A stretch of DNA of 64,000 nt. Source: Thermoanaerobaculia bacterium. GTDB lineage: Bacteria > Acidobacteriota > Thermoanaerobaculia > Gp7-AA8. The notes beneath the pieces were generated by a model that saw only the letters and a program-made list of their open reading frames with translations, did no database searches and was not told the origin of the DNA. Shown piece by piece: positions 1 through 64,000 of the stretch. The stretch is taken from positions 11,881-75,880 of the forward strand of contig DASUSN010000135.1 in NCBI GenBank assembly GCA_036375075.1. The letters run 5' to 3'. The position numbers and the translations under genes were made by a program. Position 1 is the stretch's first letter. Each line of letters opens with the position of its first letter.

Positions 1-3000
1 ATAGATCGCATCAAGCTGCCGAATACTAATGCTCTTATGCAAAGCACGCTCAAGATCGTCTGCACGAATCCCGGCGGTACGCGCGGCATCGACAAATCGG
101 CGAAGCCCAGACTCCGAACATTCCGCCATTACTTCTGCGAATTGGAGCCAGCCGCCAAGTTCACCGATACGCTGAGCACGAACATTCGCCCAATCTGAAG
201 CGCCCGCAAATGTCTCGTCTCGTAGAGCGGTGATCGTCTCGTCTCCAAAGTAATCGCGGAGGCGTGTCAACGCCACGTTGCAGATCCGAACATGCTCGCT
301 GTGCTTGGCGTGAGCGCGCGCTATTTGATCAATAACGCTCTGCGTTGTGGCGGCGCCGACAAGAAAGTCATCGTTGCCGCATTCCTTACGGAACCGCACC
401 GTCCAGCCGAGCGCCCGGTCGATCGCGCTGAAGTCCGTATTCAATCCGTTGTAGAACGCGCCAAAGATAGACTGGTTGTGCGCATCGTCGCGTGCGAACT
501 GCGCCTTGATCGCTTGTGCCGCGGCAAGCTCCGTCAGCGCCTCCATTCCCCGCGCAAGGGAGGTAGACGCCGGATTCTGCATCTTCGTACGAACGATAGC
601 TGCCGCGGAGATGAACCGTTCAAGAGGGTCAAGCTGCGCGCTGCACCTCGTGCGAAGATCGGGCAGCGCTGGCGTCATCGTGGTGAACAGCCGTCGGAGG
701 TCAGGATTGCTCGTTCGTGTTGTGTATTCGTCGAGTAACCGCTCTAGCTCCGACGTCGGACCCGAGAGAGCGTTCGTGCCCGTGGCGAGTTGGGTCCGGA
801 CAACGGGTCGCAGAAGTACGTCTGCATGACGATCGTGGAGAGTCGCCATCGCAGTGAGACGGTCATCCAGTGCTTTCCAATCTGTCTCGTATCCACGATA
901 GAGCGAGCCGAGTGTGGATGTGTGACGTGCTTCGCGTGCTGCGAACCATTGCTGAATGGAGATGAGCTTCGAGCTTCGTTGAATGATGACGACGATGTCG
1001 GTGTAGGAGAGTGCTCGGTCCACGTTCAAGGCGGAGCGGACTTCGCGAACTAGGCGACGGTATGTCGGTCGGAGCCATCGCAATTTTCCGTGGAAGCGCG
1101 TGAGAAGTGCGTCGTGGTACTTCGCGATCGGTAGAGTCCACAGCCGCTCGGAGTATTCGTGATCGATCTGCCGCCGAAGCGCTATGGCGCGTTGATGCTG
1201 GCGTTCGCACTCGGAGACTTCCGTGCGCAGCTCTGTCACGGCCGATCGCTCGAACCACTCGGGTTGCGTCTTCTCAACACGCCCCATTGCCGATGCGAGA
1301 TCAATGCAGTGCCGTATACCGGCAGTATCCGTCGGAGCCGCTTCGCCAAGAGTTATCGCGACCTGCGCACTCAGCGATAGAAGTCGATCGATCGTGAGTG
1401 CGAGATCGCGGAATTGCGCGGCAAGCGTAGGCGCGCTGGCTTCGAACGCGCTCAAGACTAAATCCTGACACACGGCTGCCGCCGGCAGAGACTCTTTGCA
1501 GTTCCCGCAGGCCGCGCGCTGCCCTGCGCGGAGTGACGGAATGCGATTGAGCTGCCCGCATGCCGCACACCGCACGTCCGTCGGCTCATTGGTCGGCAGG
1601 AAGGCTGCGTCGAGCGAGAGATCCGCGAGAAGCGCGTGCGCATCGAGTCGCGGGAACGACTCGTCGAATCCATCCCTGAGTCGATCGACGTGCTCGCGAT
1701 ACTCGGCTGCGCTCTGTGCGAGCTCGCGTGCCGCCGCATGCAACACGTCTAAGTCGGAATCGTGAAACCACTGCCGCGGCGGCGCTGGTGATCTCGCGAT
1801 GAGGTCGAGGGTTCCGTTGAGGGCTATGGCTTCGGTGAGCGTTCTTGGAGTGGGAAGACGTAGCAGCGCAGCGGCTGACGCCGCTTCTGCACCCTCAGCG
1901 GTGAGCGCGCTGGCAAGTGCCCGCAGCGCCATCGCTACTTCTGCTTGGAGTTGAATCGACCAACGATCGGCACGTACGCCTATGAAGATGTGCGGCGTCG
2001 GATCATCAAAGATCGCGGCGAACCGGCTCACGCGTGCAACGCGTTCAAGAAGCTCTGCTTCCTGCTGCTCGCTCAGCGCAGCGGCATCGAACCCGAAGTC
2101 CGCAGGAACGTCCGGCGCAGCATCCAGTGCCGCCAAAATGCCGTGTATGTCGTACGCCGTGCGTCCACCGAGTACCGGTTGGTGCAGAGCGCGAACATAT
2201 GCGTTCAGCTCGCGTCGAAGGCGGAGGAGGTCTTGGAACTGGCGCTCGGCCGCAGGGAATGGCACTGCATCATGCTCAGCTGCACGGCCGATTCGTACAA
2301 GCGTGTCGCGCTTATTTGCCTTATCACTATGCAGTTCAAGACAGAACGTGCCGAGGCCACATTCGCGTAAGCGCTCATGCACCACGTTCAGCGCCGCCAT
2401 CTTTTCACTGACGAACAGCACCTTCTTCCCGTCGAGAAGAAACTGCGCGATAAGATTCGCGATCGTTTGACTCTTGCCCGTGCCGGGCGGACCCTGCACG
2501 AGTAGGTCTTCGCCATCGCGCGCGCGGACGATGACCTGCGTTTGCGACGCGTCTGCATCAAGGGCAGTAAAGACCTCCGCCGGCGAGATGTCATCAAGGC
2601 TATCTTCACTCGGGCCTTCGAGGGTGCCATCACGCTCGCGACCGAGGGCAACCGCGGCAAGATGATCGTTCTCCGAAGCGACGGCCGCGTGCTCTTCGAG
2701 ATCGCGGTACATCGCAAGTTTCCGAAAGTGGAACTGCCCCAGCCACGCCGACCGTTCGACGATCCATCCGCGACGTGATACCGCCTCTTCAACTTCGTTG
2801 AAGAACGCGCTCAAACCCTCCGCCGCCAGCTCTTCGGGTAGCGTGGGCAACGCATACTCGAAGTCGCGGCGAAGCATGTAGATAAGCGTCGGATTGATCT
2901 CGGGATCTTCGTCGAAGGGCTGCAGGACGTACGGGTGCATTCGATCCTGTCGCGACAGCTCGACCGGAACGAGAACGAGCGGCGCCTTCTGCGACGATGC

Positions 3001-3411
3001 GCTGTCAGCCGGCCGCCAGAGGAGCATCCCGACCGCAATGTAGAGCGTATTGATACCGCGTTCTTCGCGATAGGTGCGTGCGATCGATGTTAGACGATAG
3101 AGGCTTCGCTCCAGGTCCGGCGGCATTTTCTTCGTTTCGATGTCACCAGGAGTGACGCGGTACTCATTTGCTGGAATCTCCTCCTCACCCTCTGCGATCA
3201 CCGTACGACCGCGGTAGAGCGGAAAGCGCAGTGACCGTTCGCGCGTGACGATCGCGTCGAACAGCGCTGCGGGATCTGGTGTGGTTATCTGGACGGTCGA
3301 GACTTTCGTCTCTCGAAAATTGAGGAGACGGTTGCTCGCAGTGAGATCAAGCAAGCGCTCCTTCCAGACGGCGTACTTCGCGTCGAATCGCGCCTCGGAT
3401 ACACCGTTCAT
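1..3411 (-). CDS. Superfamily-1 helicase, DUF4011/AAA_11-like; the C-terminus is cut by the window edge (1137 codons visible)
   Basis: Absent from the ORF track because there is no stop inside the window. I read every minus-frame codon (plus-strand triplets 1-3, 4-6, ...) from ATG 3411..3409 down to position 1 and found no stop. An in-frame TAA lies just upstream at 3459..3457. N-terminus MNGVSEARFDAKYAVWKERLLDLTASNRLLNF; Walker A GPPGTGKS at 2493..2470; CAAC-x16-CGNC zinc ribbon at 1569..1498. G+C is visibly lower than in the rest of the window. Confidence 0.85.
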   Translation of the reverse strand, partial: MNGVSEARFDAKYAVWKERLLDLTASNRLLNFRETKVSTVQITTPDPAALFDAIVTRERSLRFPLYRGRTVIAEGEEEIPANEYRVTPGDIETKKMPPDLERSLYRLTSIARTYREERGINTLYIAVGMLLWRPADSASSQKAPLVLVPVELSRQDRMHPYVLQPFDEDPEINPTLIYMLRRDFEYALPTLPEELAAEGLSAFFNEVEEAVSRRGWIVERSAWLGQFHFRKLAMYRDLEEHAAVASENDHLAAVALGRERDGTLEGPSEDSLDDISPAEVFTALDADASQTQVIVRARDGEDLLVQGPPGTGKSQTIANLIAQFLLDGKKVLFVSEKMAALNVVHERLRECGLGTFCLELHSDKANKRDTLVRIGRAAEHDAVPFPAAERQFQDLLRLRRELNAYVRALHQPVLGGRTAYDIHGILAALDAAPDVPADFGFDAAALSEQQEAELLERVARVSRFAAIFDDPTPHIFIGVRADRWSIQLQAEVAMALRALASALTAEGAEAASAAALLRLPTPRTLTEAIALNGTLDLIARSPAPPRQWFHDSDLDVLHAAARELAQSAAEYREHVDRLRDGFDESFPRLDAHALLADLSLDAAFLPTNEPTDVRCAACGQLNRIPSLRAGQRAACGNCKESLPAAAVCQDLVLSAFEASAPTLAAQFRDLALTIDRLLSLSAQVAITLGEAAPTDTAGIRHCIDLASAMGRVEKTQPEWFERSAVTELRTEVSECERQHQRAIALRRQIDHEYSERLWTLPIAKYHDALLTRFHGKLRWLRPTYRRLVREVRSALNVDRALSYTDIVVIIQRSSKLISIQQWFAAREARHTSTLGSLYRGYETDWKALDDRLTAMATLHDRHADVLLRPVVRTQLATGTNALSGPTSELERLLDEYTTRTSNPDLRRLFTTMTPALPDLRTRCSAQLDPLERFISAAAIVRTKMQNPASTSLARGMEALTELAAAQAIKAQFARDDAHNQSIFGAFYNGLNTDFSAIDRALGWTVRFRKECGNDDFLVGAATTQSVIDQIARAHAKHSEHVRICNVALTRLRDYFGDETITALRDETFAGASDWANVRAQRIGELGGWLQFAEVMAECSESGLRRFVDAARTAGIRADDLERALHKSISIRQLDAIY

Positions 3412-3594
3412 GTGGGTGGCCTTCAGTCCCGAATTGGTTATTGTACTACGATGGCCTTATCGCAGAGAGCCCATCCGCTCTGATGGCCCGATCGTCGACG
3501 GCGCGGCTGTCTTGGTTCGCGTCCATCCGCATCGTTCATGACCGACGCCGGCGCTCCGCGGAACGGCCGGTCAATTGCTGTCAGCTCATGGAAT

Positions 3595-3627
3595 GCGGAG
3601 GCACGCAATCGCCTCCGCTTTTTATTT
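3595..3627 (+). terminator. Intrinsic-terminator-like hairpin (8-bp GC stem, 8-nt loop, T-run) with no annotated plus-strand gene upstream
   Basis: gcggaggc (3595..3602) / acgcaatc / gcctccgc (3611..3618), followed by tttttattt (3619..3627). Confidence 0.45.
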
Positions 3628-3754
3628 CGGACGAGGAGAAGAGGCTCGATGCGGAGCGGCGGAGTTGAAAGCGGCCCAGGAGTCGCTGCTCGATCGCAAT
3701 CCAGCGAGATCGCGGCGTTGTACCAGCACTCCCTGCCACTGCCTCATTGCAACC

Positions 3755-4720
3755 TCACAGCTTCTCCAGGAGCGCGTCGGACCACCGCGGCAGCTTCTCT
3801 CCTTTGTGGGTCTTCTCCCATTCGGCCGCCGCGCGGTTGTAGGTCGCCGGGAGGGTGCGGGTGTCGCACATGGCATCGATGAGGGTTTTGCGGCCGAGGG
3901 TTTGTTCGATGATCGTGGCCATGCGGTGGCCGACGGTGTACCAGGGGCCGACGAGACCGAAGAATTCGTAGGCGCGGCGGGTCTGGGCTTCGCCGGTGAG
4001 TTTGCCTTCGACGACCTGGCGGAAGAAGTCGTCGAGGGTGGTGAAGTTGGCGTCGAAGCGCTGCATCTGCTTGGTCCACTCGGCCTGGACGTCGGGCTTG
4101 GACGGAGGGCCTCCCGCGGCGAGGGTGGCGACGCCTTCGCCGAAAGCGCCGAACCACTGGACGGCGTCGGATGGGTCGTCGTCGCCGCACACGCCGGCGT
4201 AGCCGACGTGGTGGAGCTCGTGGGCGATGGTGCGCTCGAACTCTGCGCGCGGGAGGGGCTCGAGGTACATGAAGATCGCGGGGTTGGTGGTGGTCTCGAA
4301 GACGAAGGAGTTGGTGGCGGGCTTGATGGACGGGTAGACCTTCGCGCGGATGGTGGTGCCTTCCGGCAGGTAGGCGAGCGCGCGGGCGGCGGCGCGCCCG
4401 AGGTCGGCCTTCATCCACTCGGCGAGCGTGGCGGCGAGCCGGCTGCGCTTCGCGAGGAGGTCGTCGGAGAGGACGAAGGTCTTGAAGGTGTCGTCCTCGA
4501 AGGCGCGCTTCATGGAGTGCTCGCGCGCTTTGAGCCGGATGTACCCCTCGGAGGTGAAGACGCGCTGCCAGTCGGCGTCGGTGATCGGTTGTTGCGCGGC
4601 GCGTTTGTCGAGGATGGCGAGGACGGCGCGCGGCTGGTCGTCGATGAAGGTGACGTTCACGCCGTCGGCGCGGGCGGACGGGGGGACGACGAGCAGCGCG
4701 AGCAGGAGGAGCCTTCGCAT
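3755..4720 (-). CDS. Secreted zinc-metallopeptidase-like protein (HExxH; DUF5700/DUF2268-like)
   Basis: ORF 3755..4774. I prefer the internal ATG at 4720, which gives the signal peptide MRRLLLLALLVVPPSARA. HExxH motif in TIAHELHHVGYAG. Codon usage and composition are protein-like. Confidence 0.8.
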   Translation of the reverse strand: MRRLLLLALLVVPPSARADGVNVTFIDDQPRAVLAILDKRAAQQPITDADWQRVFTSEGYIRLKAREHSMKRAFEDDTFKTFVLSDDLLAKRSRLAATLAEWMKADLGRAAARALAYLPEGTTIRAKVYPSIKPATNSFVFETTTNPAIFMYLEPLPRAEFERTIAHELHHVGYAGVCGDDDPSDAVQWFGAFGEGVATLAAGGPPSKPDVQAEWTKQMQRFDANFTTLDDFFRQVVEGKLTGEAQTRRAYEFFGLVGPWYTVGHRMATIIEQTLGRKTLIDAMCDTRTLPATYNRAAAEWEKTHKGEKLPRWSDALLEKL

Positions 4721-4780
4721 TGGACGGTTTACGGAGGAGACGCCGGGAGGGTTAGGCGGGACGCGAAGGGTCATGAAATG

Positions 4781-5200
4781 GCTCGCGCCGATCGTCTACA
4801 CACGCCTTTGCTTCACGTTTACATGACTTTTCCTCACGTGATCGAAGGAGGGGGTCTTCAATTTTCGGGAAAAATGGTCGTTTCCGGGATCGCAGGGCAT
4901 GTTTCCGTGACCAGCGGGCACCCAAACACGCGTTTTCGTCATGCAGTCGATCGCGCCGACCACCTGCACGCGTCTTTTGTTCACGTTTCCATGACTTTTC
5001 TTCACGTGCTCGAAGGAGGGGGTCTTCGATTTTCGCGAAAAACGACCATTTCCGCGACCGCGAGGCGCGTTCGTACGGTCTGCGGACGCGTAAACGGTCG
5101 GTTTTGTCATGGATTCGGTCCCGCCGGTCACGTGTGCGCTCGTTTTTGTCGCGAACGTGCGAGATTTTTTCATGGAGTCCAAGTGGGGGGCCTTCGCCGG
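4781..5200. repeat. Tandem repeat, unit 168 bp, about 2.5 copies, lower G+C, probably non-coding
   Basis: cttcacgttt at 4811 recurs as gttcacgttt at 4979, catgcagtc at 4940 as catggattc at 5108, and tcttcg at 5023 as ccttcg at 5191; every offset is exactly 168. The conserved core is ttcacgtttNcatgacttttcNtcacgtgNtcgaaggagggggtcttc. Confidence 0.85.
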
Positions 5201-5310
5201 CCAGCTCGACGCTGCCGCGATCGACATCACGATTTGCGTGGCGCGGACGGCCTCATGGGGCTTCGCGCCCCACCCACCCAGGTCCCTCGCTCGACGCTCG
5301 GGATGACAGG

Positions 5311-5349
5311 TTTGGAGTGCGGAGGCAACGATTGCCTCCGCACTCCAAA
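5311..5349. other. Perfect 18-bp inverted repeat hairpin 12 nt downstream of the stop of the RND-ABC fusion gene; no U-tract on either strand
   Basis: tttggagtgcggaggcaa (5311..5328) / cga / ttgcctccgcactccaaa (5332..5349). It shares the gcggaggc core with the hairpin at 3595. Confidence 0.6.
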
Positions 5350-5360
5350 GTAGACGGTCG

Positions 5361-8913
<3,553 letters not shown>

Positions 8914-8921
<8 letters not shown>

Positions 8922-11823
8922 ACGCTTCGACGGGAACGCGGCGCGAGGACGCACGCGCGACGTAGAGGAGAGGGATGATGAGCAGCGTGCCGATGGTCGC
9001 GGTGACGAGACCGCCGGTCACGGCGATGGCCACCGCGCGGCGCAGCTCCACGCCGGGGCCGCCGAGGATGGCCAACGGGAGCATGCCGAGAATCGCGGTG
9101 ACGGTGGTCATGATGACGGGGCGGTAGCGGTCGGCGGCGGCCGCGCGCATGGCCTCGGCCGCGTCGATGCCCGTGCGGCGGAGCTGTTCGGCGCGATCCA
9201 GGAGCACGACCGTGTGGTTGACGACCACGCCGCCGAGGAAGACCAGGCCGATGAGCGACATCACGTTGAGGCTCTGGCCGGTGACGAGCAGCGCGACCAG
9301 CGCGCCCGCGGCGGCGAACGGCAGCGCGGCCATCACCAGGAGCGGCAGCCGCAGCGACTCGTAGAAGGCGGCGACGGTGAGATAGAGCAGGACGACGGCG
9401 AGCAAGCCCGCGAGCCGGAGCTGGGCGAAGGCGTCGGCGAGCTCGCGCGCGTGGCCGGTGACGCGGATGCGCTCCGTGCCGGAGACGGCCATCGCCGGAA
9501 GCTCGCCGCGGCCTTCGAAGACGAGGCGGCGCGCCGGACGGCCCTGGTCGCGGACGGCGACGGGCGTGCGCTGGGCGATGCGCGCATTCGCCAGCGCGGC
9601 CAGGGGAACCACGCGGTCGCCGTTCCGGACGGGAACCACGCGGAGGTCGTTCGGGGTGACGGGCAGCAACCGGATGGACGACTCGGCGCGGGGGATGTCG
9701 AGCTGGCCGAGGTCGGTGGTCGCGAGGGCCGCACGCACTTCGTGCTCGGGACGGGCTGCAGCCTGTCCCGGGTTCGCGTTGGACCAGCGCAGAAGCATGG
9801 CGGTCCGCAACGGTTGTTCGCCGACGCGGATGAAGCGGGCGCGTCGCATCGTCTCGATCACGCGCGCGGCGACGGCGTCGGCTTCGCGCTCGCTCGCGGC
9901 GGAGACGACGAGCTGCACGCGATCCGCGTCGCCGCTGATCGATTCGATGAAGGCGGACGGCTTCACGCGGGCCACGGCGCGGACGCCGGGGACGAGCGGC
10001 GCGCGCGTGCCTTCGATGGTGACCTTGTCGCCGTTCTGAATGAGCGAGCGAGCGCCGGGCGTCGCGCGCCACAGCTCTTCGCCGAGCCTGCGCGCGGCGC
10101 CGACGTCGAGATCGGGCGGCAACTGCGCGTCGATGACGACGGTGCGGTCGCCGCCGCGCGCGAAGAGCTCGCGCGGGAGCAGGACGCCGAGGGCGATGGC
10201 GACGGCGATGCCGGTGAACGCGATCGCGTAGGCGCGCCACGGACGCGCGGCCGTGCGCTCGAGCAGGCGGAGATACGACGCCAGGCCGGGGCTGCGCGGG
10301 CGGGTGGGCGTGGCGTCGCGCTGCGCGAGCACGGGCGTGAGCGTGAGCGAGAGCACGAGCGACGCGGCGACCGCGGCAACCACGGCCACGGCCTGTTCGC
10401 CGAAGAGCGCGCGGGCGAGACCGCGCAGGTAGAGCAGCGGCGCGAAGACGATCATCAATGTGATCGAACTGGCGACGACGGCGACCACGATCTGCTTCGT
10501 GCCCGCGGCGACGGCATCCGCCCGGCCCGCGGCGCGTGCGCTCTCGATCGACTCCAGGACGACGATGGAGTTGTCGACGAGGAGGCCCGTGGCCAGGGCC
10601 AACCCGGCGAGGGAGATGACGTCGAGCTGGATGCCGGCGAAGTAGAAGGCGCTGAAGGAGGCGAGGAGCGCGGCGGGAACGACGACCGCGAGGGCCAGCG
10701 TCGGACGCCAGACGCCGAGCATGAAGCGGAGCACGAGGGTGCCGAGCAGGACGCCGGCGAGGGCGGCGAAGCCGAGCTCGGCGAGGGCACGGGTGACCTC
10801 CCGGCTGCGGTCGGTGGTGATGTGGGCGGGGACGTGCAGGTCCGCGATCCGGGCGCGGACGGCGCGGGCGAGGGAGACGGCGTTGGCGTTGGGCGCGCGG
10901 TGGACGCGCAGGAGGACGGCGTCGGAGGATGTAGGGCGTGGCTTCAGCCCGCCCGATGTAGGGCGTGGCTTTAGCCCGCCCGATGTAGGGCGTGGCTTTA
11001 GCCCGCCCGCCCCCGGGAGAGGCGGGCTGAAGCCACGCCCTACATAGCGGGTGTCGTCGGGGACTTCGCGGAGGGATACGTCGGCGATCTCGCCGAGGGG
11101 GACGTCACGCACCAGGATCGCTTTCAGCTCTTCCACGCTGCGGACCGGCTGGGTGATGACGATGGGGCGGACGCTGGCGCCTTCGCGCACTCTTCCGGCG
11201 GCGATGGCGGTGCCGACGGTGCGGAGGCGCTCTTCCACGTCGAGCGCGGTGAGGTTGCGCGCGATGAGCGCGGCGGCGCGGGGCTGGACGACCATGCGCA
11301 GCGGCGTGGCGCCGAGGACTTCGATCTTGCCGGCGCCTTCGAGGCGGGCGAGCTCGGGAAGGACGACGCGCTCGGCGATGCGGGTGCGGGCGGCGCCGTT
11401 CGGGCCGGTGACGGCGATCTCGATCACGGGCGAGACGTCGCTGCCCGCCACTTCGATGAGCAGCTCGTCGACCGGCACCTCGGCCGCGCCTTCGATGCGG
11501 CGGGCCACGTCGATGCGCAGGCGGTCGGGGTCGATCTGCCACGCGGAGCCGAGCTCGATGCGCGACTCGCCGTCGGTGGTCTCGCTCTCGATGGAGGTGA
11601 TGCCGGGGATGGACGACAGGCGGCGCTCGATGGGCCGCGTCACGCCGTGCAGCATCTCTTCGCGCGAGCTGGCCTCGGCCTTCGCCAGGACGACGAGCTT
11701 CGGCCGCTCGATGGACGGCAGCAGCGAGAGCGGGAGCTTCGCGAGCGAGAAGAGGCCGAGGGCGCAGAGCGCGGCGGTGGCGACGAAGACCGAGACCGGG
11801 CGGCGCAGGATGGCGTCGATCAT
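8914..11823 (-). CDS. RND efflux transporter, AcrB/HAE family (969 aa including a repeat-encoded insert)
   Basis: MIDAILRRPVSVFVATAALCALGLFSLAKLPLSLLP (typical AcrB N-terminus); TM4-like GLLVDNSIVVLE; a 12-TM layout with two periplasmic halves. Its start overlaps the membrane fusion protein (MFP) stop by 4 nt. Confidence 0.9.
10929..11045. repeat. Family-B palindromic repeat (atgtagggcgtggcttcagcccgcc): three direct left arms plus one inverted arm, in-frame in the RND CDS
   Basis: Three 27-bp direct copies at 10929, 10956 and 10983, then the inverted copy ggcgggctgaagccacgccctacat ending at 11045. Total length is 117 bp (39 codons). The encoded peptide is GRGFSPPLPGAGGLKPRPTSGGLKPRPTSGGLKPRPTS. 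Confidence 0.9.
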
Positions 11824-12872
11824 TTCGTCACCGCGGCCGTTTCGGTCTCGACGACGAGCGAGTCGTCGGTGAGCGCGTCGGCCCCGGAGACGACGACGCG
11901 GTCGCCGTCGCGGAGGCCGCTCTTCACCTCGATGCGGCCGTTGGCGCGGCCGCCGGTCTCGACGTCGGCGCGCTTCACGCGATACCAGCGCTGCATGCCG
12001 TCGTTGAGGGCGAGCACGAACACCGCGGGGCCCTCGGCGCCGGCGACGATGGCGTCGTCGGGAACGGTGAGGACGTCGGCGCGGCGATCGAGCTCGACGT
12101 GGAGGTCCACGCCGGTGCCGGGTACCGGGGCGACATCGTCGTCAATGGATGCGACCACGCGCGCGGTGCCGGCCGCGTCGATCACGCTGGCGACTTCGGT
12201 GATCTTCCCGCTCCCCTTCCAGCCGCCCGGACCTTCGAGGCGCACGGCCTGGCCGGGACGGAGGAGCTCGCGGTCGCCGGCCGCGACCGCGGCCTCCACG
12301 AGCGGCGCGCCGCCCGCGGCGACGTCGGCCAGGACGACGCCCGCGTCGAGCTTCGCGCCCGAGGCGACGCTTTCGCGGACGACGAGACGGCCGGCCAACG
12401 GCGCGGTGATGCGCAGCTCCCCCGCTTCGCGCTGCGCGGCGGCATACGTCTCCCGCGCGAGCTGCGTGCGCAGGGAGGAGGCGGTGAAGTCGGCGCGGGA
12501 CACGACCCCGTCGCGGAAGCTGCGCTCGATCAGCTCGTGGCTGGCCAGCGCCGCTTCCATCTGCAGGCGCGCCTGCGTGCGGGAGAACGCGACCTGGTCG
12601 TTTGCGATGATTGCGATGAGCTCACCCGCGCGCACGCTCTCGCCCGTGCGCAGGCCGTTGGCGAAACGCGGCGCGAGGGTCACGGTGCCGCGCTGCGTCG
12701 CGGTCAGCGGCACGGTCTGCGCCGCGCGCACGGTACCGACCAGCGCGATGGACGGGGCGAAGTCGCTGCGCTGCAGCGCCTCGACGCGGACGGGCGTCGC
12801 CGCCGGCGGCTCGAAGCGCTCGGGCTGGCACGCGGCGAAGACGAACAGGGACAGTGCGAGTGTGCGTTTCAT
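11820..12872 (-). CDS. RND membrane fusion protein (MFP; periplasmic adaptor, HlyD_D23-like), lipoprotein-like N-terminus
   Basis: Internal ATG 12872 of ORF 11820..13559 gives MKRTLALSLFVFAACQ (a lipobox-like AAC). The sequence shows barrel-sandwich / coiled-coil / beta-barrel character (ITAPLAGRLV, VKSGLRDGDRVVVSG). Confidence 0.85.
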   Translation of the reverse strand: MKRTLALSLFVFAACQPERFEPPAATPVRVEALQRSDFAPSIALVGTVRAAQTVPLTATQRGTVTLAPRFANGLRTGESVRAGELIAIIANDQVAFSRTQARLQMEAALASHELIERSFRDGVVSRADFTASSLRTQLARETYAAAQREAGELRITAPLAGRLVVRESVASGAKLDAGVVLADVAAGGAPLVEAAVAAGDRELLRPGQAVRLEGPGGWKGSGKITEVASVIDAAGTARVVASIDDDVAPVPGTGVDLHVELDRRADVLTVPDDAIVAGAEGPAVFVLALNDGMQRWYRVKRADVETGGRANGRIEVKSGLRDGDRVVVSGADALTDDSLVVETETAAVTK

Positions 12873-12880
12873 GAGGGGCC

Positions 12881-13531
12881 TCACTGGATGATCGATTCGG
12901 GACGCGCGAGGCGCTGCTGCGCGTAGAGGTAGAAGACCGCCGCGGCGACGGCGAGGACGAGGTTCTGCTGCGCGAAGTCGATGTAGTCGCCGAGCACCAT
13001 CCGGCCCTCGGGCATCTCCGTCGGCGGGTGGATGGGGTTGGAGAAGAGCCACGGCAGGAAGACCAGGCACGTGCCGTAGGTCGCGAAGACGACGCCGACG
13101 GCGCTCTTCAGACGCAGCGTCCAGTTGAGCGTCGCGGCGGTGAGAAAGGCCACGACGAACACGACCTGCACGAGCGGGCCGGAGAGCGGAAAGTCGTGCG
13201 TGAGCGCGGTGGCGAGCAGGAGGACCAGCCAACCCTGCGCGATCATCAGCACGGCCACGGCGGCAACGCGGCGCTCGAAGTAGAAGCGCACGCCGGGCGA
13301 CGTCAGCGCGAGGTCGAGGGTGCCGGAGCGGCGCTCGACGGCGACCGCGTCGGCCATCAGCGGCACGCCGAGGACCAGGATGGGCAGCAGGAACGACGGG
13401 ATCCAGAAATCGCGTCCGCTGCCGCTGCCGCCGAGGAAGGTGGCGTTGACACCGGCCAGGAGGAAGAAGGCGTCGATGCACGCGAACAGGGCGGCGCGGC
13501 GCTCGGTGAGGAGCGCGAGCGACATGCGCAT
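12881..13531 (-). CDS. ABC-2 type transporter permease (about 216 aa)
   Basis: This is the C-terminal part of shadow ORF 12881..16189. ATG 13531 gives MRMSLALL; an alternative GTG at 13552 overlaps the upstream stop as GTGA. It has the ABC-2 motif ERRSGTLDLALTSP and about 6 hydrophobic segments. Confidence 0.75.
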   Translation of the reverse strand: MRMSLALLTERRAALFACIDAFFLLAGVNATFLGGSGSGRDFWIPSFLLPILVLGVPLMADAVAVERRSGTLDLALTSPGVRFYFERRVAAVAVLMIAQGWLVLLLATALTHDFPLSGPLVQVVFVVAFLTAATLNWTLRLKSAVGVVFATYGTCLVFLPWLFSNPIHPPTEMPEGRMVLGDYIDFAQQNLVLAVAAAVFYLYAQQRLARPESIIQ

Positions 13532-13548
13532 GCGTGCGAGGGCCGCGC

Positions 13549-16221
13549 TCACGAGGCACCTCGATACTCGACGGATTCGGTGAGACCGATGCGCGAGACG
13601 CGGTAACAGACGCGGTCGGGATCGAGCTGCAGCACGCGCGGCGCGTGCTGCGCGGAGATGACGAAGGGCACGGCCTGGGCGGAGTCGATGCGGAGCACGC
13701 GCTTGATCGCGCCGTGCTCGGTGCGCAGGACGACCGGGCAGAAGACCTCGCCGGTGCCTTCGTTGCGCAGCGTGCCGCGCACTTCCCAGCCGCCCGCCGC
13801 GCGCGTGAAGGTCACGTTCTCGAAGCTGAGCTGGGGCAGGGCCTCGCCGTCGAAGTAGTCGCGGTAGAAGCGATCGAGGTCGGCGTTCGCGCGTTTGGCG
13901 ATGGCGTCGAGGAGCTGGCGCCCGTTGCCTTCGCCCGGCATCTTCACGAAGTCGCCGATGCCCGCGGCCACGCGGTCCGCGCCGACGCGGTATTCGAGCT
14001 CGGCGAGGACCGCACGGAGCCTCGCCTGCGGCACGGCGCCGTTGCCGAGACGAAGGAGCGGATCGGTCGAGGGATGGCGGGAGACCGTGGCGTCGCGGGA
14101 CGAGCCGCCGAGGCGTGCGCGCGCGGCTTCGGCGTAGAAGCTCGTGAAGAACCAGCGCTCGGACGAAAGGACCGGACGGCGGCCGAGGAGGGCGCTGGAG
14201 ACCATCGACGCGGCGATGGCCCCGGGGGGGATGGGCTGGTGACGGATGAACATCGTCTCGGGGACCAGATAGAGGACGCCGCTGGAGCGGATGTCGGTCT
14301 CGTCGTCGCGCCATGGAATGCGCTCGCCGGGCTTCGTGGGGCGCTCGACGAAGACGCCTTTCGCTTCGATGACGCCGGGCCAGGCGCGCTCGGCGAGGGC
14401 CATCGCTTCGGTCAGCGCGGGGGCATGCGTGCGGGCAAGGGCTTCGTGGGGGCCGAGGTGGAGGAGCGTGGTGCCCGGCGCCAGCGGCATCGCGCGGAGG
14501 TGCGCGGCGGCGACGGTGTACGACGCGAGCGGGAGCGTGCAGCGTTTGCGCAGCACGCGGCCGGTGCTGCCGCAGGAATCGGCAGCGGGGAGCGAGGTGC
14601 GCAGGTCGGTCTCGATGATTGCGGGTGGGTCGTTGGGCGTCGCGTAGCGCGGCACGAGGGTGATGTCGCTCGCGGCGAGAAGCATGCGGTCCCGCGAGGC
14701 CGCGGGAACGATGCGCGAGCGGGAGAGGTCGCTCAGCTCGACGGTCGTGGTGGCGCGGAGGTAGCGGGCGTAGAGGTTCTTGAAGGGGCCGGCGCCCCGG
14801 AGGGAGAAGTCGATGGTGTCGGGGGTGCCGGAGATGTCGAAGTGCAGCGTACGGCTCTGGCCGGGTTGGATCGGCTGCGCGAGCTCGATCGTGACGTGAT
14901 CCCACGAGCGACGGATGTCCAATGTAGGGCGTGGCTTCAGCCCGCCCCCCGGTGCGCCGGTGCGGTCTCCGTGAAGGGGCCGTTCGCCCCGGGGGGGCGG
15001 GCTGAAGCCACGCCCTACATTGAACTGCAGCGCCAGCGCCGGGTGGAGCCTGAACGCCAGGTGCGATTCCGGGCGCGCTCCGCGGTTCTCGATCGCCAGC
15101 GTCGTGCGCGTACGCACTTCGCGGCCGAGGGTGCCTTCGACGCGGATCGAGCGCACCACGAGGGACTCGCTCATCGGCGCCGGCTCGCGCACCTCGGACG
15201 CATACCGCTGCGCGGCGAGCTCCTTGAAGCGCGACTCGCGCGCGAGGAGGGCGGCGAACGACGCGGCGGCGAGAGCGAGGGCCGCGAGGAACAGCAGCAC
15301 GTCGGCGCGCTGGCGGCCGGCGTCGAGGGCGTACTCCTCGCGCACGCGGTTGATGGCGCGGAGGAAGGTGCGCAGCGGATGGTCTTCGCGGATGCGCCAC
15401 GGACGGATGTCGCGCCTGGTGCGGCGAAGGAACGCGGGGGCGACGCCGAGCAGCGCGACCGCGGCGGCGAAGGTCATCATTGCGCCGGGCAGCATTGCGT
15501 CGAACGCGGCCTCGACGGGCCAGCCGCTCTCCGAGACCACGGGCAGCGACCAGTAGCCGCGCACGGTCCACACCAGCTCCTGGATCGCGCGCTCGTCGAA
15601 GGAGAGGAAGCGTCCCGGCCCGTCGAGCTTGCGGTGCGCGTACGCGAGGACGTCCTGCAGCGCGCCGAGCGCCAGCGGCAGGGCTGCGGCGAAGCCGAGG
15701 ATGGCCAGGATGGGGCGGCCGGTGATCGTGCCGAGGGCGAGCATCGCCGCGGAGACCGCGAGGAGCACCGGCAGCACCTGCAGCAGCCAGGTCCAGACGA
15801 ACGGCATCAGGCCCGCCGGCGACCGCTGGGCGTGTACGGCGAGCGCCGCGCCGGCGAGCTGCGGAAGGAAGGTCACGGGCACGGCCAGGACGACGATCGC
15901 GAGCCAGCGGTGCAGCACGTAGCCGGCCGCGCTGAGCGGCGCGAGGGAGACCACGGCGAACGAGCTCTCCTCGCGCTCGCGGGTGATGGCGTCGATGGCC
16001 ACCGCGCCGGCGAAGAGGGTGGTGAACAGCGGCTGGAAGAGCATCAGCGCGGCGGCGTAGCTCGCGGGGCCGACGACGTATTCGGCGCGCGCGGCGACGA
16101 TCTTCACCACCACCGCGGGCGCCGCCGCGAGCGCGACGTAGGCGACCGCCGCCAGCCGGAAGCGCGCGGCGCGCACCTGCGTGAGCCACTCGTGCGCGAG
16201 GAAAGCGCGGAAGAGCGTCAT
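13549..16221 (-). CDS. ABC-2 permease fused to an M1-aminopeptidase-like extracytoplasmic domain (no intact HExxH seen)
   Basis: 890 aa. The N-terminal multi-TM region carries the ITREREESSF motif, followed by a large soluble C-terminal domain. HEALA occupies the position where HExxH would be expected. Its start overlaps the ATPase stop by 4 nt. Confidence 0.75.
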   Translation of the reverse strand: MTLFRAFLAHEWLTQVRAARFRLAAVAYVALAAAPAVVVKIVAARAEYVVGPASYAAALMLFQPLFTTLFAGAVAIDAITREREESSFAVVSLAPLSAAGYVLHRWLAIVVLAVPVTFLPQLAGAALAVHAQRSPAGLMPFVWTWLLQVLPVLLAVSAAMLALGTITGRPILAILGFAAALPLALGALQDVLAYAHRKLDGPGRFLSFDERAIQELVWTVRGYWSLPVVSESGWPVEAAFDAMLPGAMMTFAAAVALLGVAPAFLRRTRRDIRPWRIREDHPLRTFLRAINRVREEYALDAGRQRADVLLFLAALALAAASFAALLARESRFKELAAQRYASEVREPAPMSESLVVRSIRVEGTLGREVRTRTTLAIENRGARPESHLAFRLHPALALQFNVGRGFSPPPRGERPLHGDRTGAPGGGLKPRPTLDIRRSWDHVTIELAQPIQPGQSRTLHFDISGTPDTIDFSLRGAGPFKNLYARYLRATTTVELSDLSRSRIVPAASRDRMLLAASDITLVPRYATPNDPPAIIETDLRTSLPAADSCGSTGRVLRKRCTLPLASYTVAAAHLRAMPLAPGTTLLHLGPHEALARTHAPALTEAMALAERAWPGVIEAKGVFVERPTKPGERIPWRDDETDIRSSGVLYLVPETMFIRHQPIPPGAIAASMVSSALLGRRPVLSSERWFFTSFYAEAARARLGGSSRDATVSRHPSTDPLLRLGNGAVPQARLRAVLAELEYRVGADRVAAGIGDFVKMPGEGNGRQLLDAIAKRANADLDRFYRDYFDGEALPQLSFENVTFTRAAGGWEVRGTLRNEGTGEVFCPVVLRTEHGAIKRVLRIDSAQAVPFVISAQHAPRVLQLDPDRVCYRVSRIGLTESVEYRGAS
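14922..15020. repeat. Family-B palindromic repeat, in-frame in the permease/M1-like CDS
   Basis: atgtagggcgtggcttcagcccgcc ... ggcgggctgaagccacgccctacat; 99 bp (33 codons). The encoded peptide is VGRGFSPPPRGERPLHGDRTGAPGGGLKPRPT. Confidence 0.9.
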
Positions 16222-16952
16222 CGCGCGGCCTCCAGCTCGCGCGCGTACGCTTCCTCGAGCGTCTCGGCGCGGCCGTGCTTCGCCATCAACGCGCCGGGCG
16301 CGCCGTCGAAGACGAGCGTGCCGCCGGTGAGGACGCCCACGCGGTCGCAGGTGGCCTCGATGTCCTCGCAGATGTGCGTCGACAGGAGCACCGCTACCTC
16401 ATCCGACGCCTCGGCAATGAGATTGCGGAAGCGGATGCGCTCCTCCGGGTCCAGCCCCGCGGTGGGCTCGTCGATGACCAGCAGTTTCGGCGCGTGGATC
16501 AGGGCCTGGGCGATGCCGAGGCGGCGGCGCATGCCGCCGGAGTAGCCGCCGGCGGCGCGGCCGGCCGCGTCCTGGAGCTCCACCGCCTCGAGGAGCTGGC
16601 GCGCGCGGCGGTCGATCTCCTTCCGCGTCAATCCCACGGCCCGGATCCGCGCGCAGTGCACGAGGTACTCGAAACCGGTCAGGTGGCGGATGGGATGGAA
16701 GTCCTGCGGCAGATAGCCGATGGAGCGGCGGATCTCCGCGCGCGCCGCCGGTTGGGCCGGGTCCCGGCCGTCGTACGAGCGCGCGCCGGCGCTGGGCTCC
16801 ACGGCCAGGACGAGGATGGACAGGAGCGTGGTCTTGCCCGCGCCGTTGGGCCCGAGCAGGCCGAACATGCCCTCGCCGAGCGAGAGGTCGATCCCGCGGA
16901 GGGCAATGTGCCCATCCGACCAGGTCTTGGCGAGGCCGCGCAGCTCGATCAT
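16218..16952 (-). CDS. ABC transporter ATP-binding protein
   Basis: Internal ATG 16952 gives MIELRGLAKTW. Walker A GPNGAGKTT, signature YSGGMRRR, Walker B LLVIDEPT. Confidence 0.9.
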   Translation of the reverse strand: MIELRGLAKTWSDGHIALRGIDLSLGEGMFGLLGPNGAGKTTLLSILVLAVEPSAGARSYDGRDPAQPAARAEIRRSIGYLPQDFHPIRHLTGFEYLVHCARIRAVGLTRKEIDRRARQLLEAVELQDAAGRAAGGYSGGMRRRLGIAQALIHAPKLLVIDEPTAGLDPEERIRFRNLIAEASDEVAVLLSTHICEDIEATCDRVGVLTGGTLVFDGAPGALMAKHGRAETLEEAYARELEAAR

Positions 16953-16968
16953 GGTGTGCTTGATGATT

Positions 16969-16997
16969 AGTGTACTAATGCGATAATACAGTGTCAA
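16969..16997 (-). promoter_or_regulatory. Sigma70-like promoter for the ABC/RND operon
   Basis: The minus strand reads TTGACA (16997..16992), a 17-nt spacer, then TACACT (16974..16969). This sits 17 nt upstream of ATG 16952, in a short AT-rich gap. Confidence 0.5.
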
Positions 16998-17000
16998 GCA

Positions 17001-17111
17001 CCCCTGTCATCCTGAGCCGCGTAGACGGCGAAGGATCCCCCGATTTGCGCGCTGCTCGTGCTACCGGCAGGGGGTCCTTCGCCGCGCTTCGCCGGCTCAG
17101 GATGACAGGGG
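17001..17111. repeat. Family-A palindromic repeat (cctgtcatcctgagc...gctcaggatgacagg), about 110 bp
   Basis: cccctgtcatcctgagccgcgtagacggcgaaggatcccc ... ggggtccttcgccgcgcttcgccggctcaggatgacagggg. Further copies lie at 43067 and 53774. Confidence 0.9.
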
Positions 17112-17118
17112 AACCGGG

Positions 17119-19563
17119 CTATGTTCCGGCGTAGAGGACGAACGGCGCCCAGAACTGCGGGCGGCGGCCACGGCCCGTGCCGCGGACGAACTGCAGCTTG
17201 GCCTCGCGCAGCGCCACGGCCGGGTCTTTGCCCGCGCCGATGCCCGCGTACATGCGGTCCATCAGCCGCGGAGTCTCCGCGTCGTTGACTTCCCAGAGCG
17301 CGGCGATGACCTGGTCGGCGCCGGCCTTGAGAAAGGCCCACGCGAGACCGACCACGCCCTCCCCTTCATAGGTCCGCGTGCCGGCCCCGTGGCAACTGGA
17401 GATGGTCACGAGGCGCGCCGTGAGCGGGTGGCCGGCGACGTCGCGGGCGAGGAGCTTGTACTGCGCCGAGGGGTCGCGGGCGAGGATGACCGCGGAATCG
17501 AGGGGTCGCTTGCGCGTGGCCTCGCCGTGGGCGACGAAGTGCAGGTAGTCGAACTTCTCCGGCGCGGCGGACCGGTACGCGGCGGGTGTGGCGCTCGCGC
17601 CTTCCAGCACCTTCCGCCGCGCGAACCGCTTCGCGATCGCGCGCATCTCCTCGGCCGCGAACGGCAGCGGCAGATACGGCGCGGGCGAGGGCGCGTTGCC
17701 GACGAGCAGCAGCTGGGGCGCCGGGGCGGGCTTGCGCGCGGCGCGCGCGAGGAGCTGCAGCGAGCCGGCGTTCATGAGCACGACGTCCTCGATCCAGTAG
17801 CGCTGCGGCGACGGCGCGACGAGAGTCTCGAAGTTCAGCGCATGAAGGCGGCCGTCGGCGACGACGATCACGCGCGAGCCGTTCGGGATCGACGGGAGCG
17901 CCGGGCGGACGAGCATCTCGAAGAGCGCCTGCCCGCGCGCGCCGCTCATCTGCATCGACCCGCGCGGCCCGACGAGGTCTCGCGCATACGCCTCGGCCGC
18001 TTTCTCGATGGTGGTATCGGGCGGCAGCGTCTCGAGGCGGACGCCGTTCCTGGTGACGACCCACAGATACGAGCGATCGCGGCCGAGCCAGTAGCAGAGG
18101 ATGGTGGCGTCGTTCTGGCGTGCGATCGCCCGGGCGTCGAGCTCGGCGCGGACGCCCAGTCCTTCTTCGAGGAGCTGGGCGCGGCTGGTCTCGGTGACGG
18201 CGAGAGCATCCTCGACGCGGTTGGCGCGGACGAGGAAGTCGACGTACTGGCCGAAGATCTCGGCGCTGGTGTTGGCGAGCGAGAAGCGCAGGTCGGCGTT
18301 GGTGACCTCGGCGCCAGCCTCGGCCGCGGCGGCGATGGCGCGCCGGAACTGCGCCTCGGCGAGGTCGGGCCGGTTGGTGCGCACGTAAAGCTGGGCGAGC
18401 TCTCCGAGGGCCTCGGTCCGGGTGAGAGCGCGCTTGGTGTCGCGCAGGACCTCGGCGAGCAGCTTCGCCGCGTCGTCGTATTTGCGCTCCTCCACGACGA
18501 GGATGTGCGCGTCGAGGATGTACGAGCGCAGCTCGGCCTCGCGATCGTTCCGTTTGTGCTGCAGGGCCTCCCTGTTCAGGCGCCGGGCGTCGTCGAAACG
18601 GCCTGTCGCGATGGCGATGCGGGCGAGGTTGGCGAGCGCGAACCCGAGCTGCGTGTGACCCGTCTCGCGTGCGAGGGTGACGGCCTCTTCGTTGAACGCC
18701 TTGGCGCCGGCCCAGTCGCGCCGTTCCTCCCGGATGTTGCCGAGCTGAATGAGCCACGACACGCGAGTGCGCTTCGAGCCCAGGCGCCGGGCCGCCGCTT
18801 CCGCACTGGTGAACAACTGCAGCGCGGTCTCATAGTCGCCGAGCTCGCGGTAGGCCCAGCCGAGGTTGCCTTCGATCTGCTCGATCGTCTTGGCGATGCC
18901 GACGGCCCGCGCGAGGGTGAGGGCCTGCTCGCCCCACTCCACGGACTCGGCAAAGCGGCCGGCGGCCGCGAGCTCGAACGCGAGCGCGGCCATGGCCTTC
19001 GCTTCGACGGTCTTCCGGCGGTGCTGCCGGGCGAGGCGGATGGCCTCGCGGGCCTGCTGCTGGCGATCCTGCGGAGCGATGCGCGTGAGCGCGAAGTAGA
19101 TGTCGGCCAGAGCCGCGGGACGGCGCGCGGCGGCGAGCGCCCTCGCGGTCTCGAGGAGCTCGCGCGCCTCCGCGACTTTGTCCGTGCGGTTCAGCGCGAA
19201 GGCACGCATGACCGCGTGCTGGAACGCGGTCTCACTGGTGCGCAGAGACGGCGGCATCTCGAACGCGAGGACCTGGGCGGCGGTCTTCCAGTCGCCGAGG
19301 CCTTCGTACGCTTCGCCGCGCATCACGCGCAGCGCCCAGACGTCCTCGGAAGGGCGCGAGCCGAAGCGCTTCAGCGTGTCGTCGATGAGGGCCAGGGCGG
19401 CGGTGTAGTCGCCGCGGTCGATGGCGATGCGGGCGGCGCGGGCGGCGGCGCGCTCGGATGCGGGAGCTGATGGCTGTGACGCCATTGGCGCTGCCGGCGC
19501 TCCGAGTAAGACGAGCGCCAGCAGCGGCACGAGGATTCGTCTAAGGCTCGATCGGCGTCCCAT
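17119..19563 (-). CDS. TPR-repeat CHAT-domain (caspase-like) protease with an N-terminal export signal
   Basis: 814 aa. N-terminus MGRRSSLRRILVPLLALVLLGAPAAP. A long TPR-like region (ALALIDDTLKRF..., AYRELGDYETALQLF...) is followed by a C-terminal CHAT domain with DYLHFVAHGE (His) and LVTISSCHGAG (Cys). Confidence 0.9.
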   Translation of the reverse strand: MGRRSSLRRILVPLLALVLLGAPAAPMASQPSAPASERAAARAARIAIDRGDYTAALALIDDTLKRFGSRPSEDVWALRVMRGEAYEGLGDWKTAAQVLAFEMPPSLRTSETAFQHAVMRAFALNRTDKVAEARELLETARALAAARRPAALADIYFALTRIAPQDRQQQAREAIRLARQHRRKTVEAKAMAALAFELAAAGRFAESVEWGEQALTLARAVGIAKTIEQIEGNLGWAYRELGDYETALQLFTSAEAAARRLGSKRTRVSWLIQLGNIREERRDWAGAKAFNEEAVTLARETGHTQLGFALANLARIAIATGRFDDARRLNREALQHKRNDREAELRSYILDAHILVVEERKYDDAAKLLAEVLRDTKRALTRTEALGELAQLYVRTNRPDLAEAQFRRAIAAAAEAGAEVTNADLRFSLANTSAEIFGQYVDFLVRANRVEDALAVTETSRAQLLEEGLGVRAELDARAIARQNDATILCYWLGRDRSYLWVVTRNGVRLETLPPDTTIEKAAEAYARDLVGPRGSMQMSGARGQALFEMLVRPALPSIPNGSRVIVVADGRLHALNFETLVAPSPQRYWIEDVVLMNAGSLQLLARAARKPAPAPQLLLVGNAPSPAPYLPLPFAAEEMRAIAKRFARRKVLEGASATPAAYRSAAPEKFDYLHFVAHGEATRKRPLDSAVILARDPSAQYKLLARDVAGHPLTARLVTISSCHGAGTRTYEGEGVVGLAWAFLKAGADQVIAALWEVNDAETPRLMDRMYAGIGAGKDPAVALREAKLQFVRGTGRGRRPQFWAPFVLYAGT

Positions 19564-20395
19564 TCCCCTCGCCAGAACCGAGAGTCATTGAACCACCGGT
19601 CGGCGCGTCGTCCAAGCTCTCGCCGGGAGGACCATCCTGGTTCCTGAGGCTGAAGGCGATCGGCATGGCGCCTTCGCGCTGGGGAAGGCCGAAGTTGACC
19701 CGGATCAGATTCAGGCGGCGCCGCCCGGGCTTCAGCATCAGCTCCGCGAAACGGACGGTGCCGAGGCCGGGAACCGGGATCACCGGCGACCGCGGTGCAG
19801 GGTCGAGGCCTTCGATGGCGCCGACCAGGGAGCCCTGCACCGGTTTGCGCTCCGCCACCAGCCTCGCGAGCTCGTCGGGAGTGGCGTCGAAGCGGTTCGC
19901 CAGGGCGCCGCGCGTATCGGGCCCGCCTTTGCGGGACGGCACGAGCGCCTTGGCGAGGTCGTCATAGCGGGAGAGCGAAGCGAGGTGCGCGTCGAGTCTC
20001 GGGTGAACCCGCTTCCCGTCGATGCGGACGTCGCGGTAGAAAATGTCGATGTGGAAGGGGTGGTCGTCGCCGCCCTCGAAGCCGCGCGTGGACGTGACGG
20101 TGGAGCCCATCTCGGCGACGGTGATGCGGCCGAAGATGTTCACGTCTTTCATGAAGACGTAGGTCGAGGTGGTGAACTGCGCGTCCACGCCCCTTCCGGT
20201 CTGGCGACCGTAGACGCGCGTTTCGGCGTGCGAGAACGAGAGCTCCTGCGAGACATAGTTCGCGACGACGGAGCGTCCCTCGCCGCCCGTCGGCGCAAGA
20301 GCGACTGAAGCGAGACTGGGGATGGTGTACGTGACGGGGCCGCGCTCGATGATTCCTCCAGCGCCGAGCGCACTGGCGTTGTACGCGAAAAACAT
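19541..20395 (-). CDS. Hypothetical protein, 284 aa, no recognisable domain and no signal peptide
   Basis: Strong Shine-Dalgarno (SD) site: aaggagggagaa immediately before ATG 20395. Composition is protein-like. The 3' end overlaps the CHAT gene start by 23 nt. Confidence 0.75.
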   Translation of the reverse strand: MFFAYNASALGAGGIIERGPVTYTIPSLASVALAPTGGEGRSVVANYVSQELSFSHAETRVYGRQTGRGVDAQFTTSTYVFMKDVNIFGRITVAEMGSTVTSTRGFEGGDDHPFHIDIFYRDVRIDGKRVHPRLDAHLASLSRYDDLAKALVPSRKGGPDTRGALANRFDATPDELARLVAERKPVQGSLVGAIEGLDPAPRSPVIPVPGLGTVRFAELMLKPGRRRLNLIRVNFGLPQREGAMPIAFSLRNQDGPPGESLDDAPTGGSMTLGSGEGNGTPIEP

Positions 20396-20430
20396 TTCTC
20401 CCTCCTTGCGTGGACCGTTGCGTGAAGCGG

Positions 20431-21099
20431 TTAGCGACGTACGAGGAACCGGTACGTGGCGAGGTCGGTTTGCCTGCCGCCTTGGTCGAAGCCGACGATC
20501 ACCAGCTCATGAGCGCCCGCGGACAGGCCGCTGACGCTCAAAGACGTGGGCTCTCCATTGGGGTCCGGGGTCACGGGAACGGTGAGAGACGGGCCGCCGG
20601 GCCGCTGGATGCGCGCCTCGTAACGGGAGTACGCCGGATCGACGGGAACGTCGAGCACGAGGTCGTTCCGGACCTTGCCGTCCAGCACGGGAACGTCGCC
20701 GGCCCCGCGGGAGGCCTCGAGGAGGAACGAGTGCTGCCTCGTCTGTTCCACGGACGGACCCACGGACACCCCGGTTGCCGGGCGCAGGCGGAGGAGCAGC
20801 GGCGTGGTCACGGCGAGCACGAGCGCGGCGGCAACGGCGGCGGGAAGCCAGGCGGTGCGGCGGGGGCGGTGCTGGTCGAGACGCACGACCTTCGGCTCCT
20901 CGGGAGCGGCGGCTTCGCGGGCCATGCCGTGACCGCCGTTCATGAAGCGGAGACCGACGCGGAGCTCGTCCGCACAGTCGGCGCAGTCGAAAAAGTGCTC
21001 CTCGAAGGCGTCGGCCTCCGCGGCGGTGAGCTCGCCCAGGAGGTAGCGGTCGGTCGCGTAGGCGGCGGTAGCTTCTGAGTGGTCCATACCTTCTCTCAC
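20431..21099 (-). CDS. Anti-sigma factor, zf-HC2 (ZAS) type, single TM, with a periplasmic C-terminal domain
   Basis: H-x3-C-x2-C in EEHFFDCADCADEL; TM segment WLPAAVAAALVLAVTTPLLL. The GTG start at 21099 overlaps the sigma gene stop as GTGA. Confidence 0.85.
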   Translation of the reverse strand: MREGMDHSEATAAYATDRYLLGELTAAEADAFEEHFFDCADCADELRVGLRFMNGGHGMAREAAAPEEPKVVRLDQHRPRRTAWLPAAVAAALVLAVTTPLLLRLRPATGVSVGPSVEQTRQHSFLLEASRGAGDVPVLDGKVRNDLVLDVPVDPAYSRYEARIQRPGGPSLTVPVTPDPNGEPTSLSVSGLSAGAHELVIVGFDQGGRQTDLATYRFLVRR

Positions 21100-21689
21100 A
21101 CCTGTAGTGACGTAGGACCGCCAAACGTTTCAAAAATCGACATGCGGCCGCTTTTGCGGCGGAGATAGTGCGCTTTGAACTTCTCCTTGGCGCGGTGCAC
21201 GAGGACGCGGAGGTAGTCGCGCTCGACGCCGAAACGGCGGCAGATCTCGGCCTTGTCGGCCTCTTCGAGGAAGACGGCGCGGAGGATGGCGGAGTCGCGG
21301 TCGTCGAGCGTCTCGAGGACGCGGCGGACGCGGGCGCTGTTGCGGGCGCTGTCGAGCGCGGCGTCCATGCTGTCGTTCATGGCGATCTCGGACTGGTCGT
21401 CGAGAGACTCCGTCCGCCCCTCGGCGCGGTAGTACTCCATCAGCACGCGGTTGCAGATGGCGTTGACGAAAGCGCCGAGCTTGCGGGAGTCCTGAAGCTG
21501 CTCGAGGTTGGCGATGCAGCGGGTGAAGACTTCCTGGCGCACCTCGTCGATGGCCTCGAGCGTGCGCAGACGGCGGCGGAGCTTGAGCAGGAGGAGGTCG
21601 CGGAAATAGGCGTGGAAGTGCGCTGCCGTCTCCCGATCGCCCTCGCGCAAGCGCCGCACGTACTCGTCATCGAAGACGAACAGTTCCAT
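21096..21689 (-). CDS. ECF (sigma-70 family group 4) RNA polymerase sigma factor
   Basis: Internal ATG 21689 of ORF 21096..21875 gives MELFVFDDEYVRRL. Region 2-like EVRQEVFTRCI...FVNAICNRVLMEYYR; region 4-like DRDSAILRAVFLEEADKAEICRRFGVERDYLRVLVHRAKEKF. Confidence 0.85.
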   Translation of the reverse strand: MELFVFDDEYVRRLREGDRETAAHFHAYFRDLLLLKLRRRLRTLEAIDEVRQEVFTRCIANLEQLQDSRKLGAFVNAICNRVLMEYYRAEGRTESLDDQSEIAMNDSMDAALDSARNSARVRRVLETLDDRDSAILRAVFLEEADKAEICRRFGVERDYLRVLVHRAKEKFKAHYLRRKSGRMSIFETFGGPTSLQV

Positions 21690-21714
21690 TCTGGTGTCTT
21701 TGTACTTTACTACC

Positions 21715-22155
21715 TCACGGCTGGAGGCGGCGGAGGATCTTGCGGATGTTGGCGTGGCCGGCGGCGACGTCGATGTCGCGCTGGAGCAGGGGGACGTAGC
21801 GGGTGCTGAAGTCGGCGTCGGCGGTGCTGCCGAAGTGGCGCTCGAGCCGCGCGGCGATGGCGTCGACGTCGGCACGCTCGAAGTCGGTGCGGGACATGGT
21901 GTCGAGGTCGACGATGATCGACGTCAGCGGCCGGAGCCATTCGAAGAAGGGATCTTCCTGGAGGAGGCGCAGCAGGTGCGTGGGGCCGCTGACGGGACCG
22001 ATGGTGGCGCTGTACTCGGCGCTGGCGGCATCGATGAGGGCGCGGTGGAGGGGCATGAGCTGCTTCCACGCATCGCGCAGGGCGGCGCGCAGCTCGGCGC
22101 GCGCAGGATCGTCGGGCGTATGCATCATCCGCGCGTAGAGGTCTTCTTTCTTCAT
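21715..22155 (-). CDS. Hypothetical protein, 146 aa, first gene of the sigma/CHAT cluster
   Basis: ORF with protein-like composition (MKKEDLYARMMHTPDDPARAEL...). It is co-oriented with the sigma gene and ends 25 nt upstream of its start. Confidence 0.65.
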   Translation of the reverse strand: MKKEDLYARMMHTPDDPARAELRAALRDAWKQLMPLHRALIDAASAEYSATIGPVSGPTHLLRLLQEDPFFEWLRPLTSIIVDLDTMSRTDFERADVDAIAARLERHFGSTADADFSTRYVPLLQRDIDVAAGHANIRKILRRLQP

Positions 22156-22312
22156 GGGGAAAATCGCGTCAGCGATCGAAAAATCACGCCTCCACGGTTG
22201 GCTGGGGAAGGGTTGGGTAGGCAGTTAGCCAACCGTAGAGGCCGTGAAAGCTGTGAATGTGCTGCAGCCCAGGAGCACCAAGGATACGCTCCAACATTTG
22301 TGCCCGCAATAG

Positions 22313-22341
22313 TTGCGGCTGCGGGGCACGGTGAGTACAAT
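22313..22341 (+). promoter_or_regulatory. Sigma70-like promoter upstream of tRNA-Arg
   Basis: TTGCGG (22313..22318), a 17-nt spacer, then TACAAT (22336..22341), about 50 nt upstream of the tRNA. Confidence 0.4.
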
Positions 22342-22391
22342 CCGCCGCCGCGGAATGAACGGCCCGGTACGGCCGTTCCAGTCCGTGCTCT

Positions 22392-22468
22392 GCACCCATA
22401 GCTCAATTGGATAGAGCATCTGACTACGGATCAGAAGGTTTGAGGTTCGAGTCCTCATGGGTGCACCA
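22392..22468 (+). tRNA. tRNA-Arg (anticodon ACG), CCA encoded
   Basis: Hand-folded cloverleaf: acceptor GCACCCA/TGGGTGC, anticodon stem TCTGA/TCAGA with loop CTACGGA, T-arm TGAGG-TTCGAGT-CCTCA. Confidence 0.95.
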
Positions 22469-22522
22469 ACCCCTTCAAGTGAACCGCGGCGGGCTTCGGC
22501 CCGCCGTCGTACTCTTTGACAG

Positions 22523-22992
22523 ATGAATCAGGTGCAGTGGCAGGCAGAAGCGATGGAAGCGGCCTTCGCCCTGGCCGCGGAAGCCGCCTCCGACGGGGAG
22601 ATCCCGGTGGGCGCGGTGATCGTGGACGGCGAAGGACGGATCCTGGGGCGGGGACGGAACCGGCGCGAGTCGGGAGACCCGCTGGGCCACGCCGAGATCT
22701 ACGCGATCGCGGAAGCGGCGCGGAGCATCGGCGGCTGGCGGCTGGAAGGGACGACGATGGTGGTGACGCTGGAACCGTGCGCGATGTGCGCGGGGGCTCT
22801 GGTGAACGCCCGGGTCGACCGTCTGGTCTTCGGGGCCTACGATCCCAAGGCGGGCTTTTGCGGCTCGCTGGGGAACCTGGTGCAGGACGCACGGCTCAAC
22901 CATCGCCTCGCAGTCGAAGGCGGTTTCATGGAGGAGCGGTCGCGCGCGATGCTTCAGGACTTCTTCCGCCAACTGCGCCAGCGCGATCGAAC

Positions 22993-23014
<22 letters not shown>
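22523..23014 (+). CDS. tadA: tRNA-specific adenosine deaminase TadA
   Basis: Deaminase motifs HAEIYAI and TLEPCAMCAGAL; 163 aa. The last 22 nt overlap tRNA-Ser(CGA). Confidence 0.9.
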
Positions 23015-23086
<72 letters not shown>

Positions 23087-23113
23087 CGCTAGTCCGATTC
23101 GGCTTCCCAAGCC

Positions 23114-23204
23114 GGAGAGATGGCCGAGTGGCTTAAGGCGCACGCTTGGAAAGCGTGTGTACGTTAACAGCGTACCGTGGGTTCGAATCCCACTCTCTCC
23201 GCCA
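23114..23204 (+). tRNA. tRNA-Ser (anticodon GGA), long variable arm, CCA encoded
   Basis: Acceptor GGAGAGA/TCTCTCC, anticodon stem CACGC/GCGTG with loop TTGGAAA, T-loop GGTTCGAATCC. Confidence 0.95.
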
Positions 23205-23235
23205 TCGGGCAGCACCGAGACACGATTCAAATTCA

Positions 23236-23368
23236 GGCCCGTTGAGATGAGCCCGGGTCCTGTGCAGCAGGAGCACCGAACCGCGTCAGGACCGGAAGGT
23301 AGCAGCGCTAAGGTGCCATCCCTGTGTGACACAGTAAGGCCTGGGCTCTTCTCAGCGGGTCTTTTTTT
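23236..23368 (+). ncRNA. ffs: Signal recognition particle RNA (small/4.5S type) with its terminator T-run
   Basis: Conserved domain-IV core GTCAGGACCGGAAGGTAGCAGCGCTAAGG. The 5' ggcccgttgagatgagcccggg pairs with the 3' cctgggctcttctcagcgggtc, followed by ttttttt. The position before dnaX is the classical synteny. Ends are accurate to about 10 nt. Confidence 0.85.
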
Positions 23369-23468
23369 CAGGGCGCGGGGGACAGGGCGCAGGGCACAGA
23401 AGGCCCCCGCCCGGCCACGGGTGCTTTTCTCCTGCGCCCTGTGCCCTGTGCCCTGTCCCCTGCCCCCT
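23369..23468. repeat. Family-C GC-rich palindromic repeat (cagggcgcagggg.../...cccctgcgccctg)
   Basis: cagggcgcgggggacagggcgcagggcacaga ... ctcctgcgccctgtgccctgtgccctgtcccctgccccct. Related copies lie at 25358 and 63686. Confidence 0.85.
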
Positions 23469-23490
23469 ATCGCTCTATACTTCCCGCCGC

Positions 23491-25059
23491 ATGTCCTACC
23501 AGGCGCTCGCGCGTAAATACCGTCCGCAAACCTTTCACGACATCGTCGGTCAGGAGACCGCGGTGCGGACGCTCCACAACGCGATCGAGGGGAACCGGAT
23601 CCATCACGCCTACCTCTTTTCCGGCGTCCGCGGCGTGGGCAAGACGACGACGGCGCGCATCCTGGCCAAGGCGCTGAACTGCATCAAGGGTCCGACCACG
23701 GAGCCGGACAACGAATGCACGATGTGCCGGGAGATCACGGAAGGCATCGACATGGACGTGCGGGAGATCGACGCCGCGACGTACACGGGCGTCGACAACG
23801 TGCGCGAGCTCCGCGACGTCTCGCAGTTCCAGCCCGCGCGCGACCGCTACCGCATCTTCATCATCGACGAGGCGCACATGCTCTCCACCGCCTCGTGGAA
23901 CGCGCTGCTCAAGCTGATCGAGGAGCCGCCTCCGCACGTCGTGTTCATGTTCGCGACGACGGAGATGCACAAGGTCCCGCAGACCATCCTCTCGCGAGTG
24001 CAGAAATTTCTGCTGCGGAAGATCACGCTGGACGACCTCATCCAGCGCCTCCAGGACATCTGCAAGGCGGAAGGCATCACGGCCGACCGCGCGGCGCTGG
24101 AGATCATCGCCCGCCGCGGGGAAGGGAGCGTGCGCGACTCGCTCTCGCTGCTCGACCAGATCATCGCCTTCTCCGGCCGCTCGGTCACCTCCGCCGACGT
24201 GGCCACGATCCTCGGCCTCTCGGAGACGAACTTCTTCGCGCGCGTGGTGACGCTCATCGGCGAAGGCGATCACGCGGGCATCCTGGAAGCGCTGCAGGAA
24301 GCCTCGGACACGGGCCGGGACTTCAAGATGCTGTTCCGGGACCTGCTGAACTTCGTGCGCAATCTGCTGCTGATCGCCGGAGGCGCAAACGCGTCGATGC
24401 TGGCGGGCGTCTCGCCGGAGGACCTGCCGACGATGCAGTCCGTGGCGCGGGAGTTCTCGTACACGGACCTGTTGCGGATCGCGAACCTGCTGCTGCGCGA
24501 CGACGAGACGGTGAACAAGGCCGAGCACCAGCGTCTGGCGGTGGAGATCGCGCTGCTGAAGGCGGCGACGTTCCCGCGGCTGAAGAGCGTGGAACAGGTG
24601 ATCGCGGGAGACACGAAGGCCGCCTCCGCGCCGGCGCCCAAAGCCGCGCCTCGCGCCAGCGCACCGAGCGCTCCTGCGTCGAGTGCCCCCCCGCCAACCA
24701 CCAACCGCCAACCGCCAACCAGCTCGGGCGATCTCGTCGAGGCGATTCGCAAGAAGAAGCCGATGGTGGCGAGCTATCTGAACAACGCCACCATGAAGAA
24801 GGACGGCGCGCGGGTGGTGTTCGAGATCGACGACCAGTTCGCCGTGGACTCGTTCAACGACTCGCGGACCGTGATCGAAGAGATCGCATCGCAGCACTAC
24901 GGCGAGCGTGTCTCGGTGGAAGCGAAAATGAAGGAAGCCGAACCGGCCCCCACGGGCAGGCGGGCCGAGGACAAGCCGGCGCCGCTGCGGGACGACCCCG
25001 TGCTGAGCGCGTTCCGCAAGCACCTGGGCGGTGAGCTGGTGAAGGAGAGGGAACGATGA
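23491..25059 (+). CDS. dnaX: DNA polymerase III subunit gamma/tau
   Basis: [22 protein letters not shown], Walker [21 protein letters not shown], and the sensor SRVQKF. Confidence 0.95.
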
Positions 25060-25355
25060 ACATCAAACAACTGATGAAGCAGGCGCAGCAGATGCAGGAC
25101 CAGATGCAGCGCCAGATGGCCTCGATCCGCGTGGAAGGCACCGCCGGCGGCGGGATGGTCAAGGCGGAGATGAACGGCAACAAGGAGCTGCTGGCGATCA
25201 CGATCGACAAGGAAGCCGTCGATCCGGAAGACGTGGACATGCTCCAGGACCTCGTCAAGGCCGCGGTCAACGAAGCCGCCCGCAAGGTGGATGAGGAGAT
25301 GCAGGGCGCGATGGGATCGATGATGCCGGGCGGGATGAAGATGCCGGGATTCTGA
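25056..25355 (+). CDS. ybaB: Nucleoid-associated protein YbaB/EbfC
   Basis: 99 aa, [18 protein letters not shown]..., with a 4-nt overlap with dnaX. The dnaX-ybaB-recR synteny is conserved. Confidence 0.9.
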
Positions 25356-25357
25356 AT

Positions 25358-25453
25358 GCAGGGGGCAGGGCGCAGGGGACAGGGCGCGGAAGACCCCCGG
25401 CCACCCTGTTTGTTTGATTCTTCTGTCCCCCGCGCCCTGCGCCCCGCGCCCTG
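25358..25453. repeat. Family-C GC-rich palindromic repeat
   Basis: gcagggggcagggcgcaggggacagggcgcgg ... ctgtcccccgcgccctgcgccccgcgccctg. It fills the ybaB-recR spacer. Confidence 0.85.
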
Positions 25454-25456
25454 ATC

Positions 25457-26050
25457 ATGACTGCTCCTCCCCTCGCGAACCTCATCAACGAGCTGACCAA
25501 GCTCCCCGGCGTCGGCGGCAAGTCGGCGGCGCGGCTGGCGTATCACATCCTCAAGCGGCCGGCCGCGGAGGCGGAGGCGCTGGCCACGGCGATCCTGGAC
25601 GTGAAGGCGAAGATCTTCCGCTGCTCGGTGTGCAACAACATGACGGACGTCGAGCCGTGCGCGATCTGCTCGGACCCGCGGCGGGATCCGTCGCTGATCG
25701 CGGTGGTGGAAGAGGCGTTCAACATCCAGACGATCGAGTCGACGCGCGATTTCAAGGGCGTCTACCACGTCCTCCTCGGCGCGCTGTCGCCGCTGAAGGG
25801 GATCGGCCCGCAGGACATCGACGTGGCCGGGCTGCTGAAGCGGGCGCAGAAGGAGAATCCGCGCGAGATCATCATCGCCACGAATCCGAACGTGGAAGGC
25901 GAAGCGACGGCGCTGTACATCGCGCAGCAGCTCCGGCCCCTGAACGTGCGGACGACGCGGCTGGCGTTCGGGCTGCCGGTGGGCGGGGACCTCGAGTACG
26001 CGGACCAGGTGACGATGTCCAAGGCCCTGGAGGGAAGGCGGGAAATCTAA
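25457..26050 (+). CDS. recR: Recombination protein RecR
   Basis: N-terminal helix-hairpin-helix (LINELTKLPGVGGKSAARLAYH), C4 zinc finger CSVCNNMTDVEPCAIC, and a Toprim region. Confidence 0.95.
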   Translation: MTAPPLANLINELTKLPGVGGKSAARLAYHILKRPAAEAEALATAILDVKAKIFRCSVCNNMTDVEPCAICSDPRRDPSLIAVVEEAFNIQTIESTRDFKGVYHVLLGALSPLKGIGPQDIDVAGLLKRAQKENPREIIIATNPNVEGEATALYIAQQLRPLNVRTTRLAFGLPVGGDLEYADQVTMSKALEGRREI

Positions 26051-26105
26051 TTTGTGCTATACAGTTGCGTCCCTTCCACGGGCCAAATGCTACGTATGGT
26101 GAACA

Positions 26106-26606
26106 ATGGCGTCTCCTGATCTCGTGATGTACGAGGAGGAGTACCAGCAGATCAAGGACATCCTCCACCGTCTGCAGGTCGACTCCAACTCGAAGATCGT
26201 CTTCCTGGTCGACAAGAACGGCCAACAGATCGCCGTCATGGGAGACATGCGCGGCGTCGACGCCACGTCTCTCGCCTCGCTGACGGCCGGCAACGTCGCG
26301 GCCACGGACGGGCTGGCGAAGCTGATCGGCGAGAAGGAGTTCTCGATCCTCTTCCACGAGGGCGAGCGCGACAACATCCACATCTCCCTGGTCGCCCAGC
26401 GGGTGATCCTGGTGGTGATCTTCGACGAGAAGTCCTCTCTCGGACTGGTCCGGCTGCGGGTGAAGAAGGCCTCGCAGGAGCTGGAGCGGACGTTCGAGCA
26501 GCTCCTGAAAAAGGCGGAGGCGGACCGCGGATCGATGGCCAACCGCTTCGACTCGCCGTTCGCGGAGATCACGGACGAAGACATCGACAGTCTCTTCAGC
26601 GAATAG
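26106..26606 (+). CDS. mglB: Roadblock/LC7 domain protein, MglB-like GTPase-activating protein
   Basis: 166 aa, immediately upstream of mglA. Roadblock-like sequence (IVFLVDKNGQQIAVMGD...SLASLTAGNVAATDGLAKL). Confidence 0.8.
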   Translation: MASPDLVMYEEEYQQIKDILHRLQVDSNSKIVFLVDKNGQQIAVMGDMRGVDATSLASLTAGNVAATDGLAKLIGEKEFSILFHEGERDNIHISLVAQRVILVVIFDEKSSLGLVRLRVKKASQELERTFEQLLKKAEADRGSMANRFDSPFAEITDEDIDSLFSE

Positions 26607-26612
26607 CCACCC

Positions 26613-27197
26613 ATGACGTTCATCAACTACGCGGCGCGGGAGATCAACTGCAAGATCGTCTACTACGGCCCCGGCCTGTGCGGGAAGACGACCAACCTGC
26701 AGTGGATCTACGACAAGACGAACCCGCAGGCGAAGGGGAAGCTGATCTCCCTGGCCACCGAGACCGACCGCACTCTCTTCTTCGACTTCCTCCCGCTCGA
26801 CCTGGGCACGGTGCGCGGCTTCAAGACGCGCTTCCACCTGTACACGGTGCCGGGCCAGGTGTTCTACGACGCGTCGCGCAAGCTGATCCTGAAGGGCGTG
26901 GACGGCGTGGTGTTCGTGGCCGACTCGCAGGATGCGCGCATGGAAGCGAACATCGAGTCGCTGCAGAACCTCGACAAGAACCTCAAGGAACAGGGCTACG
27001 ACATGCGGCAGGTGCCGTACGTGCTGCAGTTCAACAAGCGCGACCTGCCGACGGCGCTGCCGCCGGACGAGATGTACCGCCAGTTGAACTTCAAGGGCGA
27101 GCCGACGTTCGAGGCGGTGGCGATGAACGGCACGGGCGTGTTCGACACGCTCAAGGCCGTGGCGAAGCTCGTGCTGACGGAACTGAAGAAGAAGTGA
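26613..27197 (+). CDS. mglA: Ras-like small GTPase MglA
   Basis: [19 protein letters not shown] (P-loop), YTVPGQVFY (switch II), FNKRDL (G4). 194 aa, strongly MglA-like throughout. Confidence 0.9.
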
Positions 27198-30100
27198 CCC
27201 GCGCCTCGGCGGCCTCGAAGTCGGCGAGGTCGCGGCGGGCCTGCTCCGCGAGCTCGGTCAGGTACGCGTTCCGGTAGCAGAGCGCGCGCATCTCCAGGAC
27301 CGGCTTCAGCCACAACGCGTTCGGCTCCATGGCCCCGAGGGCGCCGAGCGTGCGGGTGCCGCAGCGATCGATGCGCCAGGCGGCGGCGACGTAGGCGAGA
27401 CGGCGCACTTCCTCGAGCTGATACGCGGCGTACGGCCGCGAGAGGGCCTCGACGATCCGCTCGTGGTCCGCGAGCTCGGGCGCGATGCTGAGCGCGGACT
27501 CCATGACGCCGCTCAGCGGCCACGGGTCGTCGCGATAGCGGTGCAGCGCGCGGGCGAGCAGCGGCGCGGCCTCGGCGCCGCGCTGCTGGCGCATGCGGAG
27601 GATGCCTTCGATGGCGTCGGCCTCGGCGGGTTGGTCCTTGCGCAGCTCCGCGGACATCGCGAGCGCACGCTCGTCGCCGTGCATCGCCAGCGCGTGCGCG
27701 AGCGTCGCGAGCTGGCGGGAGGTCGCGGGAGTCCAGCGCGTCTCCTCCCACGAGGCGGCGGCGTTGCCGAACTCGCCCGCAGCGTAGATGCGGGCGAAGA
27801 CGTTCCGGGGATCGGCCGACGGGAGATAGGGGATGGACGCGCGGCTCGCGGCGACGAGGTCCCAGTCGACTGCACCGCGCACGTGCCGGGGACGATCGTG
27901 CTTCCCGCGCGCGGCGGCCTGGAGGATGTCGGCGGTGCCGAAACGATCGCGGCCGACCATGCGCGCGAAGCCGAACTCGATGACGGCGCGGTCGTCGGTG
28001 TTGAGCTCCCGCGCCTCGCGTGCGAACGCGCGCGCCACGTCCTCGGAAGCGATGAAGTGCGCGAGCACGCCCTCGGCACTCTCGACGCGCCAGGCGACGT
28101 GCGCCGCGTCGCGGAAGGCGCCGCGGGAAAGGCGCGCGCGCATGGCGTCGACGTCGATGGCGATCGGCTCGGCCGAGGCGATGAGGACGACGTCGCCGGG
28201 ATTGGTCGTCCACGTCTGGACGTGCGGAAAGACGCCGGCGATCGTCGCGTAGATCGTCTGCGCCGTGCGCGCGTCGATGGAGTAGGTCTGCAGCCACTGC
28301 GCGAAGAGGCCTCCTCGCGCGAGGCGCGCCTGCACGGCTTCGTAGAACTCGCGCGTGTAGAGGCTGGCCACGCCGGCACGGTAGGGATTCGACGGCTCGG
28401 AGAAGATGATGTCGTAACGGGCGCGGGACACGAGCAACGTCTCGCGCGCGTCGTTGACCTGCACGTGCACGCGCGGATGCGCGAGCGCGTTGCGATTGAC
28501 GGCGCCGTAGGCAGCGGCGAGCCGCACCACCGCCGGTTCGAGCTCGACGACGTCGACGCGCTGCATCGACGGCACGGACGCGAGCCAGCCGGCCGTGGTG
28601 CCGGTGCCGAGACCGACGACCATCGCGGACTGCGGCCGCGGATGCAGCAGCGCCGCGATCATCCCGGCCATCACCTGCGTGCCCGCGTCGCGGCGCGCGG
28701 AGCCGTCGGACTTGCCGTTGACGACGAGGCCGAGGTCGTCGTCGTTCATCAGGGCGATGCTGCTCTCGCGGCCCTCCGCCTCGGCCAGCAGCGTGCGGCG
28801 CACGGCGTGCGTCCACGCACGGCGGTCGTTCGCGCCGGCGATATCCGGCGCACGGCCGGCCCCGATGCCGGAGTGCCGCCAGACGGCGGTCGGTCCGGCG
28901 GTGAAGATGGCGAAGAGTGCCATGGCCCCGGCGAGGGCGGCGGAGGCGAGCTGCCAGGTGTGGCGTGCTCGCCAGGCGAAGAGTGCGGCCAGGACCACCA
29001 GCGCGGCGACGCAGAGGCGCCAGCAGCCCATCGCGCCGAGGCGCGGGATCAGGACGAAGCCGCCGAGCAGCGAGCCGGCAATCGCACCGGCCGTGTTCCA
29101 CGCATACGCGTGACCGACGTCGCGGCCGACGCCGTCGCCGCCCTCCCCGAGCAGGGCGATGAGGAGGGGAAACTGGATGCCGGCGACGATGGACGCCGGA
29201 AGGACGACGATCGCGGTCACGAGGGCCCATCCGGCGACGTGCGCGCCGAATGCGGTGACGTCGCGCAGCGCGTGGGCGAGGAGGGCGATGCGGTCGCCGA
29301 GCGCGTAGGGGATGGCGAGGACGAGCGCCTGCACGGCCAGCGTGACGGCGAGCGCGCCGGCGGAGGCGCGCGGGACGCGGGCGTAGAGCGCTCCGCCGAT
29401 GCCGATCCCGGCAAGAGCGACGGCAAGGATGAGGGAGAACATGAAGGTGGTGCCGCCGAGGATCGGAGAGAGGACGCGATACCAGACGAGCTCCATGAGC
29501 AGGAAGACCAGGCCGGAGATGGCGGCGACGGTCAGGGGAGCGCGCCCGACCACCGCCCTGCGGTGCGAGCGAGACGCCCGCACATCAGCCGGCGAGGACG
29601 CCGGCGGTCCGAAGTAGGCCATCACGCCCGCCGCGAGATTGAGGGCCGCGGCGATCCACAACGTCCTGCGGTTGCCGTAGCGCTCGAGCAGCACGAATCC
29701 CGCGAGCAGCACGCCCATCACCGCTCCCGCGGTATTCGCGGCGTAGAGCAGCGCGACGCGGCGGCGGCCGGCATCGTCCTGCGCCGTCACCGCGCGGGCG
29801 GCGGCGGAGAGCGTGCCGCCCATCAGGAACGTCGGGGCGGCCAGGACGAGGGAGGCCAGCGCGAGGCGGAGCAGCGTCGCGCCCGCAGACCCGAGCGTCA
29901 CCGAACCGCCGGAGGCGATGTAGAGGGCGCGGACCCCGTCGACCAGGAACGGCGTCAGCGCGGCCGAGACGGCGATGCCGCATTCGAGCACGCCATAGAA
30001 GCGCAGCGGATGCGGATGCCCGTCGCTGCGGCGCCCGAGGATCGCGGCGCCGAGGCCGAGACCTCCCATGAAGATGGCCAGCACCGCAGCGCCGGCGAGC

Positions 30101-30213
30101 GTGGAGGCGCCGAACACGAGACGCAGCTCGCGCATCCACACGGTTTGATAGACGAGGGCAGAGAGTCCCGACACGAAGAGCAACGACGGTACGAGCCGGC
30201 TGAGAGTGCGCAT
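27151..30213 (-). CDS. Fused MFS-like membrane domain / spermidine synthase-like (PABS) domain / C-terminal helical-repeat protein (paralog 1)
   Basis: Internal ATG 30213 of shadow ORF 27151..31281 gives [35 protein letters not shown]. About 12 TM segments. PABS core [12 protein letters not shown]...VDVVELEP...[25 protein letters not shown]. The 3' end overlaps convergent mglA by 47 nt. Confidence 0.85.
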
Positions 30214-30306
30214 GGCGTTTTCCTTTGTCAGGACGCTACGCCTGGCGGCGGAAGTCTTTTGTGACCCGCGCCGCAGATGTGCGGGATGGGATAACCTCTC
30301 GCGCTC

Positions 30307-31509
30307 ATGGACGCACGTTTCCGGAAGCCGTTCAACGAGCAGTTCACGCCCGGGCTGTACGACTGGTACCGCACTGAGCTCGAGCGCCGGCTGGGCTGTA
30401 CGTTCGAGTTCCGCCTGGCGGAGTCGCCGCTGTTCCTGTCCGACGACTTCAAGCAGCGCGCGGTGGACGCGGCGAACGCCATCGTCGAGCAGCTCTCCGA
30501 TCCGGCGCTGATCGAGCGGATGAAGGCCGCGATCCCGGAGCGCTGGAACACACCGGGGATGGACGCGCTGCCGAACCTCGCGCAGGTGGACTTCGCGGTG
30601 GTGCGCGCGGCGGACGGCACGCTCGTGCCGAAGCTGATCGAGCTGCAGGGGTTCCCGTCGCTGACGTCGCTGCAGATCATCCAGCGCGACGCGTGGAAGG
30701 ACACGCTGGCGCGCATGGACGGGCTGGACGTGGCCTGGTCGTGCTGGTTCTCGGGCTATGACCGCGAGTCGTTCATCGACCTCGCGCGGCGGACGATCGT
30801 CGGACTGCACGATCCGGCCGAGGTGATCCTCATGGACCTCGATCCGCCGCGGCAGAAGACGTATCCGGACTTCGCGGCCACGAAACTGCTGTTCGGCGTG
30901 GACGCGGTGGATCCGGTGACGCTGGTGAAGCGCGGCCGCTCGCTGTTCCGCGCGGACGGCACGCCGGTGCGGCGCATCTACAACCGCGTGGTGTTCGACG
31001 AGCTGATCGCCAAGGGGATCGAGCTGCCGTTCGACTACCGCGAGGAGCTGGACGTGGAGTGGGCGCCGCACCCGAACTGGTACTGGGTGTGGTCGAAGTA
31101 CTCGCTGCCGTTCCTGCAGCACGAGTCGGTGCCGAAGGCGACGTTCGTCTCGGACCTGGAGCGCGTGCCGGAGAACCTCTCGCGCTACGTGCTCAAACCG
31201 CTGTTCTCCTTCGCCGGCGGCGGCGTGAACGTCGACCCGACCCGCGCGGACGTGGACGCCATTCCCGCGGAAGAGCGCCACGCGTGGTGCCTGCAGGAGA
31301 AGATCGAGTACGAGCCCGCGCTGGAAGCAGCGGACGGCGGCGGGGTGAAGATCGAGATCCGGATGATGTTCCTGCGGCCGGACGACGAGGCCAGACCGGT
31401 GCTCGCGCAGAACCTCGTGCGGCTGTCGCGCGGGAAGATGTTGGGCGTGGACTTCAACAAGCAGTTCACGTGGGTCGGGTCGAGTGTGGGGTTGAGCCTC
31501 ACGTCGTGA
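30307..31509 (+). CDS. Conserved hypothetical protein, possibly ATP-grasp-like (glutathionylspermidine-synthase-type fold); function uncertain
   Basis: 400-aa ORF with protein-like composition. Segments KLIELQGFPS and YVLKPLFSFAGGGVNV are reminiscent of ATP-grasp ligases. It is divergent from paralog 1 across a 93-bp spacer. Confidence 0.7.
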   Translation: MDARFRKPFNEQFTPGLYDWYRTELERRLGCTFEFRLAESPLFLSDDFKQRAVDAANAIVEQLSDPALIERMKAAIPERWNTPGMDALPNLAQVDFAVVRAADGTLVPKLIELQGFPSLTSLQIIQRDAWKDTLARMDGLDVAWSCWFSGYDRESFIDLARRTIVGLHDPAEVILMDLDPPRQKTYPDFAATKLLFGVDAVDPVTLVKRGRSLFRADGTPVRRIYNRVVFDELIAKGIELPFDYREELDVEWAPHPNWYWVWSKYSLPFLQHESVPKATFVSDLERVPENLSRYVLKPLFSFAGGGVNVDPTRADVDAIPAEERHAWCLQEKIEYEPALEAADGGGVKIEIRMMFLRPDDEARPVLAQNLVRLSRGKMLGVDFNKQFTWVGSSVGLSLTS

Positions 31510-31516
31510 GGGATTT

Positions 31517-32479
31517 CTACGACGTCGCGTGGAACTTCACCATGCGCCACTGGTAGTACGGCGTCTGGTCCTTCACCCCGATGTGGCCGTACGGATACCC
31601 GCTGAACGTGCGCTCGCCGTTCTGCGCGGGGATGCGGCAGGTCGACTGGCCGTACACCACCGTCCCGTAGCCGATGACTTCGTCCGCGCTCGACCAGATC
31701 GTGTAGACGTACGTGCCCTCGTAGTGGCTCGCGGCGGCGAGGTCCACGAGAAACGAGGACACACCGTACGGGCCGAAGCCGCCGACCAGGTAACCGGGGT
31801 AGAAGCCGTTGGTCGACCCGCACGTCGGCGTGGTGGGTCCGCTGAGGTAGCAGGTGGTGAGGCCGCGGTTCGCGCCGGCGATGCCGACGAAGGTGTCGAC
31901 CCACGACGTGAGCGAGCTGCCGAGGTTGTAGGCGCCGCCGGCGAGGGAGTCGTTGCCGCTGCCGCCCTTGATGACCTTGCGCATGAGCGTCACGCCCATG
32001 GAGTGCGTGACGATGTCGACCTTCGCCGCGCCGGTGTACGTCTTCACCGCGGTGACGAACGCGCGCAGGCGGGTGAGGTAGTCCTTCGAGTGGTACTGCT
32101 GCGAGGCGAACGCGGAGTTCGCCGGGCCCCAGGTGGTCGCGTAGATCTCGGCCGACGTGTAGCCCTGCGCCTTGAAGTACTCGATGCTCGAGCGCCAGCC
32201 CGTCGCCAGCGAGGAGCCGGTGCCGAGGGCGGAGTCGGAGTTGCCGTGGATGAAGATGACCGGCTGGTTGACGACCGCCTGTCCCGCGAAGGTGCGTCCG
32301 CCGTAGCTGCCACCCGGGACGTCGGTGCGCGCGAAGCCGTACGAGCCGTAGCCGTTGGCGGTGAGCCAGTTGCGGAAGTCGCTGCTCAGCCCGTACGCGG
32401 GATCGGCTTCGAGCTGGGCATGGACAGGAACGGCGGAGACGGCGAACAGCAGGAGGGCGGCAAGGACGGCGTTACGCAT
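31517..32479 (-). CDS. Secreted alpha/beta-hydrolase, class-2 lipase-like
   Basis: Signal peptide MRNAVLAALLLFAVSAVPVHA; nucleophile elbow VTHSMGV; IFIHGNSD oxyanion-region-like. Confidence 0.8.
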   Translation of the reverse strand: MRNAVLAALLLFAVSAVPVHAQLEADPAYGLSSDFRNWLTANGYGSYGFARTDVPGGSYGGRTFAGQAVVNQPVIFIHGNSDSALGTGSSLATGWRSSIEYFKAQGYTSAEIYATTWGPANSAFASQQYHSKDYLTRLRAFVTAVKTYTGAAKVDIVTHSMGVTLMRKVIKGGSGNDSLAGGAYNLGSSLTSWVDTFVGIAGANRGLTTCYLSGPTTPTCGSTNGFYPGYLVGGFGPYGVSSFLVDLAAASHYEGTYVYTIWSSADEVIGYGTVVYGQSTCRIPAQNGERTFSGYPYGHIGVKDQTPYYQWRMVKFHATS

Positions 32480-32501
32480 CCGCGCATTGTACGTGCCGCC
32501 G

Positions 32502-35500
32502 TCATTTGCGCACCGCCCTCCGTCTGCCTTCGCCGTTGGAGATGACGGACTCGCCGATCCACTCCGTCGTGTTGCCGGAGTCGTCGGCGAACGTGATGCG
32601 GACGTCGATGGGACCGCGCGCCTGGACCGCGGGTGCGAGGTCGACGCGGTAGTGCAGGCCGGTGGCCTGGTGCTGGAGCTCCTCGTCGGTGCCCTGGTCG
32701 TCGGCGGTGAGGACCGCGGTGGCAGACGTCCATTCTGCAGCGCCGTGACGTCGCCAGGCGACGCTCACGCGATCCGCGGGCATGTCCTTGAACGGGTTCT
32801 CGCCGATCTCGTTCAGCACGGTGTCCTGGACGGAGAAGTCGAGCGTCGCATCGGCGATGCGCACGGTGTGCAGCGAGGGCGGGATGCTGTCCGCGCGGCG
32901 CGAGTCGAACGTCGACGTGATCGTCGAGCGGTTCAGGCCCTTCGTGCTGACGAAGGACATCCGGCCTGTGACCGTATATGCGCCGAGAGGGATCCCGTTG
33001 CAGCAGATCTGGTCATCTCCGGTGCGGAGCAGCGTGCCGGCTTCGTCGAAGAGCTCGAAGCGATCGTGCACGAGGGGACGGCGATAGTACTCGCGCAGCG
33101 GACCGCGCCACTCGTGGAAGGACCAGAAGAAGTCGCGCGCGTTCCACGCTACCGTGAGGGAGGTGGGATACAGAGGGCCGGTGCCGAACGCGATCTCTTC
33201 GCCCGCGGCGAAGCTCGTGTCGGACGGCGACGGCGTGATGCCGAGGGAAGTGCTGAAGCGGTTGCCGTCCCGCCGCACCGGCGGACCCTCCATGTACTGG
33301 GGCCCGTTGAGCTCCGTCAGCGTGGTCGCAGCCAGGCTGCTGATCGTCGGATGGACCGGCGCGGTCAGGTAGATCCTGCCTTCCCAGAACGGCCCGGCCG
33401 CGCGCGAGCGGACCTGGAAGTTGCCGTAGCCGATGCTGCCGCGCGGGAGGACTCCGGCGCTGAGCGTGGCGTACGGTGCCGCGGCCAGGGGCGGAATGGC
33501 GATGCGGAGCGGCGACGAGAGGTAGTCGGACGGGCTGTTGGTGACGGTGACGTCGCGGTCGAGCGGCTGGAAGAGGCGGTCGACGGCGTAGACGGAGTTG
33601 GTTTCCGGGTCTCCGCAGCCTTCGAACAGCAGCACCGGCACCGTGGTGACGTCGTTGATCCTCAGGCGCCGCGTCGTGTACTGCAGGATGATGTTCTCGG
33701 CGAGGCGGTCCGTCCCGAGGTTGAAGAGGAGGTGCTGGCCGCACTTCCTCTGCAGGGAGGGCCCGCTTTCGCCTTCTCCGTACGGCACCGGCTCGATCGC
33801 CCTGCCCTGTTCGTCGACGATGGCGGAGACGACGGCGTTCTTCGCGAGCGTGCGCGATGCATGGATCACGGGATTGCCGGCGCCGGACCGATCGCCGAAG
33901 AAGAGGACCGCCGGCTCGCCGTTTTCGTCGGAGGAGACGATGGCCACATCGAATTCTCCCGCGGGCACGAAGAGCTTCACCGGGCCGGGCACGCTCCCGT
34001 TGAAGCGGTGCGTGTAGCTGCCACCGGCGAGGATCCCGCCGAAGTTTCCCTCGGACTCCCAGTTCACGGTCACGGTTGCGGCCTGGACGAACGTCCACGG
34101 GACGCGGATGGTCGCGCCGCCGGCCTGCAGCGTGATGCTGCCGCCGTAGGTCAGCGAGCCGCTGACGGGGATGGGGAGCACGGCGTGATCGACGTCGACG
34201 CGAAGAGTGATCTGCTTCGTGACGTTCGGAGGGAGCGTGACGCTCGCGGGCGCGACGATGTCGATGCCGGCGCGCTCGCCGGCGACGCTGGCGACGTTGA
34301 CGTCCATGGACAACGCGGAGCGATTGGTGAGCGAGATCGTGACGGTGGCGGTCCACTTCACGGGCAGACCGCTGGTAATGCCGAAGTTCGCGATCGAGGG
34401 GTTGGCGAGGACCGTCGCGTTCACCGCGGCGAGTGCGTCGACACGTCCCCCTCCCTCGGAAACGACTTCGCTGCCGAGGGGCACCGCCGTGGAGACGAGC
34501 GCGGATTTGACCTCGGCCGGCGTCCACTGCGGATGGACCGCGCGGACCAGCGCGGCGATGCCGGCGACGTGCGGCGCGGCCATGGACGTGCCGTTCGCGG
34601 CGATCGTCCCGCCACCGTGTCTCGCGGAAACGATTCCGACGCCCGGCGCCACGATCTCCGGCTTCGCCAGGAGCTCGAATGCGGTGGGACCGCGCGAGCT
34701 GAATCCGGCGACCGTGTTTTCGCGCGTGATCGCGCCGACGGTGATCGCGGCGGGCGACACTCCCGGCGTGCCCACCGAGTAGAACCCGCCGTAGTTTCCG
34801 GAGGAGACCACGACCACGATGCCCGCGTTCACGGCGTTCTGGACGGCGTCCATCATCGGATCGTCGGCGACGGCCGGGGCGCCGAGGCTCATGTTCACGA
34901 CGTCGACGTGATCGGAGAGATCGCCGTCGCCGTTCGGATCGGCCGCGCGCTCAAGGGCTTCGATCACGGCGGAGGAGTCGCCGCTGCCGTCCTGGTCGAG
35001 TACTTTGTACGCGAGCAGGCTGACCTCGGGCGCGACGCCGGTGAGGCCGCCGCCGTTGGCGCCGACGATCCCGGCGACGTGGGTACCGTGCCCGCTGTCG
35101 TCGTCCGGGTCGGCGTCGCCGTTGACGAAGTCCCAGCCTCCGATGACCCGGTGGCCGGGCCCGAAGCCGTTGCCGAAGGCCTCGTGCTGCCAGTCGATCC
35201 CGGTGTCGATGACGGCGACCGTCCTGCCGGCTCCGCGCGTGCCGAGCGTCTGCCACACCTGATCGGCGCGCGTCGCGGGAACGCTCTGCGCGAGCGTCGC
35301 CTGCACGCGGATGTCTTCATGGACGCTGGCCACGCCCGGGAGACGGCGGAGGGCGGCGATGTCGGCGCGGCGCACGGTGGCGCTGACTCCGGAGATCAGC
35401 CGGGTGAAGCGGCGCTCGACCTTCGCGCCGGCGTTCCGCACATCATTGGTCGTCGCCTCGTGGGCTCGCGCGCTGGCGGCGATGCGGCGGCCGAGGCGCG

Positions 35501-35630
35501 GGGCTTCCTGGTAGCGGATGATGACCTTTGCGTACTCGCCGCGGGGGACGTCGAGACTGACCGTCTCCGTCGCGCGGACGGACGACGCGCAGAGGATGAC
35601 TGCGACCAGGAACTTGCGGGTTGTACTCAC
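32502..35630 (-). CDS. Secreted subtilisin-family (S8) serine protease with an I9-like propeptide and a large C-terminal extension
   Basis: Catalytic motifs VAVIDTGID, HGTHVAGIVG and GTSMAAPHVAG. I prefer the GTG at 35630, which gives MSTTRKFLVAVILCASSVRA; the ORF track starts at 35642. Confidence 0.9.
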   Translation of the reverse strand: MSTTRKFLVAVILCASSVRATETVSLDVPRGEYAKVIIRYQEAPRLGRRIAASARAHEATTNDVRNAGAKVERRFTRLISGVSATVRRADIAALRRLPGVASVHEDIRVQATLAQSVPATRADQVWQTLGTRGAGRTVAVIDTGIDWQHEAFGNGFGPGHRVIGGWDFVNGDADPDDDSGHGTHVAGIVGANGGGLTGVAPEVSLLAYKVLDQDGSGDSSAVIEALERAADPNGDGDLSDHVDVVNMSLGAPAVADDPMMDAVQNAVNAGIVVVVSSGNYGGFYSVGTPGVSPAAITVGAITRENTVAGFSSRGPTAFELLAKPEIVAPGVGIVSARHGGGTIAANGTSMAAPHVAGIAALVRAVHPQWTPAEVKSALVSTAVPLGSEVVSEGGGRVDALAAVNATVLANPSIANFGITSGLPVKWTATVTISLTNRSALSMDVNVASVAGERAGIDIVAPASVTLPPNVTKQITLRVDVDHAVLPIPVSGSLTYGGSITLQAGGATIRVPWTFVQAATVTVNWESEGNFGGILAGGSYTHRFNGSVPGPVKLFVPAGEFDVAIVSSDENGEPAVLFFGDRSGAGNPVIHASRTLAKNAVVSAIVDEQGRAIEPVPYGEGESGPSLQRKCGQHLLFNLGTDRLAENIILQYTTRRLRINDVTTVPVLLFEGCGDPETNSVYAVDRLFQPLDRDVTVTNSPSDYLSSPLRIAIPPLAAAPYATLSAGVLPRGSIGYGNFQVRSRAAGPFWEGRIYLTAPVHPTISSLAATTLTELNGPQYMEGPPVRRDGNRFSTSLGITPSPSDTSFAAGEEIAFGTGPLYPTSLTVAWNARDFFWSFHEWRGPLREYYRRPLVHDRFELFDEAGTLLRTGDDQICCNGIPLGAYTVTGRMSFVSTKGLNRSTITSTFDSRRADSIPPSLHTVRIADATLDFSVQDTVLNEIGENPFKDMPADRVSVAWRRHGAAEWTSATAVLTADDQGTDEELQHQATGLHYRVDLAPAVQARGPIDVRITFADDSGNTTEWIGESVISNGEGRRRAVRK

Positions 35631-35669
35631 TGGGACGACCACCTCGACGTTAGTTATTTGCTGAACACC

Positions 35670-36221
35670 CTAACGCCTCGGCGCCTCCCGCGCTACCCAG
35701 GACACCGAAACGTCACGCGCGGCGCGGTAGAGCATCCACAGGGCGACGATCTGGATGGCGTGGTAGATGTCGTTGTAGTCGAACCAGTGCGGATGGATGG
35801 TGACGCGCGTCTGCTGCACGAGCGCGCCGAGGACCGAGACGGCGATGCTGCCCCAGACCCACTTCTTCGCGGGATGGAAGATGCCGGCGAGGATCAGGGT
35901 GATGCCGTAGTCGGCGACGACGTAGATGAAGTCGTCGTGCGCCGCCATCCACGTCAGATAGACGACGAGCTTCACCGCGGCGACGGCGGCGAGCCTGCGG
36001 TGGGTGCCGGCCAGAAGGAAGAAGCTGGCCAGGCCGACGGACATCACGGTCGCCTTCCAGAGCTCGGGCGTGCGGTCGCCGTAGCCGTGGTAGACGCCGC
36101 CGATGAACCCGGCGAGCGCGGTGAAGACGAACGCAAGCGCCCACATGCGGTGCAGGCGCCACAGACGCACCGCGAAGATCAGGGCGGCGAGGCCGAGGGC
36201 GGAGTCGGTGACGAGCGCCAT
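35670..36221 (-). CDS. Hypothetical integral membrane protein (about 183 aa)
   Basis: Only the C-terminal part of ORF 35670..36863 looks real (MALVTDSALGLAALIFAVRLW..., 5-6 hydrophobic helices). The upstream part is antisense to udgX. The start could be 36221 or 36233. Confidence 0.6.
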   Translation of the reverse strand: MALVTDSALGLAALIFAVRLWRLHRMWALAFVFTALAGFIGGVYHGYGDRTPELWKATVMSVGLASFFLLAGTHRRLAAVAAVKLVVYLTWMAAHDDFIYVVADYGITLILAGIFHPAKKWVWGSIAVSVLGALVQQTRVTIHPHWFDYNDIYHAIQIVALWMLYRAARDVSVSWVAREAPRR

Positions 36222-36261
36222 CGGGTCAGGCATGGGAAGGATTTTCGCATGCTCCGTGTGC

Positions 36262-36888
36262 ATGCCCATGCACACCGCCGCGCCGCTGATTCCGCCGCGT
36301 CCGACGCTCAGCAAGCTGCGGGACGCCGCCGCGGAGTGCAAGGCGTGCCATCTATGGAAGCTGGGGACGCAGACGGTGTTCGGGGAAGGGAAAGCGAAGG
36401 CGACGATCATGTTCGTCGGCGAGCAGCCGGGGGACAAGGAGGACCTCGCCGGACGGCCGTTCGTCGGGCCCGCGGGCGCGCTGTTCGACGCGTCGCTGGA
36501 AGAGGTGGGCATTGACCGCACGACGGTGTACGTGACGAACGTGGTGAAGCACTTCAAGTGGGAGCCGCGCGGGAAGCGGCGCATCCACAAGAAGCCGAAC
36601 GGCGTGGAGATCACGGCCTGCCGCCCGTGGCTGGACTCGGAGATCAACGTCGTCCAGCCGCGAGTCATCGTCTGCCTCGGCTCGACGGCGGCGCAGGCCG
36701 TGATCGACCGGAAGTTCAAGGTGACGCAGCAGCGGGGAATCTTCGTGCCGTCGGAGCTCGCGGAGTACGTGACGGCGACGGTGCACCCGTCGTCGATCCT
36801 GCGCGCCCCGACGGACGAGGCGCGGCGGACGGAGCGGGAGAGGTTCGTGGAGGACCTGCGCAAGGTCCGCGTCGCGCTGGGCGCGTGA
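36262..36888 (+). CDS. udgX: Family-4-type uracil-DNA glycosylase of the UdgX (covalent uracil-DNA crosslinking) subtype
   Basis: GEQPGDKEDLAGRPFVGPAG (motif A), the UdgX-specific loop RGKRRIHKKP, and HPSSILR (motif B). There are also Fe-S-type Cys residues (CKAC...C). The start is uncertain (36232, 36262 or 36268). Confidence 0.85.
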   Translation: MPMHTAAPLIPPRPTLSKLRDAAAECKACHLWKLGTQTVFGEGKAKATIMFVGEQPGDKEDLAGRPFVGPAGALFDASLEEVGIDRTTVYVTNVVKHFKWEPRGKRRIHKKPNGVEITACRPWLDSEINVVQPRVIVCLGSTAAQAVIDRKFKVTQQRGIFVPSELAEYVTATVHPSSILRAPTDEARRTERERFVEDLRKVRVALGA

Positions 36889-36893
36889 CACTA

Positions 36894-36989
36894 ATGTAGG
36901 GCGTGGCTTCAGCCCGCCCCCCCGGTGTGAACATGGCAGGTTCGCCCCCCCACCCCGCCCGAGAGGCGGGCTGAAGCCACGCCCTACAT
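36894..36989. repeat. Family-B palindromic repeat, intergenic copy
   Basis: atgtagggcgtggcttcagcccgcc ... ggcgggctgaagccacgccctacat. Confidence 0.9.
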
Positions 36990-37003
36990 TTCGTGAAACC
37001 GAG

Positions 37004-39997
37004 CTACCGCGTGGCGACGCTTCCCTGTTCGGCCGCGTCGAAGCGCTCGAGGTCTTCCCAAGCCTGCGGCGCGAGGTCGAGGCCGGCGAGGGCGTAGCAG
37101 TTCGCGCGGATGGTGAGGATCTGGCGCTGCCAGAGCGGGTATGGCTCCACCATCTGCAGCGCTTCGATGGCGTTCGGGCCGCATTGCTCGAAGAGCGGCG
37201 CGATGACGATGCGTGCGAAGCGGCGGCTATTCTCGTGCTGCATCGCGGCGAACGGTTTCGACAGCGCGTCGAACAGGATGCGCGCGCGCTTCGGATCGGT
37301 GCGGGCGAGCTCCACGGCGAGCTCGAACGAGCGTTCCATGAGCTCCTGATCGGGCCACGCGGATTTGCGGTAATTCACGAAGACGCGGCGCAGCAGCTCG
37401 GTGGCCTCGTCGTGCCTCCCCTGCTTCGCGCGCAGCTGCGCGACGATGTAGCCGCCCTCGATCGGCTGTTCCCGCGCGATGACCTTCGCCGCTTCCTCCG
37501 CCCGTGCGTCGCCGCTCGTCGCGGCGGCGAGCGCCATCGTGGCGAGCACGCCCAGGTTGGCGGGCTCGCTCGGGTCGTCGAGCCAGGGGCGCTTCTTCTC
37601 CACCTGCGCCCAGTCCACGGTGCCGCGCACGTCGCGCGGATGCATGGCCCGCATCGCCGCGGCGTCATCGGCGATCTGCCGGTGCAGGCTGGCGCCGGTG
37701 TCGATGCTGCGCGCGAAGCCGAACTCGATCACCGTGCGGTCGTCGGTGTTCATCGCCTCCGCGTTCTTCGCCGCCGCCAGGGCGAAGCTCTCGTTGGCGA
37801 AGAGGTGGGCGAGAAATCCTTCGACGGACGAGACGCGCCACGTGTTCATCATGGCGGAGCGGAACGGTTCCGTGCCCAGGCGCGCGCGCAGCAGCTCCGC
37901 ATCGACGACGATGGGAGTCCTGGACGCGACGAGCAGCAGGTCGCCCTCGGTCGTCCACCAGGTCTGGACGTTGGGGAAGACGGACGTGAGCGTCGCGTAG
38001 ATCGTGCGGATCGTCTCCGGATGCACGGCGTACGACTGCACCCACTGCGCGAAGATGCCGCGGTCGCGCAGGCGGTCGCGTGCGGCGAGGTAGAACTCCT
38101 GCGTGAAGAGGCTGGCGATGCCGGCGCGGTAGGGGTTCGACGGCTCGGAGGCGATGATGTCGTAGGTCCGTCCGCTGGTGAGCAGCACCTCGCGCGCATC
38201 ACCGATGGTGACGTGCACCTTCGGGCTCGTCATCACCCCGGCGTTCACCGCCTCGCAGGCGCGGGCGACGTCGAGGACGACCGGCTCGAGCTCGACGGCG
38301 TCGACGCGCGCCATCGACGGCACCGCCGCGAGCCAGCCGGCGCTCGAGCCGGTGCCGAGACCGACGACCAGGGCCGACTCCGGCTTCGGATGCAGAGCCG
38401 CGGCGATGATGCCCTGCATGACCTGCGTGCCGGCATCGCCGCGCGCGGCGCCGTCGCTCTTGCCGTTGATGATGAAGGAAATGTCGCTCAGCGCGACGAC
38501 GGCCACGCTGGACTCGCGGCCGTCGCGCTCCCAGAGCACCGAGCGGCGGCTGTCGTTGATCCAGCGCCGGAGGGCATTGCGCGACGTGGGACTCGGCGCG
38601 CGCGCGGCGCCGATCCCGGAGTGCCGCCACACCGCCGTCGGCCCGATCGCCGTGATGCACGCGACGGCGGCCGCCGCGGTCGCGACGGCCAGCCAGCGGC
38701 GATCGCGCAACGTCGCCGCGATGCCGAGGGCGACGAGCACGATGACGACGAGCCGCCACGTGCCGGGTGCGGTGAGCAGGGGCATCAGGCCGAAGCCGCC
38801 GGCCAGCGAGCCGGCGATCGCACCGGCCGTGTTCCACGCGTACACCGAGCCGATCTGGCGCCCGACGTCGTCGCGGCCGCGCCCGAGGAGCGCGATCAGC
38901 AGCGGGAACTGCACGCCGGAGATCACCGCGGCCGGAAAGACGACGATCGACGTGACGATCACCCACGCCGTGACGTGACCCCCGAAGCCCAGCGGTCCGA
39001 GGCCGCGGAGCGCGTTCGCGAGAAGGGCGATGTGGTCGCCGAGCGCGAACGGAATCGCGATCGCCAGCGCTTCGAGCGTGCAGGTGATGGCGAAGCCGCC
39101 CACGGTCGCGGCGCCGCGGCCCAGGAGCGCGTACAGCGCACCCCCCAGCCCGATGCCCGCGAGCGCGACCGCGAGCACGAGGCCGAACATGTACGTCGTC
39201 CCGCCGAGGATCGGCGAGAGCATGCGGTACCAGACCAGCTCCATCAGGAGGAAGGCGAAGCCGGCGGTGGCAGACGCGACATAGAAGAAGGAGGTGCCGG
39301 GTCGTCGAGTGATCGAGTCGTCGAGGGTGCCTCGCTCCCGCTCCTCGACGACTGGAAGACTCGACGACTTGTCGACTGACCTCGAGAGCAGGCGTGCCAC
39401 GATCGCGACCAGCAGGTTCAGGCCGACGGCGAGGAAGAGCGTCGTGCGGTTGCCGAAGCGCTCCAGGAGGATGAACGTCGACAGCAGCGTCCCCGCCACG
39501 GCGCCGAGGGTGTTCACGCCGTAGAGCAGGGCCACGGCGCGGCGTCCGGCGTCGTCATTCGTCTGGACCGAGCGCGCGGCGGCAGGCAGCGTACCGCCCA
39601 TCAGCAGCGTCGCCGGTCCGAGGACGACGATCGACAGCGCGAGGCGGAGGACCGTGGCGCCGAAGAGACCGAGCTGCGGCGAGCCGCCGCTCGCGAAGTA
39701 GATCTTCGCCGCCAGCGCCAGGAGCAGCGGCGAAACAGCGGCCGCCGCGGCGATCAGCAGCTCCAGGCGCGCGTAGTACGCCAGCGGCTTCTCTTTCGCG
39801 TCCGCACGCTTGCCGAGGAGGGCGCTGCCGAGACCGAGCCCGGCCATGAAGATCGCGAGCACGGCGCCCGTCGCGAAGGTCGACGCGCCGAAGATCAGGC
39901 GGAACTGGCGCAGCCACACCGTCTGGTAGATGAGAGCGGAGAGACCGGAGAAGAAGAGGAGGCTCGCGACTTTTGCCGCGTCGCGCGTCATCGGCAC
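37004..39997 (-). CDS. Fused MFS-like / spermidine synthase-like / helical-repeat protein (paralog 2)
   Basis: 997 aa. KVASLLFFSGLSALIYQTVWLRQFRLIFG; PABS core VVGLGTGSSAGW...VDAVELEP...[25 protein letters not shown]. The architecture matches 27151..30213. Confidence 0.9.
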   Translation of the reverse strand: MPMTRDAAKVASLLFFSGLSALIYQTVWLRQFRLIFGASTFATGAVLAIFMAGLGLGSALLGKRADAKEKPLAYYARLELLIAAAAAVSPLLLALAAKIYFASGGSPQLGLFGATVLRLALSIVVLGPATLLMGGTLPAAARSVQTNDDAGRRAVALLYGVNTLGAVAGTLLSTFILLERFGNRTTLFLAVGLNLLVAIVARLLSRSVDKSSSLPVVEERERGTLDDSITRRPGTSFFYVASATAGFAFLLMELVWYRMLSPILGGTTYMFGLVLAVALAGIGLGGALYALLGRGAATVGGFAITCTLEALAIAIPFALGDHIALLANALRGLGPLGFGGHVTAWVIVTSIVVFPAAVISGVQFPLLIALLGRGRDDVGRQIGSVYAWNTAGAIAGSLAGGFGLMPLLTAPGTWRLVVIVLVALGIAATLRDRRWLAVATAAAAVACITAIGPTAVWRHSGIGAARAPSPTSRNALRRWINDSRRSVLWERDGRESSVAVVALSDISFIINGKSDGAARGDAGTQVMQGIIAAALHPKPESALVVGLGTGSSAGWLAAVPSMARVDAVELEPVVLDVARACEAVNAGVMTSPKVHVTIGDAREVLLTSGRTYDIIASEPSNPYRAGIASLFTQEFYLAARDRLRDRGIFAQWVQSYAVHPETIRTIYATLTSVFPNVQTWWTTEGDLLLVASRTPIVVDAELLRARLGTEPFRSAMMNTWRVSSVEGFLAHLFANESFALAAAKNAEAMNTDDRTVIEFGFARSIDTGASLHRQIADDAAAMRAMHPRDVRGTVDWAQVEKKRPWLDDPSEPANLGVLATMALAAATSGDARAEEAAKVIAREQPIEGGYIVAQLRAKQGRHDEATELLRRVFVNYRKSAWPDQELMERSFELAVELARTDPKRARILFDALSKPFAAMQHENSRRFARIVIAPLFEQCGPNAIEALQMVEPYPLWQRQILTIRANCYALAGLDLAPQAWEDLERFDAAEQGSVATR
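39301..39376. repeat. Family-D palindromic repeat, in-frame in paralog 2
   Basis: gtcgtcgagtgatcgagtcgtcgag ... ctcgacgactggaagactcgacgacttgtcgac. The encoded peptide is VDKSSSLPVVEERERGTLDDSITRRP, located between TM segments. Confidence 0.75.
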
Positions 39998-40446
39998 CGC
40001 TCGGTGGCCAGCATGCGGATGCTCGACGGCTCACCGCCGACCATCGCATTCGACAGCGCGACGAGGTCGGCCGGCATCGGCAGCGGATCGTCGACCCACT
40101 TCGTGGTGGTCTCCACGCCGGCCTCGTCATACGTCAACGTGTACTCGAAGCGGTCACAGCAGGGGTTCTCGGGATAGTAGGACTCTTTCCACTCGCCCGG
40201 ACGCGCGTTCGCAAGGATCGACTCGATGCTTTCCACGCTCGTCGTGAACGTGCATTCGCGGCCGTTGAACAGGCGCGCCGTGACTTTGCCATCGGAGTCG
40301 ATCGCGTAGTCGCCCGTCCCGCGGCCGGCGATGCCGCCCGTGGTCGTCACGTCCACCCGCCACGGCCGTTTCGGCGTGGCGTGGGAGGCCGTACAGGCGA
40401 CGGACAACAACAGCAGGATGGCGGAAAGCTTCACGAGACTCTCCAT
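39988..40446 (-). CDS. Small secreted or lipoprotein-like hypothetical protein
   Basis: Internal ATG 40446 gives MESLVKLSAILLLLSVACTAS. The 3' end overlaps the paralog-2 start by 10 nt. Confidence 0.6.
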   Translation of the reverse strand: MESLVKLSAILLLLSVACTASHATPKRPWRVDVTTTGGIAGRGTGDYAIDSDGKVTARLFNGRECTFTTSVESIESILANARPGEWKESYYPENPCCDRFEYTLTYDEAGVETTTKWVDDPLPMPADLVALSNAMVGGEPSSIRMLATERCR

Positions 40447-40624
40447 GTTGTAGAACTGGCGCGCATAGACCATCAAAATACCGCGTTTCTGCGCGATTTG
40501 TTGCGGGCCTCACGCACGCGTCGTACACTCGCTGCACCACACGCATGACCCGTCCGTCCGACCGTTTTCCCGCGCCTCTCCTCGGCGAACGCACCACCGG
40601 GAAACAAAATGAAGGAGCAGGCTA

Positions 40625-41695
<1,071 letters not shown>

Positions 41696-41714
41696 CGGAC
41701 ACAAAACGTGAAGC

Positions 41715-41745
41715 AAGGGCGGCCTTCGGGCCGCCCTTTTCATTT
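41715..41745 (+). terminator. Intrinsic terminator after recA (shared with the convergent gene)
   Basis: aagggcggcc / ttcg / ggccgccctt, followed by ttcatttcc. Confidence 0.75.
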
Positions 41746-42288
41746 CCGGCGGATGCGGATGTCGCCGCCGATGGTCGTGATCCTCACGCGATACTTGCCG
41801 GTGCCGTTCACTCCCTTCCCTTCGAGCACGGTGGTGTCGGGACGCAGCCAGTAGTTCTTCTGCTTCTCCTGGATCTGCAGCGGGAAGTCGCTGACGATCT
41901 CGTTGCGGCGGCCTTCTTCGTCCTGCTCGAGCTCGATCTCGAAGGTTCCGGAGAAATTGGCGGGCAGCGTGAGCTCGACGTGTCCGCCGAGGGAGCTGAT
42001 CTCGATGTCGCCGTCGGCGCGGTTGACCACGACGTCGACGTTGCCGCCCATCGTGCCGGCGTCCAAGGGGCCGGAGAGGTCGCGGACGGTGATATTGCCG
42101 CCCATGGTCTTGGCCGTGACCCGGCCCTGCGCACTGTCGACGCGGATGTCTCCGCCCATGGTTCGCAGCGTGGCGCCGTCGGGCGCGGTGCGCACCTCCA
42201 GATCGCCGCCCATCGACGACTGCGAGATGTGACGCCCCTCCGCCGCGGACGCGGAGAACAGCAGCAGAACCAGTGCGAGAGTTTTCAT
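41740..42288 (-). CDS. Secreted DUF4097-like beta-helical repeat protein
   Basis: Internal ATG 42288 gives the signal peptide MKTLALVLLLFSASAAEG. MGG(D/N)I(T/R)V-type units are repeated about 6 times. Confidence 0.75.
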   Translation of the reverse strand: MKTLALVLLLFSASAAEGRHISQSSMGGDLEVRTAPDGATLRTMGGDIRVDSAQGRVTAKTMGGNITVRDLSGPLDAGTMGGNVDVVVNRADGDIEISSLGGHVELTLPANFSGTFEIELEQDEEGRRNEIVSDFPLQIQEKQKNYWLRPDTTVLEGKGVNGTGKYRVRITTIGGDIRIRRK

Positions 42289-42343
42289 CGAGGCCTCCAG
42301 TGCGGTATACGACGGTGTCCCGCCCGGGGTTAACAAAGTTCAC

Positions 42344-43081
42344 ATGCGTCTCGACCAGGCCGTTCCCGCCCGCTATCCGGAGATCTCGCGCCGCAAGGCC
42401 CGGGAGCTGATCGCGCAGAAGCGCGTGTTCGTGAACGACCGCCCGGTGGGCGTCGCGTCGCGGGAGGTGAGCGAGCGCGACCGCATCACCGTGGCGATGG
42501 ACGAGCTGCCGGGGATCGACGTCCTGCGCGAAACGGCGGACTGGGTCGCGGTGAACAAGCCGGCGGGGATCCCGACGCAGCCGGCGCGGGACCGCGCGCA
42601 GCGGTCGCTCGAGGAGCTGCTGCGGATGCGGTACCGGACCATTCACCTCGTACACCGCATCGACACGCAGACGAGCGGCGTGGTGGTCTTCGCGAAGCAT
42701 CCGGCCGCGGCGGCGCGGCTGTCGGAGCTATTCGCATCGCGCGACGTGCGCAAGGTCTATCTCGCGGTCGCGGAGGGTGCCATCGAGCGCGAGCTGACGA
42801 TCGAGACGCCCATCGGCGAAAAGGACGCGCACACGGTCGTGCGTCCGCTGCGCCAGCTCGACGGCATGACGGTGGTCGAGGCGGAGATCCTCACCGGACG
42901 CACGCACCAGATCCGCATTCACCTGAAGTCGATCGAGCGTCCGGTGGTGGGCGACCGCCGCTACGGCTCGACGATGCGTGCGCCGCGGATGCTGCTGCAC
43001 GCGTGGAAGCTGTCGCACGCGTACTTCGGTGGCGAGCTCGTCGCCCCCGTGCCGGCGGATTTCCCGCCCCTGTCATCCTGA
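42344..43081 (+). CDS. RluA-family 23S/tRNA pseudouridine synthase with an N-terminal S4 domain
   Basis: Catalytic motif HRIDTQTSGVVVFAK and GRTHQIRIH. The last 5 codons and the stop lie inside the family-A repeat. Confidence 0.9.
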   Translation: MRLDQAVPARYPEISRRKARELIAQKRVFVNDRPVGVASREVSERDRITVAMDELPGIDVLRETADWVAVNKPAGIPTQPARDRAQRSLEELLRMRYRTIHLVHRIDTQTSGVVVFAKHPAAAARLSELFASRDVRKVYLAVAEGAIERELTIETPIGEKDAHTVVRPLRQLDGMTVVEAEILTGRTHQIRIHLKSIERPVVGDRRYGSTMRAPRMLLHAWKLSHAYFGGELVAPVPADFPPLSS

Positions 43082-43172
43082 GCCGCGTAGACGGCGAAGG
43101 AACCCCTGATTCAGGCGCGGGCGGCGCGAATCGCAGGGGATCCTTCGCCGTCTACGCGGCTCAGGATGACAG
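43067..43172. repeat. Family-A palindromic repeat
   Basis: cccctgtcatcctgagccgcgtagacggcgaagg ... ccttcgccgtctacgcggctcaggatgacag. Confidence 0.9.
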
Positions 43173-43193
43173 TGCGATACGATCCGCCGCGGT

Positions 43194-43733
43194 ATGGAAC
43201 AACCCGTCTTTCACGCAACGACTGTGATCTGCGTCCGCCGCGACGGCGTCGTCGCCATGGCAGGCGACGGGCAGGTGACGGTCGGTAATACAGTCATGAA
43301 GCACGGCGCGGCGAAGGTGCGGCGCCTGTACCACGACAAGATCCTGGCCGGCTTCGCCGGCTCCGCAGCCGACGCATTCGCGCTCTTTTCGCGCTTCGAA
43401 GCCAAGCTCGAGGAGTACCGCGGCAACATGGAGCGCGCGGTCGTCGAGCTGGCCAAGGACTGGCGGATGGACAAGTACCTGCGTCAGTTGCAGGCGATGC
43501 TCATCGTGGCGAACAACGAGCGCGCGTATCTGATCTCCGGCACGGGCGATCTGATCTCCCCCGACGACGGCATCCTCGCCATCGGCTCCGGCGGGTCCTT
43601 CGCGCTCGCCGCCGCACGCGCGCTGATGCAGCACACGCAGATGACGGCCGCCGAGATCGCGAAGGAGTCGATGCGCATCGCGGCGGAGATCTGCATCTAC
43701 ACCAACGACCACATCACGGTAGAAAGCCTCTGA
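43194..43733 (+). CDS. hslV: ATP-dependent protease subunit HslV
   Basis: [13 protein letters not shown] (N-terminal Thr nucleophile region) and [14 protein letters not shown]. Confidence 0.95.
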
Positions 43734-43736
43734 ATC

Positions 43737-45137
<1,401 letters not shown>

Positions 45138-45201
45138 TCGTCGAGTCGTCGAGTCGTCAAGTCGTCGAGTCGTCAAGTCTTCAAGTCTTCAAGTCGTCAA
45201 G
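45138..45201. repeat. Family-D arm expanded into about eight tandem 8-bp units (tcgtcgag/tcgtcaag/tcttcaag)
   Basis: gtcgtcgagtcgtcgagtcgtcaagtcgtcgagtcgtcaagtcttcaagtcttcaagtcgtcaag, directly after the hslU stop. Confidence 0.85.
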
Positions 45202-45244
45202 GACGATATACTGGCCTCGTCCACACGCGGTCGCCTGGCTGCTC

Positions 45245-45673
45245 GTGTCCCTCGCCTCGGATCATCAAACAGGCATGGCCAGTACATTTCGCAGACTATT
45301 TGTGTGGGAAGCCTCCATTGATTTGGCAGTGCGCATCATTGCCCTCTCCGAACGTTTAGTGGCTCGTCGCAGGTTCGCGATCGCAGATCAGCTGGTACGA
45401 GCGGCGATATCGGTGCCGAGCAACATCGCTGAGGGGCAGGGGCGCTCGACGACGCGCGACCGCCGCCACTATCTCGTTCAGGCACGAGGGTCGCTGTACG
45501 AACTGGAAACGCAGCTCGAGATTGCGATAAGAGCCAAACTCGCAAAGGACGTTTCCGGAGTAACGCTGCTAATCAAGCAGATCAGCAGCGGGCTTACGAA
45601 AATGATCGACGCGCTCCAACCCTCGGCGACTCGTAGACTGGAAGACTCGAAGGCTACGACACCGTCTTCTTGA
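45245..45673 (+). CDS. Four-helix-bundle protein (23S rRNA intervening-sequence protein family, TIGR02436-like)
   Basis: Hallmarks DQLVRAAISVPSNIAEGQGR and YLVQARGSLYELETQLEIA. G+C is lower than in the flanks. The start could be 45245 or 45275. Confidence 0.85.
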   Translation: MSLASDHQTGMASTFRRLFVWEASIDLAVRIIALSERLVARRRFAIADQLVRAAISVPSNIAEGQGRSTTRDRRHYLVQARGSLYELETQLEIAIRAKLAKDVSGVTLLIKQISSGLTKMIDALQPSATRRLEDSKATTPSS

Positions 45674-46760
45674 ACGCACGGGCGCTGGCTGCGATGAGGA
45701 CGGCCGAGATTGCCAGAAGCGCGAACACTGGCTCCCATAAGTCCGCGAAGGTAGCGCCGCGGATGACGATCCCTCGCGCGATGCGGATGAAGTGCGTGGC
45801 TGGAAGGGCGTAGGAGATGAAGCGCAGAGGCAGGGGCAGGGACGCGATGGGGAAGATGTAGCCGGACAGGAGCACTGACGGGAGCATCACACCCATCGCC
45901 TGTTGCATGGCTTCCATCTGGGATCCGGCGCGGGAGGAGATCAGCAGGCCGAAGGAGAGGAGCGCGAGCAGGTAGACCGACGACAGGACGAGCAGGAGGG
46001 TCACGCTGCCGTTGAAGGGGACGCGGAAAAGCACGCGCATGAGGATGAGGACGACGACGAGCGTCCCGTAGGCGAGGCCGAGGTAGGGGAGGATCTTGCC
46101 GAGGACGACGGCGAGCGGAGAGACGGGCGTGACCATCAACTGCTCGAGCGTGCCGCGCTCGCGCTCCTTCACGATGGCAAAGGCCGAGAGGATCGTGCCG
46201 GAGAACGTGAGGAGAATGGCGATGAGGCCGGGGATGAGCAGGTTGGCGCTGCGCATGTCGGGGTTGAACAGCATCACCGGATGGGCCTCGATGCTCAGCT
46301 TCCCGCCGCCGCGCTCGAGGAGCTCGCGGATGCTCTCCTGCAGCACCACGCCGTTCGCCGCGGACAGCGCCTGCGACGCGACGCTGGAATCGGAGCCGTC
46401 GATGAGCACGAGGACGTGCGCGCCGCGGCCGGTCGCCAGGTCGCGCGAGTAGTCGGGCGGGATCTCGACCGCCACCTGCGCGTGTCCCGCCACGATCGCC
46501 TGCTGCAGCTCGCCGCGCGAGGACGCGAATCCCCGCACCTTCAGATACGACGTCGCGCCGAACTGCTCGACCAGGCGGCGGCTCTCCTGCGTGCGACTCT
46601 GGTCGAAAACGATGGTGGGGATGTTCTTGGCGTTCATGTCGATGACCCCGAAGAGGATCAGCTCGAACACCGGCACCGCCAGCGCGAACATGACCGTGGT
46701 CTTGTCGCGCATCATCTGGGTGAGCTCCTTGCGGAACACGGCCGTGAATCCGTTCATCAT
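45654..46760 (-). CDS. ABC-2 type transporter permease (YbhS/YbhR-like)
   Basis: Internal ATG 46760 gives MMNGFTAVFRKELTQMMRDK. Motif KERERGTLEQLMVTP; 6 TM segments. Overlaps the ATPase stop by 4 nt. Confidence 0.9.
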   Translation of the reverse strand: MMNGFTAVFRKELTQMMRDKTTVMFALAVPVFELILFGVIDMNAKNIPTIVFDQSRTQESRRLVEQFGATSYLKVRGFASSRGELQQAIVAGHAQVAVEIPPDYSRDLATGRGAHVLVLIDGSDSSVASQALSAANGVVLQESIRELLERGGGKLSIEAHPVMLFNPDMRSANLLIPGLIAILLTFSGTILSAFAIVKERERGTLEQLMVTPVSPLAVVLGKILPYLGLAYGTLVVVLILMRVLFRVPFNGSVTLLLVLSSVYLLALLSFGLLISSRAGSQMEAMQQAMGVMLPSVLLSGYIFPIASLPLPLRFISYALPATHFIRIARGIVIRGATFADLWEPVFALLAISAVLIAASARAFKKTVS

Positions 46761-47710
46761 GATGCTGCGGCCCTCACTTCCGTGAGCCGCACGAAGACGT
46801 CTTCCAGCGTCGGCTCGATGTCCCTGACGACCACTGACGAAATCCCGAAGGCCTCCAGGTCGTCGTCGACCTGCTGGTTGGACACGGACTCGCTCACCAG
46901 CAGATGGAGCGACGTGCCGAAGATCGTGGAGGCGTGCACGTAAGACAGCGTCCGCGCGGAAGTCATCAGCGACGCGACGCCCTCGCGGCACTCCACCTCC
47001 ACGCGCCGCATCCCCCGCGGCGTTACCTCGGGGAGCCTCTTGAGCGTTGCGGGGTGGCCGTTGACGATGAGGTTGGAGAGGTAGAGATACGCCACGTTGC
47101 TGCAGCGCTCCGCCTCGTCCATGTAGTGCGTCGTCACGAAGAGCGTGACCCCGTCCGCGGCGAGGCCGAACAGCAGGTCCCACAGCTCGCGCCGGGCGAC
47201 TGGATCGATGCCCGCCGTCGGCTCGTCGAGAAACAGCACCCGCGGCCGGTGCATCAGCGCGGCGGCGAGCGCGAGGCGCTGCTTCCAGCCTCCGGAGAGC
47301 GCGCCCGCGAGCCGGGTGCGATACGGGCCGATGTGGGTGAGGTCGACCGCCCACTCCTTGCGCTCGCGGCGATCCGCGCCCTTCAGGCGGTAGATGGACG
47401 CGAAGAACTCCAGGTTCTCGTCGACGGTCAGGTCGCGATAGAGCGAGAACGCCTGCGATACGTATCCGATGTGCTGGCGCACTTCTTCACCCTGCGTGCG
47501 CACGTCCAGGTCGTCGACCGTCGCGTCTCCGGACGTCGGCTGCAGCAGGCCGCACAGAATCCGGATCAGCGTGGATTTGCCGGAGCCGTTGGGGCCGAGG
47601 AGACCGAAGATCTCGCCGCGGGGGACCTGCAGCGTGACGTCGTTCAGCGCGCGAAAGTCGCCGAAGTCCTTGGTTACACCCCGTACGTCGATGCCGATCG
47701 GCGCGCTCAT
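46757..47710 (-). CDS. ABC transporter ATP-binding protein (YbhF-like, single nucleotide-binding domain)
   Basis: Internal ATG 47710 gives MSAPIGIDVRGVTKDFG. GPNGSGKST, LSGGWKQR, VLFLDEPT. Confidence 0.9.
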   Translation of the reverse strand: MSAPIGIDVRGVTKDFGDFRALNDVTLQVPRGEIFGLLGPNGSGKSTLIRILCGLLQPTSGDATVDDLDVRTQGEEVRQHIGYVSQAFSLYRDLTVDENLEFFASIYRLKGADRRERKEWAVDLTHIGPYRTRLAGALSGGWKQRLALAAALMHRPRVLFLDEPTAGIDPVARRELWDLLFGLAADGVTLFVTTHYMDEAERCSNVAYLYLSNLIVNGHPATLKRLPEVTPRGMRRVEVECREGVASLMTSARTLSYVHASTIFGTSLHLLVSESVSNQQVDDDLEAFGISSVVVRDIEPTLEDVFVRLTEVRAAAS

Positions 47711-48666
47711 TTCGCGCTGCCCTTCACGCCGAGGTCCACTTCCGTGGCCATCCCTGCCTTGAGGCGCGGATCGGGATCGACCAGCACCTTGACGCCGTAC
47801 ACCTGTTCGGCGCGTTGCGCGCGTGTCTGCACGTTGCGCGGCGTGTACTCGCCCTGCGACGCGACCGTCGCGACGCGGCCGCGGAACCAGACGTCCGGCC
47901 ATGTGTCGACGCGCACGCGCACCGGCATCCCGACACGCACCAGGCCGAGGAGCGTTTCGGGGACGTAGATCCGCACCCACAGCTCGCGCGGCTCGAGGAT
48001 CTCCGCGACGGTCTGGTTCGGCGCGACGATGTCGCCGGGGCGCAGCCCGAACGACTGGATGGTGCCCGAGACGGTCGAGTGCACGACCGTTTCCGCGCGC
48101 TGCTTCTGCAGCGAGTCGAGATGCCGCTCCTGCTGCACGACCTGAGCGCGCGCGGCGGCGATGTCTTCCCTTCGCGTGCCCTCGCGCAACGCGCGGAGAC
48201 TCTCCGCGGACGTCTTCGCCTTCGTCGCCGCGTCGTCGTACAGCTCGCGCGCGACGATGCCTTCGTCGAGCAACGCGCGCATGCGGCGCCGCTCGCGCTC
48301 GTCGTTTGCGGCCACCGCCGCGGCCGACCGCACCTCCTCGTCGCGCGGGCCCGCCAGCGCTTTCGCGAGCTGCGCGCTCGCCGCGGCGATCGCGGCCTGC
48401 TGCTCCGCGATCTGGCGGTCGATGGTCTCCGTCTCCAGCGTCACCAGCGTCTGGCCGGCGACGACCTGCTGCCCTTCATCGACGTGAACGCGGACCACGC
48501 GTCCGCCCACGAGGGACCCCACGTTCACCGTCCGCGCCTCCAGCGTTCCGGCGAGCACGAGCGGTTTCGGCTCGTTCTGCTTCCGCATGTACAGCAGCAC
48601 CGCGGTCGCCACCGCGGCGATCGCGAGCAGGGGAACGATCTTTTTCAGATGCCTTCTTGCGGGCAC
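47707..48666 (-). CDS. HlyD-family secretion/adaptor protein (YbhG-like)
   Basis: GTG start, N-terminal TM IVPLLAIAAVATAVLLY, a coiled-coil, and barrel motifs (VHVDEGQQVVAGQTLVTL). Confidence 0.85.
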   Translation of the reverse strand: MPARRHLKKIVPLLAIAAVATAVLLYMRKQNEPKPLVLAGTLEARTVNVGSLVGGRVVRVHVDEGQQVVAGQTLVTLETETIDRQIAEQQAAIAAASAQLAKALAGPRDEEVRSAAAVAANDERERRRMRALLDEGIVARELYDDAATKAKTSAESLRALREGTRREDIAAARAQVVQQERHLDSLQKQRAETVVHSTVSGTIQSFGLRPGDIVAPNQTVAEILEPRELWVRIYVPETLLGLVRVGMPVRVRVDTWPDVWFRGRVATVASQGEYTPRNVQTRAQRAEQVYGVKVLVDPDPRLKAGMATEVDLGVKGSAK

Positions 48667-49267
48667 GGGTACCTCCGAAGACGCCGTCGGACCACAGCCC
48701 GATCAGTGCGTCGATGTAGTCCTCGACCGGATACGCCGGCGTGACGTCGAGGACCTGATGAAAGAAGACGTGGGCCTGGAGCTGGCCGATGAAGAGGAGC
48801 GCCAGTGCGCGCGGGTCGGCCTCCCGGATGGCACCCGCGCGGATGGCGCGGTCGAAGTAATCCGTGAGGATGCGGATCGCGCGGCGCGGCGGAATCTCCT
48901 CGTCCTTCGGATCGAACGGGACGACGAGCGTCGTGGCGTGCATCTGCACGGCGATGGCGGGCCGGATGACGCTGCCCAGAAACGGGATCATGCGCCGCGC
49001 GAGCTCGCCGAGGACGGCGCGCGGGTCGGCCGACGCGTCGAGCGTCGTGATCGCGGTGACGAAGTCGGGCGTGGCGATGCCGCGGTTGCTCATCGCGGCG
49101 CGGAAGAGCTCCTGCTTGGAGGGGAAGTGCCGCAGGATCGCCGCGGGGGTGACGTCGAGCGCGGCGGCGATGTCGGCAAGCGTCGTTGCCGCGAAACCGC
49201 GGGCGCTGAACGCGCCGCGGGCGGCGTCGAGGATCTGTTCGCGGGTGATGCGCGGCGGCCGGCCCAT
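48476..49267 (-). CDS. TetR/AcrR-family transcriptional regulator. Its reading frame runs 191 nt into the HlyD gene.
   Basis: HTH region TREQILDAARGAFSARGFAATTLADIAAALDVTPAAILRHFPSKQELF. The tail after ...GLWSDGVFGG is Arg/Gly-rich and overlaps hlyD out of frame. Confidence 0.8.
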   Translation of the reverse strand: MGRPPRITREQILDAARGAFSARGFAATTLADIAAALDVTPAAILRHFPSKQELFRAAMSNRGIATPDFVTAITTLDASADPRAVLGELARRMIPFLGSVIRPAIAVQMHATTLVVPFDPKDEEIPPRRAIRILTDYFDRAIRAGAIREADPRALALLFIGQLQAHVFFHQVLDVTPAYPVEDYIDALIGLWSDGVFGGTRARKKASEKDRSPARDRRGGDRGAAVHAEAERAETARARRNAGGADGERGVPRGRTRGPRSRR

Positions 49268-49270
49268 GGC

Positions 49271-49322
49271 GTTAGTAAACGTAGGTTCACTAACGCCGGT
49301 TTGTCAATGGGCGTTTACTAAT
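49271..49322 (-). promoter_or_regulatory. TetR operator palindrome plus a sigma70-like promoter of the tetR-hlyD-ABC operon
   Basis: Palindrome gttagtaaac-gtag-gttcactaac (49271..49294) and a third half-site gtttactaat (49313..49322). The minus strand reads TTGACA (49307..49302), an 18-nt spacer, then TACGTT (49283..49278), about 10 nt before ATG 49267. Confidence 0.5.
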
Positions 49323-49382
49323 GCGGCACCGCCACTCACATCCTCTCCCCGCGCCGAGACGGGGGAGAGGACGGAGGGAGCT

Positions 49383-52316
49383 CTAGAACGACAGTTTCGC
49401 CGCGAGCTGGACGATCCGCGGCCCGGCCGACGACGTCGCCGAGCCGAAGCCCGCTGTGAGGGTCGAGGTCGGCGTGTACGCCGTCCGCACCGCGTTCACG
49501 TTGCTGCGGTTGAACACGTTGAACGCCTCGGCGATGAGCTGCACCCTCACCGGCGCGAAGGCGAACGTCTTCGTCACGCGCGGGTCCACCGAGAAGATCG
49601 CCGGCAAGCGGAACGTGTTGCGGTCGAACCCGGGCTGCCGGTCGCTGCGGTTGTTGCCGTCGTTGTTCACGTCCGTCGTCGCCATCGCCGTGTAGGGCTG
49701 GCCGCTCTGGTACGCGGCGATGCCGCTCAGCGACCAGCCGCCGAGGAGCCACCGCTTCCAGCCAGCGTCGAACGAGCCGTAGTCGAGGTCCCACACGCCG
49801 CTCAGCACGATGCGATGCGGCACGTCGTTGTCGCCTACTGCCCAGTCGCCGTCGATGTTCAGGGGGTCGTTCAGGTACTTCGCGTCGTCGGAGCCGCCCG
49901 GCACGACGGCCGTTGCATCCGGCTTGTTGTCCTCGACCTTCGAGTACGTGTACGCGAGGCGCGCCTGCCAATGATTCGCGAAGCGCTTGTTCAGGTCCAG
50001 CGTGACGCCGTTGTAGCGGGAGTCCGCGCTGCTCTGGAAGAGGATCACGCGCTGGAAGTTCGCGAACGGACGCGCGCTGGTGTAGCGGCGCACCGGCACG
50101 CCGTTGACCGAGACGATCTCGGACGCGCCGACATTCGCGTCGATCGAGCGCTGCAGGCTGTTGCCCTGCACGTGCTGCAGCGTCACGCCGACGCTGATGT
50201 CCTGCGTCACCGCCCGCTCCACGCCGAGGCTGGCCTGATGCACCTCGGGGTTCTCGAAGTCGGGATCGAACGCGAAGATCGTCGGCTTCGGCAGCGCCAC
50301 GCCGGTCGGGAGCGACTGGTAGATGTTCGGATACTGCGGGATGAGCGAGCCCGTGAACGTGATCGTCTGGACGTTGATCCCGTTGTTCGAATGCGCCGTG
50401 CCGATCATGATCGCCGGCGTACGGCCGTAGAAAATGCCGTAGCCGCCGCGGACGATCGTCCGGCCGTCGTCGCCCGGCGTCCACGCGAAGCCGAGGCGCG
50501 GTGCGATGTTGTTTTCGTCCTCCGGAACGACACTCGTGTCGATGCCGGCCGCGAGGAGCTGCGCGTCGGGGTTCCGCACCTCCGGCTGCTCGATGCCCTG
50601 GAGGTCGTACCGCAGGCCGAGGTTCACCGTGAGCGACGGCAGGACGCGCCATGCGTCCTCGACGAACAGGCCCGTCTCGGTGATGTTCGGATGGGTCGTC
50701 GGCCCCGAGGTGCCGGGGCCCGCGAACGCCTGCAGGTAGCGCGAGGCTTTGCCGTTCTGGAAATCGGCGAGGCTGTCGAACGTGTACGAGCCCGAGAAGT
50801 TGCCGGGGAAGTAGTTGAGGATGTCGTCGTTGCTGTAGTCGAAGCCAGCCTTCAGCGTGTGGCTGGTGAGCACATACGTGGCCGTGTCGGCGATCTGCCA
50901 GCGCTTGATGGTCGTCTCGCGCGGGCTGAAGAAGTTGCGGCCGATCGTCAGTACGGTGGTGAAGCCCTTCGACAGGTCATTCGGGTCGTTGGGCTGCCGG
51001 ATCAGGGCCTCGGGCATGTCGCTGTTCGCAAGGCCCGGCTCCTGGTCCTTCGCGTACTGGAAGCGCGCTTCGTTGAAGAGCGCGCTGTTGAGCGTCGAGG
51101 TCACCGAGCCCGTGTACGTGTCGGTGGTGACGTTCGAGTTGCCGGTGTGCTCGAGGGCGTTGGTGATGCCGCCGTTCTCGAAGTTTTTGCCGACGAACTC
51201 CTGCCGGTTGAAGCGGAACGTGAGGTGATTCGCCGAGCCGAGCTCGTGGTCGGTCTTGATGAGGTAGACGTCCTGGTCCTGATTGCGCGAGTAGGTCTCG
51301 CCGAGCGCATTCAGCTTCGCGAGGCCGGCCTGGCTCGCAGCATCGGTGGGGAAGCCGGCGGCCGGGCGGCCGAGGACGACGAGGTTCGGAATCGAGTTCC
51401 GCTGGGCGTCGTAGTTGACGAAGAAAAAGTGGCGATCCGGGACGATCGGGCCGCCGAAGCTGGCACCGTACTGATCGAAGTGATACGGGCTCTTCGCGCG
51501 GCTGTTGATCTCGTTGATGTAGTCGTTCGCGTTGTAGTTCTTGTCGCGCAGGAAGTAGAAGAGCGTGCCGTCGAGCTCGTTCGTGCCCGACTTCGTGACC
51601 ACGTTGATCACGGCGCCGCCCGCGCGGCCGTACTCGGCGGAGTACGCGTTCGTATTGACGACGAACTCCTTCACCGCGTCCTGCGAGAACTGATACGGCG
51701 CGCGGCCCGAGCCCGTGCGGCCGAGGGCCTGGCCGAAGAACGTGTTGTCGTTGTTCGCGCCGTCGATGACGAGCGAGTTGAGCGTGCCGCGCTGGCCGGC
51801 GAAGCTGATGTCGCCCTGCCGGACGTCCTTCACGACACCCGGCGTGGTCAGGACGAAATCGATGAAGTTGCGGCCGTTGACCGGCAGGTTCTCGATCGCC
51901 GTCTCGTTCACGACCGACGTCACCTCGGTGCGCTCGGTCTCGATGAGCGGCGCCGCGGCCGTGACCGTGACGGTCTCCGAGACGCCGACTTTCATCGCCG
52001 CGTCCAGCGTGACGGCCGAGCCGATGTTCACGACCACGTTGCCGCGGCGCACCGGCTGGAAGCCTTCCAGCGTCACGTCGACAGTGTACGTCGCCGGCGG
52101 CAACAGCGCGATCTGGTAGTAGCCGCTGGCGTTCGTGATCGCCGACCGGCTCACGCCGGTGGCCACGTTGCTGACGGTCACGGTGACGCCCGGCAGCGCC
52201 GCGCCGGAGTCGTCGGTGATCGTGCCCGAGATCGAGCCGGTGCTGCTCTGCGCGAGCAGCGGAGTCGCCAGGGCGAGACACAGCAATAGCAGCAGGAGCG
52301 TTCTGCGAGCTCTCAT
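49383..52316 (-). CDS. TonB-dependent outer-membrane receptor, Oar-like (N-terminal carboxypeptidase-regulatory-like domain)
   Basis: Signal peptide MRARRTLLLLLLCLALATPLLAQ; GSISGTITDDSGAALPGVTVTV; plug region ENLPVNGRNFIDF; C-terminal beta-barrel ending ...LAAKLSF. Confidence 0.9.
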   Translation of the reverse strand: MRARRTLLLLLLCLALATPLLAQSSTGSISGTITDDSGAALPGVTVTVSNVATGVSRSAITNASGYYQIALLPPATYTVDVTLEGFQPVRRGNVVVNIGSAVTLDAAMKVGVSETVTVTAAAPLIETERTEVTSVVNETAIENLPVNGRNFIDFVLTTPGVVKDVRQGDISFAGQRGTLNSLVIDGANNDNTFFGQALGRTGSGRAPYQFSQDAVKEFVVNTNAYSAEYGRAGGAVINVVTKSGTNELDGTLFYFLRDKNYNANDYINEINSRAKSPYHFDQYGASFGGPIVPDRHFFFVNYDAQRNSIPNLVVLGRPAAGFPTDAASQAGLAKLNALGETYSRNQDQDVYLIKTDHELGSANHLTFRFNRQEFVGKNFENGGITNALEHTGNSNVTTDTYTGSVTSTLNSALFNEARFQYAKDQEPGLANSDMPEALIRQPNDPNDLSKGFTTVLTIGRNFFSPRETTIKRWQIADTATYVLTSHTLKAGFDYSNDDILNYFPGNFSGSYTFDSLADFQNGKASRYLQAFAGPGTSGPTTHPNITETGLFVEDAWRVLPSLTVNLGLRYDLQGIEQPEVRNPDAQLLAAGIDTSVVPEDENNIAPRLGFAWTPGDDGRTIVRGGYGIFYGRTPAIMIGTAHSNNGINVQTITFTGSLIPQYPNIYQSLPTGVALPKPTIFAFDPDFENPEVHQASLGVERAVTQDISVGVTLQHVQGNSLQRSIDANVGASEIVSVNGVPVRRYTSARPFANFQRVILFQSSADSRYNGVTLDLNKRFANHWQARLAYTYSKVEDNKPDATAVVPGGSDDAKYLNDPLNIDGDWAVGDNDVPHRIVLSGVWDLDYGSFDAGWKRWLLGGWSLSGIAAYQSGQPYTAMATTDVNNDGNNRSDRQPGFDRNTFRLPAIFSVDPRVTKTFAFAPVRVQLIAEAFNVFNRSNVNAVRTAYTPTSTLTAGFGSATSSAGPRIVQLAAKLSF

Positions 52317-52386
52317 GATTTCCCCTTCACATGTAACTGAGATTGAACCTGTGGACGTGTGCCTCGAAGAATATCATTCGGCCGTC

Positions 52387-53751
52387 ATGACGATCGCGAG
52401 TGTGAACCCTGCGACCGGCGAGACCATCGCCACTTTCGAGCCCCTCACCGGTGCCGACATCGAACAGCGCCTCGTGCGCGCGATGGAAGCGTTCGAGATC
52501 AACCGCGCGCGCTCCTTCGCCGAGCGCGCCGCCCTCATGCGGAAAGCCGCGGACATCCTGGACTCACGCGCCGCGGACTACGGCCGCACGATCACGCTCG
52601 AGATGGGCAAGCCCCTCTCCGCCGCGATCGCCGAGGTGAAGAAGTGCGCGATGGTCTGCCGCCATTACGCGGAGCACGCGGCGGCCTATCTGGCCGAGGA
52701 GCACATCAAGACCGACGCCTCCGAGAGCTACGTCCGTTTCGATCCCCTCGGACCCATCCTCGCGGTGATGCCGTGGAACTTTCCGTTCTGGCAGGTGTTC
52801 CGTTTCGCCGCACCGGCGCTCATGGCCGGCAACGTCGGCCTGCTCAAGCACGCCTCGAACGTCCCGCAGTCCGCGCTCGCCATCGAAGACATCCTGCGCG
52901 AAGCGGGATTCGACCGCGGCGAGCTGCAGTCGCTGCTCATCACCTCCGACCAGGTGGCTGCGCTGCTCGAAGACGAACGGGTGAAAGCCGCGACGCTCAC
53001 CGGCAGCGAGCCCGCGGGAGCGAGCGTCGCCTCGAACGCGGCGAAGCGGATCAAGAAGAGCGTGCTGGAGCTGGGCGGAAGCGACCCGTTCATCGTCATG
53101 CCGTCCGCCGATCTCGACGCGGCGGTGAAGACGGGCATCAAGGCGCGCATCGTCAACAACGGGCAGTCGTGCATCGCGGCGAAGCGGTTCATCGTCCACG
53201 ACAGCGTCGCGGACGAGTTCCAGCGCCGCTTCGTGGAGGCCATGGAGTCCTTGCGCGTCGGCGACCCGCTCGAGGAGACGACGGACGTCGGCCCGCTCGC
53301 CACGCCGCAGATCGTGGACGACATCGAAAAGCAGGTCGACGCGAGCGTCAGCGCCGGGGCAAAGCTGCTCGCGGGCGGCAGGCGGCTGCGGGAGCGCGGG
53401 AACTTCTACGCCCCGACGGTGCTGGCGGAGATCCCCGAGAACGCGCCGGCGTACGCGGAGGAGACGTTCGGCCCGGTCGCGTCGCTGTTCCGCGTGCGCG
53501 ACGTCGCGGAAGCCGTGCGGCTGGCGAACGCCACGCCGTTCGGCCTGGGGGCGAGCGTCTGGACGAAGGATCGCGCCGAGGCGGAGCAGTTCATCGCGGC
53601 GATCGAGTCGGGGCAGGTCTTCGTGAACGCGATGGTCGCGTCCGACCCGCGCATCCCGTTCGGCGGCGTGAAGCACTCCGGCTTCGGACGCGAGCTCGGC
53701 GTGTACGGAATCCGGGAGTTCGTGAACATCAAGACGGTGTGGGTGGCGTAG
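52387..53751 (+). CDS. NAD(P)-dependent aldehyde dehydrogenase, succinate-semialdehyde dehydrogenase-like
   Basis: Internal ATG 52387 gives MTIASVNPATGETIATFEP. ALDH motifs VLELGGSDP and NNGQSCIAAKRF (catalytic Cys), plus EETFGPV. Confidence 0.9.
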   Translation: MTIASVNPATGETIATFEPLTGADIEQRLVRAMEAFEINRARSFAERAALMRKAADILDSRAADYGRTITLEMGKPLSAAIAEVKKCAMVCRHYAEHAAAYLAEEHIKTDASESYVRFDPLGPILAVMPWNFPFWQVFRFAAPALMAGNVGLLKHASNVPQSALAIEDILREAGFDRGELQSLLITSDQVAALLEDERVKAATLTGSEPAGASVASNAAKRIKKSVLELGGSDPFIVMPSADLDAAVKTGIKARIVNNGQSCIAAKRFIVHDSVADEFQRRFVEAMESLRVGDPLEETTDVGPLATPQIVDDIEKQVDASVSAGAKLLAGGRRLRERGNFYAPTVLAEIPENAPAYAEETFGPVASLFRVRDVAEAVRLANATPFGLGASVWTKDRAEAEQFIAAIESGQVFVNAMVASDPRIPFGGVKHSGFGRELGVYGIREFVNIKTVWVA

Positions 53752-53773
53752 CGCTCCTGTTTGGCACGCCTTG

Positions 53774-53881
53774 CTGTCATCCTGAGCCGGCGTAGCGCGG
53801 CGAAGGATCCCCTGCGAGAGGCAGCAGACGCGCAAGTCGGCGGGGGATCCTTCGCCGCGCTTCGCCGGCTCAGGATGACAG
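53774..53881. repeat. Family-A palindromic repeat
   Basis: ctgtcatcctgagccggcgtagcgcggcgaaggatcccc ... ggggatccttcgccgcgcttcgccggctcaggatgacag. Confidence 0.9.
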
Positions 53882-53911
53882 AGCAGTGGACTCCTGGGCC
53901 AGGCGTGCGGT

Positions 53912-54547
53912 TCACGTTTCCAGCGTGAAGCGCGGGCTCGTCACCGGCTCGTTCACGTACACGTGGAACACGCAGCGCCCGTCCCCGTTCTGGAACTTCT
54001 CCCGGCGCGCGACGCGGACGCCGAGGAGGCGGGTGAGCGCGTTGACGGAAACGCTGCAGAGCGCGGGGCGGTGCATGGCCGTGTTGTAGAACGGGCAGTT
54101 GCGCTCGACCAGGACGTAGTCGTCGCCCGCGCTCTCGAAGTCCATGTACGGGTCGTCTTCGAAGTACCAGCTTTTCAGCACGCCGAGCTTCTCCTCAAGA
54201 GCACGCCCCTGCACCGCCGGTGCGAAGGCGGCGATGCGATCGTTCGAGACCCGCTCGAGGACGCGCAGCGCGGCATCCGATCCGAGCTCCTCGCCCACGG
54301 CGTCGAGCATGGCGATGGCCAGCGCGTCGTAGTGCTTCGGGAAGAGATGCTCGCCCGCGGCGGTCAGGCGGTATTGCGTGGATGGCCGGCCGGTGCGGCC
54401 GCGCATCGCATCGCGGTCGATCGCCGCCTCCACCCACCCCTCCTGCCGGAGCTGCAGAAGCTGCTGGCGCACGGCCTCCCCGGTGAGGCCGAGCTCCGGC
54501 GCGAGCTGCGCGATCGTCGCCGAGCCGCGCTCCTTCAGTGCGGTCAC
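53912..54547 (-). CDS. Winged-helix (ArsR/SufR-like) transcriptional regulator with a Cys-containing C-terminal domain
   Basis: ATIAQLAPELGLTGEAVRQQLLQLRQEGWV. The frame stays open upstream (ILTHKQLPDSRRAIV) behind a GGAGGGAG SD site, so the true start may be the ATT/CTG near 54586..54589. Confidence 0.75.
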   Translation of the reverse strand: MTALKERGSATIAQLAPELGLTGEAVRQQLLQLRQEGWVEAAIDRDAMRGRTGRPSTQYRLTAAGEHLFPKHYDALAIAMLDAVGEELGSDAALRVLERVSNDRIAAFAPAVQGRALEEKLGVLKSWYFEDDPYMDFESAGDDYVLVERNCPFYNTAMHRPALCSVSVNALTRLLGVRVARREKFQNGDGRCVFHVYVNEPVTSPRFTLET

Positions 54548-54632
54548 GATCGCGCGGCGGCTGTCGGGAAGCTGCTTGTGCGTCAGAATCGGCGTCTCCC
54601 TCCGCGGGAAGTAACGCGGAGGGAGACGCTTG

Positions 54633-55016
54633 TCATCCCGCGGCAGTCGCGACCGAGCGCCCTGACGGCGCGGGTTTACCGTAACGCTGCGTCGCCCACC
54701 CGATCACGCCACCCAGGATGCTACCCGGGACCATGATCTGCCACCAGTAGTGCTCGCCGGTCTTCGGATCCGGCATCGCCGCGACGGCAAACGCCAGCAC
54801 GAGTCCGACGGCGAAGCCGAAGACGATCCCCTTGGGCACCGACTGCACCCTGCGCGCGTACCACCCGGCGGCGACTCCCGCCACCAGGCCTTTGAACGTC
54901 GAGCCGATGATGATGCTCAGCATCTGGTCGCGCACCTGCGGCGTGAACCACGCCGTCGCCCCGTCGATCACTCCGAGCACCGCGCCCACGATCAATCCCA
55001 GCAGAATCTTGTTCAT
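54633..55016 (-). CDS. Small integral membrane protein (127 aa, about 4 TM)
   Basis: Internal ATG 55016 is preceded by a ggaggag SD site. MNKILLGLIVGAVLGVIDG.... It lies 41 nt downstream of the kinase gene. Confidence 0.7.
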   Translation of the reverse strand: MNKILLGLIVGAVLGVIDGATAWFTPQVRDQMLSIIIGSTFKGLVAGVAAGWYARRVQSVPKGIVFGFAVGLVLAFAVAAMPDPKTGEHYWWQIMVPGSILGGVIGWATQRYGKPAPSGRSVATAAG

Positions 55017-55057
55017 GTTCTCCTCCGCCCCTTGATTCAGCGTCCCGCGGAAATCCT

Positions 55058-55897
55058 TTAAAGCCTCATCCAGAAAAAGACGATCACGCGCATGACCAGG
55101 TACGCGGCGACGAGTCCGACGAGCACCCGATTGCGCCCGACCCACCGCCCCGCGCGCTCCAGCGGGTTCTCGCGATAGGCGGTCACCGGCTCGCCGTCGA
55201 GGAAGCGCAGCACGTCGTCCCCGAGCTCCCGCGCGCTCTGGTAGCGCTGCGCCGGGTCCGCGGCCATCGCACGCTCGACGATCGCCCGCAAAGGGCGCGG
55301 AGGATCGCCCACCAGAAAGCCGAGGATCGCGCCGAGGGCGTAGACGTCCGAGCGCGCGTCGCGCGAGCGTTCCGGCGGCATGTAGCCCGGCGTGCCGGCG
55401 ATGTTCGCGACGCCCCAGTCCATCACCAGCACCGCGCCGAACTCGCCGACCATCACGTTCTCCGGCTTGAGATCGCGATGCACCACGCCGTTCGCGTGCG
55501 CGAACGCGACCGGCTCGCAGACGCGCGCGAACAGGCGCAGGCGCTCGGTGCGCGCGTGTCCCCCGGCTGCCCACGCGTCGAGCCGCACACCGCGAACGAG
55601 CTTCATCGTGTAGTAGAAGCGGCCGTCCGGGAGATCGCCGGCGTCGTGTACGGGCACGATGCCGGGATGCTCGAGCGCCGCGATGATCTTCGCCTCGGCG
55701 CGCCACTCGTCATCCACCGTTTCGGTCAGGACCTTCATGGCCACGCTGCGGTCGAGCTGGTGGTCGCGCACCTCGTAGACGATGCCCATGCCTCCGCGGC
55801 CGAGCTCGCGCACGAGCTCGTAGCGCGTGCCGGTGAGATCGGGCTGCTCGGTGATGTCGCGCAGGCGCGCGATCGTGTCGTCGGAGAGGAAGCTCAC
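55058..55897 (-). CDS. Ser/Thr protein kinase with a C-terminal TM anchor
   Basis: The GTG start at 55897 overlaps the sigma stop as GTGA. GRGGMGIVYEV, AMKVL, VVHRDLKPENV, DWG, GTPGYMPPE. C-terminal TM LVGLVAAYLVMRVIVFFW. Confidence 0.85.
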   Translation of the reverse strand: MSFLSDDTIARLRDITEQPDLTGTRYELVRELGRGGMGIVYEVRDHQLDRSVAMKVLTETVDDEWRAEAKIIAALEHPGIVPVHDAGDLPDGRFYYTMKLVRGVRLDAWAAGGHARTERLRLFARVCEPVAFAHANGVVHRDLKPENVMVGEFGAVLVMDWGVANIAGTPGYMPPERSRDARSDVYALGAILGFLVGDPPRPLRAIVERAMAADPAQRYQSARELGDDVLRFLDGEPVTAYRENPLERAGRWVGRNRVLVGLVAAYLVMRVIVFFWMRL

Positions 55898-56622
55898 TTT
55901 CTGGCCGCGCCTCCGAGGAGGGCACGGGACTCGTTGCGGAACTCGGCCTCGGTGGCCGTCACCTCGCGCAATGCTTCCAGGACGATCTCCCGGAACCCGC
56001 GGCGCATCGCGGAGAGGTAGTTCGTCACCTGCGTCTCCGGGACGTCGAAGCGCGTCGCCAGCTCGCGATACGAGACGCCGCGATCGCCGTCGAGGTCGTA
56101 CGCCTCGAAGATCGCGAAGTGGACCTGTTTGCCCTCCGTCGCACAACGGGTGCGCAGCCGCTCGACCGCGAGCGCGAACATGCTCCGCACCCACTCGCGC
56201 TGGAAATACACCTCGGGATTCAGGGCCGACGTGTCGCGTCCGATCTCCGCTTCGGCGGCGTCGAAGTCGAGATGCACCTCACCGCCTCCGCGCTTCAGGC
56301 GCTGACCCGCGGTCCATTCGTTGGACACGTGGCGGTCGAAGAGCAGGCGCAGAAACGTGCGGAAGCTCGCCTTCGCCGGATCATAGGTCGCGAGCGACTC
56401 CTTCTCGAACGCCCGCGTGAAGAAGCTCTGCGTGAGGTCCTCGGCATCCTCCCGTTTCCGGCTCCAAGCCACGCGGGCGTATTTGTAGAGCGGCTTCCAG
56501 TAGCAGGCGACCAGCGTATCGAAGGCGCGCGTGCGCTCGGCGTCGTCGACGCTCGCCAGAGCGAGCACGACGCTACGCCGCGTCGTGGGGAAGGGGGCAA
56601 TCGTCATGCGGGACCGGGACAT
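55894..56622 (-). CDS. ECF-type sigma factor (kinase-associated, ECF43-like)
   Basis: 242 aa. Region-2-like EDLTQSFFTRAFEK and region-4-like VSYRELATRFDVPETQVTNYLSAMRRGF. Translationally coupled to the kinase. Confidence 0.75.
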   Translation of the reverse strand: MSRSRMTIAPFPTTRRSVVLALASVDDAERTRAFDTLVACYWKPLYKYARVAWSRKREDAEDLTQSFFTRAFEKESLATYDPAKASFRTFLRLLFDRHVSNEWTAGQRLKRGGGEVHLDFDAAEAEIGRDTSALNPEVYFQREWVRSMFALAVERLRTRCATEGKQVHFAIFEAYDLDGDRGVSYRELATRFDVPETQVTNYLSAMRRGFREIVLEALREVTATEAEFRNESRALLGGAARK

Positions 56623-56681
56623 CAGAATACCGGTCAGGGGACTGATGCACCAGCGCCGGTTTCATATAGGATGCGCCCCGC

Positions 56682-57665
56682 GTGGAAGTGGGTCTGATCC
56701 TCGTACTCCTCTTGATCCTCGGCGCGGAGTTCGTCAACGGTTGGACGGACTCGCCGAATGCGATCGCTACGGTCGTCGGCACCCGTTCGCTGACGCCGCT
56801 GCAGGCGGTCATCATGGCCGCGGTGCTGAATCTCCTCGGCGTCCTCTCGGGAACCAAGGTCGCGGCGACGATCGGCAAAGGGATCATCGACGCGAGCGCC
56901 ATCGACCTGACCACGGTCGCCGGAGCGATGCTCAGCATCATCGTCTGGTCGTCCCTCGCGGCGCAGTGGGGCATCCCCACGAGCGAGACCCACGCGCTCG
57001 TGGCCGGCCTCGCCGGCGCGGGTCTGGCGACGGCAGGGCCGAGCGCGCTGCTCTGGGAAGGCTGGCGGAAGGTGCTCCTCGGCCTCTTCTTCTCGAGCGT
57101 CCTCGGCGGCCTCGGCGGGTTCATCCTGATGGTCGGGGTCTACTGGGCGTTCCGCCGCGCCAGCCCTGCCAAGACCAGGGGAACGTTCCGCGGCCTGCAG
57201 ATCGCGTCGTCCGCGTTCATGGCCTTCGCGCATGGCTCGAACGACGGCCAGAAGTTCATGGGCGTGTTCACCCTCGCCCTGGTTCTCGGCGGCGTCCTGC
57301 CGGCGTTCCAGATCCCGCTCTGGGTCATCTTCCTCTGCGCGAGCGTCATGGCCCTCGGCACCCTCACCGGCGGCTGGCGCATCATCAAGACCATGGGCAT
57401 GAAGCTCACGCGCCTCGAGACCCACCAGGGCTTCGCCGCCGAAGTCGCGGCCGCATCCGTCATCGAGGCCGCCACCCGCTTCGGCATTCCCCTCAGCACC
57501 ACGCACACCATCACCAGCGCGATCGTCGGCGTCGGTGCCACCCGCGGCGGATCGGCCGTCAACTGGGGCGTGACCCAGCGCCTCGTGCTCGCCTGGATCC
57601 TGACGTTCCCCGCCTGCGGCTTCATCAGTTGGCTCGTGGTCTGGACCCTGCGGCACATCCTGTAA
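56682..57665 (+). CDS. Inorganic phosphate transporter, PiT family
   Basis: GTG start. GAEFVNGWTDSPNAIATVV and the second-half repeat AFAHGSNDGQKFMG. Confidence 0.9.
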   Translation: MEVGLILVLLLILGAEFVNGWTDSPNAIATVVGTRSLTPLQAVIMAAVLNLLGVLSGTKVAATIGKGIIDASAIDLTTVAGAMLSIIVWSSLAAQWGIPTSETHALVAGLAGAGLATAGPSALLWEGWRKVLLGLFFSSVLGGLGGFILMVGVYWAFRRASPAKTRGTFRGLQIASSAFMAFAHGSNDGQKFMGVFTLALVLGGVLPAFQIPLWVIFLCASVMALGTLTGGWRIIKTMGMKLTRLETHQGFAAEVAAASVIEAATRFGIPLSTTHTITSAIVGVGATRGGSAVNWGVTQRLVLAWILTFPACGFISWLVVWTLRHIL

Positions 57666-58504
57666 TGAGGCTCGTCGTTCTGCTGCTGCTCCTCGCCGGC
57701 TGCCGCACCGTCCAACCCGGCTTCACCCTCGACTACGGCACGCCCGTCGACCCGGAGCTGCAGAGCGCCGTCGAGGCGCTCGATGCGCGGCTGCGGGAGA
57801 CCTACGGCATGACCACCGAGCACACCGCGGTCGGCGTGCTCGATCTCAAGCGGATGCGCGTGGCGATGATCCATCCCGACCGCATCGAGTACGCCGCAAG
57901 CGTGCCGAAGGTCGGGATTCTGTTCGCCTACTTCGCGCTGCATCCCGAGGCCGCGACGAAGCTCGATGCCACGACGCGCCACGAGCTCGGACTGATGGCC
58001 AAAGCGTCGAGCAACGAGATGGCCGCGAAGTACTCCCGCGCCATGGGCCTGCGCGAGATCCAGCAGGTGCTCAACGCACACGGCTTCTACGACGCGGCCC
58101 GCGGCGGCGGAATCTGGGTGGGCAAACACTACGGCCCGAACAGCGAGCGCATCGGCGACCCGGTCGCCGACCACTCGCACGCCGCCACCGTGCGGCAGCT
58201 CCTGCGCTTCTGGCTCCTGCTCGAACAGCGCAAGCTCGTCTCTCCCGAGGCCTCGGACGCGATGCGGGCGATCTTCGCGTCGCCGGACATCCCGCACGAC
58301 GACATCAAGTTCGTGAGCGCGCTGAAGGGCCGCGACGTCACGATCGTCCGCAAATGGGGCTCCTGGCAGGACTGGCTGCACGACTCCGCGGTGATCTCCG
58401 GACCGGGGCGGCACTACGTGCTGGTGGGATTGACGCACCACCCGCGCGGCGACGAGTACCTCGCCGGCCTCGCGCGCGGCGTGGATGACTGGCTGCGACG
58501 ATAG
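57665..58504 (+). CDS. Class-A beta-lactamase-like serine hydrolase, lipoprotein
   Basis: The ATG overlaps the PiT stop (TAATG). MRLVVLLLLLAGC lipobox; S-x-x-K motif in AASVPKVG. Confidence 0.75.
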   Translation: MRLVVLLLLLAGCRTVQPGFTLDYGTPVDPELQSAVEALDARLRETYGMTTEHTAVGVLDLKRMRVAMIHPDRIEYAASVPKVGILFAYFALHPEAATKLDATTRHELGLMAKASSNEMAAKYSRAMGLREIQQVLNAHGFYDAARGGGIWVGKHYGPNSERIGDPVADHSHAATVRQLLRFWLLLEQRKLVSPEASDAMRAIFASPDIPHDDIKFVSALKGRDVTIVRKWGSWQDWLHDSAVISGPGRHYVLVGLTHHPRGDEYLAGLARGVDDWLRR

Positions 58505-59989
58505 TCAGCCGCGGTACGACTCATCCTGCTCGATGCGCGAGAGGATCCAGGGAAAGTCGCCCGTGGTGACCTTCCCGCCGCAGTACTCGCAGACGGCGGT
58601 CTGCCCTCCGCCGAGCGAGCCGCCGCAGTTGGGGCAGATCTTCGCGCCCGCCGCGGCGCCCGCGCGTCCGCGGACGATCGTCCAATACTCGCTCCAGTCG
58701 CGGCGCATGGCGGGCGAGCCGCCCACGATCGCTCCGGAGTCGTCGACCGTGTAATCGCGGCCGGACGCAAACATGCGCACCGTGATCGCGTCATAGAACG
58801 CGTCGCTCGCGATCTTCACCGGCTCGATGTGCCCAATCGTGAAGTCGTCGACGACGTTGCGCAGGCCCTGCCGCAGATACTCGTCGATCCAGTAGCGATG
58901 CATCTGGAACAACGCGTCCGTCTCGTAAGGGCGCGCGCGTTTCCAGTCGCGCGACGTCCACGCCGCCTGCAGCTCGTTCGCGATGTGGCTCACACGTTCC
59001 TTGAACGCATCCCACGAGAAGCCCGGATGCTCCGCGGCGAACGTGTTGCGCCTCCGTTCGAGCCACGGCTGATAAACCGCCGGCCGATCCGTCCCGACCT
59101 CGGCGTGAGAGCCGCGGAGGCTCGGCTCCCGCCTGTCTTTCCGGAGCACGGCAACGGACTGCAAAAACCACTGGAACGTCCCTTGGGCGATGACCGTACC
59201 GCAGTGGAGGCATGCGCCGTCCGTGCGCGTCTCCAATGCCGCGCCGCACTTCGGACAATGTTCTGCGCGCGCTTTTTCGGGAGCCGGGGAGAGGATGTCG
59301 CGCGCCCGCTCCAGCGTCCAGCGCTCGTGAACGTACCAGCGCTGTGGACCGCCCGTTCTCGTCTCCGTGCAGTTCGCCTCGATCTCCACGTCGGCGGTTA
59401 CGGTCGGCGTGTAAATGCCGCGGAATGCCGTGATCGTGAAACTGCCGATGACGATCTGGTCGACGCTCGACACGCCTTCCGAGTGGCGCGCCATCCCCTC
59501 GCGCACAACGGCGCTGACGTACGGGGCCAGGTCGCCGAGCCGCCCGCGACCCCGCGCCTCATGGACACGTGCGAAGAGGCTGTAGCAGAAATCCGTGAAC
59601 ACGATCTGCGAGAAGTTCGCATCGAACTGGCGCAGCGCGGTCATGTCGACGGGCCGTGCGACGTCCGTTGCAATCGTCATCGCGTCGTTGTTCTCCCCGA
59701 TCTTCATGGCATTGCCGACTGCGCTCAGGATCACGATCACGATGAACACGGCGATCACGAACCCGAAGCTTCCGCTGACTTCGACGGCGGACCCACTGCC
59801 GGAGCTGGAGGACGACCCGCCGTAGCTGCTCGAGCCGCCACCGGAACTGCTGCCGCTCGAGCTCGAAGACGACGAGCTCGAAGACGAGGACGAGCCTCCG
59901 TACGTCTGGCCGCCGCCGATGCGCGCATGGACCGTCGCTGCGAACAGCAGCAACGCGAGCAGCACGATCCCGGTGCGAATCGGCGTCAT
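58505..59989 (-). CDS. Tim44-like domain membrane protein with a poly-Ser/Gly tract and two CxxC...CxxC zinc ribbons
   Basis: Internal ATG 59989 gives the signal/TM MTPIRTGIVLLALLLFAATVHA, followed by an S/G run. CPKCGAALETRTDGACLHCG and CPNCGGSLGGGQTAVCEYCG. ATGA overlap with the TPM gene. Confidence 0.75.
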   Translation of the reverse strand: MTPIRTGIVLLALLLFAATVHARIGGGQTYGGSSSSSSSSSSSSSGSSSGGGSSSYGGSSSSSGSGSAVEVSGSFGFVIAVFIVIVILSAVGNAMKIGENNDAMTIATDVARPVDMTALRQFDANFSQIVFTDFCYSLFARVHEARGRGRLGDLAPYVSAVVREGMARHSEGVSSVDQIVIGSFTITAFRGIYTPTVTADVEIEANCTETRTGGPQRWYVHERWTLERARDILSPAPEKARAEHCPKCGAALETRTDGACLHCGTVIAQGTFQWFLQSVAVLRKDRREPSLRGSHAEVGTDRPAVYQPWLERRRNTFAAEHPGFSWDAFKERVSHIANELQAAWTSRDWKRARPYETDALFQMHRYWIDEYLRQGLRNVVDDFTIGHIEPVKIASDAFYDAITVRMFASGRDYTVDDSGAIVGGSPAMRRDWSEYWTIVRGRAGAAAGAKICPNCGGSLGGGQTAVCEYCGGKVTTGDFPWILSRIEQDESYRG

Positions 59990-60609
59990 GAGAACCGGAC
60001 TCCCGGCACGCTGGGCAACTCGTCCTCGTTTCCTTCCGCCGCGGGCAAGTCCCGCTGGAGGATCGGCGTGAGACGCGAGATCGCGGCGACGATGGTGTCG
60101 GCGTCCATCGCGCGCTCCGCGTGCAGCTCCGCGAGTGCCGCGTTCCACTCGTTCGCCGCGACCTTCTGCAGCACCCCGCGATCGGCGAGCACTTCCATCC
60201 GCCGCTCGAGCAGCGAGACATACAGCAGCACGCCGGTCTCCCCGCCCGTGTTCGCAACGCCGCGCTGGTGGAACAGGGCCGCGGCGTGCGTCCGCACGGC
60301 CTGCTCCCGTTCGCGGGGCGTGCTGAACAGGCGCCGCAACGACGTACTGCGGCGCGCTACGGCGACGCCGAAGACGTACATCGCGATGGCATCGAGCACC
60401 ACCGCCACCGGCGGGACCACCCAGGGCATGTACACGAGCACGACGAGGGACAGCACGACCAGCGCGGCGGCAAACCGCGAGTCCGCGTGGGCGTACGGCC
60501 CGGAGCGCATGCGGATCTCGACCACGAGCTCCGCGGCCGAGCGCGACTCCAGATCACGCACCGCATCGGCGACGCGCCGTGCGGCCGCCGCATCGAATCG
60601 GTGGGGCAT
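59986..60609 (-). CDS. TPM-domain (TLP18.3/Psb32/MOLO-1 type) protein
   Basis: ELVVEIR...TGVLLYVSLLERRMEVLADRGV, with two central TM segments. Confidence 0.7.
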   Translation of the reverse strand: MPHRFDAAAARRVADAVRDLESRSAAELVVEIRMRSGPYAHADSRFAAALVVLSLVVLVYMPWVVPPVAVVLDAIAMYVFGVAVARRSTSLRRLFSTPREREQAVRTHAAALFHQRGVANTGGETGVLLYVSLLERRMEVLADRGVLQKVAANEWNAALAELHAERAMDADTIVAAISRLTPILQRDLPAAEGNEDELPSVPGVRFS

Positions 60610-60624
60610 GCCCGTGATTATGCG

Positions 60625-60658
60625 CGCGAAAGGAAACGGCCGCTCATCGAGCGGCCGT
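60625..60658 (-). terminator. Intrinsic terminator downstream of tRNA-Asn
   Basis: 9-bp stem acggccgct/agcggccgt (60636..60658), followed on the minus strand by tttcctttc. Confidence 0.5.
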
Positions 60659-60673
60659 GGGGGGATCGCGAAT

Positions 60674-60749
60674 TGGCTCCGGCAGTAGGACTCGAACCTA
60701 CGACCCGCGGATTAACAGTCCGCTGCTCTACCAACTGAGCTATGCCGGA
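60674..60749 (-). tRNA. tRNA-Asn (anticodon GTT), CCA encoded
   Basis: The reverse complement is TCCGGCATAGCTCAGTTGGTAGAGCAGCGGACTGTTAATCCGCGGGTCGTAGGTTCGAGTCCTACTGCCGGAGCCA. The anticodon loop is CTGTTAA. Confidence 0.95.
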
Positions 60750-60797
60750 ATACTCGAAACGAACGGCGGCGGAAAATAGCACCCGCACGCCCCTCCG

Positions 60798-61232
60798 TCA
60801 AGGTAGGCGGTCGGGGTAACGCACTGCCTGGCGGAGGGATTCCAGCACGGTGGCGGCGTCTTGGTACTCGATGAATCGGACGCCCGGATCGCCCGAGATC
60901 ATCGCGCTGCAGCGTTTCGTGCGCCCGCGGCGGTAGAGGGCGATGACGGGGATGCGCCGCGCCCAGCGCGCGTATGCGATCTCGTAGCCGACCCCGTGCG
61001 AGGGCGTCGAGACCTCGGCGACGACCAGGTCCGAGTCATCGAGCCAGCGGAGGTCGCGGGCGAAGATCTCGGTCAGGGCCAGCGACTCGCCTCCGTCTCC
61101 GACGTCCTCCGCCGCCACCGCGCCTGCGAGCACCCGGTGGCCGTCCGCCTCCAGCGCGTCGATCAACTGCCGGTAGGCCGCGACGTCCTCCCGGCCGCCG
61201 GTGATCGAGCCGGAAAAGTAAATGATGGCCAA
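60798..61232 (-). CDS. Nucleoside 2-deoxyribosyltransferase-fold protein, DNPH1/Rcl-like dNMP N-glycosidase
   Basis: IYFSGSITGGRED and STPSHGVGYEIAYA match the Rcl/DNPH1 signature. The start is uncertain: TTG 61232 gives MAIIYFSG, whereas the ORF track starts at 61334. Confidence 0.7.
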   Translation of the reverse strand: MAIIYFSGSITGGREDVAAYRQLIDALEADGHRVLAGAVAAEDVGDGGESLALTEIFARDLRWLDDSDLVVAEVSTPSHGVGYEIAYARWARRIPVIALYRRGRTKRCSAMISGDPGVRFIEYQDAATVLESLRQAVRYPDRLP

Positions 61233-61281
61233 GGGCGCGGAGTCTATCGTATGCTCTCCTACAAATAACAAGGAGAACCGC

Positions 61282-62121
61282 GTGAGACCGCTTCGCTTCA
61301 TCCCCGTCCTCGTTCTCTTACTCGCAACCGCCATTCCGCTGTTCGCCCGACCCGACGCCGACGTCGTCGTACCGGTGGTCGGCTACCTCGACCTGCCAAA
61401 CGATCTCGTCTATCGCACGGAGCTGGTCCTCACGAATCACCGCGACGTTCCGCAGTACGTCCTGCTCTCGCTGGTCATGGACGGATACGACTCCGAGTTC
61501 CGCTCGTTCCACCTGGAGCCGGGCGAAACGAAGCTCCTGACCGACGCCGGCTTCGGCACATCATCGCAGCGCCAGAATTTCGTCGGTGCCCTGCACGTCC
61601 GGGCCACCCTGGTGCCGCCGATGCCCGGCGAAGACGAGCCGCCGCACTACATCCCCGACCCCGAGGGACAGATCGAGGCCGATGCGTTCATCGTGGCGGA
61701 GCGCGGCACCAACGGCTCCAGAGGTGCGTCGCGGCAGGAGGTCCACGGGATTCCCTCCACCGAGTACACCATCGAGGAAGCCGTCTTCCTCGGCTCGCGT
61801 CACTCGTACGGCACCGGGTACTACACGAACGTCGGCATCGCGAACCTGCACCCCACGCAGACCGAGACGTTTTACGTGCAGTATCAGTATCAGGAGCCCG
61901 TGGCCGTCGTCGTCCCGCCGCTCTCCCTGCGGCAGATCCGCATTCCCGGCCAGGGCGCGGGCGGGCGCTGGGTCCGCGTGTACCCGGAATGGTCGATCGG
62001 CAACGGACCGCCGGCACGCACCACGCCGTGGGTCGCGTACGCGAGCAGCGTCAATACGGTCACCGGCGACGCCTTCACTGCGGTGCGCATTCCCAGACCT
62101 CAGAAGTTCGCGATCCAGTAA
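61282..62121 (+). CDS. Secreted hypothetical protein (279 aa)
   Basis: The GTG at 61282 is preceded by an aaggag SD site. Signal peptide RPLRFIPVLVLLLATAIPLFA. Confidence 0.7.
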   Translation: MRPLRFIPVLVLLLATAIPLFARPDADVVVPVVGYLDLPNDLVYRTELVLTNHRDVPQYVLLSLVMDGYDSEFRSFHLEPGETKLLTDAGFGTSSQRQNFVGALHVRATLVPPMPGEDEPPHYIPDPEGQIEADAFIVAERGTNGSRGASRQEVHGIPSTEYTIEEAVFLGSRHSYGTGYYTNVGIANLHPTQTETFYVQYQYQEPVAVVVPPLSLRQIRIPGQGAGGRWVRVYPEWSIGNGPPARTTPWVAYASSVNTVTGDAFTAVRIPRPQKFAIQ

Positions 62122-62183
62122 TCCCATCGCATGCCGAAGTAGATCGCCGTGCGCCACGCACGGCGGTCTACAATGCGCGCCGC

Positions 62184-63683
62184 ATGTCCCGGGAGATCGT
62201 GATCAACGCGACTCGACACGAGTCCCGCATCGCCGTATTGGATGAGGGGCAGGTCGTGGAGCTGTGGGTGGAGCGGACCCGCCACCGCACGATCGTCGGG
62301 AACATCTACAAGGGCCGCGTGACGAAGGTCCTCCCCGGGATGCAGTCCGCTTTCGTCGACCTCGGCCTCGAGCGCGACGCGTTCCTCTACGTCTCCGACG
62401 TCATCGAGGACCTCGAGGAGTACGAGAGCGAGACGCCGGACGAGCTGCACCTCGACGAGGTCCCGCAGCCGCACCGCAACGAGACCTCCATCGCCGACCT
62501 CCTCCGCGAAGGGCAGGAGATCGTCGTGCAGGTGTCGAAGGACACCATCGCCGGCAAAGGCGCGCGCATCACGAGCCACATCACTTTGCCAGGACGCTTC
62601 CTGGTCTACATGCCGACCGTGAACCACGTCGGCGTCTCGCGCCGCATCGAGGACGAGACCGAGCGCGCGCGCCTCAAGGAGATGCTCGAGCGCATCCGCC
62701 CCCACGGCCACGGCGGATTCATCGTCCGCACCGCCGGCGAAGGCCGCAGCGACGACGAGTTCCTCGGCGACCTGCGCTATCTCACCGAGCTCTGGGACCA
62801 GATCCGCCGCCGCGCGGAGAAATCCTCCGCCGCCACCGCCATTCATCACGATCTCGACCTCGTCCTGCGCACGATCCGCGACGTCCTCTCGTCCGAGTTC
62901 AAGAGCGTCTGGGTCGACTCGATCGAGCAGTACCAGCGCATCGTCGAGTTCCTCGACCAGATCCAGCCGCAGCTCGTGTCGCGCGTCCGCCTCTTCCGCC
63001 GCGAGGAGCCGATCTTCGACGAGTTCGGGATCGAGCCCGAGATTGCCAAGGCCCTCAAGTCGAAAGTCTGGCTCAAGTCCGGCGGCTACATCGTCATCAA
63101 CCAGACCGAGGCGCTGGTGGCGATCGACGTGAACACGGGCAAGTACGTGGGGAAGAAGAACCTCGAGGAGACCGTGTTCCGGACGAACCTCGAGGCCGCG
63201 AAAGAGATCGTCCGGCAGATCCGCCTCCGCGACCTCGGCGGCATCATCGTCCTCGACTTCATCGACATGGAAGAAGCCGGGAACCGGCAGAAGCTGTTCG
63301 AGGCGCTCGAGAACGAGATCAAGAAGGACCGCTCGAAGACGAAGATCCTGCAGATCTCCGAGTTCGGCCTGATCGAGATGACCCGCAAGCGCGTCCGCCA
63401 GAGCCTGGAGCGGTCCCTGACCCAGGCCTGCCCCTACTGCGGCGGCAGCGGACGGATCAAGTCCAACACCACCATCGCCCTGGAGATCTGGCGCGAGCTG
63501 ATGAAACTGCGGGACTTCCACGAGGGGCAGGACGTGATCGTCCGCGTCAACCCCATCGTGTACGGCACGCTGCACGCCGGCGACCCGATTTTTGAAGAGG
63601 TCGAGCGCACGATGGGCATCCATCTGGTGTTCAAGCCGGACGAAGCGCTGCACCACGAGCAGTTCGACGTGATGCGGATCTGA
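62184..63683 (+). CDS. rng: Ribonuclease G/E family endoribonuclease
   Basis: Internal ATG 62184 gives MSREIVINATRHESRIAVL. S1 domain GNIYKGRVTKVLPGMQSAFVDLG, catalytic-region IDVNTGKY and DFIDM, and a CPYCGGSG zinc link. Confidence 0.92.
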   Translation: MSREIVINATRHESRIAVLDEGQVVELWVERTRHRTIVGNIYKGRVTKVLPGMQSAFVDLGLERDAFLYVSDVIEDLEEYESETPDELHLDEVPQPHRNETSIADLLREGQEIVVQVSKDTIAGKGARITSHITLPGRFLVYMPTVNHVGVSRRIEDETERARLKEMLERIRPHGHGGFIVRTAGEGRSDDEFLGDLRYLTELWDQIRRRAEKSSAATAIHHDLDLVLRTIRDVLSSEFKSVWVDSIEQYQRIVEFLDQIQPQLVSRVRLFRREEPIFDEFGIEPEIAKALKSKVWLKSGGYIVINQTEALVAIDVNTGKYVGKKNLEETVFRTNLEAAKEIVRQIRLRDLGGIIVLDFIDMEEAGNRQKLFEALENEIKKDRSKTKILQISEFGLIEMTRKRVRQSLERSLTQACPYCGGSGRIKSNTTIALEIWRELMKLRDFHEGQDVIVRVNPIVYGTLHAGDPIFEEVERTMGIHLVFKPDEALHHEQFDVMRI

Positions 63684-63685
63684 CT

Positions 63686-63773
63686 AGAGGGGGAGGGGAC
63701 AGGGCGCAGGGGGCAGGAGGCCGCCACCCGCCCATGGCCTCTCCTGCGCCCTGCGCCCTGTCCCCTGCCCCCT
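63686..63773. repeat. Family-C GC-rich palindromic repeat
   Basis: agagggggaggggacagggcgcagggggcagg ... ctcctgcgccctgcgccctgtcccctgccccct, directly after the rng stop. Confidence 0.85.
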
Positions 63774-63817
63774 GATGAGCGGCACGCCGCATGCAGTAAA
63801 GAGGGTCCGGAGTAGCG

Positions 63818-64000
63818 ATGCCCCTGGACGAGACATTTGGCAACCTCGCGACGTTTCTGAACGGTCTGGACGCCGAAGGCGAACAGAAATTCGAGCTGTC
63901 GCACTCGCTCGTGATCATCTGTCCTGATTGCGGGAAGAACATCGCCTTTCGAGGACGGTGTCCGAAGTGCGCAGGCAACAGTTGGATCCCCGCCGGTCAC
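63818..64000 (+). CDS. Hypothetical protein, 5' fragment (61 codons) with a CxxC-x10-CxxC zinc ribbon; runs off the window
   Basis: GGAG SD 5 nt before ATG 63818. MPLDETFGNLATFLNGLDAEGEQKFELSHSLVIICPDCGKNIAFRGRCPKCAGNSW.... G+C is lower than in the flanks. Confidence 0.5.
   Translation, partial: MPLDETFGNLATFLNGLDAEGEQKFELSHSLVIICPDCGKNIAFRGRCPKCAGNSWIPAGH

What the first reader, a model, noticed from the sequence alone, without database searches (positions are those of the whole stretch)
17119..22155. CRISPR-less ECF sigma / anti-sigma / orphan protein / TPR-CHAT protease module resembling the Craspase (type III-E) signalling arm
Seen in sequence: five tightly packed co-directional genes encode a hypothetical 146-aa protein, an ECF sigma, a zf-HC2 anti-sigma, an orphan 284-aa protein and an 814-aa TPR-CHAT protease. 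The gene junctions are a 25-nt gap, a GTGA overlap, a 35-nt gap and a 23-nt overlap. The CHAT domain has an intact His...Cys dyad (FVAHGE / SSCHGAG). Established knowledge: in type III-E CRISPR loci a TPR-CHAT protease (Csx29) cleaves Csx30, and Csx30/Csx31 sequester an ECF sigma factor (RpoE). Inference: this locus has the same logic (caspase-like protease + small unknown protein + sigma/anti-sigma pair) but no gRAMP/Cas7-11 gene, no other cas gene and no array anywhere in 64 kb. It could therefore be a free-standing protease-gated ECF switch in which the CHAT enzyme cleaves either the anti-sigma factor or the 284-aa protein. Unlike Csx29, this CHAT protein starts with an RR + hydrophobic export-like signal. 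That suggests site-1-type cleavage of the anti-sigma periplasmic domain, a mechanism I do not know to be described for CHAT proteases.
Basis: partly seen in the sequence, partly recalled or inferred. Interest (0 to 1): 0.75.

Follow-up and report, generated by a model that had tools for sequence, protein, structure and literature searches.

The report
Sigma-factor switch with exported CHAT protease
A four-gene cassette conserved in soil Acidobacteria joins a sigma/anti-sigma gene switch to a secreted caspase-like protease and a protein with no recognisable fold; it looks like a split version of the recently described Myxococcus DdvA anti-sigma factor, not a CRISPR leftover.

Summary
The conserved unit has four genes, not five: ECF sigma, zinc-finger single-pass anti-sigma, DUF8256 (the "orphan") and a Sec-exported TPR-CHAT protease. 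These four are syntenic in every Thermoanaerobaculia/Acidobacteriota locus with enough sequence, including paralogous and tandem copies. The 146-aa gene belongs to a separate unit (a conserved RNA hairpin plus p146) that also occurs without the cassette.

Nothing links the cassette to type III-E Craspase by homology:
- Csx29 model 21 bits against a cut-off of 300.
- No array or large cas-like gene in the window.
- DUF8256 and p146 match no solved structure.
- The CHAT protein is periplasmic.

The closest solved relative of the CHAT domain is M. xanthus DdvA, an anti-sigma factor with a fused periplasmic TPR-CHAT. A site-1 protease role was already proposed for DdvA in 2024. My best reading is therefore a split DdvA-like switch, in which the exported CHAT cleaves the anti-sigma ectodomain in trans (inferred, about 0.4).

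DUF8256 is a confident new-fold protein. It is fused N-terminally to CHAT domains elsewhere, so it is a CHAT partner, but it has no export signal here. Its role is unresolved. This is a new variant of a known kind, of moderate interest.

The parts
21096..21689 (-). Divergent ECF sigma factor (197 aa), first gene of the cassette
   Evidence: TIGR02937 sigma70-ECF scores 46.1 bits against a cut-off of 42.9. Pfam regions 2 and 4 hit weakly. Best PDB match is SigW, 4.6e-5. Present in every related locus that reaches it.
21703..21714 (-). GGTAGTAAAGTA: a -10-like motif (TAAAGT) at a fixed distance upstream of the sigma ATG; probably the cassette's own promoter with a very short leader
   Evidence: (T)TGCAGTAAAGTA or a TAnnnT variant (TATTAT, TACTAT, TACAGT, TACCAT) sits at the same distance from the ATG in all 28 loci. 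This includes copies that lack p146. Sequence verified. Promoter function is inferred.
20431..21099 (-). Class-I zinc-binding (ZAS) anti-sigma factor (222 aa): cytoplasmic H35-x3-C39-x2-C42, one TM helix (residues about 82-103), and a periplasmic domain of about 115 aa that I read as beta-rich from its sequence
   Evidence: zf-HC2 4.9e-6. HxxxCxxC is invariant and there is one hydrophobic segment at about residue 81 in 28 homologues. GTGA overlap with the sigma gene.
19541..20395 (-). DUF8256 (PF26784) protein (284 aa): cytoplasmic, mostly beta, no detectable structural relative; a CHAT-associated protein
   Evidence: PF26784 in precomputed annotation. AF2 pLDDT 91.2, pTM 0.87. No Foldseek match with E<=1e-3 in PDB or BFVD. 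No PDB sequence match. No signal peptide or TM segment. Fused N-terminally to CHAT domains in P0375, P0383-P0387 and P0410.
17119..19563 (-). Exported TPR-CHAT caspase-like protease (814 aa); the start overlaps the DUF8256 stop by 23 nt
   Evidence: CHAT 3.5e-50 plus TPR_12 and TPR_MalT. The overlap is exactly 23 nt in 15 of 29 loci and 23-59 nt in 26 of 29. Closest solved CHAT domain is DdvA 8ROT_B, E 1e-4.
19480..19563 (-). Signal peptide of the CHAT protein (MGRRSSLRRILVPLLALVLLGAPAAPMA)
   Evidence: A basic n-region, a hydrophobic core and an Ala-rich c-region are seen in all 29 homologues. RR is not conserved. L031 has a lipobox LIGC. SignalP was not run.
17392..17529 (-). Catalytic dyad codons: H679 (17529..17527) and C724 (17394..17392)
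   Evidence: Verified by translation. Both residues are invariant in 29 of 29 homologues.
17001..17111 (.). Nested perfect inverted repeat (19-nt and 15-nt arms) that fills the gap after the CHAT gene; marks the 3' end of the cassette
   Evidence: Sigma-70-like promoter matches for the downstream ABC gene follow at 17010-16969. The ABC genes are present in only 4 related loci.
21715..22155 (-). p146: conserved helical-bundle protein, an adjacent neighbour but not part of the cassette
   Evidence: AF2 pLDDT 90, with only generic helical-bundle matches. Absent from paralogous cassette copies. Present without the cassette in 12 of 23 metagenome loci that have room for it.
22179..22243 (-). Ultra-conserved RNA hairpin (15-16 bp stem, 25-nt C-rich loop, U-run) in the p146 leader; belongs to the p146 unit, not the cassette
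   Evidence: z -3.9; 15 pairs; one compensatory change and several one-sided changes that keep pairing. No Rfam family. 80 of 85 metagenome occurrences with room are followed by p146.

Best explanation
This is a four-gene envelope-signalling cassette that works as a split version of the Myxococcus DdvS/DdvA system.

Proposed mechanism:
1. The ECF sigma is held at the membrane by a single-pass zinc-binding anti-sigma factor.
2. The TPR-CHAT protease is exported by Sec to the periplasm. Its TPR array senses a protein signal.
3. Its His-Cys site then clips the anti-sigma factor's periplasmic domain or juxtamembrane linker in trans (site-1 cleavage).
4. A site-2 protease of the RseP type and cytoplasmic proteases then free the sigma.

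DUF8256 is a cytoplasmic, translationally coupled, dedicated partner of the CHAT protease. It is most simply an inhibitor or chaperone-like "prodomain in trans", analogous to staphostatins, which guard the cytoplasm against secreted staphopains. Its role is the weakest part of the model.

Shown here: gene content, conservation, topology signals, the intact dyad, the DdvA relationship, and the DUF8256-CHAT fusions.

Inferred: every cleavage step, the signal, the regulon, and the role of DUF8256.
For: - The order sigma, anti-sigma, DUF8256, CHAT is kept wherever the contig reaches the genes in all 27 genome loci. It is also kept in metagenome loci down to about 27-35% DUF8256 identity, in paralogous copies and in a tandem duplicate.
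- The cassette is cleanly present or absent between p146 and the same downstream genes.
- The anti-sigma factor has an invariant HxxxCxxC motif, one TM segment and a periplasmic domain.
- The CHAT protein has a conserved signal peptide and an invariant dyad.
- With a CHAT-domain-only profile, the only significant PDB hit is DdvA (8ROT_B, E 1e-4, aligned across H862 and C907). Csx29 scores E 0.45.
- In DdvA the same three elements (ZAS domain, TM helix, periplasmic TPR-CHAT) are one polypeptide. That is a Rosetta-stone argument that anti-sigma and TPR-CHAT act together. Its authors showed RseP-dependent degradation once the TPR-CHAT is removed, and they proposed CHAT as the site-1 protease.
- Distance-matrix correlation is highest for anti-sigma against CHAT after controlling for sigma (partial r 0.54, against 0.35 and 0.31). 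This is weak evidence.
- DUF8256 is linked to CHAT in two ways. The genes overlap in 26 of 29 loci, by exactly 23 nt in 15. There are also at least two fusion lineages with DUF8256 at the N-terminus and CHAT at the C-terminus.
- The sigma gene has its own -10-like motif and no ECF-type promoter. This fits post-translational control of the sigma.
Against: - No cleavage has been shown, here or for DdvA. In DdvA, catalytic mutants had no phenotype under the conditions tested.
- DUF8256 has no export signal, yet it is the protein most tightly coupled to the exported CHAT. In the fusion proteins both domains are cytoplasmic, so a direct DUF8256-CHAT interaction in this cassette needs a pre-export step (inhibitor or chaperone), which is speculative.
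- No staphostatin or other inhibitor fold was detected.
- A DUF8256 homologue next to an HNH gene, with no CHAT gene called beside it on that short contig, does not fit an inhibitor role.
- CHAT and DUF8256 could simply be products of the sigma's regulon.
- No RseP gene, regulon or signal was identified.
- Signal peptides were judged by eye and by hydropathy, not with SignalP.
Confidence: 0.42

Rival explanations
1. Output model. The anti-sigma factor senses the signal through its own periplasmic domain. The CHAT protease and DUF8256 are effectors whose expression the sigma drives: a periplasmic protease for envelope remodelling or defence, plus a cytoplasmic effector. They are not regulators of the sigma.
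For: ECF operons often carry their own regulon members downstream. The anti-sigma factor has a folded periplasmic domain of about 115 aa that could sense on its own. DUF8256 and CHAT also occur together as fusions with no sigma gene nearby, so the pair has a sigma-independent function.
Against: The only conserved promoter-like element of the operon is a housekeeping-type -10 motif, not an ECF-type promoter. The fusion of ZAS anti-sigma with TPR-CHAT in DdvA argues for physical cooperation. The four genes are never found separated in more than 30 loci.
Confidence: 0.25
2. Guard model (RseB-like). The periplasmic TPR-CHAT binds the anti-sigma ectodomain and protects it from another site-1 protease, or acts as a co-sensor. 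Its own proteolytic activity is directed at the incoming signal protein rather than at the anti-sigma factor.
For: In DdvA the bulky TPR-CHAT sterically blocks RseP, and its removal leads to degradation. TPR arrays are protein-binding modules. Anti-sigma and CHAT distances co-vary.
Against: The invariant dyad in 29 of 29 homologues shows that catalysis is under selection, but it does not say on what substrate. No other protease gene is conserved in the cassette.
Confidence: 0.13
3. Craspase-like cytoplasmic cascade. The CHAT protease cleaves the 284-aa protein, as Csx29 cleaves Csx30, and the fragment modulates the sigma/anti-sigma pair.
For: DUF8256 is the tightest CHAT partner, by gene overlap and by fusions. 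It has a low-confidence, length-variable linker (residues about 240-265) before a conserved C-terminal strand, which would suit a cleavage site.
Against: The compartments differ: there is a conserved signal peptide on the CHAT and none on DUF8256. There is no homology to Csx29, Csx30 or Csx31. No gRAMP gene or array is present.
Confidence: 0.07
4. Effector pair. DUF8256 is a latent toxic or pore-forming effector activated by its CHAT protease, analogous to the bacterial gasdermin/protease pairs. The sigma/anti-sigma pair only controls its dosage.
For: DUF8256 has a large meander beta structure with a conserved C-terminal strand after a flexible linker. DUF8256 is fused to CHAT in proteins whose CHAT-domain relatives carry other N-terminal domains such as HEAT repeats. 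One homologue lies next to an HNH nuclease gene.
Against: There is no gasdermin or pore-former match in PDB and no PADLOC hit. The strands are not membrane-like by my reading of the sequence. The cassette sits in a vertically inherited housekeeping neighbourhood (tadA, dnaX, recR) rather than a defence island. The compartment problem of the previous rival also applies.
Confidence: 0.1

Closest known systems
DdvS/DdvA of Myxococcus xanthus (ECF sigma plus a transmembrane ZAS anti-sigma factor with a fused periplasmic TPR-CHAT; PDB 8ROT/8RW5; PMC11506125)
   Same: Both have an ECF sigma gene followed by a ZAS (HxxxCxxC) single-pass anti-sigma factor. Both have a periplasmic TPR-CHAT with an intact His-Cys dyad. 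DdvA is the best solved match of this CHAT domain (E 1e-4). The site-1/RseP logic proposed for DdvA would apply here.
   Different: - Here the TPR-CHAT is a separate, signal-peptide-bearing protein, so cleavage would be in trans between two proteins rather than autoproteolysis within a dimer.
- The anti-sigma factor keeps its own periplasmic domain of about 115 aa.
- A DUF8256 gene lies between the two genes.
- The phylum is Acidobacteriota. DdvA-like fusions were reported only in Myxococcota and one Comamonas.
- There is no CBASS or CRISPR neighbourhood.
- Sequence similarity is marginal (25 bits).
Type III-E Craspase arm (Cas7-11/gRAMP, Csx29 TPR-CHAT, Csx30, Csx31, RpoE)
   Same: A TPR-CHAT protease is encoded with an ECF sigma and small unknown proteins. 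The general logic of a protease relieving sigma inhibition is shared.
   Different: - No gRAMP gene or CRISPR array was found.
- The Csx29 model scores 21 bits against a cut-off of 300.
- Csx29 is cytoplasmic and RNA-activated, whereas this CHAT is exported.
- DUF8256 and p146 show no structural similarity to any PDB chain, including Craspase-Csx30 entries.
- The anti-sigma factor here is a classical membrane ZAS protein.
Classical regulated intramembrane proteolysis of anti-sigma factors (RseA/DegS/RseP; RsiW/PrsW/RasP). Stated from general knowledge and from the summary in PMC11506125.
   Same: A single-pass anti-sigma factor has an extracytoplasmic domain, and a dedicated extracytoplasmic protease is the presumed trigger.
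   Different: The candidate site-1 enzyme is a caspase-fold CHAT cysteine protease rather than a serine protease or metalloprotease. It is encoded in the same operon. The extra cytoplasmic DUF8256 component has no counterpart.
CalpL-CalpT-CalpS (type III CRISPR Lon protease / anti-sigma / ECF sigma) and the SAVED-CHAT cascades. Stated from general knowledge; bioRxiv 10.1101/2023.06.23.546230 was listed.
   Same: A protease cleaves an anti-sigma-like partner to release an ECF sigma.
   Different: Those systems are cytoplasmic, activated by cyclic oligoadenylate and linked to CRISPR. No SAVED or CARF domain, or Lon protease, is present here.
ECF54 group (ECF sigmas with CHAT, subtilase or carboxypeptidase genes in their context and no anti-sigma factor; PMC8999054, PMC7826278)
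   Same: An ECF sigma is genomically associated with a CHAT protein.
   Different: ECF54 is actinobacterial and is defined by the lack of an anti-sigma factor. This cassette has a canonical ZAS anti-sigma factor.
Staphopain/staphostatin-type pairs (a secreted cysteine protease with a co-transcribed cytoplasmic beta-barrel inhibitor). Stated from general knowledge.
   Same: A signal-peptide-bearing cysteine protease is co-transcribed with a beta-rich protein that lacks a signal peptide.
   Different: No sequence or structural similarity to staphostatins was detected. DUF8256 is much larger (284 aa). This is an analogy only.

Membership tests
Type III-E Craspase signalling arm | Adjacent gRAMP/Cas7-11 effector gene and CRISPR array | tested here: not met
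   No CRISPR-like tandem array in 64 kb. Nine long ORFs were scanned: seven are efflux, protease, spermidine-synthase-like or TonB-type and two have no Pfam hit. Gene lists of related loci show none. Not every ORF in the window was scanned.
Type III-E Craspase signalling arm | The TPR-CHAT protein is a Csx29 orthologue (NCBIfam NF041237, cut-off 300 bits) | tested here: not met
   21 bits, E 1.3e-4, restricted to the catalytic core. The CHAT-domain profile against Csx29 chains gives E 0.45.
Type III-E Craspase signalling arm | Cytoplasmic protease | tested here: not met
   An N-terminal Sec-type signal peptide is conserved in 29 of 29 homologues. SignalP was not run.
Type III-E Craspase signalling arm | Csx30 and Csx31 homologues as substrate or partners | tested here: not met
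   High-confidence AF2 models of DUF8256 and p146 give no Foldseek hit with E<=1e-3 in PDB. No profile hit either. Csx31 may lack a solved structure, so that half of the test is weaker.
DdvS/DdvA-type TPR-CHAT anti-sigma system | ECF sigma gene directly upstream of a ZAS (HxxxCxxC) single-pass anti-sigma factor | tested here: met
DdvS/DdvA-type TPR-CHAT anti-sigma system | Periplasmic TPR-CHAT with a His-Cys dyad, related to the DdvA CHAT domain | tested here: met
   Signal peptide. Dyad invariant. DdvA 8ROT_B is the only significant PDB hit of the CHAT-domain profile, E 1e-4, aligned across H862. The similarity is marginal.
DdvS/DdvA-type TPR-CHAT anti-sigma system | TPR-CHAT fused to the anti-sigma factor in one polypeptide (dimeric, autoproteolysis in trans proposed) | tested here: not met
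   These are separate genes with DUF8256 between them in all loci. The cassette is therefore a split variant, not a member in the strict sense.
RIP-controlled ECF sigma/anti-sigma pairs | Site-1 cleavage of the ectodomain, followed by a site-2 (RseP/M50) protease | not testable with these tools
   No biochemical data. An RseP gene was not searched for outside the long ORFs of the window.
Bacterial gasdermin-protease pairs | Gasdermin fold of the protease-adjacent protein | tested here: not met
   No gasdermin among the Foldseek PDB matches; best E 3.5e-3 with TM scores of 0.2 or lower. No PADLOC hit.
ECF54 | No anti-sigma factor; Actinobacteria | tested here: not met
   A ZAS anti-sigma factor is present. 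The lineage is Thermoanaerobaculia.
Pfam PF26784 (DUF8256) | Match to the family model | tested here: met
   The precomputed Pfam annotation of the window's own protein and of nearly all listed homologues is PF26784. The local Pfam copy lacks the model.

The most novel reading that the evidence does not exclude
DUF8256 may be a new fold that acts as a dedicated partner of CHAT caspase-like proteases. It could be a new class of protease-activated effector (a gasdermin-like analogue) or a new class of cytoplasmic caspase inhibitor or prodomain. If so, the cassette would be a natural two-protein system in which a periplasmic caspase-fold enzyme performs site-1 cleavage of an anti-sigma factor in trans. 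That would give the first tractable test of the mechanism only hypothesised for DdvA.
Probability: 0.2. Interest if true: 0.8.

Novelty: new variant of a known kind. Interest (0 to 1): 0.55.

Why it matters
The only characterised anti-sigma factor with a TPR-CHAT domain (DdvA) could not be shown to self-cleave, because its signal is unknown and protease and substrate are one chain. In this cassette protease and substrate are separate proteins. The CHAT-as-site-1-protease idea can therefore be tested by simple co-expression of wild type against C724A.

The finding extends periplasmic caspase-like signalling from Myxococcota to a large, uncultured soil class (Thermoanaerobaculia). It also gives a first functional context, CHAT partnership, to DUF8256, a family of more than 900 sequence clusters with a confidently predicted fold that has no detectable relative.

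It also removes a false lead. The cassette is not a degenerate type III-E system.

Tried and rejected
- Gasdermin, Csx30 or Csx31 identity of DUF8256 or p146. Rejected: Foldseek against PDB and BFVD gave nothing with E<=1e-3, and TM scores of about 0.2 or lower for DUF8256. A profile search of PDB sequences gave only chance-level hits.
- Defence-system identity. PADLOC found nothing relevant for the four cassette proteins.
- Tat export with DUF8256 hitch-hiking. Rejected because the RR motif is not conserved among CHAT leaders.
- ECF54 membership. Rejected.
- p146 as a Csx31-like or anti-anti-sigma component. Rejected as a cassette member, because RNA hairpin plus p146 occurs without the cassette and cassette copies occur without p146.
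- A single-sequence PDB search with the whole CHAT protein was swamped by TPR hits. Only the CHAT-domain-only profile was informative.
- Search for an ECF-type autoregulatory promoter. None was evident. The pattern TTGCNGTANNNT has no exact match in the window.
- Mirror-tree analysis gave only weak discrimination.
- Rfam has no family for the p146 leader hairpin.
- Clustering of flanking ORFs was noisy because of spurious high-GC ORFs, but it showed three downstream contexts.

Full report
**Observation**

The five minus-strand ORFs exist exactly where stated:
- p146: 22155..21715
- sigma: 21689..21096
- anti-sigma: 21099..20431
- 284-aa protein: 20395..19541
- 814-aa TPR-CHAT: 19563..17119

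The junctions are +25, -4 (GTGA), +35 and -23 nt. Pfam gives CHAT at 3.5e-50 with several TPR families, and zf-HC2 at 4.9e-6 for the anti-sigma factor. The sigma lies below Pfam's region 2 and region 4 cut-offs, but it passes NCBIfam TIGR02937 sigma70-ECF (46.1 against 42.9 bits). It is therefore a divergent ECF sigma. H679 in FVAHGE and C724 in SSCHGAG are correct. The window has no CRISPR-like array. Of the nine long ORFs I scanned, seven are RND/ABC/HlyD efflux proteins, a subtilase, spermidine-synthase-like proteins and a TonB-type outer-membrane protein, and two have no Pfam hit. None has a Cas-type domain.

**Conservation and limits of the unit**

The 284-aa protein is not an orphan. It has 252 relatives among 90%-identity clusters, nearly all annotated PF26784 (DUF8256), and the named ones come from Thermoanaerobaculia or Acidobacteriota. 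A full HMMER scan of 1.84 billion representatives finds 903 at E<=1e-3 and 90 at E<=1e-30.

A scan of one genome per species returned 27 loci, all Thermoanaerobaculia or Acidobacteriota MAGs. Wherever the contig reaches them, sigma, anti-sigma, DUF8256 and CHAT lie in the same order on one strand. The same holds in metagenome loci whose DUF8256 is only distantly related.

Further points on the unit:
- One genome has two copies 50 kb apart (L017 and L021), and another has a tandem duplicate (L028).
- p146 is missing from the paralogous copies (L020, L021, L025, L029, the second L028 copy) and from L036.
- p146 with its conserved leader occurs without the four genes in 12 of 23 metagenome loci that have at least 2.5 kb of downstream sequence.
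- In six of those 12 loci p146 is followed by the same genes that follow the CHAT gene in cassette-bearing genomes: a gene of about 145 aa on the opposite strand and NUDIX, with LigD_N in five of them (compare).

The cassette is thus a discrete four-gene unit, present or absent between p146 and its neighbours.

The sigma gene also has its own conserved -10-like motif, (T)TGCAGTAAAGTA or a TAnnnT variant. It sits at a fixed distance from the ATG in all loci, including those without p146. A nested perfect inverted repeat closes the cassette after the CHAT gene. The downstream ABC genes are present in only four loci and have their own promoter-like sites.

**Anatomy of the four proteins**

*Anti-sigma factor.* It has an invariant H-x3-C-x2-C motif, one hydrophobic segment near residue 81, and a periplasmic domain of about 115 aa with a conserved LPAGxYELVIEGVRxDGN motif.

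*CHAT protease.* All 29 homologues begin with a basic n-region, a hydrophobic core and an Ala-rich c-region. One has a lipobox. The twin arginine of the window's copy is not conserved, so this is a Sec-type signal rather than a Tat signal. The dyad is invariant in 29 of 29.

*DUF8256.*
- It has no signal peptide and no hydrophobic segment. Its N-terminus is conserved from residue 3, and the ORF cannot be extended upstream.
- AlphaFold2 with 66 sequences gives pLDDT 91.2 and pTM 0.87. The model is a long meander of beta hairpins with a helical insert (residues 136-181).
- A low-confidence, length-variable linker (about 240-265) precedes a conserved C-terminal strand.
- Foldseek finds nothing with E<=1e-3 in PDB or BFVD, with TM scores of about 0.2 or lower. 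A profile search of PDB sequences finds nothing credible.

*p146.* It is a confident helical bundle with only generic matches.

**Relationship to known systems**

The Csx29 model scores 21 bits against a cut-off of 300. PADLOC recognises no defence component among the four cassette proteins. With a profile restricted to the CHAT domain, the only significant PDB hit is 8ROT chain B (E 1e-4). The alignment runs across the catalytic His862. Csx29 chains score E 0.45.

8ROT is M. xanthus DdvA-DdvS. DdvA is a ZAS anti-sigma factor whose periplasmic part is a TPR-CHAT. Its authors showed RseP-dependent degradation of DdvA once the TPR-CHAT is removed. They proposed, without demonstration, that the CHAT domain is the site-1 protease. 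They found DdvA-like fusions only in Myxococcota and one Comamonas.

The present cassette contains the same parts as separate proteins. It is therefore best described as a split DdvA-like system. The fusion in Myxococcota is Rosetta-stone evidence that anti-sigma and TPR-CHAT act together. ECF54, the other ECF group linked to CHAT genes, is actinobacterial and lacks an anti-sigma factor. No paper mentions DUF8256, and only the DdvA paper combines a periplasmic TPR-CHAT with a sigma factor.

**The DUF8256 puzzle**

DUF8256 is the protein most tightly coupled to the CHAT gene. The two genes overlap in 26 of 29 loci, by exactly 23 nt in 15 of them.

In other lineages a complete DUF8256 domain is fused to the N-terminus of a CHAT domain. 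Examples are P0375 and P0383-P0387 (837-899 aa) and, independently, P0410 (908 aa). The three sequences I read (P0375, P0385, P0410) have HG and C dyad motifs and no signal peptide. Relatives of that CHAT moiety carry other N-terminal domains such as HEAT repeats, and no sigma gene is nearby. One homologue lies next to an HNH gene with no CHAT gene called beside it on that short contig.

DUF8256 is therefore a CHAT-associated module in general. In this cassette, however, the CHAT is exported and DUF8256 is not. The simplest reconciliation is a cytoplasmic inhibitor or chaperone acting before export, analogous to staphostatins. An effector role cannot be excluded. Distance-matrix correlations slightly favour anti-sigma/CHAT co-evolution (partial r 0.54 against 0.35 and 0.31), but this is weak.

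**Mechanism proposed**

My confidence in this mechanism is about 0.4.
1. A housekeeping-type promoter transcribes the four genes.
2. The sigma is sequestered by the ZAS anti-sigma factor.
3. The exported TPR-CHAT senses a periplasmic protein signal and cleaves the anti-sigma ectodomain or linker in trans.
4. A site-2 protease and cytoplasmic proteases then release the sigma.
5. DUF8256 guards or escorts the protease in the cytoplasm.

All cleavage steps, the signal and the regulon are inferred. The rivals are the output model, the RseB-like guard model, the Craspase-like cascade and the effector pair. Each is listed with its refuting experiment.

**Verdict**

The Craspase interpretation fails its membership tests and survives only as a loose analogy. 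The site-1 idea is plausible but was already proposed for DdvA.

What is new:
- the split, two-protein architecture;
- its wide occurrence in an uncultured acidobacterial class;
- the link between a new-fold DUF and CHAT proteases.

This is a new variant of a known kind, with interest about 0.55.

Noticed in passing
window 22179-22294 (minus strand), upstream of p146: A non-coding element that is almost invariant. It has a 15-16 bp stem (GGCCTCTACGGTTGGC / GCCAACCGTGGAGGC), a 25-nt C-rich loop and a U-run, and it ends 15-31 nt before the p146 ATG. It is more conserved than the coding DNA around it. The fold z-score is -3.9. There is one compensatory change and there are several one-sided changes that keep pairing. 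No Rfam family matches. The 3' arm contains GGAGG, so it may sequester a ribosome-binding site, or it may be an sRNA or terminator. An exact-pattern scan found 89 metagenome loci; 80 of 85 with room carry p146 directly downstream.
   Followed up: partly
window 21715-22155 (p146) and loci L040, L042, L045, L047, L054, L064, L071, L072, L092, L099, L107, L120: p146 is a highly conserved helical-bundle protein of unknown function: 667 clusters, 54-90% identity among the genome loci, and down to 48% in the cassette-less loci. With its leader hairpin it forms an independent unit that also occurs in genomes lacking the sigma-CHAT cassette.
   Followed up: partly
window 21703-21714; L001 and L028 upstream of the ABC gene: Promoter-like elements in this lineage look like TTGC-N2-TAnnnT (TTGCAGTAAAGT before sigma; TTGCGGTATCCT or TTGCTGTAGACT before the p146 leader; TTGACActgTACTAT before the ABC gene). 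A TTG element lies almost next to the -10 box, and there is no Shine-Dalgarno sequence before the sigma ATG. This may be an unusual promoter architecture or a very short leader.
   Followed up: partly
P0375, P0383-P0387, P0410 (locus L035): Proteins of 837-908 aa with an N-terminal DUF8256 domain and a C-terminal CHAT domain. The three sequences read have no signal peptide, and L035 has no sigma gene nearby. Relatives of the CHAT part carry HEAT repeats or other N-terminal domains instead.
   Followed up: partly
L038:5995-7536 and L039:5252-6793: A 345-aa DUF8256 homologue with a C-terminal helical extension, followed at once by a 167-aa HNH-domain gene. No CHAT or sigma gene is called on these contigs of about 7-8 kb.
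   Followed up: no
L028:1245-11251; L017 and L021 (same contig CAWGEI010000005.1): There is a tandem duplication of the four-gene cassette in one genome, and two copies about 50 kb apart in another. Only one copy per genome is preceded by p146.
   Followed up: partly
window 17001-17111: A nested perfect inverted repeat (19-nt arms 73 nt apart, enclosing 15-nt arms) fills the 121-nt gap between the CHAT and ABC genes. It could be a terminator or a REP/MITE-like element.
   Followed up: no
window 13549-16997: An ABC ATPase (DrrA-like) is followed by an 890-aa protein with no Pfam or NCBIfam hit. The pair recurs after the cassette in L001, L018 and L028 (46-74% identity) but not elsewhere.
   Followed up: no
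window 10928-11009: Three near-perfect tandem copies of a 27-nt unit (98% matches). They lie under the AcrB-like ORF on the opposite strand.
   Followed up: no
window 22392-23349: A cluster of RNA genes lies next to the cassette: tRNAs at 22392-22465, 22993-23079 and 23114-23201, and SRP RNA at 23251-23349. The cytidine/adenosine-deaminase-fold gene I call tadA lies among them, followed by dnaX, ybaB and recR. This neighbourhood is conserved upstream of the cassette in most related loci.
   Followed up: no
window 19541-20395: The local Pfam-A copy returns no family for this protein, whereas the precomputed annotation lists PF26784 (DUF8256). A negative result from the local Pfam scan therefore does not mean the protein is absent from current Pfam.
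   Followed up: yes
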